The translations under genes and the position numbers were made by a program. The notes beneath the pieces are model-generated. The model had not been told where the DNA came from, made no database searches, and saw only the letters and a list, made by a program, of their open reading frames with translations. A DNA stretch of 64,000 bases from Eledone cirrhosa. Lineage: Eukaryota. The stretch covers positions 29,260 to 93,259 of the forward strand of contig CAXHJY010001421.1 in assembly GCA_964016885.1 (NCBI GenBank), given 5' to 3'. Positions 1 through 64,000 of this stretch are shown one piece after another. The number at the start of each line of letters is the position of its first letter. The stretch's first letter is position 1.

Positions 1-960
1 TGTCTGTGACTGTGTGTATCTGTCTGTGACTGTGTGTGTCTGTCTGTGACTGAGTGTATCTGTCTGTGACTGAGTGTATCTGTCTGTGACTGTGTGTGTC
101 TGTCTGTGACTGAGTGTATCTGTCTGTGACTCTGTGTGTCTGTCTGTGACTGAGTGTATCTGTCTGTGACTAGGTGTATCTGTCTGTGACTGTGTGTGTC
201 TGTCTGTGACTGAGTGTATCTGTCTGTGACTGTGTGTATCTGTCTGTGACTGTGTGTGTCTGTCTGTGACTGAGTGTATCTGTCTGTGACTGAGTGTATC
301 TGTCTGTGACTGTGTGTGTCTGTCTGTGACTGTGTGTGTCTGTCTGTGACTGAGTGTATCTGTCTGTGACTCTGTGTGTCTGTCTGTGACTGAGTGTATC
401 TGTCTGTGTCTGTCTGTGACTGTGTGTGTCTGTGTGTGTCTGTGTGTGTCTGTCTGTGACTGAGTGTATCTGTCTGTGACTGTGTGTGTCTGTCTGTGAT
501 TGTGTGTGTCTGTCTGTGACTGAGTGTATCTGTCTGTGACTCTGTGTGTCTGTCTGTGACTGAGTGTATCTGTCTGTGTCTGTCTGTGACTGTGTGTGTC
601 TGTGTGTGTCTGTGTGTGTCTGTCTGTGACTGAGTGTATCTGTCTGTGACTGTGTGTGTCTGTCTGTGACTGTGTGTGTCTGTCTGTGACTGAGTGTATC
701 TGTCTGTGACTCTGTGTATCTGTCTGTGACTGAGTGTATCTGTCTGTGACTTGTGTGTCTGTCTGTGACTGCGTGTGTCGGTCTGTGACTGAGTGTATCT
801 GTCTGTGACTGTATGTCTGTCTGTGACTGTGTCTGTCTGTGACTGTGTGTTTCTGTATGACTGTGTGTGTGTCTGTCTGTGAATGAGTGAGTGTCTGTGT
901 GTCTGTGTATGTCTGTATGTGTTTGTGTGTGTCTGTGTGTGACTGAGTGTCTATGTGTGA
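1..960. repeat. 10/20-bp TG-rich satellite (tgtctgtgac-tgagtgtatc)
   Basis: Dozens of near-identical tandem units, decaying into TG-rich sequence after about 800. Confidence 0.95.
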
Positions 961-1451
961 AAGTGTGTGTTTATGTGTGACTGCATGTCTGTGTGTGACT
1001 GTGATAGTGACTTTGTATTCTGGGCTATAAGAGGGCTTATTTTCTCAACAAATATGGTGAGGTAGGGGGGGCAAGAAAATGCATCCCATTGTCATCATTA
1101 CCAACATTATCATCACCACCACCACCACCATTGTTGATTTCTATTGTTGTTGTTCTTTGTTTTGTTGTCGTTGTTGTTGACCTTTCTTTCTTTTTTTTTC
1201 TAGTCATTGCATTTATTCATGCAATGATTAAATATTTAGAAAGAGAGAATCATGAGCCTCAACAAAGCTAAATTACTTTTTTAACTGATGCTTGTTATAA
1301 TGCTAATTGTATGCATACACTTCATTAATTATTTAAATCTAATTAAGACAGACAGATGAGTTGCTGCCATGTAATCTATGTTCACACATTAATGAGGTTC
1401 AGGTGGTAAGCCTTGAACCAGAGAGGATGGAGTTGAGTTTTTTTTCATTTC

Positions 1452-1543
<92 letters not shown>

Positions 1544-1544
1544 G

Positions 1545-1619
<75 letters not shown>

Positions 1620-1722
1620 CAGAGTGTCCACAAAAAATGTATACACACTTTGATTACCTGTACAGGCAATATTTATTAGACTGCTGTTGAAGTGAGTATA
1701 CTCTTTTGGTGGGGAAACCTGT
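1620..1722. mobile_element. ~100-bp Tc1/mariner-type MITE
   Basis: Imperfect TIRs CAGAGTGTCC.../...GGAAACCTG flanked by TA; related copies at 30805-30905 and partial 51510-51581. Confidence 0.7.
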
Positions 1723-1745
1723 ATATATATATATATATATATATA

Positions 1746-2281
1746 TCGTCATCATCATCATCATTTTTACATCCACTTTTCCATGCTTGTATGAGTTGGA
1801 TAAGTCCTTCTCAGCACGGCATCTCTCCATTTGTCGCGTTCCTTCATCATCTTCTTTGCCAGTCTTAATGATTTAAGGTCAGCGCTCATAACCTCTGCCC
1901 AGGTCTTTCTTGGTCGTCCTCTACTGTGGCTTCCTACTACTGGGATTTCTTGGTTTTTATTCACCCATCAGTCATTGTCCATGTGCATCACATATTCATA
2001 CCAATGCAGTCTACTTTCCTGCACACCACCCCAGATTCCTCTTAAACTCAGCTTCTCCTTCAGGTCATCCAAGCTCTGCCTTTCTCTCACATTTACATTG
2101 TACATCCAATGAAAGACATTTGCTTCATTTCTCTCCAGTCTATGCATGTCCTCTGCACAGCCCATGTTTCACTACCATGCAGCATTGTGCACTGTACACA
2201 GGCGTCGTACAGCCTTCCTTTTGTATGTAGGGGAAAACCTTTTGTTGTCAGCAGTGGAGGTAGTTCTCTAAACGTCTTCCA
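1746..2281 (-). mobile_element. RTE LINE 3' fragment, frameshifted
   Basis: Minus frames give [38 protein letters not shown] and GRPRKTWAEV, homologous to the 28.9-kb RTE; (ATG)n tail. Confidence 0.9.
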
Positions 2282-2345
2282 ACATATATATGTATATATA
2301 TATATACATATATATATATTCATTTCATTAAAGCTGAATAGTGAG

Positions 2346-2395
2346 TCGTGTTACTCTGAAGTTTCACCTGTTTATAACAGGGTCATCAGACAAGA
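2346..2395 (-). ncRNA. Type I hammerhead ribozyme motif, slightly decayed
   Basis: Minus strand: tcttgt-CTGATGA-c-cctgtt/ata/aacagg-t-GAAA-ct/tcag/ag-TA-acacga. Confidence 0.7.
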
Positions 2396-3864
2396 GAATG
2401 GATATTAAAACTCTACTACAGTACTGAGTACTCCTTTCTCTCAGCCGTCAACCACATAGGATATATATATATATAGATATATAGGTAGGTAGAAAGATAT
2501 ATTGATATAGAAAGGGAATATAGACATCCTAGATGCAGAAAACTGTAAACACAGCCGATTGCTATAAATAATTGCTTAGAAAATTGGGTAAAATACCCCT
2601 ATGAATGGGAAATAGTGGCCAGCACTATGTATGGACATGTAATTCTTTGTTGAGCCATAGCTGAGTTATAGACGTGCTGTTGTTACTTACAAGAGCTATA
2701 GACGTGCTGTTGTTACTTACAAGAGCTATAGACGTGCTGTTGTTACTTACAATACTTTAAACCTAGCTGAGCTATAGATGTGCTGTTGTTCCTTACAATA
2801 CTTTAAACCTAGCTGAGCCATAGATGTGCTGTTGTTACACACAACACTTTAAACCTAGCTGAGCTATAGATGTGCTGTTGTTCCTTACAATACTTTAAAC
2901 CTAGCTGAGCCATAGATGTGCTGTTGTTACATACAATACTTTAAACTTAGCTGAGCTATAGATGTGCTGTTGTTCCTTACAATACTTTAAACCTAGCTGA
3001 GCCATAGATGTGCTGTTGTTACATACAATACTTTAAACCTAGCTGAGCTATAGATGTGCTGTTGTTCCTTACAATACTTTAAACCTAGCTGAGCCATAGA
3101 TGTGCTGTTGTTACACACAACACTTTAAACATAGCTGAGCTATAGATGTGCTGTTGTTCCTTACAATACTTTAAACCTAGCTGAGCCATAGATGTGCTGT
3201 TGTTCCTTACAATACTTTAAACCTAGCTGAGCTATAGATGTGCTGTTTTTCCTTACAATACTTTAAACCTAGCTGAGCTATAGATGTGCTGTTGTTCCTT
3301 ACAATACTTTAAACCTAGCTGAGCCATAGATGTGCTGTTGTTACATACAACACTTTAAACCTAGCTGAGCTATAGATGTGCTGTTGTTCCTTACAATACT
3401 TTAAACCTAGCTGAGCCATAGATGTGCTGTTGTTACATACAATACTTTAAAGCTAGCTGAGCTATAGATGTGCTGTTTTTCCTTACAATACTTTAAACCT
3501 AGCTGAGCTATAGATTTGCTGTTGTTCCTTACAATACTTTAAACCTAGCTGAGCCATAGATGTGCTGTTGTTACATACAACACTTTAAACCTAGCTGAGC
3601 TATAGATGTGCTGTTGTTCCTTACAATACTTTAAACCTAGCTGAGCCATAGATGTGCTGTTGTTACATACAACACTTTAAACCTAGCTGAGCCATAGATG
3701 TGCTGTTGTTCCTTACAATACTTTAAACCTAGCTGAGCCATAGATGTGCTGTCATTACATACAACACTTTTAACCTAGCTAAGCCATAGATATGCCAGCA
3801 TTACAAAGAACACCTTAAACATAGCTGAGCTATAGATATGCTGTTGTTACATACAATACTTTAA

Positions 3865-4079
3865 CCCTTTAGCATTTACTCTATATATACTATTATATTT
3901 TCATGATAAATGCTTTATCTTACATAAATATCTCACATAATATTGAATCTATGAGATTTTGAAAGTATTTATTTTGAGAACAATACCTTAACATCAGTTT
4001 GAGCGACCAGTTACAGCCAGTTTCAACAGAAAAAGGTAGAGAATTCTGGCCGGTTTTGGCCGGTTTGAACATTAAAGAG
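3865..4079. mobile_element. piggyBac-type MITE, copy 1
   Basis: TTAA at 3861-3864 and 4080-4083; TIR CCCTTTAGCATTT / degenerate AACATTAAAGAG. Confidence 0.85.
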
Positions 4080-4221
4080 TTAAACCTAGCTGAGCTGTAG
4101 ATGTGCTGTCATTACATACAACACTTTAAACCTATCTGAGCCATAGATATGTTGTCATTACAAAGAACACATTAAACCTAACTGAGCTGTAGATGTGCTG
4201 TCATTACATACAACACTTTAA

Positions 4222-4442
4222 CCCTTCAGCATGTACATTACTCTATATTTACCATTGTATTTTCATGGTAAAGGCTTTACATCACATAATTATCTCACAC
4301 AATATCGAATCTATGAGATTTTGATATTATTTATTTTGAGAACAATACATTAACATCAGTATGAGTAGCCAGAAACAGCCAGTTTGAACAGAAAGAGATG
4401 AGGGAGTTCTGGTTGGATATGGCCGGTTTAAATGCTAAAGGG
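4222..4442. mobile_element. piggyBac-type MITE, copy 2
   Basis: TTAA at 4218-4221 and 4443-4446; TIR CCCTTCAGCAT / AAATGCTAAAGGG. Confidence 0.85.
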
Positions 4443-5425
4443 TTAAACCTATCTGAGACATAGATGTGTTACTTTTGAAGATGACAGGTTACAATTTGGT
4501 TGCTATATCTAATAAATATATCAATGTGTCCTTGAATTGTTGTGTTAAAACAGTGAAAATGTGTGATTTGAGGGAGATTTGACTGTTGTTGTTAGCATGT
4601 CTATCGACCACATAGAGCCCTGTTGTTGACTTATGAGGCTGTATATACCTACATGAAGTGAGAAACAAATGTCCATTGTTGTTTAGTCTACAGTGAATCA
4701 TTCATGCGTGATTTGTAATGGTTCAACTAACTACACAACATGGACATTGGTGGTGTTGTACATATGGATTGTATGGGAGGACGGACACACACACACATGT
4801 ACACTCACATACACACATGCATACACACACACATTCACACACATACACATAGACACACACATGCACATACAGACATACATGCACACACATACACATGCAC
4901 ACATAAACATAGACTCACACAGAGTTACATATACAGACAGACACAAACAGACACACATACACAGACACATATATGCACACACACACACACACATGCACAC
5001 ACATACATGAACACATGCACACACATACACACACATGCACACAGACATGTACATACAGACACACATTCACATGCACACAGAGACAAACAATCACAGAGAT
5101 ACATTTATACACGGATATAAAGAGAGACACACATACACACCGACAGAGACACACACATACATGCACAAGCACACACAGACACACGTGTGTGTGCTAACAA
5201 CTCTTTTACAAAAATCAACCTTTAGACATTGTATGCAGAAAATACAATGACTTTTGTTCCTACCATTGAAGGGGTTTGTATGTTATTTTATAAATGTATC
5301 TATATGTAGGATATGGGGGGGGGGTGATGATGGTGGGGAGGATGATGATGGTGGTGGTGGTGGTGTTGATGGTGATGATTATTAGATTTTACAAGGTTAC
5401 TTCTGCTTCCTGACCTTCCTCTCCT

Positions 5426-5461
<36 letters not shown>

Positions 5462-5754
5462 ACTTTACCATCCTCAATTATTCATAACCATTCATTGTTG
5501 TTGTTACTGTTGTTGTTATTTAACCCTAGGTCAGCCATGATCCACCAAAACTATCATCAAAGACATTCCTTCTAGCACTATTCTGCCCATTTTTTAAATT
5601 CTTTTTTGTTCAGGCATAATGTATCCTGGACAACACTTTTCTATGTGTCATTTTTTTAAAGAAGGCTATAGGTCATACAGCATGAGGGCAAATTGGCAAC
5701 TACTCCTAGCAGGTCAAATGACCACATTGAGCAGTGTTTCTCAAAGACCCAGGT

Positions 5755-6030
5755 CAGATTTCATCTCTTGCAATACCAGATTTCTTTCCCCCCACCACCA
5801 CCATTTTACCCCTTGCAATATCAAGTTTCCTTACCCCCCCCCCCTCCCACACCACACACACAATTTCACCCCTTGCAATACCAGTTTTTCTTCCCCCACC
5901 CCCCACCCCCTCCACCCCACCATCCCCACCCCTACCATTTCACTCCTTGCAATACCAGGTTTCCTCCTCCCTTCCCCCACTAACCATTTTACCTCTTGCA
6001 ATACCAAGTTTCCTCCACCTCCATCCCACC
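5755..6030. repeat. Tandem repeat of about 55-65 bp with a ttcacyccttgcaatacca core and C-rich spacers
   Basis: Five copies of cttgcaatayca. Confidence 0.8.
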
Positions 6031-6112
6031 CCTGTCCAACCCTGTCCAACCCATGCTAGTCTCAGACAGTACCAAGCAGTCCAGCTCATGCCAGTATGTA
6101 AAAATGGATATA

Positions 6113-6303
6113 TAATTGTTTCTACTTTTGGCACAAGGCCAGCAATTATCTCAGTGTATTACTGGTACTTTATTTTATCGACCCCGTAATGATGAAAGGC
6201 AAAGTTAACCTCCTCGACAGGACTTGAACTCAGACTGTAAAGGGATGTAACTCTATGCTGCAAAGCATGGTGTCAGACCCTCTACCGATACTGCTAATCC
6301 ACC
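6113..6303 (-). mobile_element. tRNA-derived SINE family A
   Basis: Reverse complement has the head GGTGGATTAGCAGTATCGGTAGAGG and a B-box-like GAGTTCAAGTCC; many copies in the window. Confidence 0.85.
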
Positions 6304-7137
6304 AGATATATAATGATAATGACATGTATGTGTATGTAACTGTGTGTGTGAATATAAACAATTAACTTCTTATATGTATTAAAAAGTTCTATAAATACTT
6401 CATATCTTATTCTTGTGGTGATGAATGGCTTAGTAGTTAGAGTGATTAAGTCTTTCAGCAAGACACTTTATTTTACATTACTTCAGGCCACTCAGCTGGC
6501 AAAAATGAGTTATATCTGTAAATTCAAAAAGTCTGTGTCACACTAAATTTCCCTGATAATTATTTTATGAGTGCATATGTTTCTGGAATGCTCAGCCACT
6601 TGCATGCTAATTTTCTAAGTAGTCTGTTCCTTAGCCACATAGTCATTTGTTTTGTCTTATTTTATTTTACCTTTATATGAATTTAATATTCAGGAAGAGC
6701 CGCAGTAGTTATATTGCAAAATATTTGTGTTAAAATTGGTAATTTACCATTTATCTCAGACAGAATGACACAATGCTAACAGCTGTTACTTACCATAAGG
6801 TTTTATATGAAAGAAATTACTGATTTCAATAGCTTCTTTGACAGAATTATTAAAGTAAAAATACAGCTTAAGGGCATTTTAAAACACCACACTCATTTTT
6901 ATATATTTTATTATTCTTACATTTTTCAGATATGATATTTTAAGATTTTTACACAGTGAAAGTATAAAAACAGCATCAATATTTAATTATATTTGATGCT
7001 GGTTCAAACATAAGTATATTGAATTATACATGAAGAATGTTTCTTTTGATCTCGGTTCAAATGTGGTACCTTGATCAAACCAATATATTAGATTAACATT
7101 ATGTTTTGGATCTTGGCTCAGCTATTCAAATAAATGT

Positions 7138-7396
7138 TTAACTCTTTTGTTATAATTATTTTAATGAAAGACACGGTCTATGATTCTCAAATAATTTTTT
7201 TAATAATCAAGAATTTCGAGGGATAATGTAATATAACTAACTTTGTCCATCATTTATTTGCTATTTGGAATATAACAAATATTCTTACATAAAATTATGA
7301 TGGAAAGTTTTTAGATGAATATAAACATTTTAAAACAAACAGTTTTGTAAAATAAAATCAAGGATGGTTTCAGGGAGTTTGGTATGAAAAAAGTTT
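7138..7396. mobile_element. Degenerate second TTAA-type MITE
   Basis: Starts TTAACTCTTTTGTTATA and ends GGTATGAAAAAAGTTT; internal segment recurs at about 46981-47105. Confidence 0.5.
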
Positions 7397-7494
7397 ATAT
7401 ATATAAACACTTTAAAACAAACAGTTTAGTATCAAAAAGCCAAAGGCTGTTTCAGGGAATTTGCTATCAAAAGCATATATTGAAAAATTAATTA

Positions 7495-7822
7495 ATGTAG
7501 ATCCTAAACTTTGAGTCACATATGATTTGTAAGATAAATCTAAACTTTAGCTCAAATATGATTTGTAACATAAGTTTAAACCTCAGTTCAAATATAATTT
7601 GTAAGATACATATAAACCTTGATTTGTAAGATAAATTTAAACCTTGTCTCAAATATGATTTGTAAGATAAATCTAAACCTCGACTCAAATATGATTTGTA
7701 TGATACATCTAAACCTTGACTTAAGTATGATTTTTAAGATACATCTAAACCTCAGCTCAAATATGATTTATAATATCAATCTAAACCTTGTCTCAAATAT
7801 GATTAGTAAGATCAATCTTAAT
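7495..7822. repeat. 36-bp minisatellite (aaatatgatttgtaagataaatctaaacctyrwctc)
   Basis: About 9 tandem copies. Confidence 0.9.
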
Positions 7823-8504
7823 ACTTCATCACAGAGCTCTTTCATAAGATGCTTGCTCAGACATCATACCAATGGTAATTTCTATATTTGTCACTGTTGA
7901 TGTGGTTGTTGCTTAGCTCCATGTAAACACTGATATTATAGCCTTGCAACCAAAGGTGTTTCACTTATCACAAATTCCATATGTGCATGAATATCTAGGA
8001 CTACATAATTTAATGTGCTCTATCCTCAGTAAAGTGAGATTTGAAGAAGATATTATTTCTACTTCTAGCTGGTAGAGCACCCACATTGAGTCTGTTTTGC
8101 TTAATTTCTTTGTGATTAGAAGTAGTATCCCTTTATGAGTAACATGTTCTATTTATCTCAGAAGAGAAAAGAGGAGTTGTGAAGTCCATGATTCTCCAAA
8201 GAACACTAGTGATGTAACTGGAAGTGATGGGAGCTGAAGGTGGTGGTGATGATGGCGATGGCGGTGGTGGTAGTTCTGGCGGTGGTGGTGGTGGTGGCGG
8301 CAGTGGCGGTGATGGTGGTGCTGGTGGTGGTGGTAGCAGAGGTGGCGACAACTGCTGCTACTACTGTGGTGGTGAAGAAAGAAGTGATAGAGTGAGTGAA
8401 ATCTATATGTTTCCATCTCATTATTTCAATCTGCCAATCCCCCCCCCCCACACACACAGGCTGCTCTGTTTGAGTATATATACATTTGTATATATATATA
8501 CATC

Positions 8505-8596
<92 letters not shown>

Positions 8597-8632
8597 TATA
8601 TGTGTGTGTGGGGGTGTATATAGATATATATG

Positions 8633-8685
<53 letters not shown>

Positions 8686-9108
8686 TATGTGTATTTTTCT
8701 CTCATTACAGCTAATTTATGACACCCATGTGAACTCTAAATCACTGGTTCCACAAAGATAACTTTTATATACATTTATGAATTTTTATATGTGTGTGTGT
8801 GTGTGTGTACATACATAATTATATGTGTGTAAATAAATATATATATGCATACACACAGACACAGATAAACTTGAATGGAATAGATGTAATCCATTTTTCT
8901 ATTTAAATTATGTGTAAATGTGTGTGTGCGTGTGTGTGTTTGGTGAGCATGTATATAAGTGTTTATATATATATATATATATTCATACTCCCACACACTT
9001 ATATGTGCCCCAATGCACACACACATATACACATATGATACTGAAGGCATGAATATATATATATACATACATATATATATATACCACTACATACATATAT
9101 ATATATGA

Positions 9109-9242
<134 letters not shown>

Positions 9243-9265
9243 AAATATATATATATATATATATG

Positions 9266-9319
<54 letters not shown>

Positions 9320-9324
9320 TTATA

Positions 9325-9401
<77 letters not shown>

Positions 9402-9696
9402 CACACTCATACACCCACATGTACACGTACACCTATATAAATTATACTGAAGACATGAATGTATTCAAGTTTATTTATTTTTATATTTTCCTTAAACTTT
9501 TCTCATATTTCCTTATTCCTTTATGTATAGTTTGGAGAAGGCAGTAAATTGCCAAAGTCATTACAGAGTCAGATTAAAATGCTTCTGTATTTCTTGATCC
9601 ACGCTGTGCACTCCCAGATCAAATCCTGCCAAGATCATCTGTATCCTTCATAACCCAGTAATAGTGTTAATTCTCTCTCTCTTTCTCTCTCTCTCT

Positions 9697-9738
<42 letters not shown>

Positions 9739-9739
9739 G

Positions 9740-9814
<75 letters not shown>

Positions 9815-9860
9815 GTCTCTTTTTTCTGTCTCTCTCTCTTTTTCTATCACTCTGTCTCTC

Positions 9861-9945
<85 letters not shown>

Positions 9946-9991
9946 GTCTCTTTTTTCTGTCTCTCTCTCTTTTTCTATCACTCTGTCTCTC

Positions 9992-10093
<102 letters not shown>

Positions 10094-10809
10094 CTCTCTC
10101 TCTCTCTCGCTCTCCAGAAATCAACTACATTCAGATTTGAAGAGAAATGGATTTTATCTGTTTAAATACTTAAGACCCACCTTTTCCTTTCCTATATTTT
10201 GAAATTATATTGTTTCAAGACTTTCTTCAGGAAATTCTGACATTTTGTTGCATCTTACTGTTGGCAACAAGGTATTATCAAAAGAATGTCCAAAATCATC
10301 ATCATCCCTAAATTTAATATTTTTTTTATAGTTAACTCCTAGTTACTTTCATAATTTATTTGACCTGAGCTATATGGGTTTGTTTGTCTTTTGTTTTGTT
10401 TTCACCATCATCATCACCATTTTACATTTGGTTTTCATGCTGGCATGGGTTGGTTGGGCCCTCACATTGTGAGACTAAAAAGATCAGTTGATCACATCTT
10501 GCTCATATGTTTCATTTTTACATGGTTTCTATGCTAAATGCCTTTCCTAAAGCCAATCAGATTACAGCGTGTACTGGGAGCATTTTATTGTGGCACCAAC
10601 ACTACCTCTTTCAAGAGTGGCCTGGGTGCATTTTATCACTAGCAGTACCTCTTAACAGAGTGTATACATGTATATATATATATATATCTATATGAGTGAG
10701 ACACGGTCACCCAACCAACCGTGCCTCAAATTGGGACAACTCCCGTCTAACCCATGCTAGCGTGGAAGATGGACATTAAACGATGATGATGATGATATAT
10801 ATATATATA

Positions 10810-11179
10810 CGTAGTTGTCCCCCAGTATTCATGGTGTTTATGCACCCGCGAAGAGGGAAAAACCGCAAATATTGAATGTGGTCCATAAAAATGTCTATGA
10901 ACATCAAAATATAACATAAAATATAATAAAAAAGAGGGAGCATCTTATACAAAGAAGCATCCAATAGGCTGGCAAATACAATATATTGTTATTAATAATT
11001 TAGCGTTTAAAAAATATATATTGCCACAAAAAAGCCATTAAAAAATCACGGAAGATATTTACAATTCCGCAAATATGCGGTGGTTTCCACAAACAATTAT
11101 TAGTTAGGTTCTAAGGAAAATTCCGCGAATAACCAAAACCGCGAATGTCAGGACTGCAAATGCCGGCGGGGTATACTGT
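10810..11179. mobile_element. pogo/Tigger-like MITE
   Basis: Ends resemble AGTTGTCCCCC / GGGGTATACTG in (TA)n; internal subterminal ccgcgaa repeats. Confidence 0.55.
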
Positions 11180-11214
11180 GTATATATATATATATATATG
11201 TTGTATTATAATGA

Positions 11215-11250
<36 letters not shown>

Positions 11251-11499
11251 TCATTATAATACAACATGCTCATTCACATGACAACCAATTTGTGTATCCA
11301 GGAAATGGTAAAACACAAAAGTAAGGAAGGAAAAGAAGAGTTATTTGCATAGTTTTCTCACTTCCTCTTCACACGTGTGTGTCAGCATATCAATGTGCTG
11401 TGATGGCTATTAAACATTAGATGTTAGTTTTTGCTGTCATCATCATCATCATCATCGTCATCATTTTAAATATACATATATATATATAAATGTATGAAT

Positions 11500-11543
<44 letters not shown>

Positions 11544-11545
<2 letters not shown>

Positions 11546-11893
11546 GGAGGGACATGGCTTAGTGGTTAGAGCATTGGCCTTGCAATCAGAAGATTGTGAG
11601 TTCAATTCTCAGACCGGGTGATGTGTTGTTTCCTTGAGCAAGACACTTTATTTCACATTGCTCCAGTTTACTCAGCTGTAGAAATGAGATGATAGGGACT
11701 GGGGTCCCTATCATTCCACTGCAAAGTGGTCGTGGAGGTGCCACGGCAAAAAAGCACCCAGCACTCACTGTAAATGAGGTTGGTGTTAGGAAGGGCATCC
11801 AGCTGTAGAAATCAAGCCAGAATCAGTTCCCGTCCCACCCTTGCAAGCAGGAAAAAAGCGGATGTAAAATGATGATGATGATGATGATGATGA
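11544..11893 (+). mobile_element. tRNA-derived SINE family B with RTE-type 3' tail
   Basis: A box TGGCTTAGTGG, B box GTTCAATTC, core TCCTTGAGCAAGACACTT, tail GGAAGGGCATCCAGC...CTTGCAAGC...(ATG)n. Confidence 0.9.
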
Positions 11894-12298
11894 TATACAC
11901 ACACATATAAGTATTTACATATATATATATATATATACACACACACATATAAGTATCTATACAATACCATTGAAGAAAACAAACCACAACACTGATATAT
12001 TTATCTATCTGACTCTCTATCTACCCAATTCTCTATCTATCCATCTATCTGTCTGTCTATGGTTTTATTTCTCTATTTATCTATCTTTCTATCAGCCTAC
12101 ATATCTATCTATTTCTCTGAATCTATAGGTATGTCATTCTATCAATCTATCTATATATATATATGCATCTTGTATTCTGAGTTTTTCGAATATTAATAAT
12201 AATATTCAATTTGTTTGCAATTGCAAACAACCTCTTTTTTAAAGCCATGTCAGTAGAATGAGCCCCCCCATTCTTGCTATTGTGTTAACATGGAAAAA

Positions 12299-12348
12299 GA
12301 ACTGCAGAGACTAAGGTTTCTGGGTATAACCCTTCATCAGTACAGTTC
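12299..12348 (-). ncRNA. Type I hammerhead ribozyme motif
   Basis: Minus strand: gaactgta-CTGATGA-a-gggt/tat/accc-a-GAAA-c/ctta/g-TC-tc-tgcagttc. Confidence 0.7.
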
Positions 12349-12421
12349 ACTGTTCACCTGCCAACTGTCAGAGCTAGTGAAAATATATATTTCCTAAAAT
12401 ATACACTGACTGATCGGCCTG

Positions 12422-12495
12422 ATTTGCATATTAGCAGACTAGCTGATCATTCAGATCTGCATATTAGCAGATCCACTGATCAGCCAGATTTGCAT
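12422..12495 (-). promoter_or_regulatory. Three octamer (ATGCAAAT) motifs at a 33-bp period
   Basis: ATTTGCAT 12422-12429, ATCTGCAT 12455-12462, ATTTGCAT 12488-12495. Confidence 0.5.
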
Positions 12496-12577
12496 ATCAG
12501 CAGACTGGCCAGTCAGTTTCCTGTATACAAGCGATTAATGGCCAGCTTTGCCATATTAAAAAAAAAAAAAAAAATGT

Positions 12578-12657
12578 AATTATTTCCTTACCGAAGGTTT
12601 CGAGAAACTAAATGATTCTTGCAGAAACATCTAGCTGGTTCATCAGGCAAAACAATT
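12578..12657 (-). ncRNA. Degenerate hammerhead motif with a long stem II region
   Basis: Minus strand: aattgttttgc-CTGATGA-...-GAAA-cc/ttc/gg-TA-aggaaataatt. Confidence 0.5.
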
Positions 12658-12661
12658 ATAT

Positions 12662-13010
12662 ATGTAGGTGTCACGATTACAAGTACCCAGCGCACACTGT
12701 AAAGTGGTCATGTAGGAGACACAGCAAAAAGCACCCAGCGCACACTGTAAAGTGGTCATGTAGGAGACACAGCAAAAAGCACCCAGCCCACACTGTAAAG
12801 TGGTCATGTAGGAGACACAGCAAAAACCACCCAGCACACAGTGTAAATGTGGTTGGCATTAGGAAGGGCATCGACCTGTAGAAATCTAACCAGAAATAGT
12901 CCTATATGATGAAGACAGGATCACCTGACCCAACTTGTCTCTAATGGGACAAACCTGTCTAACCCATGCTAGCATGGAAAATAAACGTTAAACGATGATG
13001 ATGATGATGA
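12662..13010 (+). mobile_element. RTE 3' UTR fragment with a 48-bp internal tandem repeat
   Basis: About 3.5 copies of gcacccagcgcacactgtaaagtggtcatgtaggagacacagcaaaaa, then GGAAGGGCATC...AAACGATGATG tail. Confidence 0.8.
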
Positions 13011-13472
13011 TCCATCTATCTATTTATCCACCTAATTATCCATCTTTCTATCTGTACACCTACCTATCTATCTCTTTATCCAGCTAACTATCAATATAAT
13101 CTAACTAACCTACCTATCTGTCTATCATATCTGTCTATCAACTGGTATATCAGTCATTTTGACTGTCTATCTATAGCAATCTATTTACCAATGTAACTAT
13201 CTTCAGACATGAACAACGATAACAACAACATCAATATGCAATGAATCCCAATATCTGTCTAAAAATAGACAGATACATAGGTAGAACAAAGTAATTGTAA
13301 TTCAATAGATATATGTTTGATAATGACTATGGAAAATATAGGAAAGAAATATTGTAATTGATATAAATGAATCTAAAAAGGAAATTCAAACATTCAAGGA
13401 TCTTTACAGAGATATTAAATTATTAAATATATTCTTGCTATAAACACTGTCATTTTTGACTGATACTATGTT

Positions 13473-13510
<38 letters not shown>

Positions 13511-13678
13511 TATTTTACATCCGCTTTTCCCTGCTTGCAAGGGTTGGATGGGTCCTATTCAGCACAGCATCTCTCCATCCGTCATGGTCCTTTGTCATCT
13601 CCTCCGTGAGCTTCAGCAATCTGAGATCAGCTCTCACCACCTCCGCCCGTGTTTTTCGTGGTCTTCCTCTACTGCTAG
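13473..13678 (-). mobile_element. RTE LINE 3' end whose ORF runs directly into the tail
   Basis: Minus frame SRGRPRKTRAEVVRADL..WRDAVL; tail CCCTTGCAAGCAGGGAAAAGCGGATGTAAAA(TGA)n. Confidence 0.85.
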
Positions 13679-13745
13679 TATATAGATATACATATATATG
13701 TAGGTGTATGTATATATATATATATAGTTATATATAACTATATAA

Positions 13746-13964
13746 ATTTCGTTTTTAAATTTGCTTTGCAAGATTTCTTATCTGAAAACGTGTGTTGAAA
13801 CCGATATTGTTATACTTTAGGAGGGTCATGCTGCCAATAAAAACACATGTGCCTATTGGTTGTGTGTTTTTATTGGCAGCATGACCCTCCCAAAGTATAA
13901 CAATATCGGTTTTAACACACGTTTTCAGATAAGAAATCTTGCAAAGCAAATTTAAAAACGAAAT
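13746..13964. repeat. Near-perfect inverted repeat (102-bp arms, 15-nt loop)
   Basis: 13746-13847 vs 13863-13964, two mismatches seen. Confidence 0.95.
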
Positions 13965-14021
13965 ATATATGGTCATATATATATGTCTAGGTGTGTGTGT
14001 GTAAGATAGTATATATATGTT

Positions 14022-14530
<509 letters not shown>

Positions 14531-14620
14531 ATACATAAATATTTTTTATCTTCACTTGTCTGTTAGTTGTATATATATGTGTATGTAGAATTATATAAAT
14601 ATATATGTATATATATATAT

Positions 14621-14723
<103 letters not shown>

Positions 14724-15178
14724 ATGTTCATATAAATATATATGAACACATTCATGCACATACACACATATCAATCATTCAATCTATCTATCAATGCATA
14801 TATATATAATTATATTTATATATACATATGTGTGTATATATATATGTATATGTATATATATATATACATATATATAGATATATATGTATATATATATACA
14901 TGTATATATATGTGTGTATATATGTATGTATGTATATATATATAAATATACATGTATATATACATATATATATGTATATATGTATATATGTATATACATA
15001 TATATATATATATATGTATATACATACATATATATATATATATATATGTATGTATACATACATATATATATTAATATAATATATTTATGTACATATACAT
15101 ACATAAGTTAAATGTTTAAATATATGTATAAATATGCACACACACACGCACACACATATAAATGTATATATGTGTTTG

Positions 15179-15229
<51 letters not shown>

Positions 15230-15237
15230 CATATATA

Positions 15238-15297
<60 letters not shown>

Positions 15298-15305
15298 CAT
15301 ATATA

Positions 15306-15351
<46 letters not shown>

Positions 15352-15365
15352 TGTATATATATATA

Positions 15366-15396
<31 letters not shown>

Positions 15397-15584
15397 GCAT
15401 ATATATATAATGGCAGCTGCTGCATCAAATTTTCTTTCATTTCGTTGAAATTTATTATTTATCAGGCTATTAAATAAATTGTTTCTTTTAGAAGTTTCAA
15501 ACTGAAGCAAAACGTTTTCCAATTCCTACGCACACTCAAAAGTATATATATATATGTATGTTTATATATGTATATGTATATGTA

Positions 15585-15615
<31 letters not shown>

Positions 15616-15754
15616 GTATATAGACATATATGTATGTGTATGATGTGTATGCATGTGACAGAATACATATAACAGAAACATACATACACACATCATCATC
15701 ATCATCATCATCATTTTATAATATAATAACTTCAACTGCACATGTGAATGTTAC

Positions 15755-15802
<48 letters not shown>

Positions 15803-15897
15803 GTACCTATGTATATATATATATATAAATACATATGTATGTATATGTATGTATATATATACATATATATTTACATATATATATACATATATATATG

Positions 15898-15972
<75 letters not shown>

Positions 15973-16247
15973 GTAACATTCACATGTGCAGTTGAAGTTG
16001 AGTGCCTCTCTATGGCTGCATGGAATTCAAGAATCTTGATGATGATGATGATGATGATAATGGTTGTGTTAGGGCTTTGATTCGTTGTTGCAGTTGTTGT
16101 GAAAAACAATTTTTCTAAAATTGAGGTAGCTGAAATACTGGAATGTGACACTTTTTAAGTAGTATGAAACATGTATATATATATATATATATATATACAT
16201 ACATATATATATATACATATACATATAGACACACATACAAACATACT

Positions 16248-16427
16248 AGTACTGTTTCATTCGGGAGATTTCTCCCGAATGAAACAGTACTGATCCTGTA
16301 AAAAAATTTTCTATATTAAATATATATATATATATATAAGTTATTCTGGGTTGAATCGGAGGTAACCACAGTAAGTAAGGTACTCAATACATAGCAGAGT
16401 ATAAAAGTTTTAATATAGAAGAGCTTC

Positions 16428-16430
<3 letters not shown>
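16248..16430. mobile_element. Fold-back Penelope/retrozyme-like remnant, same family as 41960-42145
   Basis: 21-bp-arm hairpin containing GAAACAGTACT; tail GGTAACCACAGTAAG..TACTCAATACAT shared with 41960. Confidence 0.65.
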
Positions 16431-16495
<65 letters not shown>

Positions 16496-16589
16496 CATAC
16501 ATATATACATATATATATATATACATATATATATACATATATATATATATGTGTATATATACATATACTTACATATACATACATACATA

Positions 16590-17477
16590 CAGGAAATCAA
16601 CACAAAATTCCTGATTCACAATAGAGATAGGGATGCAGGCAAAACACCTAGATGTGACATCAAGTGCAGACTCTGCAGAACTAACATCGAAGATATCACC
16701 CATGTCATAAGCAGCAGTCCAAAGATGTCATCACGGTACTATCTACCTATGAGGCATGATATAGTGGCCAAAACACTGTACAATGCAATCCGTAGAAAAG
16801 ATAGCCCCGACAATAAACACATTAAAAGTTACAGCAATGTGGAAGACATATACATACATAATATGAAAGAGTACTGGTGGAATGTTCCAGTAAAAACCCC
16901 AATAAAGTGCAGGCATAACAGACCAGATATAATGATATGGGACAGGGAAAAGAAGGCATGCACAGTAGTGGAAATTAGCTGCCCAGCAGATGCCAATATA
17001 ATATCAAAGGTTAGCGAAAAGGAGAATATCTATGCAGAACTAATGATAAATCTACAGATACTCCACCCTGACTATACCTTCAGATTTATGCCTGTGATTA
17101 TTGGGCCACTGGGGTATGTTAGTAACTGCCTCAATACAAATCTTGAGAAGCTGGGCTTCACAGAACCAGAAAGAACACAACTAGTTAGGAAATTACAACT
17201 ACAATATCTTAAATACCTTAATGGAACAGTAAAATTATGTAAAACATTCCAAAAATTCTGCATCTAATAACTGCATATACACTTTTACAGATACAAAGCA
17301 TATGCACATGCACACATATAAATCAAAACATTCACATCCACATGTGCAATAACATCCATACCTGCACATTCATGCAAGCATGCAGACATATCTACCTAGT
17401 TGATGTTGTGTAAATTCCAATGAGAGAGTTTTGTATCTATTGGTAAAAATGTGTGAAACGATAAAACCAGAACAACA
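16590..17477 (+). mobile_element. R4/Dong-clade LINE 3' part: CCHC knuckle + restriction-like endonuclease, 3' UTR
   Basis: ORF to 17267: [30 protein letters not shown]; flanked by (CATA)n. Confidence 0.9.
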
Positions 17478-17535
17478 TACATACATACATACATACATAC
17501 ATACATACATACATACATACATACATACATACTTA

Positions 17536-18098
17536 CATGGTGGCTGCCAACTCGTTTTCGAGTACGGCCACTACTTTATATCCATGTAGGAGAACCCCTA
17601 CCGATACGCTGAACGAGTGTGACTTTTTAGTCCAGCCAGCGACTTGAAACTCTGGTACAAACACTACACTTGTGACAATTATTTACACATAGTGCTGGGC
17701 CCATGGTACCATGTGACGACAAGTGCAGAGAGATCTCCAGATATAAAGCAATGCCTGTGCCGTGAAGCTTTTATAGTGAGCAAAGGCACTGCACAAAGCC
17801 AGTCCCACTCTCTTAACCAATTTGATATTTACCAAAAAGAAGAACAAGTCAACATCATTGGATACCATCAGGGTTGCAGGTGTTATATCAGAGTTTTCCT
17901 TCTCCTAGAATTCTGCCTTGACAAAAGCTAAGGGGTCATCTCTCCCGGTGATTTTGGATGGCTCATGGTCAGGTCGTTGGCGACTAAACTGGCAACCTCA
18001 CCAAGGTTTCTTGGTGAGGAGGGTGACTTTGGACATCCTGCAGGACTAAAAACAAAACCTGTCAAAGGGCAAAGGAGCTCTTAAGAGTCAATGGCCAC
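17536..18098 (-). mobile_element. Non-autonomous RTE-derived element with (ATGT)n tail; 5' 135 bp inverted
   Basis: Reverse complement of 54229-54743; carries CTAGGAGAAGGAAAACTCTGA, a motif I recognise from RTE 5' UTRs. Confidence 0.6.
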
Positions 18099-18102
18099 AT
18101 AC

Positions 18103-18133
<31 letters not shown>

Positions 18134-18159
18134 CATACATACATACATACATACATACA

Positions 18160-18190
<31 letters not shown>

Positions 18191-18192
<2 letters not shown>

Positions 18193-18973
18193 TTGTATTG
18201 AGGCAGTTACTAACATACCCCAGTGGCCCAATAATCACAGGCATAAATCTGAAGGTATAGTCAGGGTGGAGTATCTGTAGATTTATCATTAGTTCTGCAT
18301 AGATATTCTCCTTTTCGCTAACCTTTGATATTATATTGGCATCTGCTGGGCAGCTAATTTCCACTACTGTGCATGCCTTTTTTTCCCTGTCCCATATTCG
18401 TAAAAAAGATAACCCCAATAATAAACACATTAAAAGCTACAACAATGTGGAAGACATCCATGTACATAATATGAAAGAGTACTGGTGGAATGTTCCAGTA
18501 ATAACCCCAATAAAATGCAAGCATAACAGACCAGATATTATGATATGGGACAGGGAGAAGAAAACATGCACAGTAGTGGAAATTAGCTGCCCAGCAGATG
18601 CCAATATAATATCAAAGATTAGTGAAAAGGAGAATATTTATGCAGAACTGATGAGAAATCTGCAGATACTCCACCCTGATTACACCTTCAGATGTATGCC
18701 TGTGATTGTTGGGGCACTGGGTTATGTTAGTAACTGCCTCAATACATATCTTGAGAAGCTAGGCTTCACAGGAACAGAAAGAACACAACTAGTTAGGAAA
18801 TTATAAGTACAATCCATTAATGGAACAGTAAAAATATGTAAAACATTCCAAAAATACATACATATCTACCTAGTTGATGTTGTGTAAATTCCAATGAGAG
18901 AGTCTTGTGTCTATGTAAGAAACCGACTCTCTCTCTATTGGTAAAACTTTGTGAAATTATAAAACCAGAAGAA
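18191..18973 (+). mobile_element. Second R4/Dong 3' fragment preceded by an inverted 207-bp fragment
   Basis: 18398-18806 encodes [21 protein letters not shown]; 18191-18397 is the reverse complement of 16935-17141. Confidence 0.9.
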
Positions 18974-19976
18974 TATACATACATACATACATACATACAT
19001 ATATTTCCTTTGTAGTTGCTGTGGGCCACTTTTTCTGTTTATAGGGGTATTCTCTAAGCTGTGTCATAGCAATTTACCTATATTCGAAATGTTCTACATT
19101 TCTAAACACAAATATATATATAATCATCATCTTTACTTTTCCATGTTGGCATGGGTCGGACAAGATATTTGGGACAATATTTTACATGGCGATACCCTTC
19201 TTAATACCTACTATTATAGTCACCTCATATGACATATAGTGATATGGTGTATCTATTCTAAAATTTAAGATCTATATGTATATATGTGAATATGTGTGTG
19301 TGTCAGTATATGTGTGTATGTGTCTCTATATGTGTGTATATGTGTATGTGTGCATATGTATGCGTGTGTCTGTTTCTCTTTATATATATCTGTGTGTGTA
19401 TGTGTATGCATGTGTGAATGTGAATAAGTCTCTATATATGTCTGTGTGTGTGTGTGTATGTGAATATGTATGTGCATGTCAGTATATATGTGTATGTGTC
19501 TGTGTATGTGTCTCTATATGAGTGTGTGTACACATATATGTTAGTCTGTGTTTGTCTCTATGTGTGTATGAGTATATGTATGTGTTTGTTTCTATGTATA
19601 AGCGTGTGATTCCCCTTCTCTACTGCTATGTTTCTATTCTTCTATTCATCTATTCATATAATCTTATATTCTTTTATTCTATTCTGTTCACCTTGCTTGG
19701 ATTCTTCCATGAGTGAAGCCTGAAAATAAAATCATCATCACCATCATCATCATCAACATCATCCCCATCATCATCATCATCATCATATATTGACATCACC
19801 ATCATCATCATCATCATTATCCTAATCATCATCATCATCATCATCATCATCTTCATCATCATCACCATCATCAGCAGCATCACATCATCATCATTAATAT
19901 CTCTGTCAATGACATCACCATCATTATCATCATCATCACCATCATCACATTGTCATCATTAATATCTCTGTCATTG

Positions 19977-20158
19977 ACGGGGGATTGGCAGAATCAGTAG
20001 AGGGTCGGACGCCATACTTTGACGCATGGAGTAACGGCCCTTGCCATTCAAATCCCGCCAAGGTTAACTTTGCCTTTCATCCTTACGGGGTCGATAAAAC
20101 AAAGTACCAGTAATGCACTGGGACAATTGCTGGCCTTGTGCCAAAAGTAGAAACAATT
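19977..20158 (+). mobile_element. SINE family A
   Basis: GGATTGGCAGAATCAGTAGAGG...TTCAAATCCCGCC...GTAGAAACAATT. Confidence 0.85.
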
Positions 20159-20294
20159 AATATCTGTCATTGACATCACCATCATTATCATCACCATCAG
20201 CATCTCCATCAGCATCAAAAATCATCATCATCATTAACATCATCATCACCATCTCAACCACCACATCATCCACCAAAAAACATTAACATCACCT

Positions 20295-21885
20295 ACAACA
20301 CCAACAACAATATCAACACCAACAACAACAACAACAACATCAACACCAACAACAACACCAACAACAACACCAACAACAACAATAACACCAACAACACCAA
20401 CAACAACACCAACAACAACAACAACAACACCAACAACAACAACACCAACAACAACAACACCAACAACAACAATAACACCAACAACACCAACAACAACACC
20501 AACAACAACACCAACAACAACACCAGCAACAACACCAACAACAACACCAGCAACAACACCAACAACAACACCAGCAATAACACCAACAACAACAATAACA
20601 CCAACAACACCAGCAACAATACCAACAACACCAGCAACAACACCAGCAACAACAACAATAAGACCTACAATAACACCAACATCAACACCAACAACACCAC
20701 CAACAACAACAACAACACCAACAACAACAATAACACCAACAACACCAACAACACCAACAACAACACCAACACCAACAACAACAACACCAACAACAACACC
20801 AACACCAACAACACCACCAACAACACCAACAACACCAGCAACAACACCAGCAACAACAACAATAAGACCTACAATAACACCAACATCAACACCAACAACA
20901 CCACCAACAACAACAACAACACCAACAACAACAATAACACCAACAACACCAACAACACCAACAACAACACCAACACCAACAACAACAACACCAACAACAA
21001 CACCAACACCAACAACAACAACAACACCAACAACAACATCAACACCAACAACAACAACAACAACACCAACAACACCAACAACAACACCAACAACACCAAC
21101 AACAACAACAACACCAACAACAACAACAACACCAACAACAACATCAACACCAACAACACCAACAACAACAACAACAACAACAACACCAACAACAACACCA
21201 ACAACACCAACAACAACATCAACACCAACAACACCAACAACAACACCAACACCAACAACACCAACAACAACACCAACACCAACAACAACAACAACACCAA
21301 CAACAACATCAACACCAACAACAACAACAACAACACCAACAACACCAACAACAACACCAACAACACCAACAACAACAACAACACCAACAACAACAACAAC
21401 ACCAACAACAACATCAACACCAACAACACCAACAACAACAACAACAACAACAACACCAACAACAACACCAACAACACCAACAACAACAACACCAACAACA
21501 AAACCAACAACAACATCAACACCAACAACACCAACAACAACACCAGCAACAACAACAACAACAATAAGACCTACAATAACAACACCAACAACACCAACAA
21601 CACCAACAACAACACCAACAACAACATCAACACCAACAACAACACCAACAACTACAACACCAACACCTACAATAACACCACCAACAACAACAACACCAAC
21701 AATAATAGTAACAACAACAACAATAACAACAACAACAATAATAGTAACAACAACAACAATAATAGTAACAACAACAATAACAACAACAACAATAACAACA
21801 ACAACAACAATAATAGTAACAACAATAATAGTAACAACAACAATAATAGTAACAACACCAACAACAACAGTAACAACAATAACAA
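20295..21885. repeat. (CAA/CAC)n trinucleotide array with higher-order duplications
   Basis: Landmark caataagacctacaataac recurs at about 20655, 20860 and 21563. Confidence 0.95.
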
Positions 21886-23629
21886 TGAGAGGTGTAGGGG
21901 GGAGGTGATACCAAAATCAATGTCTGTCAATGTCTTTGTTGTTATTGCAGTGAAGCATACCTTATCAGGTGGTGACTTGTAACAGAACAGCACACATATA
22001 TATAGTACACACACATATATACACACATACACCACACACACACACATATATACACACATACACCACACACATACACACACAAACATACACACACATACAC
22101 CACACACACACACACACATTTATACACACATACACCACACACACCACACACACCACACACATACACACACAAACATACACACACATACACCACACACACA
22201 CACACATTTATACACACATACACCACATACACCACACACATACACACACAAACATACACACACATACACCACACACACACACACATATACACATACATAC
22301 ACCACACACACCACACACACCACACACATACACACACATACACCACACACACACATATATATACACACACATACACCACACACACCACACACAAACATAC
22401 ACACACATACACCACACACACACATATATATACACACATACACCACACACACCACACACATACACACACATACCACACACACATACCACTCATACACACA
22501 CATACCACAGATGTACCACACACATACCACTCATACACACACACATACCACTCATACACACACATGCCAAACACATACTACACACACCATGCACACACAC
22601 ACACCCATTCACACACACACCCATGCACACTCCACACCACAACACCCATCCATACACCACACTACAACACCCACCCATACACCACACTACAACACCCACC
22701 CATACACCACACTACAACACCCACCCACCATACAACACCCACCCATACACCACACCACAACACCCACCCATGCACCACACTACCACACACACCCATACAC
22801 CACACTACAACACCCACCCAACACACTACAACACCTACCCATACACCACACTACAACACCCACCCATACACCACACCACAACACCCACCCATACACCACA
22901 CTACAACACCCACCCATATGCACACACACACCAACTACACTACACCCATCACACATACACTCACCACACTGCACCCATCACCTATACACACATACCACAC
23001 TGCACCCACCACAACACACTATACACACCTCACGATACTACACCCACCACCTATACAGATACACCCTCCAGCCAACAACCACCCCCACACACACACATAC
23101 ATATCATCATCATCATCATTTTACGTCTGCTTTTCCCTGCTTGCAAGGGTGGCACGGGTCTTTATGTATATGTATATATGTATGCATGTGTGTGTAGAGA
23201 GAGGGGGGGGGAGATAAAGATTAATAAGGATTTAAATTAAATCATTTAATTGATTCACAAGCGTTTCATTAGACTAATATATATATAAACTGTGCTAAAA
23301 AAACATACAAGACATGATTAGAAAAAAGAAATTTAATTATACATTTTTATGAGGGGTGGATAGGGCCCCTGAGTCCAGTAAGACGACCTCTCTAGTGCTG
23401 GTGGCACGAATAAAAAGCACCTAGTCCATGCTGTAAAATGGAGGGGTAAAGAGGGCCCCTGAGTCCAGTAAGACAACCTCTCTACTGCTGGTGGCACGAA
23501 TAAAAGCACCCAGTTCATGCTGCAAAGTGGTGCTGGTGTTAGGAAGGGCATCCAACCAGTATAATAAAGGCCAACATTATGAGCACAACATGTGTTCCAT
23601 TATTGAGTCATATATATATTTTTAAAAAG

Positions 23630-24130
23630 TGTTAAGTCTGTCTTAAGTCAGAAGTCTCATTTGGCCGGTGCTTATCCCAGTTTCATGGCATGAAGCAACT
23701 GAGAGTACAAGACTCCCTCCTGGACAGGATGCCAGTCCATCGCAGGGTTAAATCACCAGCTACTGCTGGTACTCATTTTCAGCTGAGTATACTAGAGCAA
23801 TGTAAAATTAAGTGTTTTACTCAAGAACAACATGCAACCCAGGAATTGAACCCACATTATGATCGTAAGCCCAACACCCTTGCCACTAGACCACGTGCCT
23901 CCCATATACATATATGGCGTGAGGCTGAGTGGTTAGAGAGTTGCATTCACAATCTTGAGGTTGTGAGTTCGATTCCTGGACGGGCCGATGTGTTATGTCC
24001 TTGAGCAAGACACTTTATTTCACGTTGCTCCTTCTACCTGGAGTTGCAACCTATAGATAGTACTAACAACTGGAAAGACCGACGGAAACATTGTTTCCTC
24101 GGTCCAACTTGACGAAAGTCGATCGATCCT
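23630..24130. mobile_element. Two head-to-head tRNA-derived SINEs (23630-23903 minus, 23915-24130 plus)
   Basis: A/B boxes in both; the plus element body recurs inverted at about 47170-47300 and 49870-50002. Confidence 0.75.
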
Positions 24131-24150
24131 TTATATATATATATATATAA

Positions 24151-24547
24151 TAATTGTTTCTACTTTTGGCACAAGGCCAGCAATTACCCAGTGTATTACT
24201 GGTACTTTATTTTATCAACCCCGTAAGGATGAAAGGCAAAGTTAACCTCGGCGGGATTTGAACTCAGAATGGAAAGGGCCATAATTGTTTGCGTCAAAGC
24301 ATGGCACCCGACCCTCTACCGATACTGCCAATACACCGCCTATATATATATATATATAATTGTTTCTACTTTTAGGCACAAGGCCAGCAATTACCCAGTG
24401 CATTACTGGTACTTTATTTTATCGACCCCGTAAGGATGAAAGGCAAAGTCAACCTCGGCGGGATTTGAACTCAGATCGTAAAGGGACGCAACTATGCTGG
24501 AAAGCATGGCGTCCGACCCTCTACTGATACTGCCAATCCACCGCCCT
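24151..24547 (-). mobile_element. Two tandem SINE family A copies separated by (TA)n
   Basis: Full-length copies at 24151-24341 and 24357-24547. Confidence 0.9.
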
Positions 24548-24680
24548 ATATATATATATATAATAATGTAATATATACTTGGTGGTCACCGATCTGTCCA
24601 GCTCATTTGTCTACCAGCATATCATGAAAAAATTATACATCTCATATGTATTTTGTCTGAAGAGGATATGTTTTGGTATA

Positions 24681-25633
24681 TGGAGGCACATGGCTTAGTG
24701 GTTAAAGCATTGGCCTTGCAATCGAAAGGGTGATGTGTTGTTTCCTTGAGCAAGACACTTTATTTCACATTGCTCCAGTTTACTCAGCTGTAGAAATGAG
24801 ATGATAGGGACTGGGGTCCCTATCATTCCACTGCAAAGTGGATGTGTAGGTGCCATGTCAAAAAAGCACCCAGCACTCACTGTAAATGAGGTTGATGTTA
24901 GGAAGGGCATCCAGCTGTAGAAATCAAGCCAGAATCAGTTCCCGTCCCACCCTTGCAAGCAGGGAAAAAGCGGACGTAAAATGAAATGATGATGATGATG
25001 ATATGTTATACATAAAGCTTTGCATCTTCGAAATATAATAAAATAGAGATGATATAAAGTATATATTCTTCATTTATTACTATTATTATTATAATACTCC
25101 GGATATATACCGTTGAGTGCTTGCCATCTGTTACATATAAGAATCAGTTGATTACAAATCAACTAACTCTTTATTCATTGATTAATATATATATATATAT
25201 ATATGTGTATGTGTGTGGTGGTGTGTATGTTTATGTGTCTACATGCATCATCATCATCATTTTACGTCAGCTTTTTCCCTGCTTGCAAGGGTGGGACGGG
25301 AATTAATTCTGGCTTGATTTCTACAACTGGATGCCCTTCCTAACACCAACCTCATTTACAGTGAGTGCTGGGTGCTTTTGTTTCTGTGGCGCCTACACGA
25401 CCACTTTACAGTGTGGGCTGGGTGCTTTTTTGCCGTGTCACCTCCACGACCACTTTGCAGTGGAATGATAGGGACCCCAGTCCTATCATCTCTTTTCTAC
25501 AGCTGAGTAAACTGGAGCAATGTGAAATAAAATGTCTTGTTCAAGGAAACAACACATCACCCGGTCCGAGAATTGAACCCACAACCTTTCGATTGCAAGG
25601 CCAATGCTCTAATTACTAAGCCATGTGCCTCCA
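24681..25633. mobile_element. Two tail-to-tail SINE family B copies (24681-25002 plus, 25247-25633 minus)
   Basis: Both match 11544-11893. Confidence 0.9.
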
Positions 25634-25846
25634 TTATATATATATATTTAACTGGCAGTAACACTAATACAGCGTTTTAGCATAATAGAGGGGTATATGA
25701 AATCATATACAGACATATATTACACATTTATATACAATAAACATATGGGTAACCTTGCTATCAACGAAAGATATTTTTTCATAACGAACACATTATTTTT
25801 TTATATTTTCCTCTTTGAATATCTCACAGTTGCCAGTACATTTTAA

Positions 25847-25899
25847 GAATGTCTGACAGTGCTGTTTCAAGATTTATTAATCGTTCATCAGTGACACTC
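25847..25899 (-). ncRNA. Type I hammerhead ribozyme motif
   Basis: Minus strand: gagtgtc-a-CTGATGA-ac-gatt/aata/aatc-tt-GAAA-cag/ca/ctg-TC-a-gacattc. Confidence 0.75.
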
Positions 25900-26064
25900 A
25901 CTCAACCAATACTGGAATGGAAATAGACTAGAGTCTATATAGAATTTTGCAATATGATCATTTGCTGGAAATGCTCATTTGCATATTGCGCAAACTTGGC
26001 TGGTGGTGGTGGTGGTGGTGGTAGTGGTGGTAGTGGTGGCAATGGTTGTCTCAGTGAAGGTTTG

Positions 26065-26750
26065 ATGTTTGATTGGATGAATGTATGGACGATTGGCTAG
26101 TTGGATGGATGAATGTACGGATGGTTGACTGGTTTGATGGATGGATGGTTGGCTGGATGGTTGGATGGATGGATTTATGGTTGGATGGTTGGCTGGTTGG
26201 ATGAATGGGTGGTTGGCTGGATGGTTGGATGGTTGGATGGTTGGCTGGTTGGATGGATGGATGGTTGGCTGGATGGTTGGCTGGATGGATTTATGGTTGG
26301 ATGGTTGACTGGTTAGATGGATGGATGGTTGGATGGTTGGCTGGTTGGATGGATGATGAGTTGGATGGATGAATGTATGGATGTATGGATGGGTGGATGG
26401 TTGGGTGGATGGATGGATGGCTGGTTGGACGTGTGAATGATTTGTTGGGTGGATTGTTGGTTGGATGGGTGGATGGATGGATGGTTGAAGGAATGGATGG
26501 ATGGTTAGATAGATGGTTGGGTGGAAGGATGTAGGTTTAGATGACTATATGGATAAATGGGTGGTTGGATAAAGGAATGGGTAGATGGATAGTTGGATGG
26601 AAGGATAGATTGATGGATGGATACTTGGTTGGGTGGATGGTTAGCTAGATAGACAGATTTATGGATGAGTGAAGAAATGTATGGATGGTGAAATAGATAA
26701 CTAGGTGGACAGATGGATGGTTTGTTGGTTCGATGGTTGGATGGAAGGAT
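26065..26750. repeat. Degenerate (GGAT/GGTT)n array
   Basis: Direct reading. Confidence 0.95.
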
Positions 26751-26994
26751 GTTTGAAATCTGGTGTCAATATAGAGTGGGAAATAACACATACACAAATC
26801 AAAGCCAGGATTTCAAGCCAAAGCAAGTCACCTTCATCCCACCCCACACAACTACCTTGAAAAAAAATAATAAATAAAAAAACAGAAAAGAAAGTTCAGC
26901 TAAAGCTAGGCTACCGTTAAGTTAAGCCAAGCCAAGGGAAGATAATTATATAAGTAGAAATAGCGAGGATAATTGCAGTGAGCAGGATCCATAT

Positions 26995-27082
<88 letters not shown>

Positions 27083-27158
27083 ATATATACATATATATAT
27101 ACATATATATATACATATGTATGTACGTATGCATATGTATAAATATATATATATGTAT

Positions 27159-27194
<36 letters not shown>

Positions 27195-27509
27195 GTATAT
27201 ATATATAAGTTAATTGTAAATGATGGTAGGTGGAATGTGGGGTGGGGAGGTCACTCAGGGGACAAGAAAACACAGCTATTGTAGTGAGAGCATGGTTACA
27301 ATTGATGGTGTTGAGAATTTAGCATGACATGTAATGGTAGTCAAATCATAGAAAATTCTATTTTAGTCTGAAATAACAATTTTATTCTCTACTGCTGCCA
27401 ACATACCTCCATATTGCCATATCACACACCATTGTGATAGACTAAATCTAGGCAATGCCCCAGATTGACCACAATCTAACTATTGGAACTAGTAAAAGAA
27501 TAAAGGAAT

Positions 27510-27541
<32 letters not shown>

Positions 27542-27566
27542 TTTGTATATATTTATATGTGTATAT

Positions 27567-27597
<31 letters not shown>

Positions 27598-27601
<4 letters not shown>

Positions 27602-27831
27602 AAAATCTATGACCCCGACGGCATAGCTCAAGCCATTTCGACGGCTATTTCTGGACTAATCAGAATTTTTATTTTTTTTTTTATTTTGATTTAGTCCAGA
27701 AATAGCCGTTGAAACGGCTTGAGCTCTGCCGTCGGGGTCATACATTTTCCTATTACCCACTCTACTACCCTAAGTATTGAGTATTCTGGTGCGTTATGGT
27801 CCATCTGGTTCCTTACCACAACTCCTTCGTT
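27598..27831 (+). mobile_element. Fold-back Penelope/retrozyme-like element (family also at 31418, 36811, 58566)
   Basis: Inverted arms with GAAACGGCTTGAGCTC.GCCGTC, then an ~80-bp unique tail, within (TA)n. Confidence 0.75.
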
Positions 27832-27842
27832 ATATATATATA

Positions 27843-28781
<939 letters not shown>

Positions 28782-28782
28782 T

Positions 28783-28860
<78 letters not shown>

Positions 28861-28919
28861 GTATATTTATATGTACATATGTGTATATATGTATGTATAT
28901 ACAAGTATATATATATATA

Positions 28920-30168
28920 CTTAGCTTTTGTCGACCTGGAGAAAGCCTTCGACAGAGTCCCCCGCTCCATTATCTGGTGGGCTCTTAGAAAACTAGGCGT
29001 TGACGAATGGCTTGTGAGGGCTATACAAGCCATGTATAAAGAAACAGTCAGCAAGGTTAGAATTAACAACGAATATAGTGAAGAGTTTAGCGTAAAAGTT
29101 GGCGTCCATCAGGGCTCTGTTCTCAGCCCCCTACTATTTATTATTGCCCTTCAGGCTATAACAGAGGAGTTCAAGACAGGCTGCCCATGGGAACTCCTAT
29201 ACGCAGACGACCTGACACTCATAGCGGAATCAATGGCCGAGCTAGAGAAGAAATTCCAAACATGGAAGCACGGCCTAGAGTCAAAAGGACTTAAAATTAA
29301 CCTGGCTAAGACCAAAGTTCTAGTTTGTAGGAAAGAAAACAAGGCGGCGGTCCCTTCTGGGAAATGGTCGTGCTCGGTATGTAGGAAAGGCGTAGGTAGA
29401 AACTCCATCTTATGTCCTAAATGCAAAGTATGGGTGCATAAAAGATGTAGTGGGATCACAGGTAAGCTAACTAAGAACATAGACTTTACATGTGGCCGGT
29501 GTTCTGGTGCAATAAGTAGCAGCAAGTGCCCACAAAATACTAGCTCTTTCAATTGCGCAGAGGGTTCTATAGAAATAGTGGACAGCTTCCGTTACCTGGG
29601 CGATAAAATCAGCAGTGGGGGAGGGTGCTCTGAAAGTACTGTAGCTAGAGTCAGAACTGGTTGGAAAAAGTTCAGAGAGCTTATACCACTATTAGCTGCT
29701 AAAGGGTTCTCCCTAAAAATGAAAGGCAGGTTGTACGATGCCTGCATACGAACAGCATTGTTGCATGGTAGTGAGACCTGGGCATTGTGTGCAGAGGATA
29801 TACGCAGACTAGAGAGGAACGAAGCTTGCATGCTCCGCTGGATGTGTAACAGTAATATACGTGAACGGCAAAGCATAAACGAACTAAGGAAAAAATTAGA
29901 GATAAGAGGGATCAGATGTTGTTTACTCGAGAGAAGGCTGCGTTGGTATGGACACGTGATGCGCATGAAAGTCGATAGCTGTATTACAAAGTGCAGGGCA
30001 ATAAAGATAGACGGTAGCCACGGAATAGGCAGACCTAGAAAAACATGGGATGAGCTGATACACTCCGACCTCACACACTTACACCTCTCCAAGACAATGT
30101 CACTGGACCGTGACCTTTGGCGGTACTCAGTAACAGAGAAGACCCGCCTTGCCAGTAGGCATCTCTAA
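28920..30168 (+). CDS. 5'-truncated RTE LINE ORF: RT C-terminal half (YADD) + PHD-type zinc finger + C-terminus
   Basis: Open frame with [31 protein letters not shown]4HC3 motif, [15 protein letters not shown]; the N-terminus in the track is microsatellite. Confidence 0.93.
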
Positions 30169-30522
30169 CAAAATACACCCCTCCCGCCGCCACCCCCACC
30201 CCATCCACACCACCCCGTTCTATGTAAAGTTATGTTGGTGCCGCGCCATCGAGGCCGAAACAAATGAGATCGTGTAGGTGTCACGACAAAAAAACACACA
30301 GTCCACGCTGTAATGTGGCCGTGTAGGTAACACGGTAAAAACCTCCCAGACCCACACTGTAAATGTGGTTGGTGTTAGGAAGGGCATCCAACTGTAGAAA
30401 ACCTGCCAGACAGTCCTATGCGAGCAAGACAATCACTCTTGCCTCAAGTGGGACTACCCCCGTCCAAACCCATGCAAGCGTGGAACACGGACGTTAAACG
30501 TTGATGATGATGATGATGATGA
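30169..30522 (+). mobile_element. RTE 3' UTR and (ATG)n tail
   Basis: GGTGTTAGGAAGGGCATCC...CCCATGCAAGC...GGACGTTAAACG(ATG)n. Confidence 0.88.
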
Positions 30523-30726
<204 letters not shown>

Positions 30727-30771
30727 GTATATTTATATGTACACATGTGTATATATGTATGTATATACAAG

Positions 30772-30804
<33 letters not shown>

Positions 30805-30807
<3 letters not shown>

Positions 30808-30905
30808 GGGTGTCCCAAAAATAATATATACACACTTCAACAGCATTCTAATAAATATTGCCTATACAAATAATCAAAATGTGTATACATTTTTGGGACA
30901 ACCTG
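30805..30905. mobile_element. ~100-bp Tc1/mariner-type MITE
   Basis: TIR CAGGGTGTCCCAAAAA / TTTTTGGGACAACCTG, TA flanks. Confidence 0.85.
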
Positions 30906-31022
30906 TACATATATTATGTTTGGTCATTTGACCTGGCTTTTCTCAAACAGGACAACTCGTCTAACCCATGCTAACATGGAAAAATAGAAGTTTAACAGAG
31001 GTGATGATGATGATGAATATAT

Positions 31023-31062
<40 letters not shown>

Positions 31063-31065
<3 letters not shown>

Positions 31066-31405
31066 GTATTTGCCAGCGTCAAAGACACTACTTTTTTTCT
31101 AAAATAAGTCTCAAAATTCTACCATGCGTCCTGGAGGCCAATGTTTGTTTATTATTCTTTTTTAAATTGGGCGGTGGATTGGCAGTATCGGTAGAGGGTC
31201 GGACGCCATGCTTTCCAGCATAGTTGCATCCCTTTACGATCTAAGTTCAAATCCCGCCAAGGGATCCTTACGGGATCGATAAAATAAAGTACCAGTAATG
31301 CACTGTGCCTAAAAGTAGAAACAATTATTTTTTTTTTAATTTTTGGTTTTCAAAATTAGGGTGTGTCCTAGAGGATGAAGCGTCTTCGGGACCAGGAAAT
31401 ACACT
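31063..31405. mobile_element. pogo-like MITE with a nested SINE A (31168-31327, plus)
   Basis: Ends TACCGTATTT / AAATACACTA; SINE inside. Confidence 0.6.
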
Positions 31406-31417
31406 AAATATATATAT

Positions 31418-31538
31418 AATGAAGGAAATGTGGTGAGGAACCAGGTGGACCATAATACACCAGAGTACTCAATACATAGGGTAGTAGAGTGGGTAATAGG
31501 AAAAGAGTCAGGATTCCGGGTCCTGACTCTTTTCCTAT
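31418..31538 (-). mobile_element. Fold-back family member with short arms (about 17 bp)
   Basis: Tail homologous to 27753-27831; hairpin taggaaaagagtcagga / tcctgactcttttccta. Confidence 0.75.
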
Positions 31539-32188
31539 CATGCAAGCGTGGAATATGGACGTTAAACGATGATGATGATGATGATATATATATATGACTC
31601 TTTTCCTATATATATATATATATGTACATATATATATATATATATATGTATATGTATATATTATATGTATACATATATGTGTGTATGTATAGCCAACATA
31701 CATTGTATGCTACACAAATACATTACATCCTTCTTAAGACTAGCTACATGCCCTAAACTCTTTCTCAACCCTAAAATCCATATCTAAATACCTGTTACAT
31801 ATAATTACAATAATCCTTAAATTACGGTCAGATACAACCTGAAAATCTACCTGCAGCTCTTACATACACATACACATAAACATATACGTATACATATATA
31901 CACTTATATACATACAGACATAAATACATATATACATACACATACATGCACATACATACACACACTCATATACACATACATACACACATACATACACACA
32001 TACATACACACATACACATACACACGTATATAAACATGCACATATACGTATACATATATATACTCATATACATACACATATATACGCATACATACACACA
32101 CACACACATAGACATACCCACGCATATACATATGCATACACATACAGACATAGACATACACACACACATACCATTGATATATATATGT

Positions 32189-33054
32189 ACTGTAGAACCT
32201 TGGTTCACAAACTTAATTCATTCCTGAAGACATTCGTCATCCGAAATGTTCGTAAACCGAAATTATTTTTCCCATACGAAATCATCATCATCATCATCAT
32301 CATCATCACCCTTTTACATCCGTTCTTCCACACTAGCATGCGTTAGATGGGTTGTACTGTTGTGGGCAGTGTCTGGTCGGCTGACCATGCCTTGCTCATA
32401 CAGGAACTGATTTGGCTTGATTTCTACAGCTGGATGCCCTTCCTAACACCAACCTCATTTACAGTGAGTGCTGGGTGCTTTTTCGTGGTGCCTACACGTC
32501 CACTTTACAGTGTGGGCTGGGTGCTTTTTTTGCCGTGGCACCTCCACGACCACCTTGCAGTGGGGGGTGTGGGGGCATATTGTCTATATGCTTCAGCTTG
32601 TACCCATGGGAGGTCGGGTACTCTGTATTACTGCATGACGCCAGAGGTCACGGTCGTGTGTCATCGCCTTTGAGAGGTGTAATTGGGTAAGGTCGGCTTT
32701 TATCACCTCATCCCAGGTCTTCTTGGGTCTCCCCACTCCGCGGTTTCCATTGACTTCTAGTGCTCTGCACCTTTTTATGCAGCTGTCATCCTTCATACGC
32801 ATCACAAAATGTTGAGAGAAAGACTGTGTGTGAAAAACAGATCATAGTAACATGTAGATATCATCATAGTAACTCACTTCAAAGCATGTGAAGCTTTCCT
32901 GCCGATACTTCCAGCTTGTTGCCAGCTACTGTCGCCAACTTGTGTATTTGTTACTCAACACACTATTCGTGAACCAAAACGTTTTATGTTTGAAAAAAAA
33001 TTCATGAATTGATTTGTTCATGATGAGAGGTGGTTGTGAACCGAGGTTCCACTG
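32189..33054. mobile_element. Tigger-like MITE interrupted by an RTE 3' fragment (32283-32805, minus)
   Basis: TIR CTGTAGAACCTTGGTTCACAA / TTGTGAACCGAGGTTCCACTG; insert encodes MRMKDDSCIKRC..GRPKKTWDEV. Confidence 0.8.
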
Positions 33055-33241
33055 TATATATATATATATATCATTATCATCATCATCATCATCGTTTAAC
33101 GTCCATGTTCCACGCTTGCATGGGTTTGGACGGGAGTTTTCCCACTTGAGGCAAGAGTGGTTGTCATTGCTCGCATAGGACTGTCTGGCGGGTTTTCTAC
33201 AGCTGGATGCCCTTCCTAACACCAATATATATATATATAAA

Positions 33242-33284
<43 letters not shown>

Positions 33285-33399
33285 TCCATACAATGATCGT
33301 GTCTCGAGCTATCTGCCGGCAAAACAATTGTAACACACAATGAACTGAGTCCAGATGCATCACTGATTTTTTGTTTTATATTATATATATATATATATA

Positions 33400-34285
33400 C
33401 GAGGTGTATCAGAAAAGTTCCAGTACTGATGTCACAAAAGATTTATTTCAAACCCAAACTTCACACTAAGAGTTTTCTCCTTCAAAGTAATCCCCCTGGA
33501 GTATGTAACTGTAATCTTAGCTCTCTGTAGTGATCAAACTTTTTTCCTCATAATTTTATATACATGTCCTCTGTTTCAGGTCGTCAAGCAATGAGCACAG
33601 AGCAACGAACAAACTTGCAGTTTCTGGTACGGTTGGGGAAAACTTTGTCAGAAGCACTGGGATTGCTGCAGCAAGTGTATGGAGATGAGACGATGTCATG
33701 TTCATGTGTTTTTGAATGGTGCAAGATGACCCCAGGAGCGGAAGCCCTCAACAACCAGGACTGAGGTTAACGTTGAGCGCGTCAGGCAGATGGTGCGTAG
33801 CAATCTTCGGCTGACTGTTCGACTGATGGCAAATGAGCTGGGCATTAATCGGGACAGCGTCTGGAAGATTCTTACTGAAGATTTGGACATGCGGAAAGTC
33901 TGCGCGAAGATAGTGCCAAAACTGCTGAACGATGACCAGAAGGGTCAACACATGCAAGTGTGCTAAGTCATCCTCGAGCGTCTTGAAACCGAACCAGACT
34001 TGCTAGGGACAGTCATCACCGGTGATGAGTCATGGATCTTCGAGTATGACCCGGAGAGGACCCGTTTTGAAGACGTGGACGACATCAAAAAGGCCATGAC
34101 GATGGAACTGCAGAGGATCCTGAAAGAATCCTTCCAGGAGTGCATGCAAGCGTGGCAGAAAAGGATGGAAAGGTGCATTAGACTCCAGGGGGATTACTTT
34201 GAAGGAGAAAACTCTTAGTGTGAAGTTTGGGTTCGAAATAAATCTTTTGTGACATCAGTCCTGGAATATTTTCTGACACACCTCG
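33400..34285 (+). mobile_element. Defective mariner transposon with ~103-bp TIRs
   Basis: TA flanks; transposase pieces EQRTNLQFLVRLGK, VITGDESWIFEYDPE, CIRLQGDYFEG; catalytic middle deleted. Confidence 0.92.
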
Positions 34286-34300
34286 TATATATATATAAAA

Positions 34301-34489
34301 TAATTGTTTCTACTTTAGGCACAAGGCCAGCAATTACCCAGTGCATTACTGGTACTTTATTTTATCGACCCCGTAAGGATGAAAGGCAAAGTCAACCTCG
34401 GCGGGATTTGAACTCAGATCGTAAAGGGATGTAACTATACTGGAAAGCATGGCGTCCGACCCTCTACCGATACTGCCAATCCACCGCCC
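34301..34489 (-). mobile_element. SINE family A
   Basis: Near-identical to 24357-24547. Confidence 0.9.
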
Positions 34490-34500
34490 TATATATATAT

Positions 34501-34876
34501 AAAATAATAAGTGCAAATCAACATGTTAAAGTTGGCTTCATTTATTCACATTCGCTGCTATACATATTTCAGTGACAGCGATTATTGGTTATAACCTCAT
34601 CAGGTAGTAAGAATTTAGGCAGAAAAAACAGGAAAACATGATGTTGTAATGGGTTCTATCCTGTTAATTCATCTTATTGCCTGATGAGGTCATAACCAAT
34701 AATGGCTGTCAGTGAAATATGTATAGCAGCGAATGTGGATAAATGAAGCCAACTTTAACATGTTGACTTGCACTTATTATTTTACATTACTCCGGAGTAA
34801 ACAAACCAACCTGCGCACTTCGTTGAGTGCTCCAACCTGCATACTGAGGTGTCGGTAAACAACCAACATATACTCA
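34501..34876 (+). mobile_element. Fold-back element with a hammerhead core on both arms plus a tail
   Basis: Arms about 34501-34625 / 34653-34783; TCATCAG 34597, CTGATGA 34681, GAAA 34714; tail with CCGGAGTA and TTGAGTGCT. Confidence 0.75.
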
Positions 34877-35569
34877 ATATATATATATATAAGATATATG
34901 TGTGTGCATCCAGCCATAGAAACCAAGCTCAAATCAGTTCTGTGTGAGCGAATCATTATCATGATCATCATTATCATCATCATCATTCTCATCATCATCA
35001 TTATCAACATCATCATTTTGCATCCATTTCCTCTGATAACAAGGGTGTATATGTATATCTGTATATACATGGGACAAGGGAATGGGTGAAGGCTTCAAGA
35101 CCATCATCTCTGTTCATTCCCTTGTCATTTTAGTTTGGATTGCCTTGAGAACATAACCTTATTATGTAATGAAGCTGTCAGATAAGATCATAGCACTAGT
35201 TACGCGGAATCGCATTGCCACTGATGTCATTGAAATATGTATCACAACCTTATCAATAAAGGACTTTAACGTATGCAACTACTTCACATTTTGTTATTCT
35301 AAATATACTCTGTCATTCCTATGTGAAAAAATGTATGTATATAGACTCTGCTAAGAATATTGCAATCGCTTGTCAGATTATAGAGTTTGGTGCACTTTTA
35401 GACTATGACCAGCCACACAAACCTGTAACATATCCTGAACAAGCAATGCCTGTGCTTTGAAGGTTTTTTAAGTGGGGAAAGGCCTTGCACTCAACCAATC
35501 CCACTCTCTTAGCATCGAAAACACTACCCGAAAAGAAGCACTGGTCAACATCATCCTGACAAACAGAGC

Positions 35570-35910
35570 CTAACATGTTTTAGTCAAAGGAGTACAATCA
35601 AACACAGCCAAAGTCAGTAGTGGCATTCCACAAGGCACTGTGTTGGACCCACTTCTTTTCATTATCTATATCAATGACATTACTGATGTCATCAAGCACA
35701 GTAACATAGGAATCGTTGCAGATGATTCCAAGCTCCAGAAGATCCGCAAAGGAGTGGGGAATGGACATGTCTTCAATCAGATCTACTGGCTGTTATCCAA
35801 TGAGCGGAAGAAAACAATATGCTGCTGAACAAGGTTAAATTCGAATTAATCCACTTTGGAAAAGAGGATGCACTGAAAATCTCATTTTCCCTTCCTTCAG
35901 GTGAAACTCA
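35570..35910 (+). pseudogene. CR1/L2-type reverse transcriptase fragment
   Basis: VSSGIPQGTVLDPLLFIIYINDI..VADDSKL. Confidence 0.85.
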
Positions 35911-35911
35911 T

Positions 35912-36445
35912 TGTTCTGTTGTGAGCAGGGTATGGCATCTCCAACTGGCCAAACTTGCCTCATAACGGGGCCACACAGCTCGACACTGTAAATGTGGGTG
36001 TGGCTTCCAAACTATGGTTCTGTTGTGAGAAGGGTATGGCATGGCCAACTGGCCTGTCCCTCATCATAGCGATGCCATGCAATTCTACACTGTAAATGTG
36101 GGTGTGACTCCATGGCTCCGGTGTGAGCAGAGTATGATGTGGCCAACTAGCTGTCCCTCTTCATAATGGTGCCATACAGTTCCAAACTGTAAACGAGGTT
36201 AAAGCTCCCCCAAAATTGTTCCACTGTGAGCAAGGGGCAGTGAGGCTAACTGGCCTCTCCCGCCTCATAGCTGTGTCATCCAGTTCCACACAGTAAATAT
36301 GGTTGGTGTTAGGAAGGGCATCCAGCTGTAAAAATCGCAGACATATTTACACTTCTGTCTGAGCAAGACTTGTCTCATGACGTGGATAACCCGTCTAACC
36401 CATGCAAGCATTGAAAATAGACGTTAAACGATGATGATGATGATG
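35912..36445 (+). mobile_element. RTE-type 3' UTR with diverged internal repeats (~95-105 bp) and tail
   Basis: Repeated gtgagcag..ccaactggcc..cactgtaaat units, then GGAAGGGCATCC and (ATG)n. Confidence 0.7.
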
Positions 36446-36490
36446 ATTATATATATATATATATATGTGAGTATATATATATATATGTGA

Positions 36491-36535
<45 letters not shown>

Positions 36536-36627
36536 CTGGTAAATTCCTGATCTATATATATATATATACACACACATATATATATACTGGTAAATTCCTG
36601 ATCTATATATATATACACATGTATGTA

Positions 36628-36684
<57 letters not shown>

Positions 36685-36810
36685 TCATCATCATCATCAT
36701 CATCATGATTCATCGTTTAACGTCCATCAAATATATATATAATATATATATATATGATGGACGTTAAACGATGATGATGATGATGATGATATATATATAT
36801 ATATATATAT

Positions 36811-36999
36811 AACGAAGGAAATGTGGTCAGGAACCAGGTGGACCATAACGCACCAAAGTACTCAATACTTAGGGTAGTAGAGTGGGTAACAGGAACAAGT
36901 AAGACCCCGACGGCTGAGCTCAAGCCGTTTCGACGGCTAATTCTGGACTGAATTAGCCGTCGAAACGGCTTGAGCTCAGCCGTCGGGGTCTTACTTGTT

Positions 37000-37002
<3 letters not shown>
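36811..37002 (-). mobile_element. Fold-back family member with perfect ~52-bp arms
   Basis: 36891-36942 vs 36949-37002; tail 36811-36890. Confidence 0.8.
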
Positions 37003-37047
<45 letters not shown>

Positions 37048-37188
37048 TACATACATGTGTATATATATATAGATCAGGAATTTACCAGTATATATGTATG
37101 TGTGTGTATATATATATAGATCAGGAATTTACCAGTATATACATATGTATATATATATACTCACATATATATATCCATATATATATAT

Positions 37189-37256
<68 letters not shown>

Positions 37257-37924
37257 ATGAATATATATATATATATATGTATATATATATGTATGAATAT
37301 ATAGATATAGATATATATTAACTTACATGTATACTGGGATCAGATCAATCACTTTTCGTGCATAATTCATGTGGTTTGCTATTGGAATTGGTAATGGTCA
37401 TCAAAATACATACCAGCAGCCACCATTATATACACACACACAGTTTCTGTGTGAATATTAATATTCACCCATCTTTTTTCTTGACAATTGTATCTGGACC
37501 CATCCTCAAATTATCTGTTTAACACATACACACACAGATATATAGATGTGTGTGTATATATGTATGTGTGTGTGTGTGTGCGTGTGTGTATACATGTGTG
37601 TATGTGTGTGTGTGTGTATACATTTTTATTCATGCACACATATACGCACACACTCATATATATATAAATACATAAATATTTAGAGAAAATAGTGTATATG
37701 TATGTCTGAATTTATTTTTGCATGTGTATATATAATATATATATATATATATATGAAAACCTGCCAGATAGTCCTATACAAGCAAGACACGACCACCCGA
37801 TCAATCTTGCCTCAAGTGGGACAATTTCTGTCTAACCCATGCTAGCGTGGCAGATTGACATTAAACGATGATGATGATGATATAAATAAATAAATATATA
37901 TATATATATATATTACATGTTATA

Positions 37925-39435
37925 AGGGGAATGAGGGACAGAGATCAATAATTGGTTTTGCTATTGTCTCTGATGTGTTTGATTCTGTGCTGGATGTTAA
38001 GAGAGGGACTGAGCTGTCAACTGATCACCATCTAGTTATCTGCAGCTTGTGACTACCTAAAGCCCAAGAAGCCTACAAAACTGACAGGTCCAGGGTGACC
38101 TATACAATAAAGTGGGAAGCATTAACGGATAAGGAAGTCAGGACCAGGTATTCAGATACTATTGCATTCAAATTCAGAGAATTCTCTGAGCAAACTGAGG
38201 ATGTTGAAACAGAGTGAAGATTTTTCTCAGCCATTTCTGCTTCAGCTGTTAAATTCTGCAGGCAAAAGAGGCTTAGTGTAACACCGGATGACAGGAGGAC
38301 CCCTTGGTTCAATCAAGAGGTCAATGATGCCATCTGAACAAAGAAGGAGGCCTTCAAAGCATGCATTGAAAATCAGTCCTCTTTCTTGCATTTGCAGTAC
38401 AAGCAGACAGGAATAATCGCAGCAGAGACAGTAAAGGTGTCCAAAGTTAAGATATGAGATGACTTTGGTGTTAAGCTGGAATCCACATTCAAATCAACAA
38501 CTAAAGTGATCTGGAATCATCTGCCGATTTCATAATAAGAAGACCTCCTCCACACCTGCTATCAGGAATGTGTCAGAGGTTCTCCTCTCTTCAGGGAGGT
38601 GCATCCTTCTGAGATGGAGGGAATATTTTGCTGATATCCTAAACCCGAGCAAAAGAGCATCTTCTGATGTACACGAGGTGCATCTGGGAGTAGTGACTAA
38701 TCTCTCGGTAGAAGAAATCCGGTCCGAGATGTTAGAAGCCTTAAATAGAGAAGGTATTCTCTGGCTGATTTATGTGTGCTGAGTGGCCTGGATCTCTGGA
38801 ATGGCACCTAAGCAATGGCAATTGGGAGTGGAAATTCCAATTTTCAAAAAGGGAGACAAGAGCGGTTGTTCCAATTATAGAGGGATCTGGCAAAGAGATG
38901 TAAGGAGATTATCGAGTTCAAGCTACCTGATGAACAGTGCAGTGTTTGCCCCGGATGCAGCACAGCCTACCAAGTATTCACATTACAGTAGGTCTTCAAG
39001 AGATCATGGAAATATTGCAAAGAAGTATATTCTTGTTTTGTCGACCAAGAAAAGACATATGACTACATTCCTTGAGACCTGCTTTGGAAGGTTCTGCAGG
39101 AGTATGGGATCGATGGTCAGCTTTTTGCTATCCTGAAGTCTCTTTTGAATGCCCAAGTATATGTGTTCAGATAAGTGGTGCTAAATCGAAACCATTCAAT
39201 GATGGAGTCAGACTCAGCAACCTCTCCTGTTCATTATTTCCATGAACAGGATTGACGTGCACAGCCGGGTTGGAAGTGGTATCATAGCTGGCAGGTGTAA
39301 AATCAGTCAGCTGGAATTTGCAGATGACATGATGTTACTTAACTTGACAGAAAATGATCTTCGACTTACACTTCATAGATTTGATGCCGAGTGTTGCATG
39401 GCTGGAATGAAAATCAGTGCTGGGAAAACTGAAGA
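37925..39435 (+). pseudogene. Decayed RTE (Rex3/Expander-like) ORF: APE end to RT
   Basis: ELSTDHHLV, TPWFNQEV, RWREYF, PIFKKGD..CSNYRGI, FADD across several frames with stops. Confidence 0.88.
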
Positions 39436-39566
39436 GACTGGAGTAACATTAACTGAAGTGTCTTGCTCAATGAAACTATGTGCCACTTGCGCTGGGAGTT
39501 ACACTCATAACCTTACAATCATGAGCCCAACATGTTAGCCACTAGACTTCACACCTCCTCATTATC

Positions 39567-39752
39567 GTTGAATTGGCAGTATCGGTAGAGAGTCGGATGC
39601 CATGCTTTGACGTATGGAGTTACGGCCCTTGCCATTCTGAGTTCAAATCCCGCCGAGGTTAATTTTGCCTTTCATCCTTACGGGGTTTATAAAATAAAGT
39701 ACCAGTAATGCACTGGGTAATTGCTGGCCTTGTGCCAAAAGTAGAAACAGTT
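39567..39752 (+). mobile_element. SINE family A
   Basis: TTGGCAGTATCGGTAGAG...GAGTTCAAATCCCGCCGAGG. Confidence 0.88.
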
Positions 39753-40535
39753 ATTTCTATTAGATTATGTAAAATTGTGTAAAACAATAATATCCATGAC
39801 TTGTTTTATTTAACTCTTCAAATGCTTATAGTACATTTAGTAATAAACAGATTGTCTTGAACATTTACAGTATTATCTCTTAACAACCGAAAATTTGCAG
39901 TATTAAAGAAAAGATGGTAAATATTAAAATGTTATTGTGATGCAGTCATATAACTTTTGTATTCTATAAGAATGTTGCTAATGTTGTTTCATGTGGTGCA
40001 GGGTATTATGTATGTTTTATGTGGTACAGGGTATTATGTATGTTTTATGTGGTACAGGATGTTATGCAGTCATATAACTGTTTTGTATTCTTCAAGCATG
40101 CCTTGCTAATGTTGTTTCATGTAGTACAGGGTATTATGCAGACATAGTACTGTTTTGTACAAAATGCCTTGTTAATGTTGTTTCATGTGGTACAGGGTGT
40201 GATAAGTTAATTTCTTGTAGTTGATGGCATCATTGATTTCAGTTCAAACAACAGCAGAGAAAACTTATCAATTTCATCCAACCATGGATTGAGAAAATCA
40301 GTTACAACAGAATATATAGGAGGTCGACTCACTCAACTACACATTTCCATAGGCTAAACCATTATATTGAGCCTAATCAAACTGAATCAATACATATGCA
40401 TATATGATCACACATTACTAAAAGTGCACGTGTGTGTATGTTGGACATATGTATGCATGTATATATATATTTATATATATATATAACATACGTATGTACA
40501 CAATATTACATTCATTCATTATTATACACACACAC

Positions 40536-40567
<32 letters not shown>

Positions 40568-40687
40568 TTATGTGGTTGTCTGCATGCGTGTAGATAGTGA
40601 TTAAATATGTATATGTAGGTGTATGCATGTTAAAAGGAGTATGTGTAAGTAAAAGTATCTCTCCATCTGTAGGTAATTATATATATA

Positions 40688-40760
<73 letters not shown>

Positions 40761-40879
40761 CATACATATATATACATACATACGTATATATATATATATA
40801 TATACATACGTATATATATATATACATACATACGTATATATATATATATACATACGTATATATATATATACATACATAC

Positions 40880-40927
<48 letters not shown>

Positions 40928-40936
40928 GTATGTATG

Positions 40937-40979
<43 letters not shown>

Positions 40980-41351
40980 CATTGATAGAGAGCTATACAC
41001 ACACACATTCACTTCTGTATTCATGTATGCAAATTTATTGGTGTACATGCATATGCATGAGATACACTCATGCATATCCAAATTGAGAGTGATAACTGTC
41101 TAGGTGGTAAATGTTATTGTGTATGCAAGTATGCATATATATATATATATATATATATACTCATATAAATCCATATACATATCGATCTATCTTTCTTTCT
41201 ATATATATATATATATCTTTGTATATAAATATATATACACATATTTGTATATGTACAAGTATGTGTATGTTTGTTCATATATATATATATATTTATATAT
41301 GTATATATATATATATATATAATATATACGTATATATATATATAATATATA

Positions 41352-41413
<62 letters not shown>

Positions 41414-41535
41414 GCATATATATATATATATACATACGTATATATATATATTTATTATTATTACTATAAATATATATATGTGTGTATGTATCATCATTGT
41501 TTAACAGCCATTTTCTATGCTAGCATGGGTTAGAC

Positions 41536-41588
<53 letters not shown>

Positions 41589-41589
41589 C

Positions 41590-41686
<97 letters not shown>

Positions 41687-41687
41687 C

Positions 41688-41739
<52 letters not shown>

Positions 41740-41740
41740 G

Positions 41741-41791
<51 letters not shown>

Positions 41792-41792
41792 G

Positions 41793-41848
<56 letters not shown>

Positions 41849-41849
41849 C

Positions 41850-41884
<35 letters not shown>

Positions 41885-41885
41885 C

Positions 41886-41959
<74 letters not shown>

Positions 41960-42145
41960 GAGTCTCGGGTTCAATCGGGGGTAACCACAGTAAGGTAATC
42001 AATACATTAGTAGAGTTTAAACATCAAATTTAATGTAGAAATGTCTTCTACAGGAGTAGCACTGTTTCATTTGAAAGATGTCATCAGGAAAGCCCTGATG
42101 ATTTCTTTCAAATGAAACAGTTCTAGTCCTGTAGAAGCCATTAAA
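41960..42145 (-). mobile_element. Fold-back element with hammerhead cores on both arms plus a tail
   Basis: Arms 42045-42137 centred on TCATCAGgaaagccCTGATGA; GAAACAG on both strands. Confidence 0.7.
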
Positions 42146-42232
42146 TTTTATATATATATGCGTGTGTGTGTAGGTATGTATATTTACCTATCCTTACCTT
42201 GATTGGGTGAATATATGACTTCATATGAATGC

Positions 42233-42263
<31 letters not shown>

Positions 42264-42312
42264 GATAGATAGAGAGAGAGATATATATATATACACAGAC
42301 ACATTCAGATAT

Positions 42313-42370
<58 letters not shown>

Positions 42371-43251
42371 GTTTAATTGTGTTTGAATGTCTTTGAATAA
42401 GTATGCATTGAAATTATATCTATCTAATAATGGCAAATATATACATGTGCACACATACACAAATGGAGAGATGCTGTGCTGAAGAGGCCCCATATATATA
42501 TATGCATATACATATACATATATACACATATATATGTATATACACACATATATATATATATATATTCACACACATATATATATATATAACCATATATGGG
42601 TGGGTGGGGAGGTTTGTATATATGATACCATATTACTGTGTATACATATTCTCATGGACTGACATATGAGATTCCATATGATTGCATATTCAAATTGACA
42701 AGGTGAGTGAGGAAGTGACATACTATAACTGGGAGCGTATTAGAGAGAGAGAGTGGTAGAGAGAGTGAGTTGTAGAAAGAGTGATAGAGGGAGAAAGGAG
42801 AGAGTAAATGATGGAGAGAGTGGATGATAGACAGAGAAGAGAGATTGTGAAAGAGAGAGAGTTATTAAGACAGAAGGAGAGAGTGGATGATAGACAGAGT
42901 GAATATGATAGAGTGTGGGTAATAGAGAGATGATGAGAGAGAGCGAATGGTAGAGAGAGAGAGAGAGAGAGAGAGAGTAAGTGAGGGATAAAGAGAGGAG
43001 TGATTGAATGATAGAAAGAAAAGGAGTGAGTGAATGATAGAGAGAGAAAGAGTGACAAGCAAAGAGACAGATAGACTGACTCACAGATGGAAAGAAAGTG
43101 AAAAAGCCGGAAGAGTTTATTAGATTTTACATAAATTCATAGAAATTCATAAAACTTTCACTGGTTATAAATATTTATACTCACAAGCAGAGACTATCAT
43201 ACATTTACAGATATTCATATATATATATATATATGTGTACATATATATATC

Positions 43252-43313
<62 letters not shown>

Positions 43314-43574
43314 GATATATATATATGTGCATGTAAGTATATATATAAATATATATGTATATATTATATATAGAGAGGGGGGGGGGAGAAATTATCATTG
43401 TAGAACATCTGATGTATATATTTTCAATTTTTCATATATAAGTTAATCAAGATTCCATATTTCCAGAAAGCAACAGCTTCCTTTAATCACCTCTTTTGGT
43501 CTCAACTCTGCATACCTTGATCTGCCAAGGAATAATGTGGACCTATAACTAGGAATAGTTGTATCATTAGTCCT

Positions 43575-44700
43575 TCATTCTCAGTCGAGGAGAGGGAGTC
43601 ACGGTTCTGGGACAGCATTCCTCACCATATGAGATGTCATCTGGTGTACCACAGGGATCTTGGCCCCCTTTTGTTTGTGGCATATATTAATGACATAGAT
43701 GCCAACTTAAAGAATGCCACAGTACTAAAGTGCGCAGATGACATCAAGCTGTACCTTGAGATAAAAAGGACAGATCCTGAACACTATAGATCTTGCTTGC
43801 AGTCTTATCTGGACACAATGCAACAATGGATCTCAGACTGGCAATTCAAGCTAGCTGTGGACAAGTGCACCAACATACATTTTGGGAGTAAAAACCCAGC
43901 GCCCACATACTCCCTCCACAACACTGATATCAAGAAGTCTTCTTGTGAATGTGACCTGGGCATTACGGTCAGCAGCGATTTGCGTTGGACGAAGCACGTC
44001 TCTAAAATTGTCAAGAGGGCCGAGGGTGTCTTAGCATCACTCAGCAAGACCTTTGTCAGCCGCTCTCCAGATATCTATTTAAGGCTGTATACAGCTATGG
44101 TGCGGCCACACTTAGAATTTGCATCACCAGTCTGGAACCCCTATCTTGCTCAGAACATTGACCGCCTGGAAACTGTTCAGAGACGTGCAACCAAGCGAAT
44201 ACCCTCCATCAGGCATCTACCATACTCTGAGCGCCTTGCTTCCCTGGGCATGGATTCATTGAAGCTTCAACGTCTGGCAATGGACTTGGTAAACACCCAC
44301 AAAATTGTTAACCATCTTGCCAACAACAACCCTGAGTACCTTTTTGATTTCCATGTGTCTAACATAGGTGGACATGCCCACAAAATCAGAAAACAGCACA
44401 GTTCCCATGACTTTCGGAAACATTTTTTCACACTCAGAGTTGCTGAAGCATGGAACAAACTACCTGCATCAGTTGTTGGCTGTCGAGACACTGCATCCTT
44501 TAAAACCTCCATGCTTCCTGAGATTCGCCAACACTACACCTAATGTTCCCCCTCCATACACATACACACATGTATATCATGACTCATACACTATTCACTT
44601 CCCTGACGTTTGTATATTATTCTATGTACTATACGTACACCTTTGACAAGTTGTAGTGCACCTGAGCACTTTACACAATAATTTCATTATTATTATTATA
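43575..44700 (+). mobile_element. CR1-clade LINE 3' part (RT C-terminus open to 44543), 3' UTR, (ATT)n tail
   Basis: LGPLLFVAYINDI, CADDIKL, LYTAMVRPHLEFASPVWNP, FFTLRVAEAWNKLP. Confidence 0.92.
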
Positions 44701-44701
44701 A

Positions 44702-44921
44702 CCCGAAGAGTTACATTTACATTACTATATATACTATTGTAGTTTTATGGTAAATGCTTTACCTAACATAATTATCTCACATATTGAATATATGAGATTT
44801 TGATGTTATTTATTTTGAGAACAATACCTTAACATCACTATGAGTGGCTGGTTACAGCCTGTTTGAACAAAAAGAGATAAGAAAATTCTGGCGAGATATG
44901 GCTGGTCTAAATGTTAATGGG
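44702..44921. mobile_element. piggyBac-type MITE, copy 3 (degenerate)
   Basis: Homologous to 4222-4442; right TTAA at 44922-44925. Confidence 0.75.
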
Positions 44922-45094
44922 TTAATGGCCAACTAAGTAACATCTAGGATGCACTAAACATCTTGATCTACCAAGGAATAATGTGGACCTATAACCAGGG
45001 ATGGTGCTACTATTAAGGCTTACTAGGTTGCACTATGCATCTAGATCTACAGAGGAATACTGTATATATGTATATGTGTATAGAATTCTAGAAA

Positions 45095-45475
45095 ACTGTA
45101 AATGTGGTTGGTGTTAGGAAGGGCATCCAGCTGTAGAAAACCCGCCAGACAGTCCTATGCGAGCAAGACAACCACTCTTGCCTCAAGTGGGAAAATCCCG
45201 TCCAAACCTATGCAAGCGTGGAAGATGGACGTTAAACGATGATGATGATGATGAAAACCGAAACAACTCTTTTATGGAGAGTTAGTTAAAGGAAAACGAC
45301 CTCCACATAAACCTAAAAAGAGGTATAAGGATTCATTGAAAGCCTCTTTGAAAGACGCTAACAGCTCTGCTGATACATGGAAAAGCATAGCTGCTGATTG
45401 TAATAAATGGAGAAAGACTGTACATGAGGGGAAAGTTGCCTTTGAAGCATCTTTGAAAAGTACTTTGAAGTGAAT
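45095..45475 (+). mobile_element. RTE tail followed by a BovB-like RTE C-terminal fragment
   Basis: PKQLFYGELVKGKRPPHKPKKRYKDSLK..W. Confidence 0.8.
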
Positions 45476-46162
45476 GTGACCCAACGGGTCATGAGTGGTC
45501 TATATATATATATAAGAATAACAATAAGAAAGATTCTGTGATTACACACTACGAATGTGGAGAGCTTTCTCCTGCTTACTCCTGTTTTTACAAAAACAAA
45601 TTTTTTACTGAACATATATATATACACACACACACACATATATATATACTTATGTACATATGTGTATCACTATGTATGTATGGATATTTATATGTATCTA
45701 TGTGTGTATATCTCTAGGTATGTACATGTGTATGTACTATATATGTATGTGTGTATATATGTATGTATATGGTACAATAGGACAAAGTACTCAGTCATAC
45801 AGTAAACATTATATAATTGAATATCCTATCACAGAATCCAAATCTCAGTTACATGAGACACAGTGAGATGTTCCTACCCCACCACCACCACTGCTTTCTA
45901 TTTCCTTACTCATTGTCATCATCATCGTCATCATCAGCATCATAATCATCATCATCATTATCATCATCATCATCATTTCATCATCATCCTTATTATCGTC
46001 ATTTTCATCATCTTCCTCATCATCATTGTCTGCAACATCATCATCATTGTCATCATCATTATCATCACTGTCATCATTAACATCATCATCATCATCATTA
46101 TCCTTACCAACACCACCAATACCACCACCATCACCATCATCCTCAACACCACCACCACTATC

Positions 46163-46194
<32 letters not shown>

Positions 46195-46210
46195 CACCAC
46201 CACCACGACC

Positions 46211-46244
<34 letters not shown>

Positions 46245-46689
46245 CCACCACCACGACCACCACCACCACCACCATCATCATCATCAACACCATCATTTTC
46301 ATCACCACCACCATCATATCATCATCAATATCATCCTCACCACCACCACTATCGCCATCATCATTATGACTAGCATAATCATCACAAACGTCATTAGTGA
46401 CAAAAAGTATAAAGGAAAAATTGAACCACAGTATTTAACTGGTACTTTAGTTTACCAACCTCAAAAGGACGAAGTGGATCTTTATATATATATATCTCTA
46501 TCTAAATATATTGAAGTGAAATAGTTAAATTTTAATTTAAAAAATTAAAATTTAACTCTTTCAGTTCCTTATATTTCTTTTATGATATCAATTTAATTTT
46601 TACCAGAATAACCAAGAATTTTGACAGATTCAGTAAAGTTACAAATTTCATCTTCTTCTGCCCCTCCTCCTCTCCTCCTCCTCCTCCTC

Positions 46690-46980
46690 CTCTTCGCAGA
46701 GTCCTCAAACATTCTTTCCAGCAGGTCCTGTCAGAAGCAACTGTCTCCAACTGGATCCCCAAACTCATGGATGTTATCCAACCATCTTGCTCAAGGTCTA
46801 CCCTGGGTTTCCTGCCTTTTGGTTTTGTCAGTAAATCTGTCCAGCAATTCTTTCCTGAGACATTCTAACCACATGCCCACAGTACCGGAGCAGTGATTTC
46901 TCAATTTGGAGAAGTGGCGGCTGTTCCACAAGTGACTCTCATCTCAGAGCTACGCACTCTATTGAGTAATGTTACTCCAA
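46690..46980 (-). pseudogene. RTE C-terminal fragment
   Basis: Minus frame IEKSLLRYCGHVVRMSQER. Confidence 0.7.
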
Positions 46981-47302
46981 ATAACTAACTTGATTAACAA
47001 ACTTTTCTTACATAAAATTATGATGGAAGGTTTAAGTTTGAATGCAAAACACTTTAAAATAAATGGCGTTTTATCAGAAAACCAGCGCTACTTTCAGGCA
47101 CCTTGTTAAAGAACCACAACAAATACTGCAACTGTGTTTTGCCTGATCCTCTGGTGATTCTGTTTTATTTATCGATCAAACAGTTGACAAGATCCCAGAC
47201 CTCATTCACTTATTGAATTCATCAAATTGGACCAAGGATACTAAGTCTCCATTGGTCTTTCCATTGCTGATATTATCCGCAGGTCATAACTCCTGACAGA
47301 TG

Positions 47303-47368
<66 letters not shown>

Positions 47369-47515
47369 ATATATTGTTATACTTGGGGAGGGTCATATTG
47401 TTATAATATTGCCAGAAATATATATATATATGTGTGTGTGTGTATATATATATATATGTGTGTGTGTATATATATATGTTTATATATATATGTTTATATA
47501 TATATGTATATATAT

Positions 47516-47911
47516 ATGTATGAAAAAGGTAAACAGAAATAACAACACAATCGGTACAATATATGGAAGGAATATATTAGGTTAACGCTTGAAATAGCAG
47601 GAAGAGGGTCTTAACGTTTCGGATGCTAGTCCTATTCTTTCTTCTGATGAAGGACGAGTGTCTAAAACGTTAAGACCCTCTTACTGCTATTTCAAGCGTT
47701 AACCTAATATATACCTTCCATATATTGTACCGATTGTGTTGTTATTTCTATTTACCTTTTACATACATATATATATATCAACGCTTACGTGGATCTCTCA
47801 AAATTCGTTGGATTTTCTAATTTGATTTTCACCTTGAAACTGGATACCAACCCGGAGTACACCTGAACTTCCACCAGGAGATCTTTTGTATCATTGAAGT
47901 TTTCTTTGCTT

Positions 47912-47915
<4 letters not shown>
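47516..47915 (+). mobile_element. Fold-back element (~115-bp arms) with a minimal hammerhead plus a tail
   Basis: tctt-CTGATGA(47644)-aggac/gagt/gtct-aAAA-cg-TT-aaga; the other arm keeps CCGAAACGTT; tail has CCGGAGTAC. Confidence 0.78.
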
Positions 47916-47992
<77 letters not shown>

Positions 47993-48208
47993 GTTAAAAA
48001 TGTACATCTACATATGCATACTGAAATACTAGTGTGTATATGAATACACACACGTATACATATGCAGATGTAACAAGTCTTTCACTGGTTGCTTTACTGT
48101 GAGCAACCCAGCTATTCTGTATGTAAACACACAGACAAACCGGTTTTTAGAGTCATACTGGTTTTCGAGGAAACACCTTCCCTCTATTCTCCAGAAAGCC
48201 AGACAAGG

Positions 48209-48253
48209 AATATTGAACTAGTTTCGTTGTTGTTACAACTCATCAGCAATATT
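48209..48253 (-). ncRNA. Intact type I hammerhead ribozyme
   Basis: Exact reverse complement of 48720-48764. Confidence 0.88.
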
Positions 48254-48719
48254 TACCTATCTACCGGCCTTTCTGGAGAATTGTAAAAGCACATATCGTT
48301 ATATGCTTTTTCTATGAAAATTAGTAGTGGGCAGACTAATTTGCATAGAGTGTGAGTACGCACCGGTTTGTCTGTGTGTTTACATACAGAATAGCTGGGT
48401 TGCTCACAGTAAAGCAACCAGTGAAAGACTTGTTGCATCTGCATATGTATACGTGTGTGTATTCATATACACACTAGTATTTCAGTATGCATATGTAGAT
48501 GTACATTTTTAACTTAATTGTTTAAGCGTCAGTCATACAAAAGTGAGTTACAAACGAAACGAAATTTAATTTCGTTTCGTTATTTGTTTTTATCGTCTCC
48601 GCTGAACCGGTGCGTACTCACACTCTATGCAAATTAGTCTGCCCACTACTAATTTTCATAGAAAAAGCATATAACGATATGTGCTTTTACAATTCTCCAG
48701 AAAGGCCGGTAGATAGGTA

Positions 48720-48764
48720 AATATTGCTGATGAGTTGTAACAACAACGAAACTAGTTCAATATT
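48720..48764 (+). ncRNA. Intact type I hammerhead ribozyme
   Basis: aatattg-CTGATGA-gttgt/aaca/acaac-GAAA-ctag-TT-caatatt: perfect stems I and II, palindromic stem III, GUU site. Confidence 0.88.
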
Positions 48765-49125
48765 CCTTGTCTGGCTTTCTGGAGAATAGAGGGAAGGTGT
48801 TTCCTCGAAAACCAGTATGACTCTAAAAACCGGTTTGTCTGTGTGTTTACATACAGAATAGCTGGGTTGCTCACAGTAAAGCAACCAGTGAAAGACTTGT
48901 TACATCTGCATATGTATACGTGTGTGTATTCATATACACACTAGTATTTCAGTATGCATATGTAGATGTACATTTTTAACTTAATTGTTTAAGCGTCAGT
49001 CATACAAAAGTGAGTTACAAACGAAACGAAATTTAATTTCGTTTCGTTATTTGTTTTTATATATATATATATACAAGCAGGGAAAAGCGGACGTAAAATG
49101 ATGATGATGATGATATCATCATTTT

Positions 49126-49510
49126 ATCATCATCATCATTTTATGTCCGCTTTTCCCTGCTTGCAAGGGTGGGACGGGAACTGATTCTGGCTTGATTTCT
49201 ACAGCTGGATGCCCTTCCTAACACCAACCTCATTTACAGTGAGTGCTGGGTGCTTTTCTGCCATGGCGCCTACACGTCCACTTTACAGTGTGGGCTGCGT
49301 GCTTTTTTGCCATGGCACCTCCACAACCACTTTGTAGTGGAATGATAGGGAGCCCAGTCCTATCATCTCATTTCTACAGCTGAGTAAACTGGAGCAATGT
49401 GAAATAAAGTGTCTTGCTCAAGGAAACAACACATCACCCGGTCTGAGAATTGAACTCACAATCTTTCGATTGCAAGGCCAATGCTCTAACCACTAAGCCA
49501 TGTGCCTCCA
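49126..49510 (-). mobile_element. SINE family B
   Basis: Full-length match to 11544 and 25247 copies. Confidence 0.9.
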
Positions 49511-49690
49511 TGATATATATACATATATATATATATGTATAGGTAGTAGAAGTGCAAATGAATTGGGTCCGCAGGCAGTATACCAAGATGAGCAGTTGAA
49601 GATCATGGGGAGCAGAGTATCAGCCTAAAATAACAAATCAGATGTTTAACAATTCAACTACACTTGGACGTGCATCTACATGTGAGAACA

Positions 49691-49800
49691 CATATCTGAA
49701 GAGCTTTCGATTCCAGAGTCAGGATTGAACATTAATCGATCGTTCCTCGAGCTGTTCGGCAGTGAAACATATTTAATTTGTAATTAAATATGTAAATGAT
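49691..49800 (+). ncRNA. Hammerhead-like motif with a long stem III
   Basis: CTGAAGA 49696, GAAA 49764, catatttaatt/tgt/aattaaatatg, TA; stem I weak. Confidence 0.55.
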
Positions 49801-49831
49801 GCAATACTGATTCTTTGTCTCCTTTTAATAT

Positions 49832-49863
<32 letters not shown>

Positions 49864-50031
49864 ACACATCATTGATTGACAAGATAACAGACCTCATACA
49901 CTTACCAAATGTGTTGGAACTTGTGAAATCGGACCAAGGAAGCAATGTTTCCATTAGTCTTTCTATTTCTGATTCTACCTATCAGTTGTAACTCCTGGCA
50001 GATATCAGTTGGATATAGAACAGTTGATTAA

Positions 50032-50256
50032 CCCTTTAGCATTTACATTACTGTATATATACTATTGTATTTTCACATAATTACCTCACATAATTATCTC
50101 ACATAATTATCTCACATAATATTGAATCTATGAGATTTTGATGTCATTTATTTTCAGAATATCTTAACATCAGTGTGTGGGACCAGTTACGGCTGGTTTC
50201 AACAGAAAGAGGTGAGAGAATTCTGGCCAGATATGGCCTGTTTAAATGCTAAAGGG
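50032..50256. mobile_element. piggyBac-type MITE, copy 4
   Basis: TTAA at both ends; perfect TIR CCCTTTAGCATTTA / TAAATGCTAAAGGG. Confidence 0.9.
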
Positions 50257-51449
50257 TTAAATAACAATCTGTTGTCATCTTTATATCAATTGCAGAGCAG
50301 CAAAAAGCAAAGTTGAACTGCAAGACAGAAAAAATACTGCAAGGTATTTTGGTACAACATTCTAGTACTTCTGATAATCCACTGCCACAGGAGGAGGAGG
50401 GGGTGGGGAGAAGAAGAAGAAGATTTTTTTGTGATCTTTAAGGTGACATTTAGAAAATAGTTCATCAGACATGAGGGGAGGGAAGTAGGGGGGGAATAAA
50501 AATATCACAAGAGAAATAATAAAAAAAAATGATATATTTAAATATATTTTTCTGTTTTTGTTCTTAATATTACTGGTGGTGGTGGCGGCGTTGGTGGTGA
50601 TAGTGGTGGTGGTGGTGGTAGTGTGTCTCGAGGGAAAGTACTAGGAGAGTCTATAAGCAGAATCAGTAAAGCAACGGTTTATTTTCTGAGGCCAGCATTG
50701 TCTTTTATACTTTTGGAATCATTATCATCATCAACAACAGCAGCATTTAATGTCAATCTTCCATGCTGGCATGGAAGCACTTAATCAGATCTATTGACCT
50801 CTCAGATGGGCATTCCACCACTTTACAGAGTGTACTGGGTGTATTTTATCATGGCACGTTCGCTAGAGAGATTGTCATGTCCTTAAAACAACTTGAGAGA
50901 TCTCAAAACTCTTTGTTTAGTACAGTTTCTATGACTGGATGTCCTTCCTAATACCAGCCACTTTACAGAGTATACTGGGTGCATTTTATCGTGACACCAT
51001 CACTAGAGAGATTGTCATGTCCTTGACACAACTGAAGAAACTACTCAACTTTATATTTGGCAATTAAATAAAGTAGTGAGGTATTCTTACTACACCCAAT
51101 GTGTGTCCTTGTATTTCTCTCAGAAACCAATATAGTCGAGTGTGGTGGTGAGGTGGTGCAAATGAATCTATATAGGTATGTATGTATGTCTCCTTTTTGG
51201 GTAGTGTTTTCAATGTTCAGAGGGTGGGATTGGTCGAGTGCAAGGCCTTTCCCCAGTTAAAAAAAATTCAAAGCACAGGCATTGCTTGTTCAGGTTATGT
51301 TACTGGTTCATGTAGCTGGCCATAGCCTAAAGGTGCACCATTTTCTGTAATCTGACAAGTGATTGCAGTACTCTTAGCAGAGTTTGCAGCCATCATGTAT
51401 GTATGTATGTATGTATGTATGTATGTATGTATGTATGTATGTATGTATA

Positions 51450-54181
51450 GTCTTCTGCTTTTATTATTTTATAAACAAGACTCCTTCATTGGAATTTAGA
51501 CAGCATCATCTGTAAAACATGTATACACATATTTATTAGAATGTTGTTGAAGTGTGTATATATTTTGGGGGGACACTCTGTATATATATATATGTGTGTG
51601 TGTGGATCTGTATGTTTTGAGTTATATGTTTTGCATATGTTTATGTGTCTATATATGTATATATGCAGTTATTACATGCTGAATTTCACAAATGTTTAAC
51701 AGTTCTATTAATTAATTGTACTTGCAGCTCCCTAACTAGCCACACCCTTTCTGGTTCTGTGAAATCCAGCTTCTTAAGATTTGTACTAAGGGAGCTAATA
51801 ACATATCCCAGAGCCTCATGTACCACAGGTATAAATCTAAAGGTATGGTCAGAGTGGAGTATCTGCAGATTCTCCATTAGTTCAGCATAAATGTTCTCTT
51901 TTTCACAAATCTTTAGCATTATATTGACATCTGCTGAGCAGCTGATTTTCACTATTGTGCATGCCTTCTCTTCTCTGTCTCATTATCACTATGACTGATC
52001 TATCATGTTTGGATTTTGTGTGGGTTTGACTGGAATATTCCACCAATACTCTTTCATATTATGTATGCATATTTCCTCCACATCACTGTAATTTTTTACA
52101 CGCCTATTCTCAGGACTATCCTTTCTACAGATTGCATTGTATAGTGTTTTGGCCACTATCAAGTAGATAGTACCGTGATGATATATTTGAACAGCTGCTT
52201 ATGACATGGGTGACATCTTCAATGTTTATTCTCAGAGTCAGCATCTGTTGTCACATCCAGGTGTTTACCTGCATCCCTACCCCTTTTGTGCATTAGGTAT
52301 TTTGTTGTTATTTCCTGTTCTCGGACTCAAAAAGCATATCCTTCAAAGTAAGAAACAATATAGCAGTTACTGATCCAAGATAGACTACTTTGCTTATTTA
52401 AATTACTCTCACTTTGAAGCTTTCTGGCAACATGGCCATACATGTTCTTATTTTTTGAAAAGCATGCAAATTTCCATCCATGGGTTTGTTGCAGTATTAT
52501 TGTTCAATTTCCCTGGATGTGAGTTTTTGGTTGTCATGCAGTGAGTATTTCTCAAGGAGCTCCTTTACAGCTCTCATGATGTTATCTCCTTCACATAGAC
52601 AGACTTGTTCTATACATGGGCTTCTATGCTTAGTGGTGTGTAGATGTTGGAGGGGTATGATGTTATTTGGACTGATGTTAAGCCTCCGTCTCCCTGTTGA
52701 CATTTCAGGTTGACACGGTTTATGTCACTGTTGATGTGGAAATTTCCTGTGCTGGTTAGAACTTTGGGGGTTTTAACATCAATAGATCAGGCTTCATCTA
52801 CCGCCCAGTCAAGTAATCCAAATGTGGGTGACAGCACAGGTACAGCAAACACATTGTGGACCACTGACATATTGTGTGGAGAGAGTTCTGAAGATCATAT
52901 TTTTCTTATTTGGGTGTGATATTCCATGGTTACTCATTCCTTGTTACAAATTCCATCACAGAATATTTTTTCATCTATCCCTAGGTATCAGTAGCAGTCC
53001 TAGAGATAGAGATGTTGCTAGATTGGCTTGTAGATTTTTCTCACTTTACAATCATATAGTAACATTTATCCTGGCCAAACTCCATTCTTATATGTACATA
53101 TATATGTATGTTCTTCTGGTTTTATAATTTTATAAATTTTTACCAATAGAGAGAGAGAGCCAGTTTCTAACATATATACAAGACTCTCTCATTGGAATTT
53201 AAACAATATCAACTAGGTAGATATGTATGCATGCCTGCATGCATGTGTGTGCAGATATGAATGTTATTGTATGTGTGGAAGTGTATGTTTTGAGTTATAT
53301 GTGTACATGTGCATATGGTTTGTATCTGTACAAGTGTATATGCAGTTATTCGATGCAGAATTTTTGGAATGTTTTACCCATTTTTACTGTTCCATTAATG
53401 GATTGTACTTGTGATTACCTAACTAGTCGTGTTCTTTCTGTTTCTGTGAAGCCCGGCTTCTCAAGATTTGTATTGAGGCAGTTACTAACATATCCCAGTG
53501 CCCCAATAATCACAGGTGTAAATCTGAAGGTATAGTCGGGATGGAGTATCTGCATACATATGTATGTATGTGTATATGTATGTGTATATGAATGCATGAA
53601 TATATGTATGTATGCATGTATGTATGTATGTGTGCTTGTATATATGAATATATGTATGTATGTATGAATATATGTATGTATGAATATATGTATGTATGCA
53701 TGTATGTATGTGTGCTTGTATATATGAATATATGTTCTTCTGGTTTTAAAATTTCACAAATTTTTTCCCAATAGAGAGAGAGTCGGTTTCTAACATAGAC
53801 ACAAGACTCTCTCATTGGAATTTACACAACATCAACTAGGTAGATTATGCATGCATCTACACATGTAGATATGGATGTTATTGTATGCGTGGATGTGTAT
53901 GTTTTGAGTTGTATGTGTGCATGTGTATATGCTTTGTATCTGTACATGTGTATATACAGTTATTAGATGCAAAATTTTTGGAATGTTTTACATATTTTTA
54001 CTGTATTGGATTGTACTTGTAATTTCCTAACTAGTTGTGTTCTTTCTGTTCCTGTGAAGCCCAGCTTCTCAAGATTTGTATTGAGGCAGTTACTAACATA
54101 CCCCAGTGCCCCAATATTCATAGGCATAAATCTGAAGGTGTAATCAGAGTGGAGTGTCTGCAGATTTCTCATCAGTTCTGC

Positions 54182-54182
<1 letters not shown>
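51450..54182 (-). mobile_element. Three tandem R4/Dong 3' fragments (51450-53090, 53110-53553, 53735-54182) separated by (TATG)n
   Basis: Each encodes variants of YAELM.NLQILH.DYTFRF.P..GALGYV and shares the 3' UTR of 17268-17477. Confidence 0.88.
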
Positions 54183-54212
<30 letters not shown>

Positions 54213-54228
54213 TGTATGTATGTATATA

Positions 54229-54743
54229 GGTTTCTTGGTGAGGAGGGTGACTTTGGACATCCTGCAGGACAAAAAAAAAACCTGTCAAAGGCCAAAGGAG
54301 CTCTTAAGAGTCAATGGCCATCCAAAATCACCAGGAGACATGACCCCTTAGCTTTTGTCAAGGCAGAATTCTAGGAGAAGGAAAACTCTGATATAACACC
54401 TGCAGCCTTGATGGTATCCAATGATGTTGACTTGTTCTTCTTTTTGGTAAATATCATCTTGGTTAAGAGAGTGGGACTGGCTTTGTGCAGTGCCTTTGCT
54501 CACTATAAAAGCTTCACGGCACAGGCATTGCTTTATATCTGGAGATCTCTCTGCACTTGTCATCACATGGTACCATGGGCCCAGCACTATGTGTCAATAA
54601 TTGTCACAAGTGTAGTGTTTGTACCAGAGTTTTCAAGTCGCTGGCTGGACTAAAATGTCACACTCGTTCAGCACATCAGTAGGGGTTCTCCTACATGGAT
54701 ATAAAGTAGTGGCCGTACTCGAAAACGAGTTGGCAGCCACCAT
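54229..54743 (+). mobile_element. Non-autonomous RTE-derived element ending GAGTTGGCAGCCACCATGT
   Basis: Homologous to 17536-18098; related partial copies at about 35300-35570 (minus) and 51190-51396 (plus). Confidence 0.65.
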
Positions 54744-55497
54744 GTGTGCTTGTATATATGAATATAAATATGTATGCATGTATGTATGTGTGCTTGTATA
54801 TATGAATATTTGTATGTATGTATGAATATATGTATGTATGTATGTATGTATGAATATATGTATGTATGTATGTATGTATGCACATATGTACATAAATCCA
54901 TGTGTAACCACACATAAATACAGTTGGATACATATCTCTTCGTCAACATCATTTTAATTTTCAAAGAGGTACATATGTGTGTGTGTGTGTGTGTGTGTGT
55001 AGATGTGTGTGTATATATATACACACATACACAGTCACACACAGTAACACATACAGTCACACACACACAATTATACATATAGTCACACATGTAAAATCAC
55101 ACATTCACACACACACACACACAGTCACACACACACACCCACACAGTCACACACATGAAGTCACAGCCACACACACACACACAGTCACACAGTCACACAC
55201 ACACACCCACACAGTCACACACATGCAGTCACAGCCACACAGACACACACACACAGTCACACACACACAGTCACACAGTCACACAGTCACACAGTCACAC
55301 AGTCACACACACACACACAGTCACACACACACACATATATATACACACACGCACGCTCACATACACACACACGCACACAGTCACACACACACACACACAA
55401 AGTCACACACACACACAGTCACACACACACACACTCACACACACACACACAGTCACACACACAAACAGTCACACAGACACACACAGTCACACACACA

Positions 55498-55839
55498 CAG
55501 TCACACATAAAGAGGAAACAGTGAGAGAAAGAGAGCTACATAAATGTAAAGACACACACACACTCACACACACAGTCACACACACACACACACATACATA
55601 CACATTCACACATAAAGAGGAAACAGTGAGAGAGAGAGGGACATAGATGTAAAGACACACACACACACACACACAGTCACACACACACACACACACACAC
55701 AGTCACACATAAAGAGGAAACAGTGAGAGAAAGAGCTACATAGATGTAAAGACACACACACACTCACACACACAGTCACACACACACACAGTCACACATA
55801 AAGAGGAAACAGTGAGAGAAAGAGATACATAGATGTAAA

Positions 55840-55875
<36 letters not shown>

Positions 55876-56106
55876 CACACATAAAGAGGAAACAGTGAGA
55901 GAAAGAGAGCTACATAGATGTAAAGACACACACACACACACAGTCACACACACACACACACAGTCACACATAAAGAGGAAACAGTGAGAGAAAGAGCTAC
56001 ATAGATGTAAAGACACACACACACACACACACAGTCACACACACACACACACACACAGTCACACATAAAGAGGAAACAGTGAGAGAAAGAGCTACATAGA
56101 TGTAAA

Positions 56107-56140
<34 letters not shown>

Positions 56141-56238
56141 CACACACACACACACACACACACACAGTCACACATAAAGAGGAAACAGTGAGAGAAAGAG
56201 CTACATAGATGTAAAGACACACACATACACACACACAG

Positions 56239-56293
<55 letters not shown>

Positions 56294-56345
56294 CACACAT
56301 AAAGAGGAAACAGTGAGAGAAAGAGAGCTACATAGATGTAAAGAC
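55498..56345. repeat. Minisatellite: ~45-bp core (cacataaagaggaaacagtgagagaaagagctacatagatgtaaaga) with (CA)n spacers
   Basis: About 9 cores. Confidence 0.92.
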
Positions 56346-56644
56346 TGTTAAACAAATTCAAAGATTCTTTGAATTTTCCCAAATATTTTGAAAACAACAA
56401 TGACAAATCCAGACACTTGCAATATATACACACATATATTTATATATATATATATATATACATACACATTCACACACACACATATATATATATATACATA
56501 CACATTCACACACACACACATATATATACATATTCACACACACACACATATATATATATATATACATACACATTCACACACACACACACATATATATATA
56601 CATACACATTCACACACACACATATATATACATATACATCACAG

Positions 56645-56698
<54 letters not shown>

Positions 56699-57379
56699 GG
56701 ATATATATTCACAGACTTATATTTACATGTACACAGCGCACACATATACACACAGCACACACATACACAATAGACACAATACACACAGCACACACATACA
56801 CACCACACACATATATACACACCACACACATACACAACAGACACATATACACAACATACACATACACACAGCACACACATACACAACAGACACATACACA
56901 ACACAGCACACACATACACAACACAGCACACACATACACAACAGACACATATACACACAGCACACACATACACAATAGACACATATACACACAGCACACA
57001 CATACACAACAGACACATATACACACAGCACACACATACACAATAGACACATACACAACACAGCACACACACATACACAACAGACACACATACACACAGC
57101 ACACACATACACAACACAGCACACACACATACACAATAGACACATATACACACAGCACACACACATACACAACAGACACATATACACACAGCACACACAA
57201 CGCAGCACATCACAACACAGACAACACCCACACAACACATAGACAACATAAACAATTATTAGAAACATCACAAACAACTTTAGTTAGTCTAATTATTCAC
57301 TAATTACTACACTAATTGTGAAACTAATTACTATATATCAAATCATAATTAATTACTTTGTTTGATTTATTTATGTTTG

Positions 57380-57412
<33 letters not shown>

Positions 57413-57503
57413 ATCCAAACGGAACAACCAAAAATTATGAAAAAAAAGGTTTTTCCAAAAAATTTATTGACGAGCCTGACTGTGTGGTTAAAGGGGTTGA
57501 CTT

Positions 57504-57556
<53 letters not shown>

Positions 57557-57560
57557 ATAA

Positions 57561-57676
57561 TAATTGTTTCTACTTTTGGCACAAGGCCAGTAAATTCCCA
57601 GTGTATTACTGGTACTTTATTTTATCGACCCCGTAAGGATGAAAGGCAAAGTTAACCTTGGCGAGATTTGAACTCA

Positions 57677-57708
<32 letters not shown>

Positions 57709-58155
57709 CTTTCTTTATTAACCACAAGGGTTTACATAAAGTAGACATTAAGGACAGTACAGGACAATACAGGACGGTACAAATGGACATTTCTTCGTGT
57801 AAAAAAAACAGAGGATGTAATAAAAATAACAATGAAAAATTCCCCAATAGGGGGGAGACTTCCGAGGGACATTTGTGGAGAAAGCCCATTAAAAAAAGTC
57901 ACGGTGACCCTGACCACCAGGGCAAGTGCCCTCTCCCAGTTTTCCACCTTCAATTTACAGGCATTGTTTCTACCTTTTTGGCACAAGGCCAGCAATTACC
58001 CCAATGCATTACTATTGCTTTATTTTATCGACCCCCGTAAGGTTGAAAGGCAAAGCTAACCTCAGCGGCATTTGAACTCAGAACGTAAAGAGTCATAACT
58101 CTATGCTGCAAATCATGGTGTCTGACACTCTACCGATACTACCAATCCACTGCCC

Positions 58156-58156
<1 letters not shown>
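57561..58156 (-). mobile_element. SINE A fragments flanking a (TTA)n-tailed retroelement 3' end (57680-57960)
   Basis: SINE A at 57561-57680 and 57963-58156; AATAAA + (TTA)n on minus; partial repeat at 58205-58292. Confidence 0.6.
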
Positions 58157-58209
<53 letters not shown>

Positions 58210-58411
58210 CTTTCTTTATTAACTCAAGGGTTTACACAAAGTAGACATTAAGGACAGTACAGGACAATACAGGACGGTACAAATGGACATTTTTGCGTTT
58301 TGGCAAAAGGTCAGCAATTATCCCAGGGTATTACTGGTACTTTATTTTATCGACCCCATATAATAAATATGAAGACCAGAATCGGAAGAGGGTTCAATAA
58401 GGATTGTATAC

Positions 58412-58463
58412 AGTTTCAGAAGATCCTATAATAGGGTGAAAGCAGCAATTCTTTGCTTAAACT
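58412..58463 (+). ncRNA. Decayed hammerhead motif
   Basis: agttt-CaGAAGA-tccta/taa/tagggt-GAAA-gca...tgc-TT-aaact; core U mutated to A. Confidence 0.45.
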
Positions 58464-58565
58464 TTAATCTGAAATAATAATTGTTTCTACTTTTGGCACA
58501 AGGCCAGCAATTATCTCAGTACATTACTGGTACTTTATCTGAACTAATAATAATATATATATATA

Positions 58566-58773
58566 TAGGAACGAGTAGGACCCCGACGGCTGAGCTCAAG
58601 CCGTTTCAACAGCTAATTCTGGACTAAAATGATTTTAATCCAGAATTAGCTGTTGAAACGGCTTGAGCTCAGCCGTCGGGGTCCTACTCATTCCTATTAC
58701 TCACTCTACTACTCTAAGTATTGAGTACTTTGGTGCGTTATGGTCCACCTGGTTCCTTACCACATTTCCTTCG

Positions 58774-58776
<3 letters not shown>
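58566..58776 (+). mobile_element. Fold-back family member (~60-bp arms)
   Basis: Same arm and tail as 27598 and 36811. Confidence 0.8.
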
Positions 58777-58867
<91 letters not shown>

Positions 58868-58998
58868 CCACAACAAATTAGAAAACCATACTCGAGGACG
58901 TGCATTTCACCCAATGGATTCTCAACTCGAACTGGAACTAACTCTATATTGAGTGCTCTACTTACTATGGATATAACCTCCCAGTTTTTTACCACTAC

Positions 58999-59050
<52 letters not shown>

Positions 59051-59200
59051 ATACACACACATACATACATACACACACACATACAATATATATACATACA
59101 TACATACACACACACACATATACATATATATATATATATATTGTGTGTGTATATGTGTTTGTGTATATATATATATATATTGTATGTGTATGTGTATGTT

Positions 59201-59232
<32 letters not shown>

Positions 59233-59239
59233 CACACAC

Positions 59240-59437
59240 AAAAGGGTAGGCTGAAAAGTTCATAGACTAACTATGAAGGAGTGATGCTAAAGCTGTGAAA
59301 TCTTGCATGCATTAATTTCAACTCTTCTTATTAATAACTGCATTGATTCTTTACAGGGACTATGTTGAAAAATAAACCTCATTTGGTCATTCCATGAGAG
59401 TATCTTGGTCCGCCTATGAACTTGCAGCCGACCTTTG
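59240..59437. mobile_element. mariner-type MITE
   Basis: TIR GGTAGGCTGAAAAGTTCATAG / CTATGAACTTGCAGCCGACC. Confidence 0.75.
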
Positions 59438-59467
59438 TATATATATATATATGTGTGTGTATATATA

Positions 59468-59641
<174 letters not shown>

Positions 59642-59886
59642 CACACACACACATATATATCTATCTATCTATATATATATATACACACACATCTATATAG
59701 AGAGAGAGATATATATGAGTGTGTGTGTGTGTGTATAAGTATGTCTTTGTGTCCATCTTTATGTTTACATTTGTGTCAGGGTCTGCGTTTATGCCCCATA
59801 ATTTAACAGATCAACAGAATAAGCGATCAATAAAGTAAAAACTAGCCTTGAAAAAACAATAAATAAAAGTATCAACATGAATGACA

Positions 59887-60285
59887 TGTGCCCCAGCATG
59901 GTCGCAGTCGAAGGACTGAAACCTGTAAAAGAATAAAAGAGTGTGATGCCCCAGCATGGTCAAAGTCCTATGACTTGAAGCCAGTAAAAGAATAAAAGAG
60001 TGTGATGCCCCAGCATGGTCAAAGTCCTATGACTTGAAGCCAGTAAAAGAATAAAAGAATGTGTTGCCCCAGTATGGTCAAAGTCCTATGACTTGAAGCC
60101 AGTAAAAGAATAAAAGAATGTGTTGCCCCAGCATGGTCAAAGTCCTATGACTTGAAGCCAGTAAAAGAATAAAAGAGTGTGGTGCTCCAGCATGGTCAAA
60201 GTCCTATGACTGAAACCAGTAAAAGAATAAAGAAATGTGGTGCCCCAGAATGGTCGAAGTCCTATGACTGAAACCAGTAAAAGAA
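59887..60285 (+). repeat. 59-bp tandem array, apparently an amplified SINE 3' end
   Basis: Seven copies of gccccagcatggtcaaagtcctatgacttgaagccagtaaaagaataaaaga. Confidence 0.85.
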
Positions 60286-60366
60286 TGGTAAATAAATGGC
60301 TGTGACTGAAAAGAAGTGACCAGTAAGGTCAGTAGTATGTTAGATAGACACAGGCTGATGTTTAAC

Positions 60367-60421
60367 CATCTCCCGTCCAATGGGTCACCTGGATGAAGAA
60401 CAGTTTGTGTTGTAAAACCCT
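60367..60421 (-). CDS. Candidate small coding exon (..GFTTQTVLHPGDPLDGR)
   Basis: Acceptor tatttcag; in frame with the upstream phase-1 exon; donor uncertain (60389 or 60367). Confidence 0.35.
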
Positions 60422-60643
60422 CTGAAATACTCGGTCACTCCAGAATATGACACTAATGAGAATATATAGATATATGAAAAACTTGTTTAAATAAATGTGT
60501 ATATAAATATATATGTGTATGTGTGTGTGTACATATGTATATGTGTGTATATATATGTATATATTTTGTTGGTAAAGTATGCACACGCACACATATATAT
60601 ATATACACACATATCCATACATATCCATACTTATATATATATG

Positions 60644-60707
<64 letters not shown>

Positions 60708-60717
60708 CACAGACATA

Positions 60718-60761
<44 letters not shown>

Positions 60762-60815
60762 AATGTATATTGTATATTTATGTATATTGTTTAAATATAA
60801 ATATAAGTAACTCAC

Positions 60816-60932
60816 CAGTGCTGTGGCTGGATGTAAACGTTCTTTTCACAATGTGCTGCTTAGTTTCAAGAGGAGTATATCCTTGTGTAGAGCTCCAATG
60901 TACAACTGACTGCTGATTCATGTTGTATGTTG
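60816..60932 (-). CDS. Candidate coding exon (TYNMNQQSVVHWSSTQGYTPLETKQHIVKRTFTSSHST)
   Basis: Unique sequence, open frame, consensus donor G|GTGAGT at 60816; weak acceptor. Confidence 0.45.
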
Positions 60933-62125
60933 CTGTATGTACGCATGTAAGCTTAGCTGGCTGCCTGGTTAGTTGGCTGCATAGTTAGTGAATGTTTGTT
61001 TGCGTGTGTGTCTTTGGGTCTGTGTGAACTGTGTGAGTGTGTCTGTGTGAGTGTCAACTGTGTGTATGCGTGTCTGTTCGTGTGTGAACTATGTGAGTGT
61101 GTGTCTTTGGGTCTCGGTGTGTTTTGTGTGAGTGTGTGTATGCGTGTCTGTGTGTGTATGCGTGTCGGTGTGCGTATGCGTGTCTGTGTGTGTGTGTATG
61201 TGTGTATGCGTGTCTGTTCGTGTGTGAACTATGTGAGTGTGTTCTTTGGGTCTCAGTGTGATTTGTGTGTGTGTGTGTGTATGTGCGTGTCTGTTCAGAT
61301 GTGTATGTAGATAAGTGTGTGTACATGATTATGTGTTGGTATCTGTGTCTGTGTGTCTGTGTGTCTGTGTGCCTGTGTGCACACGTGTGTGCCAATGTAA
61401 GAGTGTGTGTTTGTGTATATATAGGTGTCACTCTGTGTGTCTGTGTTTGTGTGTTAGTGTGTGTGCCAATGTGTGTCTGTATGCATGTGTGTGTATGTTT
61501 CTGTGTATATGTAGGTGTGTGTGTGTTGGTGTGTCAGTCAGGCTCTGTGTTTGTAAGTATTTCCATGTGTGTGTGTACATGCCTGTGCATGTCTCTATAT
61601 CTGTGTTTGTATGTGTGTGTCTATGTACACATGTCTGTATGTGTCTGTATGTCGGTGTGTGTGTGTGACTATGTTTATTTATGTCTGTGTGTTTGCGTCA
61701 TTGTGTGTGTGTGTGTGTGTCCGTGTGTGTGAGATTGTGGGTGGAGGGGGGTTTAAGGGATGTGGAATGAAAGAGTGAATGAAAACAAAGATGTGAGGGT
61801 GAGTAACTGAGAATGTGAAGGTGAGAGAAAGAGGAAGAGAAAGAGAGAGTGAGTGAGAGAAAGAGGAAGAGAGAAAGAGAGACAGAAAGAGAAAAAAGCC
61901 AGAGGGACAGAGTGAAAGAAAGAGAGAAATACAGAAAGAGAGAAAGACAGAAAGAGAGAGAGACAGAGTGAGAGAATGAGAGAGGGAGAGAGAGAGAGAA
62001 AAAGAGAGAAAGCCAGAGAGACAAAGTGAGAGAAAGAGAGAGAGCCAGGGAAAAAGAGACAGAAAGAGAGAAAGCCAGAGACAGAGTGAGAGAAAGAGAA
62101 AGAGAGAGAGAGACAGACAGAGTGT

Positions 62126-62165
<40 letters not shown>

Positions 62166-62189
62166 AAGACAGAGTGAGAGGAAGAGAGA

Positions 62190-62587
62190 GAGATGGTCAG
62201 AGAAGAAGAGGCAGACAAGGTGAGAGAGAGAGAGAGGAAGAGAGAGTGAGAGGAAGAGAGAGATAGCCAGAGAAGAAGAGATAGACAGGGTGAGAGAGAG
62301 AGAGAGAGAGAGGGGAAGATAGAGTGAGAGAGAGAGGGAGACACACACAGACAGAGTGAGAGGAAGAGAGAGATGGCCAGAGAAGAAGAGATAGACAGGG
62401 TGAGAAAGAGAGAGAGGGGAAGATAGAGTGAGAGAGAGAGAGAGACACACACACACAGACAGAGTGAGAGGAAGAGAGAGATGGCCAGAAAAGAAGAGAC
62501 AGACAGGGTGAGAGAGAGAGAGAGGAAGATAGAGTGAGAGAGAGAGAGAGAGGAAGAGAGAGATGGCCAGAGAAGACGAGATAGACA

Positions 62588-62625
<38 letters not shown>

Positions 62626-62745
62626 AAGAGAGAGATGGCCAGAGAAGAAGAGATAGACAGGGTGAGAGAGAGAGAGAGAGAAAGAGAGAGGAAGAGAGAG
62701 ATGGCCAGAGAAGATGAGATAGACAGGGTGAGAGAGAGAGAGAGA

Positions 62746-62810
<65 letters not shown>

Positions 62811-62843
62811 AGAGAGAGATGGCCAGAGAAGAAGATATAGACA

Positions 62844-62883
<40 letters not shown>

Positions 62884-63131
62884 GAGAGAGATGGCCAGAG
62901 AAGAAGAGAGAGACAGGGTGAGAGAGAGAGAGGAAGAGAGAGATGGCCAGAGAAGAAGAGATAGACAGGGTGAGAGAGAGAGAGAGGGGAAGAGAGAGAT
63001 GGCCAGAAAAGAAGAGATAGACAGGGTGAGAGAGAGAGAGAGAGAGAGAGGAAGACAGAGTGAGAGAGAGAGAGACACACACAGACAGAGTGAGAGGAAG
63101 AGAGAGATGGCCAGAGAAGAAGAGATAGACA

Positions 63132-63175
<44 letters not shown>

Positions 63176-63513
63176 GAGAGAGATGGCCAGAGAAGAAGAG
63201 ACAGACAGGGTGAGAGAGCGAGGGAGAGAGAGAGAGTGAGAGGGAGAGGAAGAGAGAGATGGCCAGAGAAGAAGAGATAGAAAGGGTGAGAGAGAGAGAG
63301 AGAGAGGAAGAGAGAGATGGCCAGAAAAGAAGAGACAGACAGGGTGAGAGAGAGAGAAAGAGAAAGAGAGAGATGGCCAGAGAAGAAGAGACAGACAGGG
63401 TGAGAGAGAGGGAGAGAGAGGAAGAGAGAGATGGCCAGAGAAGAAGAGACAGACAGGGTGAGAGAGAGAGAGAGAGAGGAAGAGAGAGATGGCCAGAGAA
63501 AAAGAGACAGACA

Positions 63514-63559
<46 letters not shown>

Positions 63560-63850
63560 GAGAGAGATGGCCAGAGAAGAAGAGACAGACAGGGTGAGAG
63601 AGAGAGAGAGGGAGAGAGAGAGTGAGAGAGAGAGGAAGAGAGAGATGGCCAGAGAAGAAGAGATAGAAAGGGTAGAGAGAGAGAGAGAGGAAGAGAGAGA
63701 TGGCCAGAGAAGAAGAGACAGACAGGGTGAGAGAGAGAGAAAGAGAGAGGAAGAGAGAGATGGCCAGAGAAGAAGAGACAGACAGGGTGAGAGAGAGGGA
63801 GAGAGAGGAAGAGAGAGATGGCCAGAGAAGTAGAGACAGACAGGGTGAGA
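62190..63850. repeat. GA-rich minisatellite (gagatggccagagaagaagagayagacagggt + (GA)n)
   Basis: More than 25 cores with variable (GA)n spacers. Confidence 0.95.
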
Positions 63851-64000
63851 GAGAGAGAGAGAGAGAGAGGAAGACAGAGTGAGAGAGAGAGAGAGAGACA
63901 CACAGAGACAGGGAGAGAGAGAGAGAGAGACACACACAGACAGGGAGAGAGAGAGAGAGACACACAGACAGGGTGAGAGAGACACACACAGACAGGGAGA

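Follow-up and report, generated by a model that had tools for sequence, protein, structure and literature searches.

In a 64-kb window, by which we mean the whole stretch of 64,000 nt that was analyzed, copies of a 467-nt unit with a hammerhead motif stand in tandem and in inversion between two (TA)n tracts. The arrangement raises the question of what was inserted there, by what machinery and from which form of RNA. A sequence-only reading had seen in it a young retrozyme mobilized in trans, written as one and a half rounds of cDNA from a self-cleaving and possibly circular RNA. We share the view that the element is young, non-coding and multi-copy, and that it was mobilized in trans, most likely by a Penelope-like element (PLE). 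The sequence indicates a real, young insertion of an abundant 467-nt non-coding mobile element bearing a hammerhead motif, and the best reading, which we hold to be probable, is a recent insertion of a non-autonomous retrozyme-type element by the RT/GIY-YIG protein of a PLE encoded elsewhere.

The direct repeat consists of two 232-nt copies (segment B, 48362–48593 and 48829–49060) with a period of 467 nt and a single mismatch at 48435, as had been described. The inverted copy is equally clear: 47987–48368 matches the reverse complement of 48605–48986 in 382/382 nt and lacks the first 11 nt of segment A, which lies between the direct copies. The inversion junction had been placed on the palindrome ACCGGT, found at 48139, 48362, 48606 and 48829; the palindrome does sit at the junction, while the true overlap is 7 nt (48362–48368), common to unit positions 48605–48611 and 48829–48835. 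When the unit is compared with its own reverse complement, 84 of 218,089 position pairs share 7 nt, in a test chosen after the junction had been seen. The element is flanked on both sides by (TA)n, as the sequence-only reading had noted, with (TA)37 as the left portion of the target microsatellite (47914–47987) and a right portion at 49058–49073; one to three letters are common to the element end and the tract, three of them on the right.

Taking 48986, where the inverted copy ends, as a 3′ end, we infer a different parse of the same letters. It begins with an inverted, 5′-truncated and tail-less copy on the minus strand (47987–48368), whose 3′ end (unit position 48986) adjoins (TA)n. This is followed on the plus strand by a 5′-truncated upstream copy of 158 nt (48362–48519), which contains the sole mismatch and to which we give the label pseudo-LTR from the Fig. 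2 legend of PMC8557442, then by the full unit (48520–48986; 467 nt, predicted to fold into a series of hairpins) and finally by a 3′ tail of 71–74 nt (48987–49060; 74 nt in this parse), equal to the start of the unit and with a 13-bp hairpin inside it (49020–49048). The GC content of the unit is 36%, below 50%. The claim that the locus has no real ORF held: the longest stop-free frame is 70 aa, none of the eight frames scanned, among 14 on the list, reached the Pfam cut-off, and no ORF with RT and GIY-YIG lies between the repeats. Within the window, no further copy of the unit was found, the remaining matches being TA-rich low-complexity sequence.

Each strand of the locus carries one hammerhead core only, at 48727 on the plus and at 48246 on the minus strand. 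The plus-strand motif (48720–48764; core 48727–48733 and 48748–48757) has a palindromic helix III and a predicted cut after 48757 at the triplet GUU, which is common in the alignment of PMC4209133; the motif in the inverted copy (48209–48253, minus strand) was recognized from both the sequence and Rfam. The search with hammerhead models proposed earlier bore the motif out in part: HH9 matched with 38.6 bits and an E value of 6.3e-8, yet below the gathering score of 52. No Rfam match in the window attains its gathering score, and those to microRNA and twister families were rejected as sub-threshold hairpin noise.

The predicted helices and the core on each strand agree with the type I hammerhead that had been described, with its 7-bp stem I, 5-bp stem II and palindromic stem III. 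In the predicted ensemble of the circular monomer, stem I (7 bp) and stem II (4–5 bp) form with pairing probabilities of 0.66–0.99, and helix I is predicted to run on via an internal loop into a long stem (48692–48787, plus strand; z −5.0, with 0/200 shuffles equally stable). Helix III, of 2 bp and a 2-nt palindromic loop, is absent from the monomer ensemble and is predicted to pair between two copies. The sequence-only reading had taken the motif for the minimal type, and here we came to another view. In the definitions given in PMC4209133, the canonical metazoan type I hammerhead has a helix I of 6–7 bp with an internal-loop extension, a helix II of 4–5 bp, no additional base after A9 and a 2-bp palindromic helix III, and the minimal form of PLEs has an extra base after A9, a long helix II, a short helix I and no helix III loop. 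The locus shows none of these minimal-form traits, and by those definitions its hammerhead is the canonical metazoan type I, as typical of retrozymes, and not the minimal PLE form.

The unit as a whole appears strongly self-paired. Read as 48594–49060, the 467-nt cycle has a predicted circular fold of −161.4 kcal/mol in comparison with −96.3 ± 6.1 kcal/mol for 60 shuffles (z −10.7), and the minus-strand fold is weaker at −131.2 kcal/mol. In the predicted fold of a read-through RNA of the whole locus, the two ribozymes are paired with each other in a 382-bp duplex. As there is one ribozyme per strand, the locus is unable to release unit-length RNA alone, and with both ribozymes buried in the read-through duplex of the model, this copy is probably an evolutionary dead end. 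Exact ribozyme patterns had no match in two scans of metagenome contigs and one scan of viral contigs.

The PLE signature given in PMC8557442 comprises a partial tandem, an adjacent inverted 5′-truncated copy, a one-sided tail and (TA)n targets, and the locus has all four: the partial tandem pseudo-LTR, the adjacent inverted 5′-truncated copy, the single-ended tail and the (TA)n target. In the reaction described in PMC11167929, a PLE protein introduces nicks into both strands of AT-rich DNA and extends them. Synthesis begins at two internal positions, located downstream of the ribozyme and delimiting the tail, and the main template in vitro is uncleaved RNA; the polarity of the locus matches that order, with the ribozyme upstream of the two 3′ ends. 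The weight of the target argument alone is reduced by the density of (TA)n, with 285 tracts in 64 kb, and the tail of 71–74 nt is about twice the 30–40 nt given for published PLE tails. The sequence-only reading had taken permutation together with inversion as a sign of a circle. This does not follow, since both belong to the standard PLE layout and copying of an uncleaved tandem transcript leads to the same arrangement.

Neighboring loci show a similar layout. Among nine hand-picked inverted loci in the window, the 467-nt locus included, five consist of a tail-less arm that adjoins (TA)n and, on the opposite side, a tail of 71–89 nt, and the other four have no clear tail; long tails seem to be usual in the host genome, judging by these sequences. 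Three of the five tailed loci are one other family, with differing inversion points. Its members at 27569–27844, 36789–37044 (minus strand) and 58553–58820 consist of (TA)n, an inverted tail-less arm, a direct arm, a 77- to 79-nt tail and (TA)n, and have no clear hammerhead core; from their sequences, they are likely to be the truncated termini of PLEs, whose clade may be one without ribozymes. A further inverted repeat between (TA)n tracts (34490–34891) has hammerhead-like cores at 34681 (plus) and 34603 (minus) and an 89-nt tail. Just left of the 467-nt locus, a palindrome with 127-nt arms lies in (TA)n (47507–47777); a decayed minimal-type hammerhead stands at its center, and its sequence is unrelated to the 467-nt unit. 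Other inverted repeats or hammerhead-like cores adjoin (TA)n at 41990–42150, 13729–13981, 2389 (minus) and 12340 (minus). Judged from sequence, footprints of the PLE type are dense in the window.

Repeats of other kinds are also present. A SINE-like repeat on the minus strand (49074–49512) directly follows the right (TA)n, its 3′ end lying head to head with its own inverted copy as a palindrome, and related copies lie at 24677–25000 and 25242–25638. Two LINE-like 3′ fragments, about 90% alike, occupy 16788–18855 along with an inverted piece of 207 nt that matches the first of them at 99.5% identity, and pieces related to them occur near 51700–52000 and 53400–53550. A LINE ORF with RT and a PHD finger (28858–30168) and a second LINE RT fragment (43536–44543) were seen as well, and a nearby LINE protein has named relatives of about 50% in Hydractinia and Branchiostoma. 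These relatives indicate a metazoan host, possibly an octopus-like cephalopod if one guesses by the repeat content. The transposon remnant at 33380–34304, which we take to be mariner-like, has terminal inverted repeats of 124 nt.

To place the unit in its family, we turned to public sequencing runs, 20 of the 24 listed containing the stretch or part of it and none of these being on record as RNA. Four runs of one organism label (two samples, one study) contain 76–82% of the sequence words, 76% being reached in a run of 88 Mb. Sixteen other organism labels contain 16–44% of the words, and two sibling runs of one study contain none. We compared four runs in detail, where contigs prove presence only. 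The expected multiplicity of the unit was borne out in run X1 with 988 contigs, of which 470 are at 99% or more identity and 301, 177 and 40 follow at lower levels, 217 being below 95%. The summed depth in X1 is 2.4–6.5e5 over most of the unit and 16–33 for rare contigs, which suggests thousands to about 10^4 copies, this depth being uncalibrated and not itself a copy number. The contigs show many genomic copies of a diverse and very abundant family.

Run X4 bridges the B-to-A junction at full depth and X5 spans it, and the unit therefore closes head-to-tail on itself in the family, tandem arrays and partial tandems looking alike in such short contigs. An array with two same-strand ribozymes was not seen. 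Five X1 contigs have in common a 3′ end that meets (TA)n at 48991; the contig comparison left out 49018–49110 as repeat, so that the second 3′ end (49060) is not visible in other copies. Among the 17 of 56 loose ends listed, we saw neither a high-depth exit from the unit into other sequence or an ORF nor an autonomous PLE partner with common ends. None of the four runs compared lists the inversion junction among its joints, where contigs show presence only. Two runs under other labels (X5 and X6) contain a near-identical unit at low depth, and in X6 there is also a diverged form whose triplet is GUC. Such sequences would fit close kin, trace DNA and transfer alike, and we give them no weight as evidence.

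Among the 34 variable places listed for the family, none falls in the hammerhead core, and a change at 48735 disrupts a helix II pair in about 36% of the X1 depth. One hairpin (48865–48886, plus strand) carries two to three double changes, its stem being swapped for a compensated version in most family members, with a depth dip and loose ends there in all four public runs compared; templated DNA repair could be an alternative cause. In a wobble test of strand-specific structure, 12 of 17 paired-site transitions keep the pair in comparison with 53% expected (p 0.12, not significant), and variants are not rarer in stems (20/292 paired versus 5/132 unpaired positions). The internal copies at the locus carry the same minority alleles, for example at 48900, 48939, 48956 and 48964, and the family as a whole diverges by several per cent. 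As far as sequence goes, these common alleles show one template lineage and make no choice between a circle and a tandem transcript.

Under the preferred reading, a master locus would yield an RNA longer than one unit, either as an uncleaved tandem transcript or as a ligated circle, and the PLE protein would nick both strands of a (TA)n tract. The first nick would prime cDNA at the far tail end (49060) and copy 699 nt through the uncut ribozyme site, and the second would prime at the near end (48986) and copy 382 nt. The two cDNA ends would anneal via the 7-nt overlap and, after fill-in, leave the inverted copy, the partial tandem and the one-sided tail. The ribozyme may be active only in two-copy transcripts, through the dimer helix III, where it would trim or circularize the master RNAs. 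Judged from the copies, a cleaved linear monomer cannot be the template; a circular one is possible and not required.

A narrower version, closest to the sequence-only reading, has a covalently closed 467-nt RNA circle as the template, with 1.5 rounds of copying and a further copy made on the other strand. We regard it as a serious contender but one with the balance somewhat against it. The cDNA passes through the cut site and is longer than one unit, the internal copies carry the same minority alleles in a family differing by several per cent, the unit is predicted to fold well as a circle, and PMC7229834 demonstrates circular RNAs of retrozymes from coral, mussel and axolotl. Identical repeats are also present, however, in the transcript of any partial-tandem copy inserted earlier, which would give the same product; uncleaved RNA is the main PLE template in vitro (PMC11167929), no array with two same-strand ribozymes was seen, and eight of nine Xenopus dimers were without cleavage in the experiments described in 10.64898/2026.07.22.740005. 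The unit could instead be the mere terminal repeat region of a long autonomous Penelope, and the locus a truncated copy of it. PLE ends bear type I hammerheads, truncated copies with opposite-strand ribozymes 100–700 bp apart are known (PMC4209133) and retrozymes are often homologous to pLTRs (10.64898/2026.07.22.740005), but the sequence past the tail re-enters the unit both at this locus of the window and, with full depth, in the contigs, no coding remnant was found in the frames scanned against Pfam, and the ribozyme is canonical rather than minimal, which makes this origin improbable.

We considered it slightly less probable still that a ribozyme-bearing satellite or SINE-like repeat was moved by a LINE through twin priming or rearranged as DNA in fragile (TA)n. 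LINE remnants exist in the window, and 5′ inversion with microhomology is known for L1. In the L1 pattern the inverted parts are non-overlapping, whereas here one stretch of 382 nt is present in the inverted as well as in the direct part, and the ends of the two are separated by 74 nt; a poly(A) or simple tail is absent, and the same one-sided tail is found in other families nearby. That the tandem and the inversion are an assembly artifact of a high-copy repeat seems very unlikely. Perfect inverted repeats beside long (TA)n are difficult to assemble, and the lack of the inversion joint from the four runs compared would fit such an error, but the window contains no N, all copies at the locus carry a single haplotype specific to it, public contigs contain both the B-to-A junction and the end that meets (TA)n, and older, diverged loci nearby have the same layout. 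Readings as a split-direct-repeat element (DIRS/Ngaro) or a MITE were dropped on the unequal ends and the lack of terminal inverted repeats with a target duplication, the definitions of these classes being applied to the anatomy of the locus.

The probable PLE-mediated insertion of a retrozyme-type element touches on three known systems. Like metazoan non-LTR retrozymes, the family has a unit that is short, non-coding, low in GC and highly self-paired. Its type I hammerhead is likewise canonical and the palindromic helix III weak, and the head-to-tail junction, the high copy number and a proposed dependence on PLEs are further points in common. Its 467 nt exceed the 150–450 nt given by Cervera and de la Pena 2020 (PMC7229834) and lie within the 51–972 nt of Li, Clavereau and Pollet 2026 (10.64898/2026.07.22.740005). 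The former named PLEs as candidates for retrozyme mobilization; the latter backed the link by distribution and pLTR phylogeny and asked for the mechanism. The active retrozyme as defined in the 2026 paper differs from this locus of 1.5 units; with its one ribozyme per strand, we class the locus as a PLE-type insertion, non-autonomous and from a retrozyme-like family, and not as an active retrozyme. The inverted copy and the one-sided tail are both absent from the passages that describe retrozymes in these two papers. With EN+ PLEs (Craig et al. 2021, PMC8557442; Frangieh et al. 2024, PMC11167929; Cervera and de la Pena 2014, PMC4209133), the locus has in common the pseudo-LTR partial tandem, the adjacent inverted 5′-truncated copy, the one-end tail, the (TA)n target and the ribozyme upstream of two 3′ ends. 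It differs from them in a 467-nt unit without an RT or GIY-YIG ORF, a canonical instead of a minimal ribozyme and a tail of 71–74 nt instead of 30–40 nt. The non-autonomous Chlamys PLEs, such as MRC1 (PMC8557442), are likewise non-coding, with pLTRs and head-to-tail insertions, but come from a green alga and from a clade described there as without canonical hammerheads; their 3′ end is common with an autonomous partner, whereas none was found for the 467-nt family among the 17 of 56 loose ends listed.

The literature searched, with the repeat libraries Repbase and Dfam outside its scope, yielded no paper on cephalopod retrozymes or on the 467-nt family. Its class, its layout and a link of such elements to PLEs have all been published before. 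A bolder version, which we regard as doubtful, is a family of some 10^4 copies whose RNA, 467 nt long, is circular and cleaves itself, in animals of a group with none described in the literature searched, and is written into DNA by a PLE from the circle with two-strand priming at two fixed sites. If this were true, every insertion would directly document how a retrozyme integrates, a step hitherto argued from co-occurrence and pLTR phylogeny, and the near-identical copies found under other labels could even stem from a recent spread among species. The family bears on the question of how animal retrozymes enter DNA: young, abundant and keeping the PLE footprint, it would allow junctions to be counted over thousands of events, the PLE partner protein to be searched for via common ends, and the circle and the tandem transcript to be tested against each other as the template.
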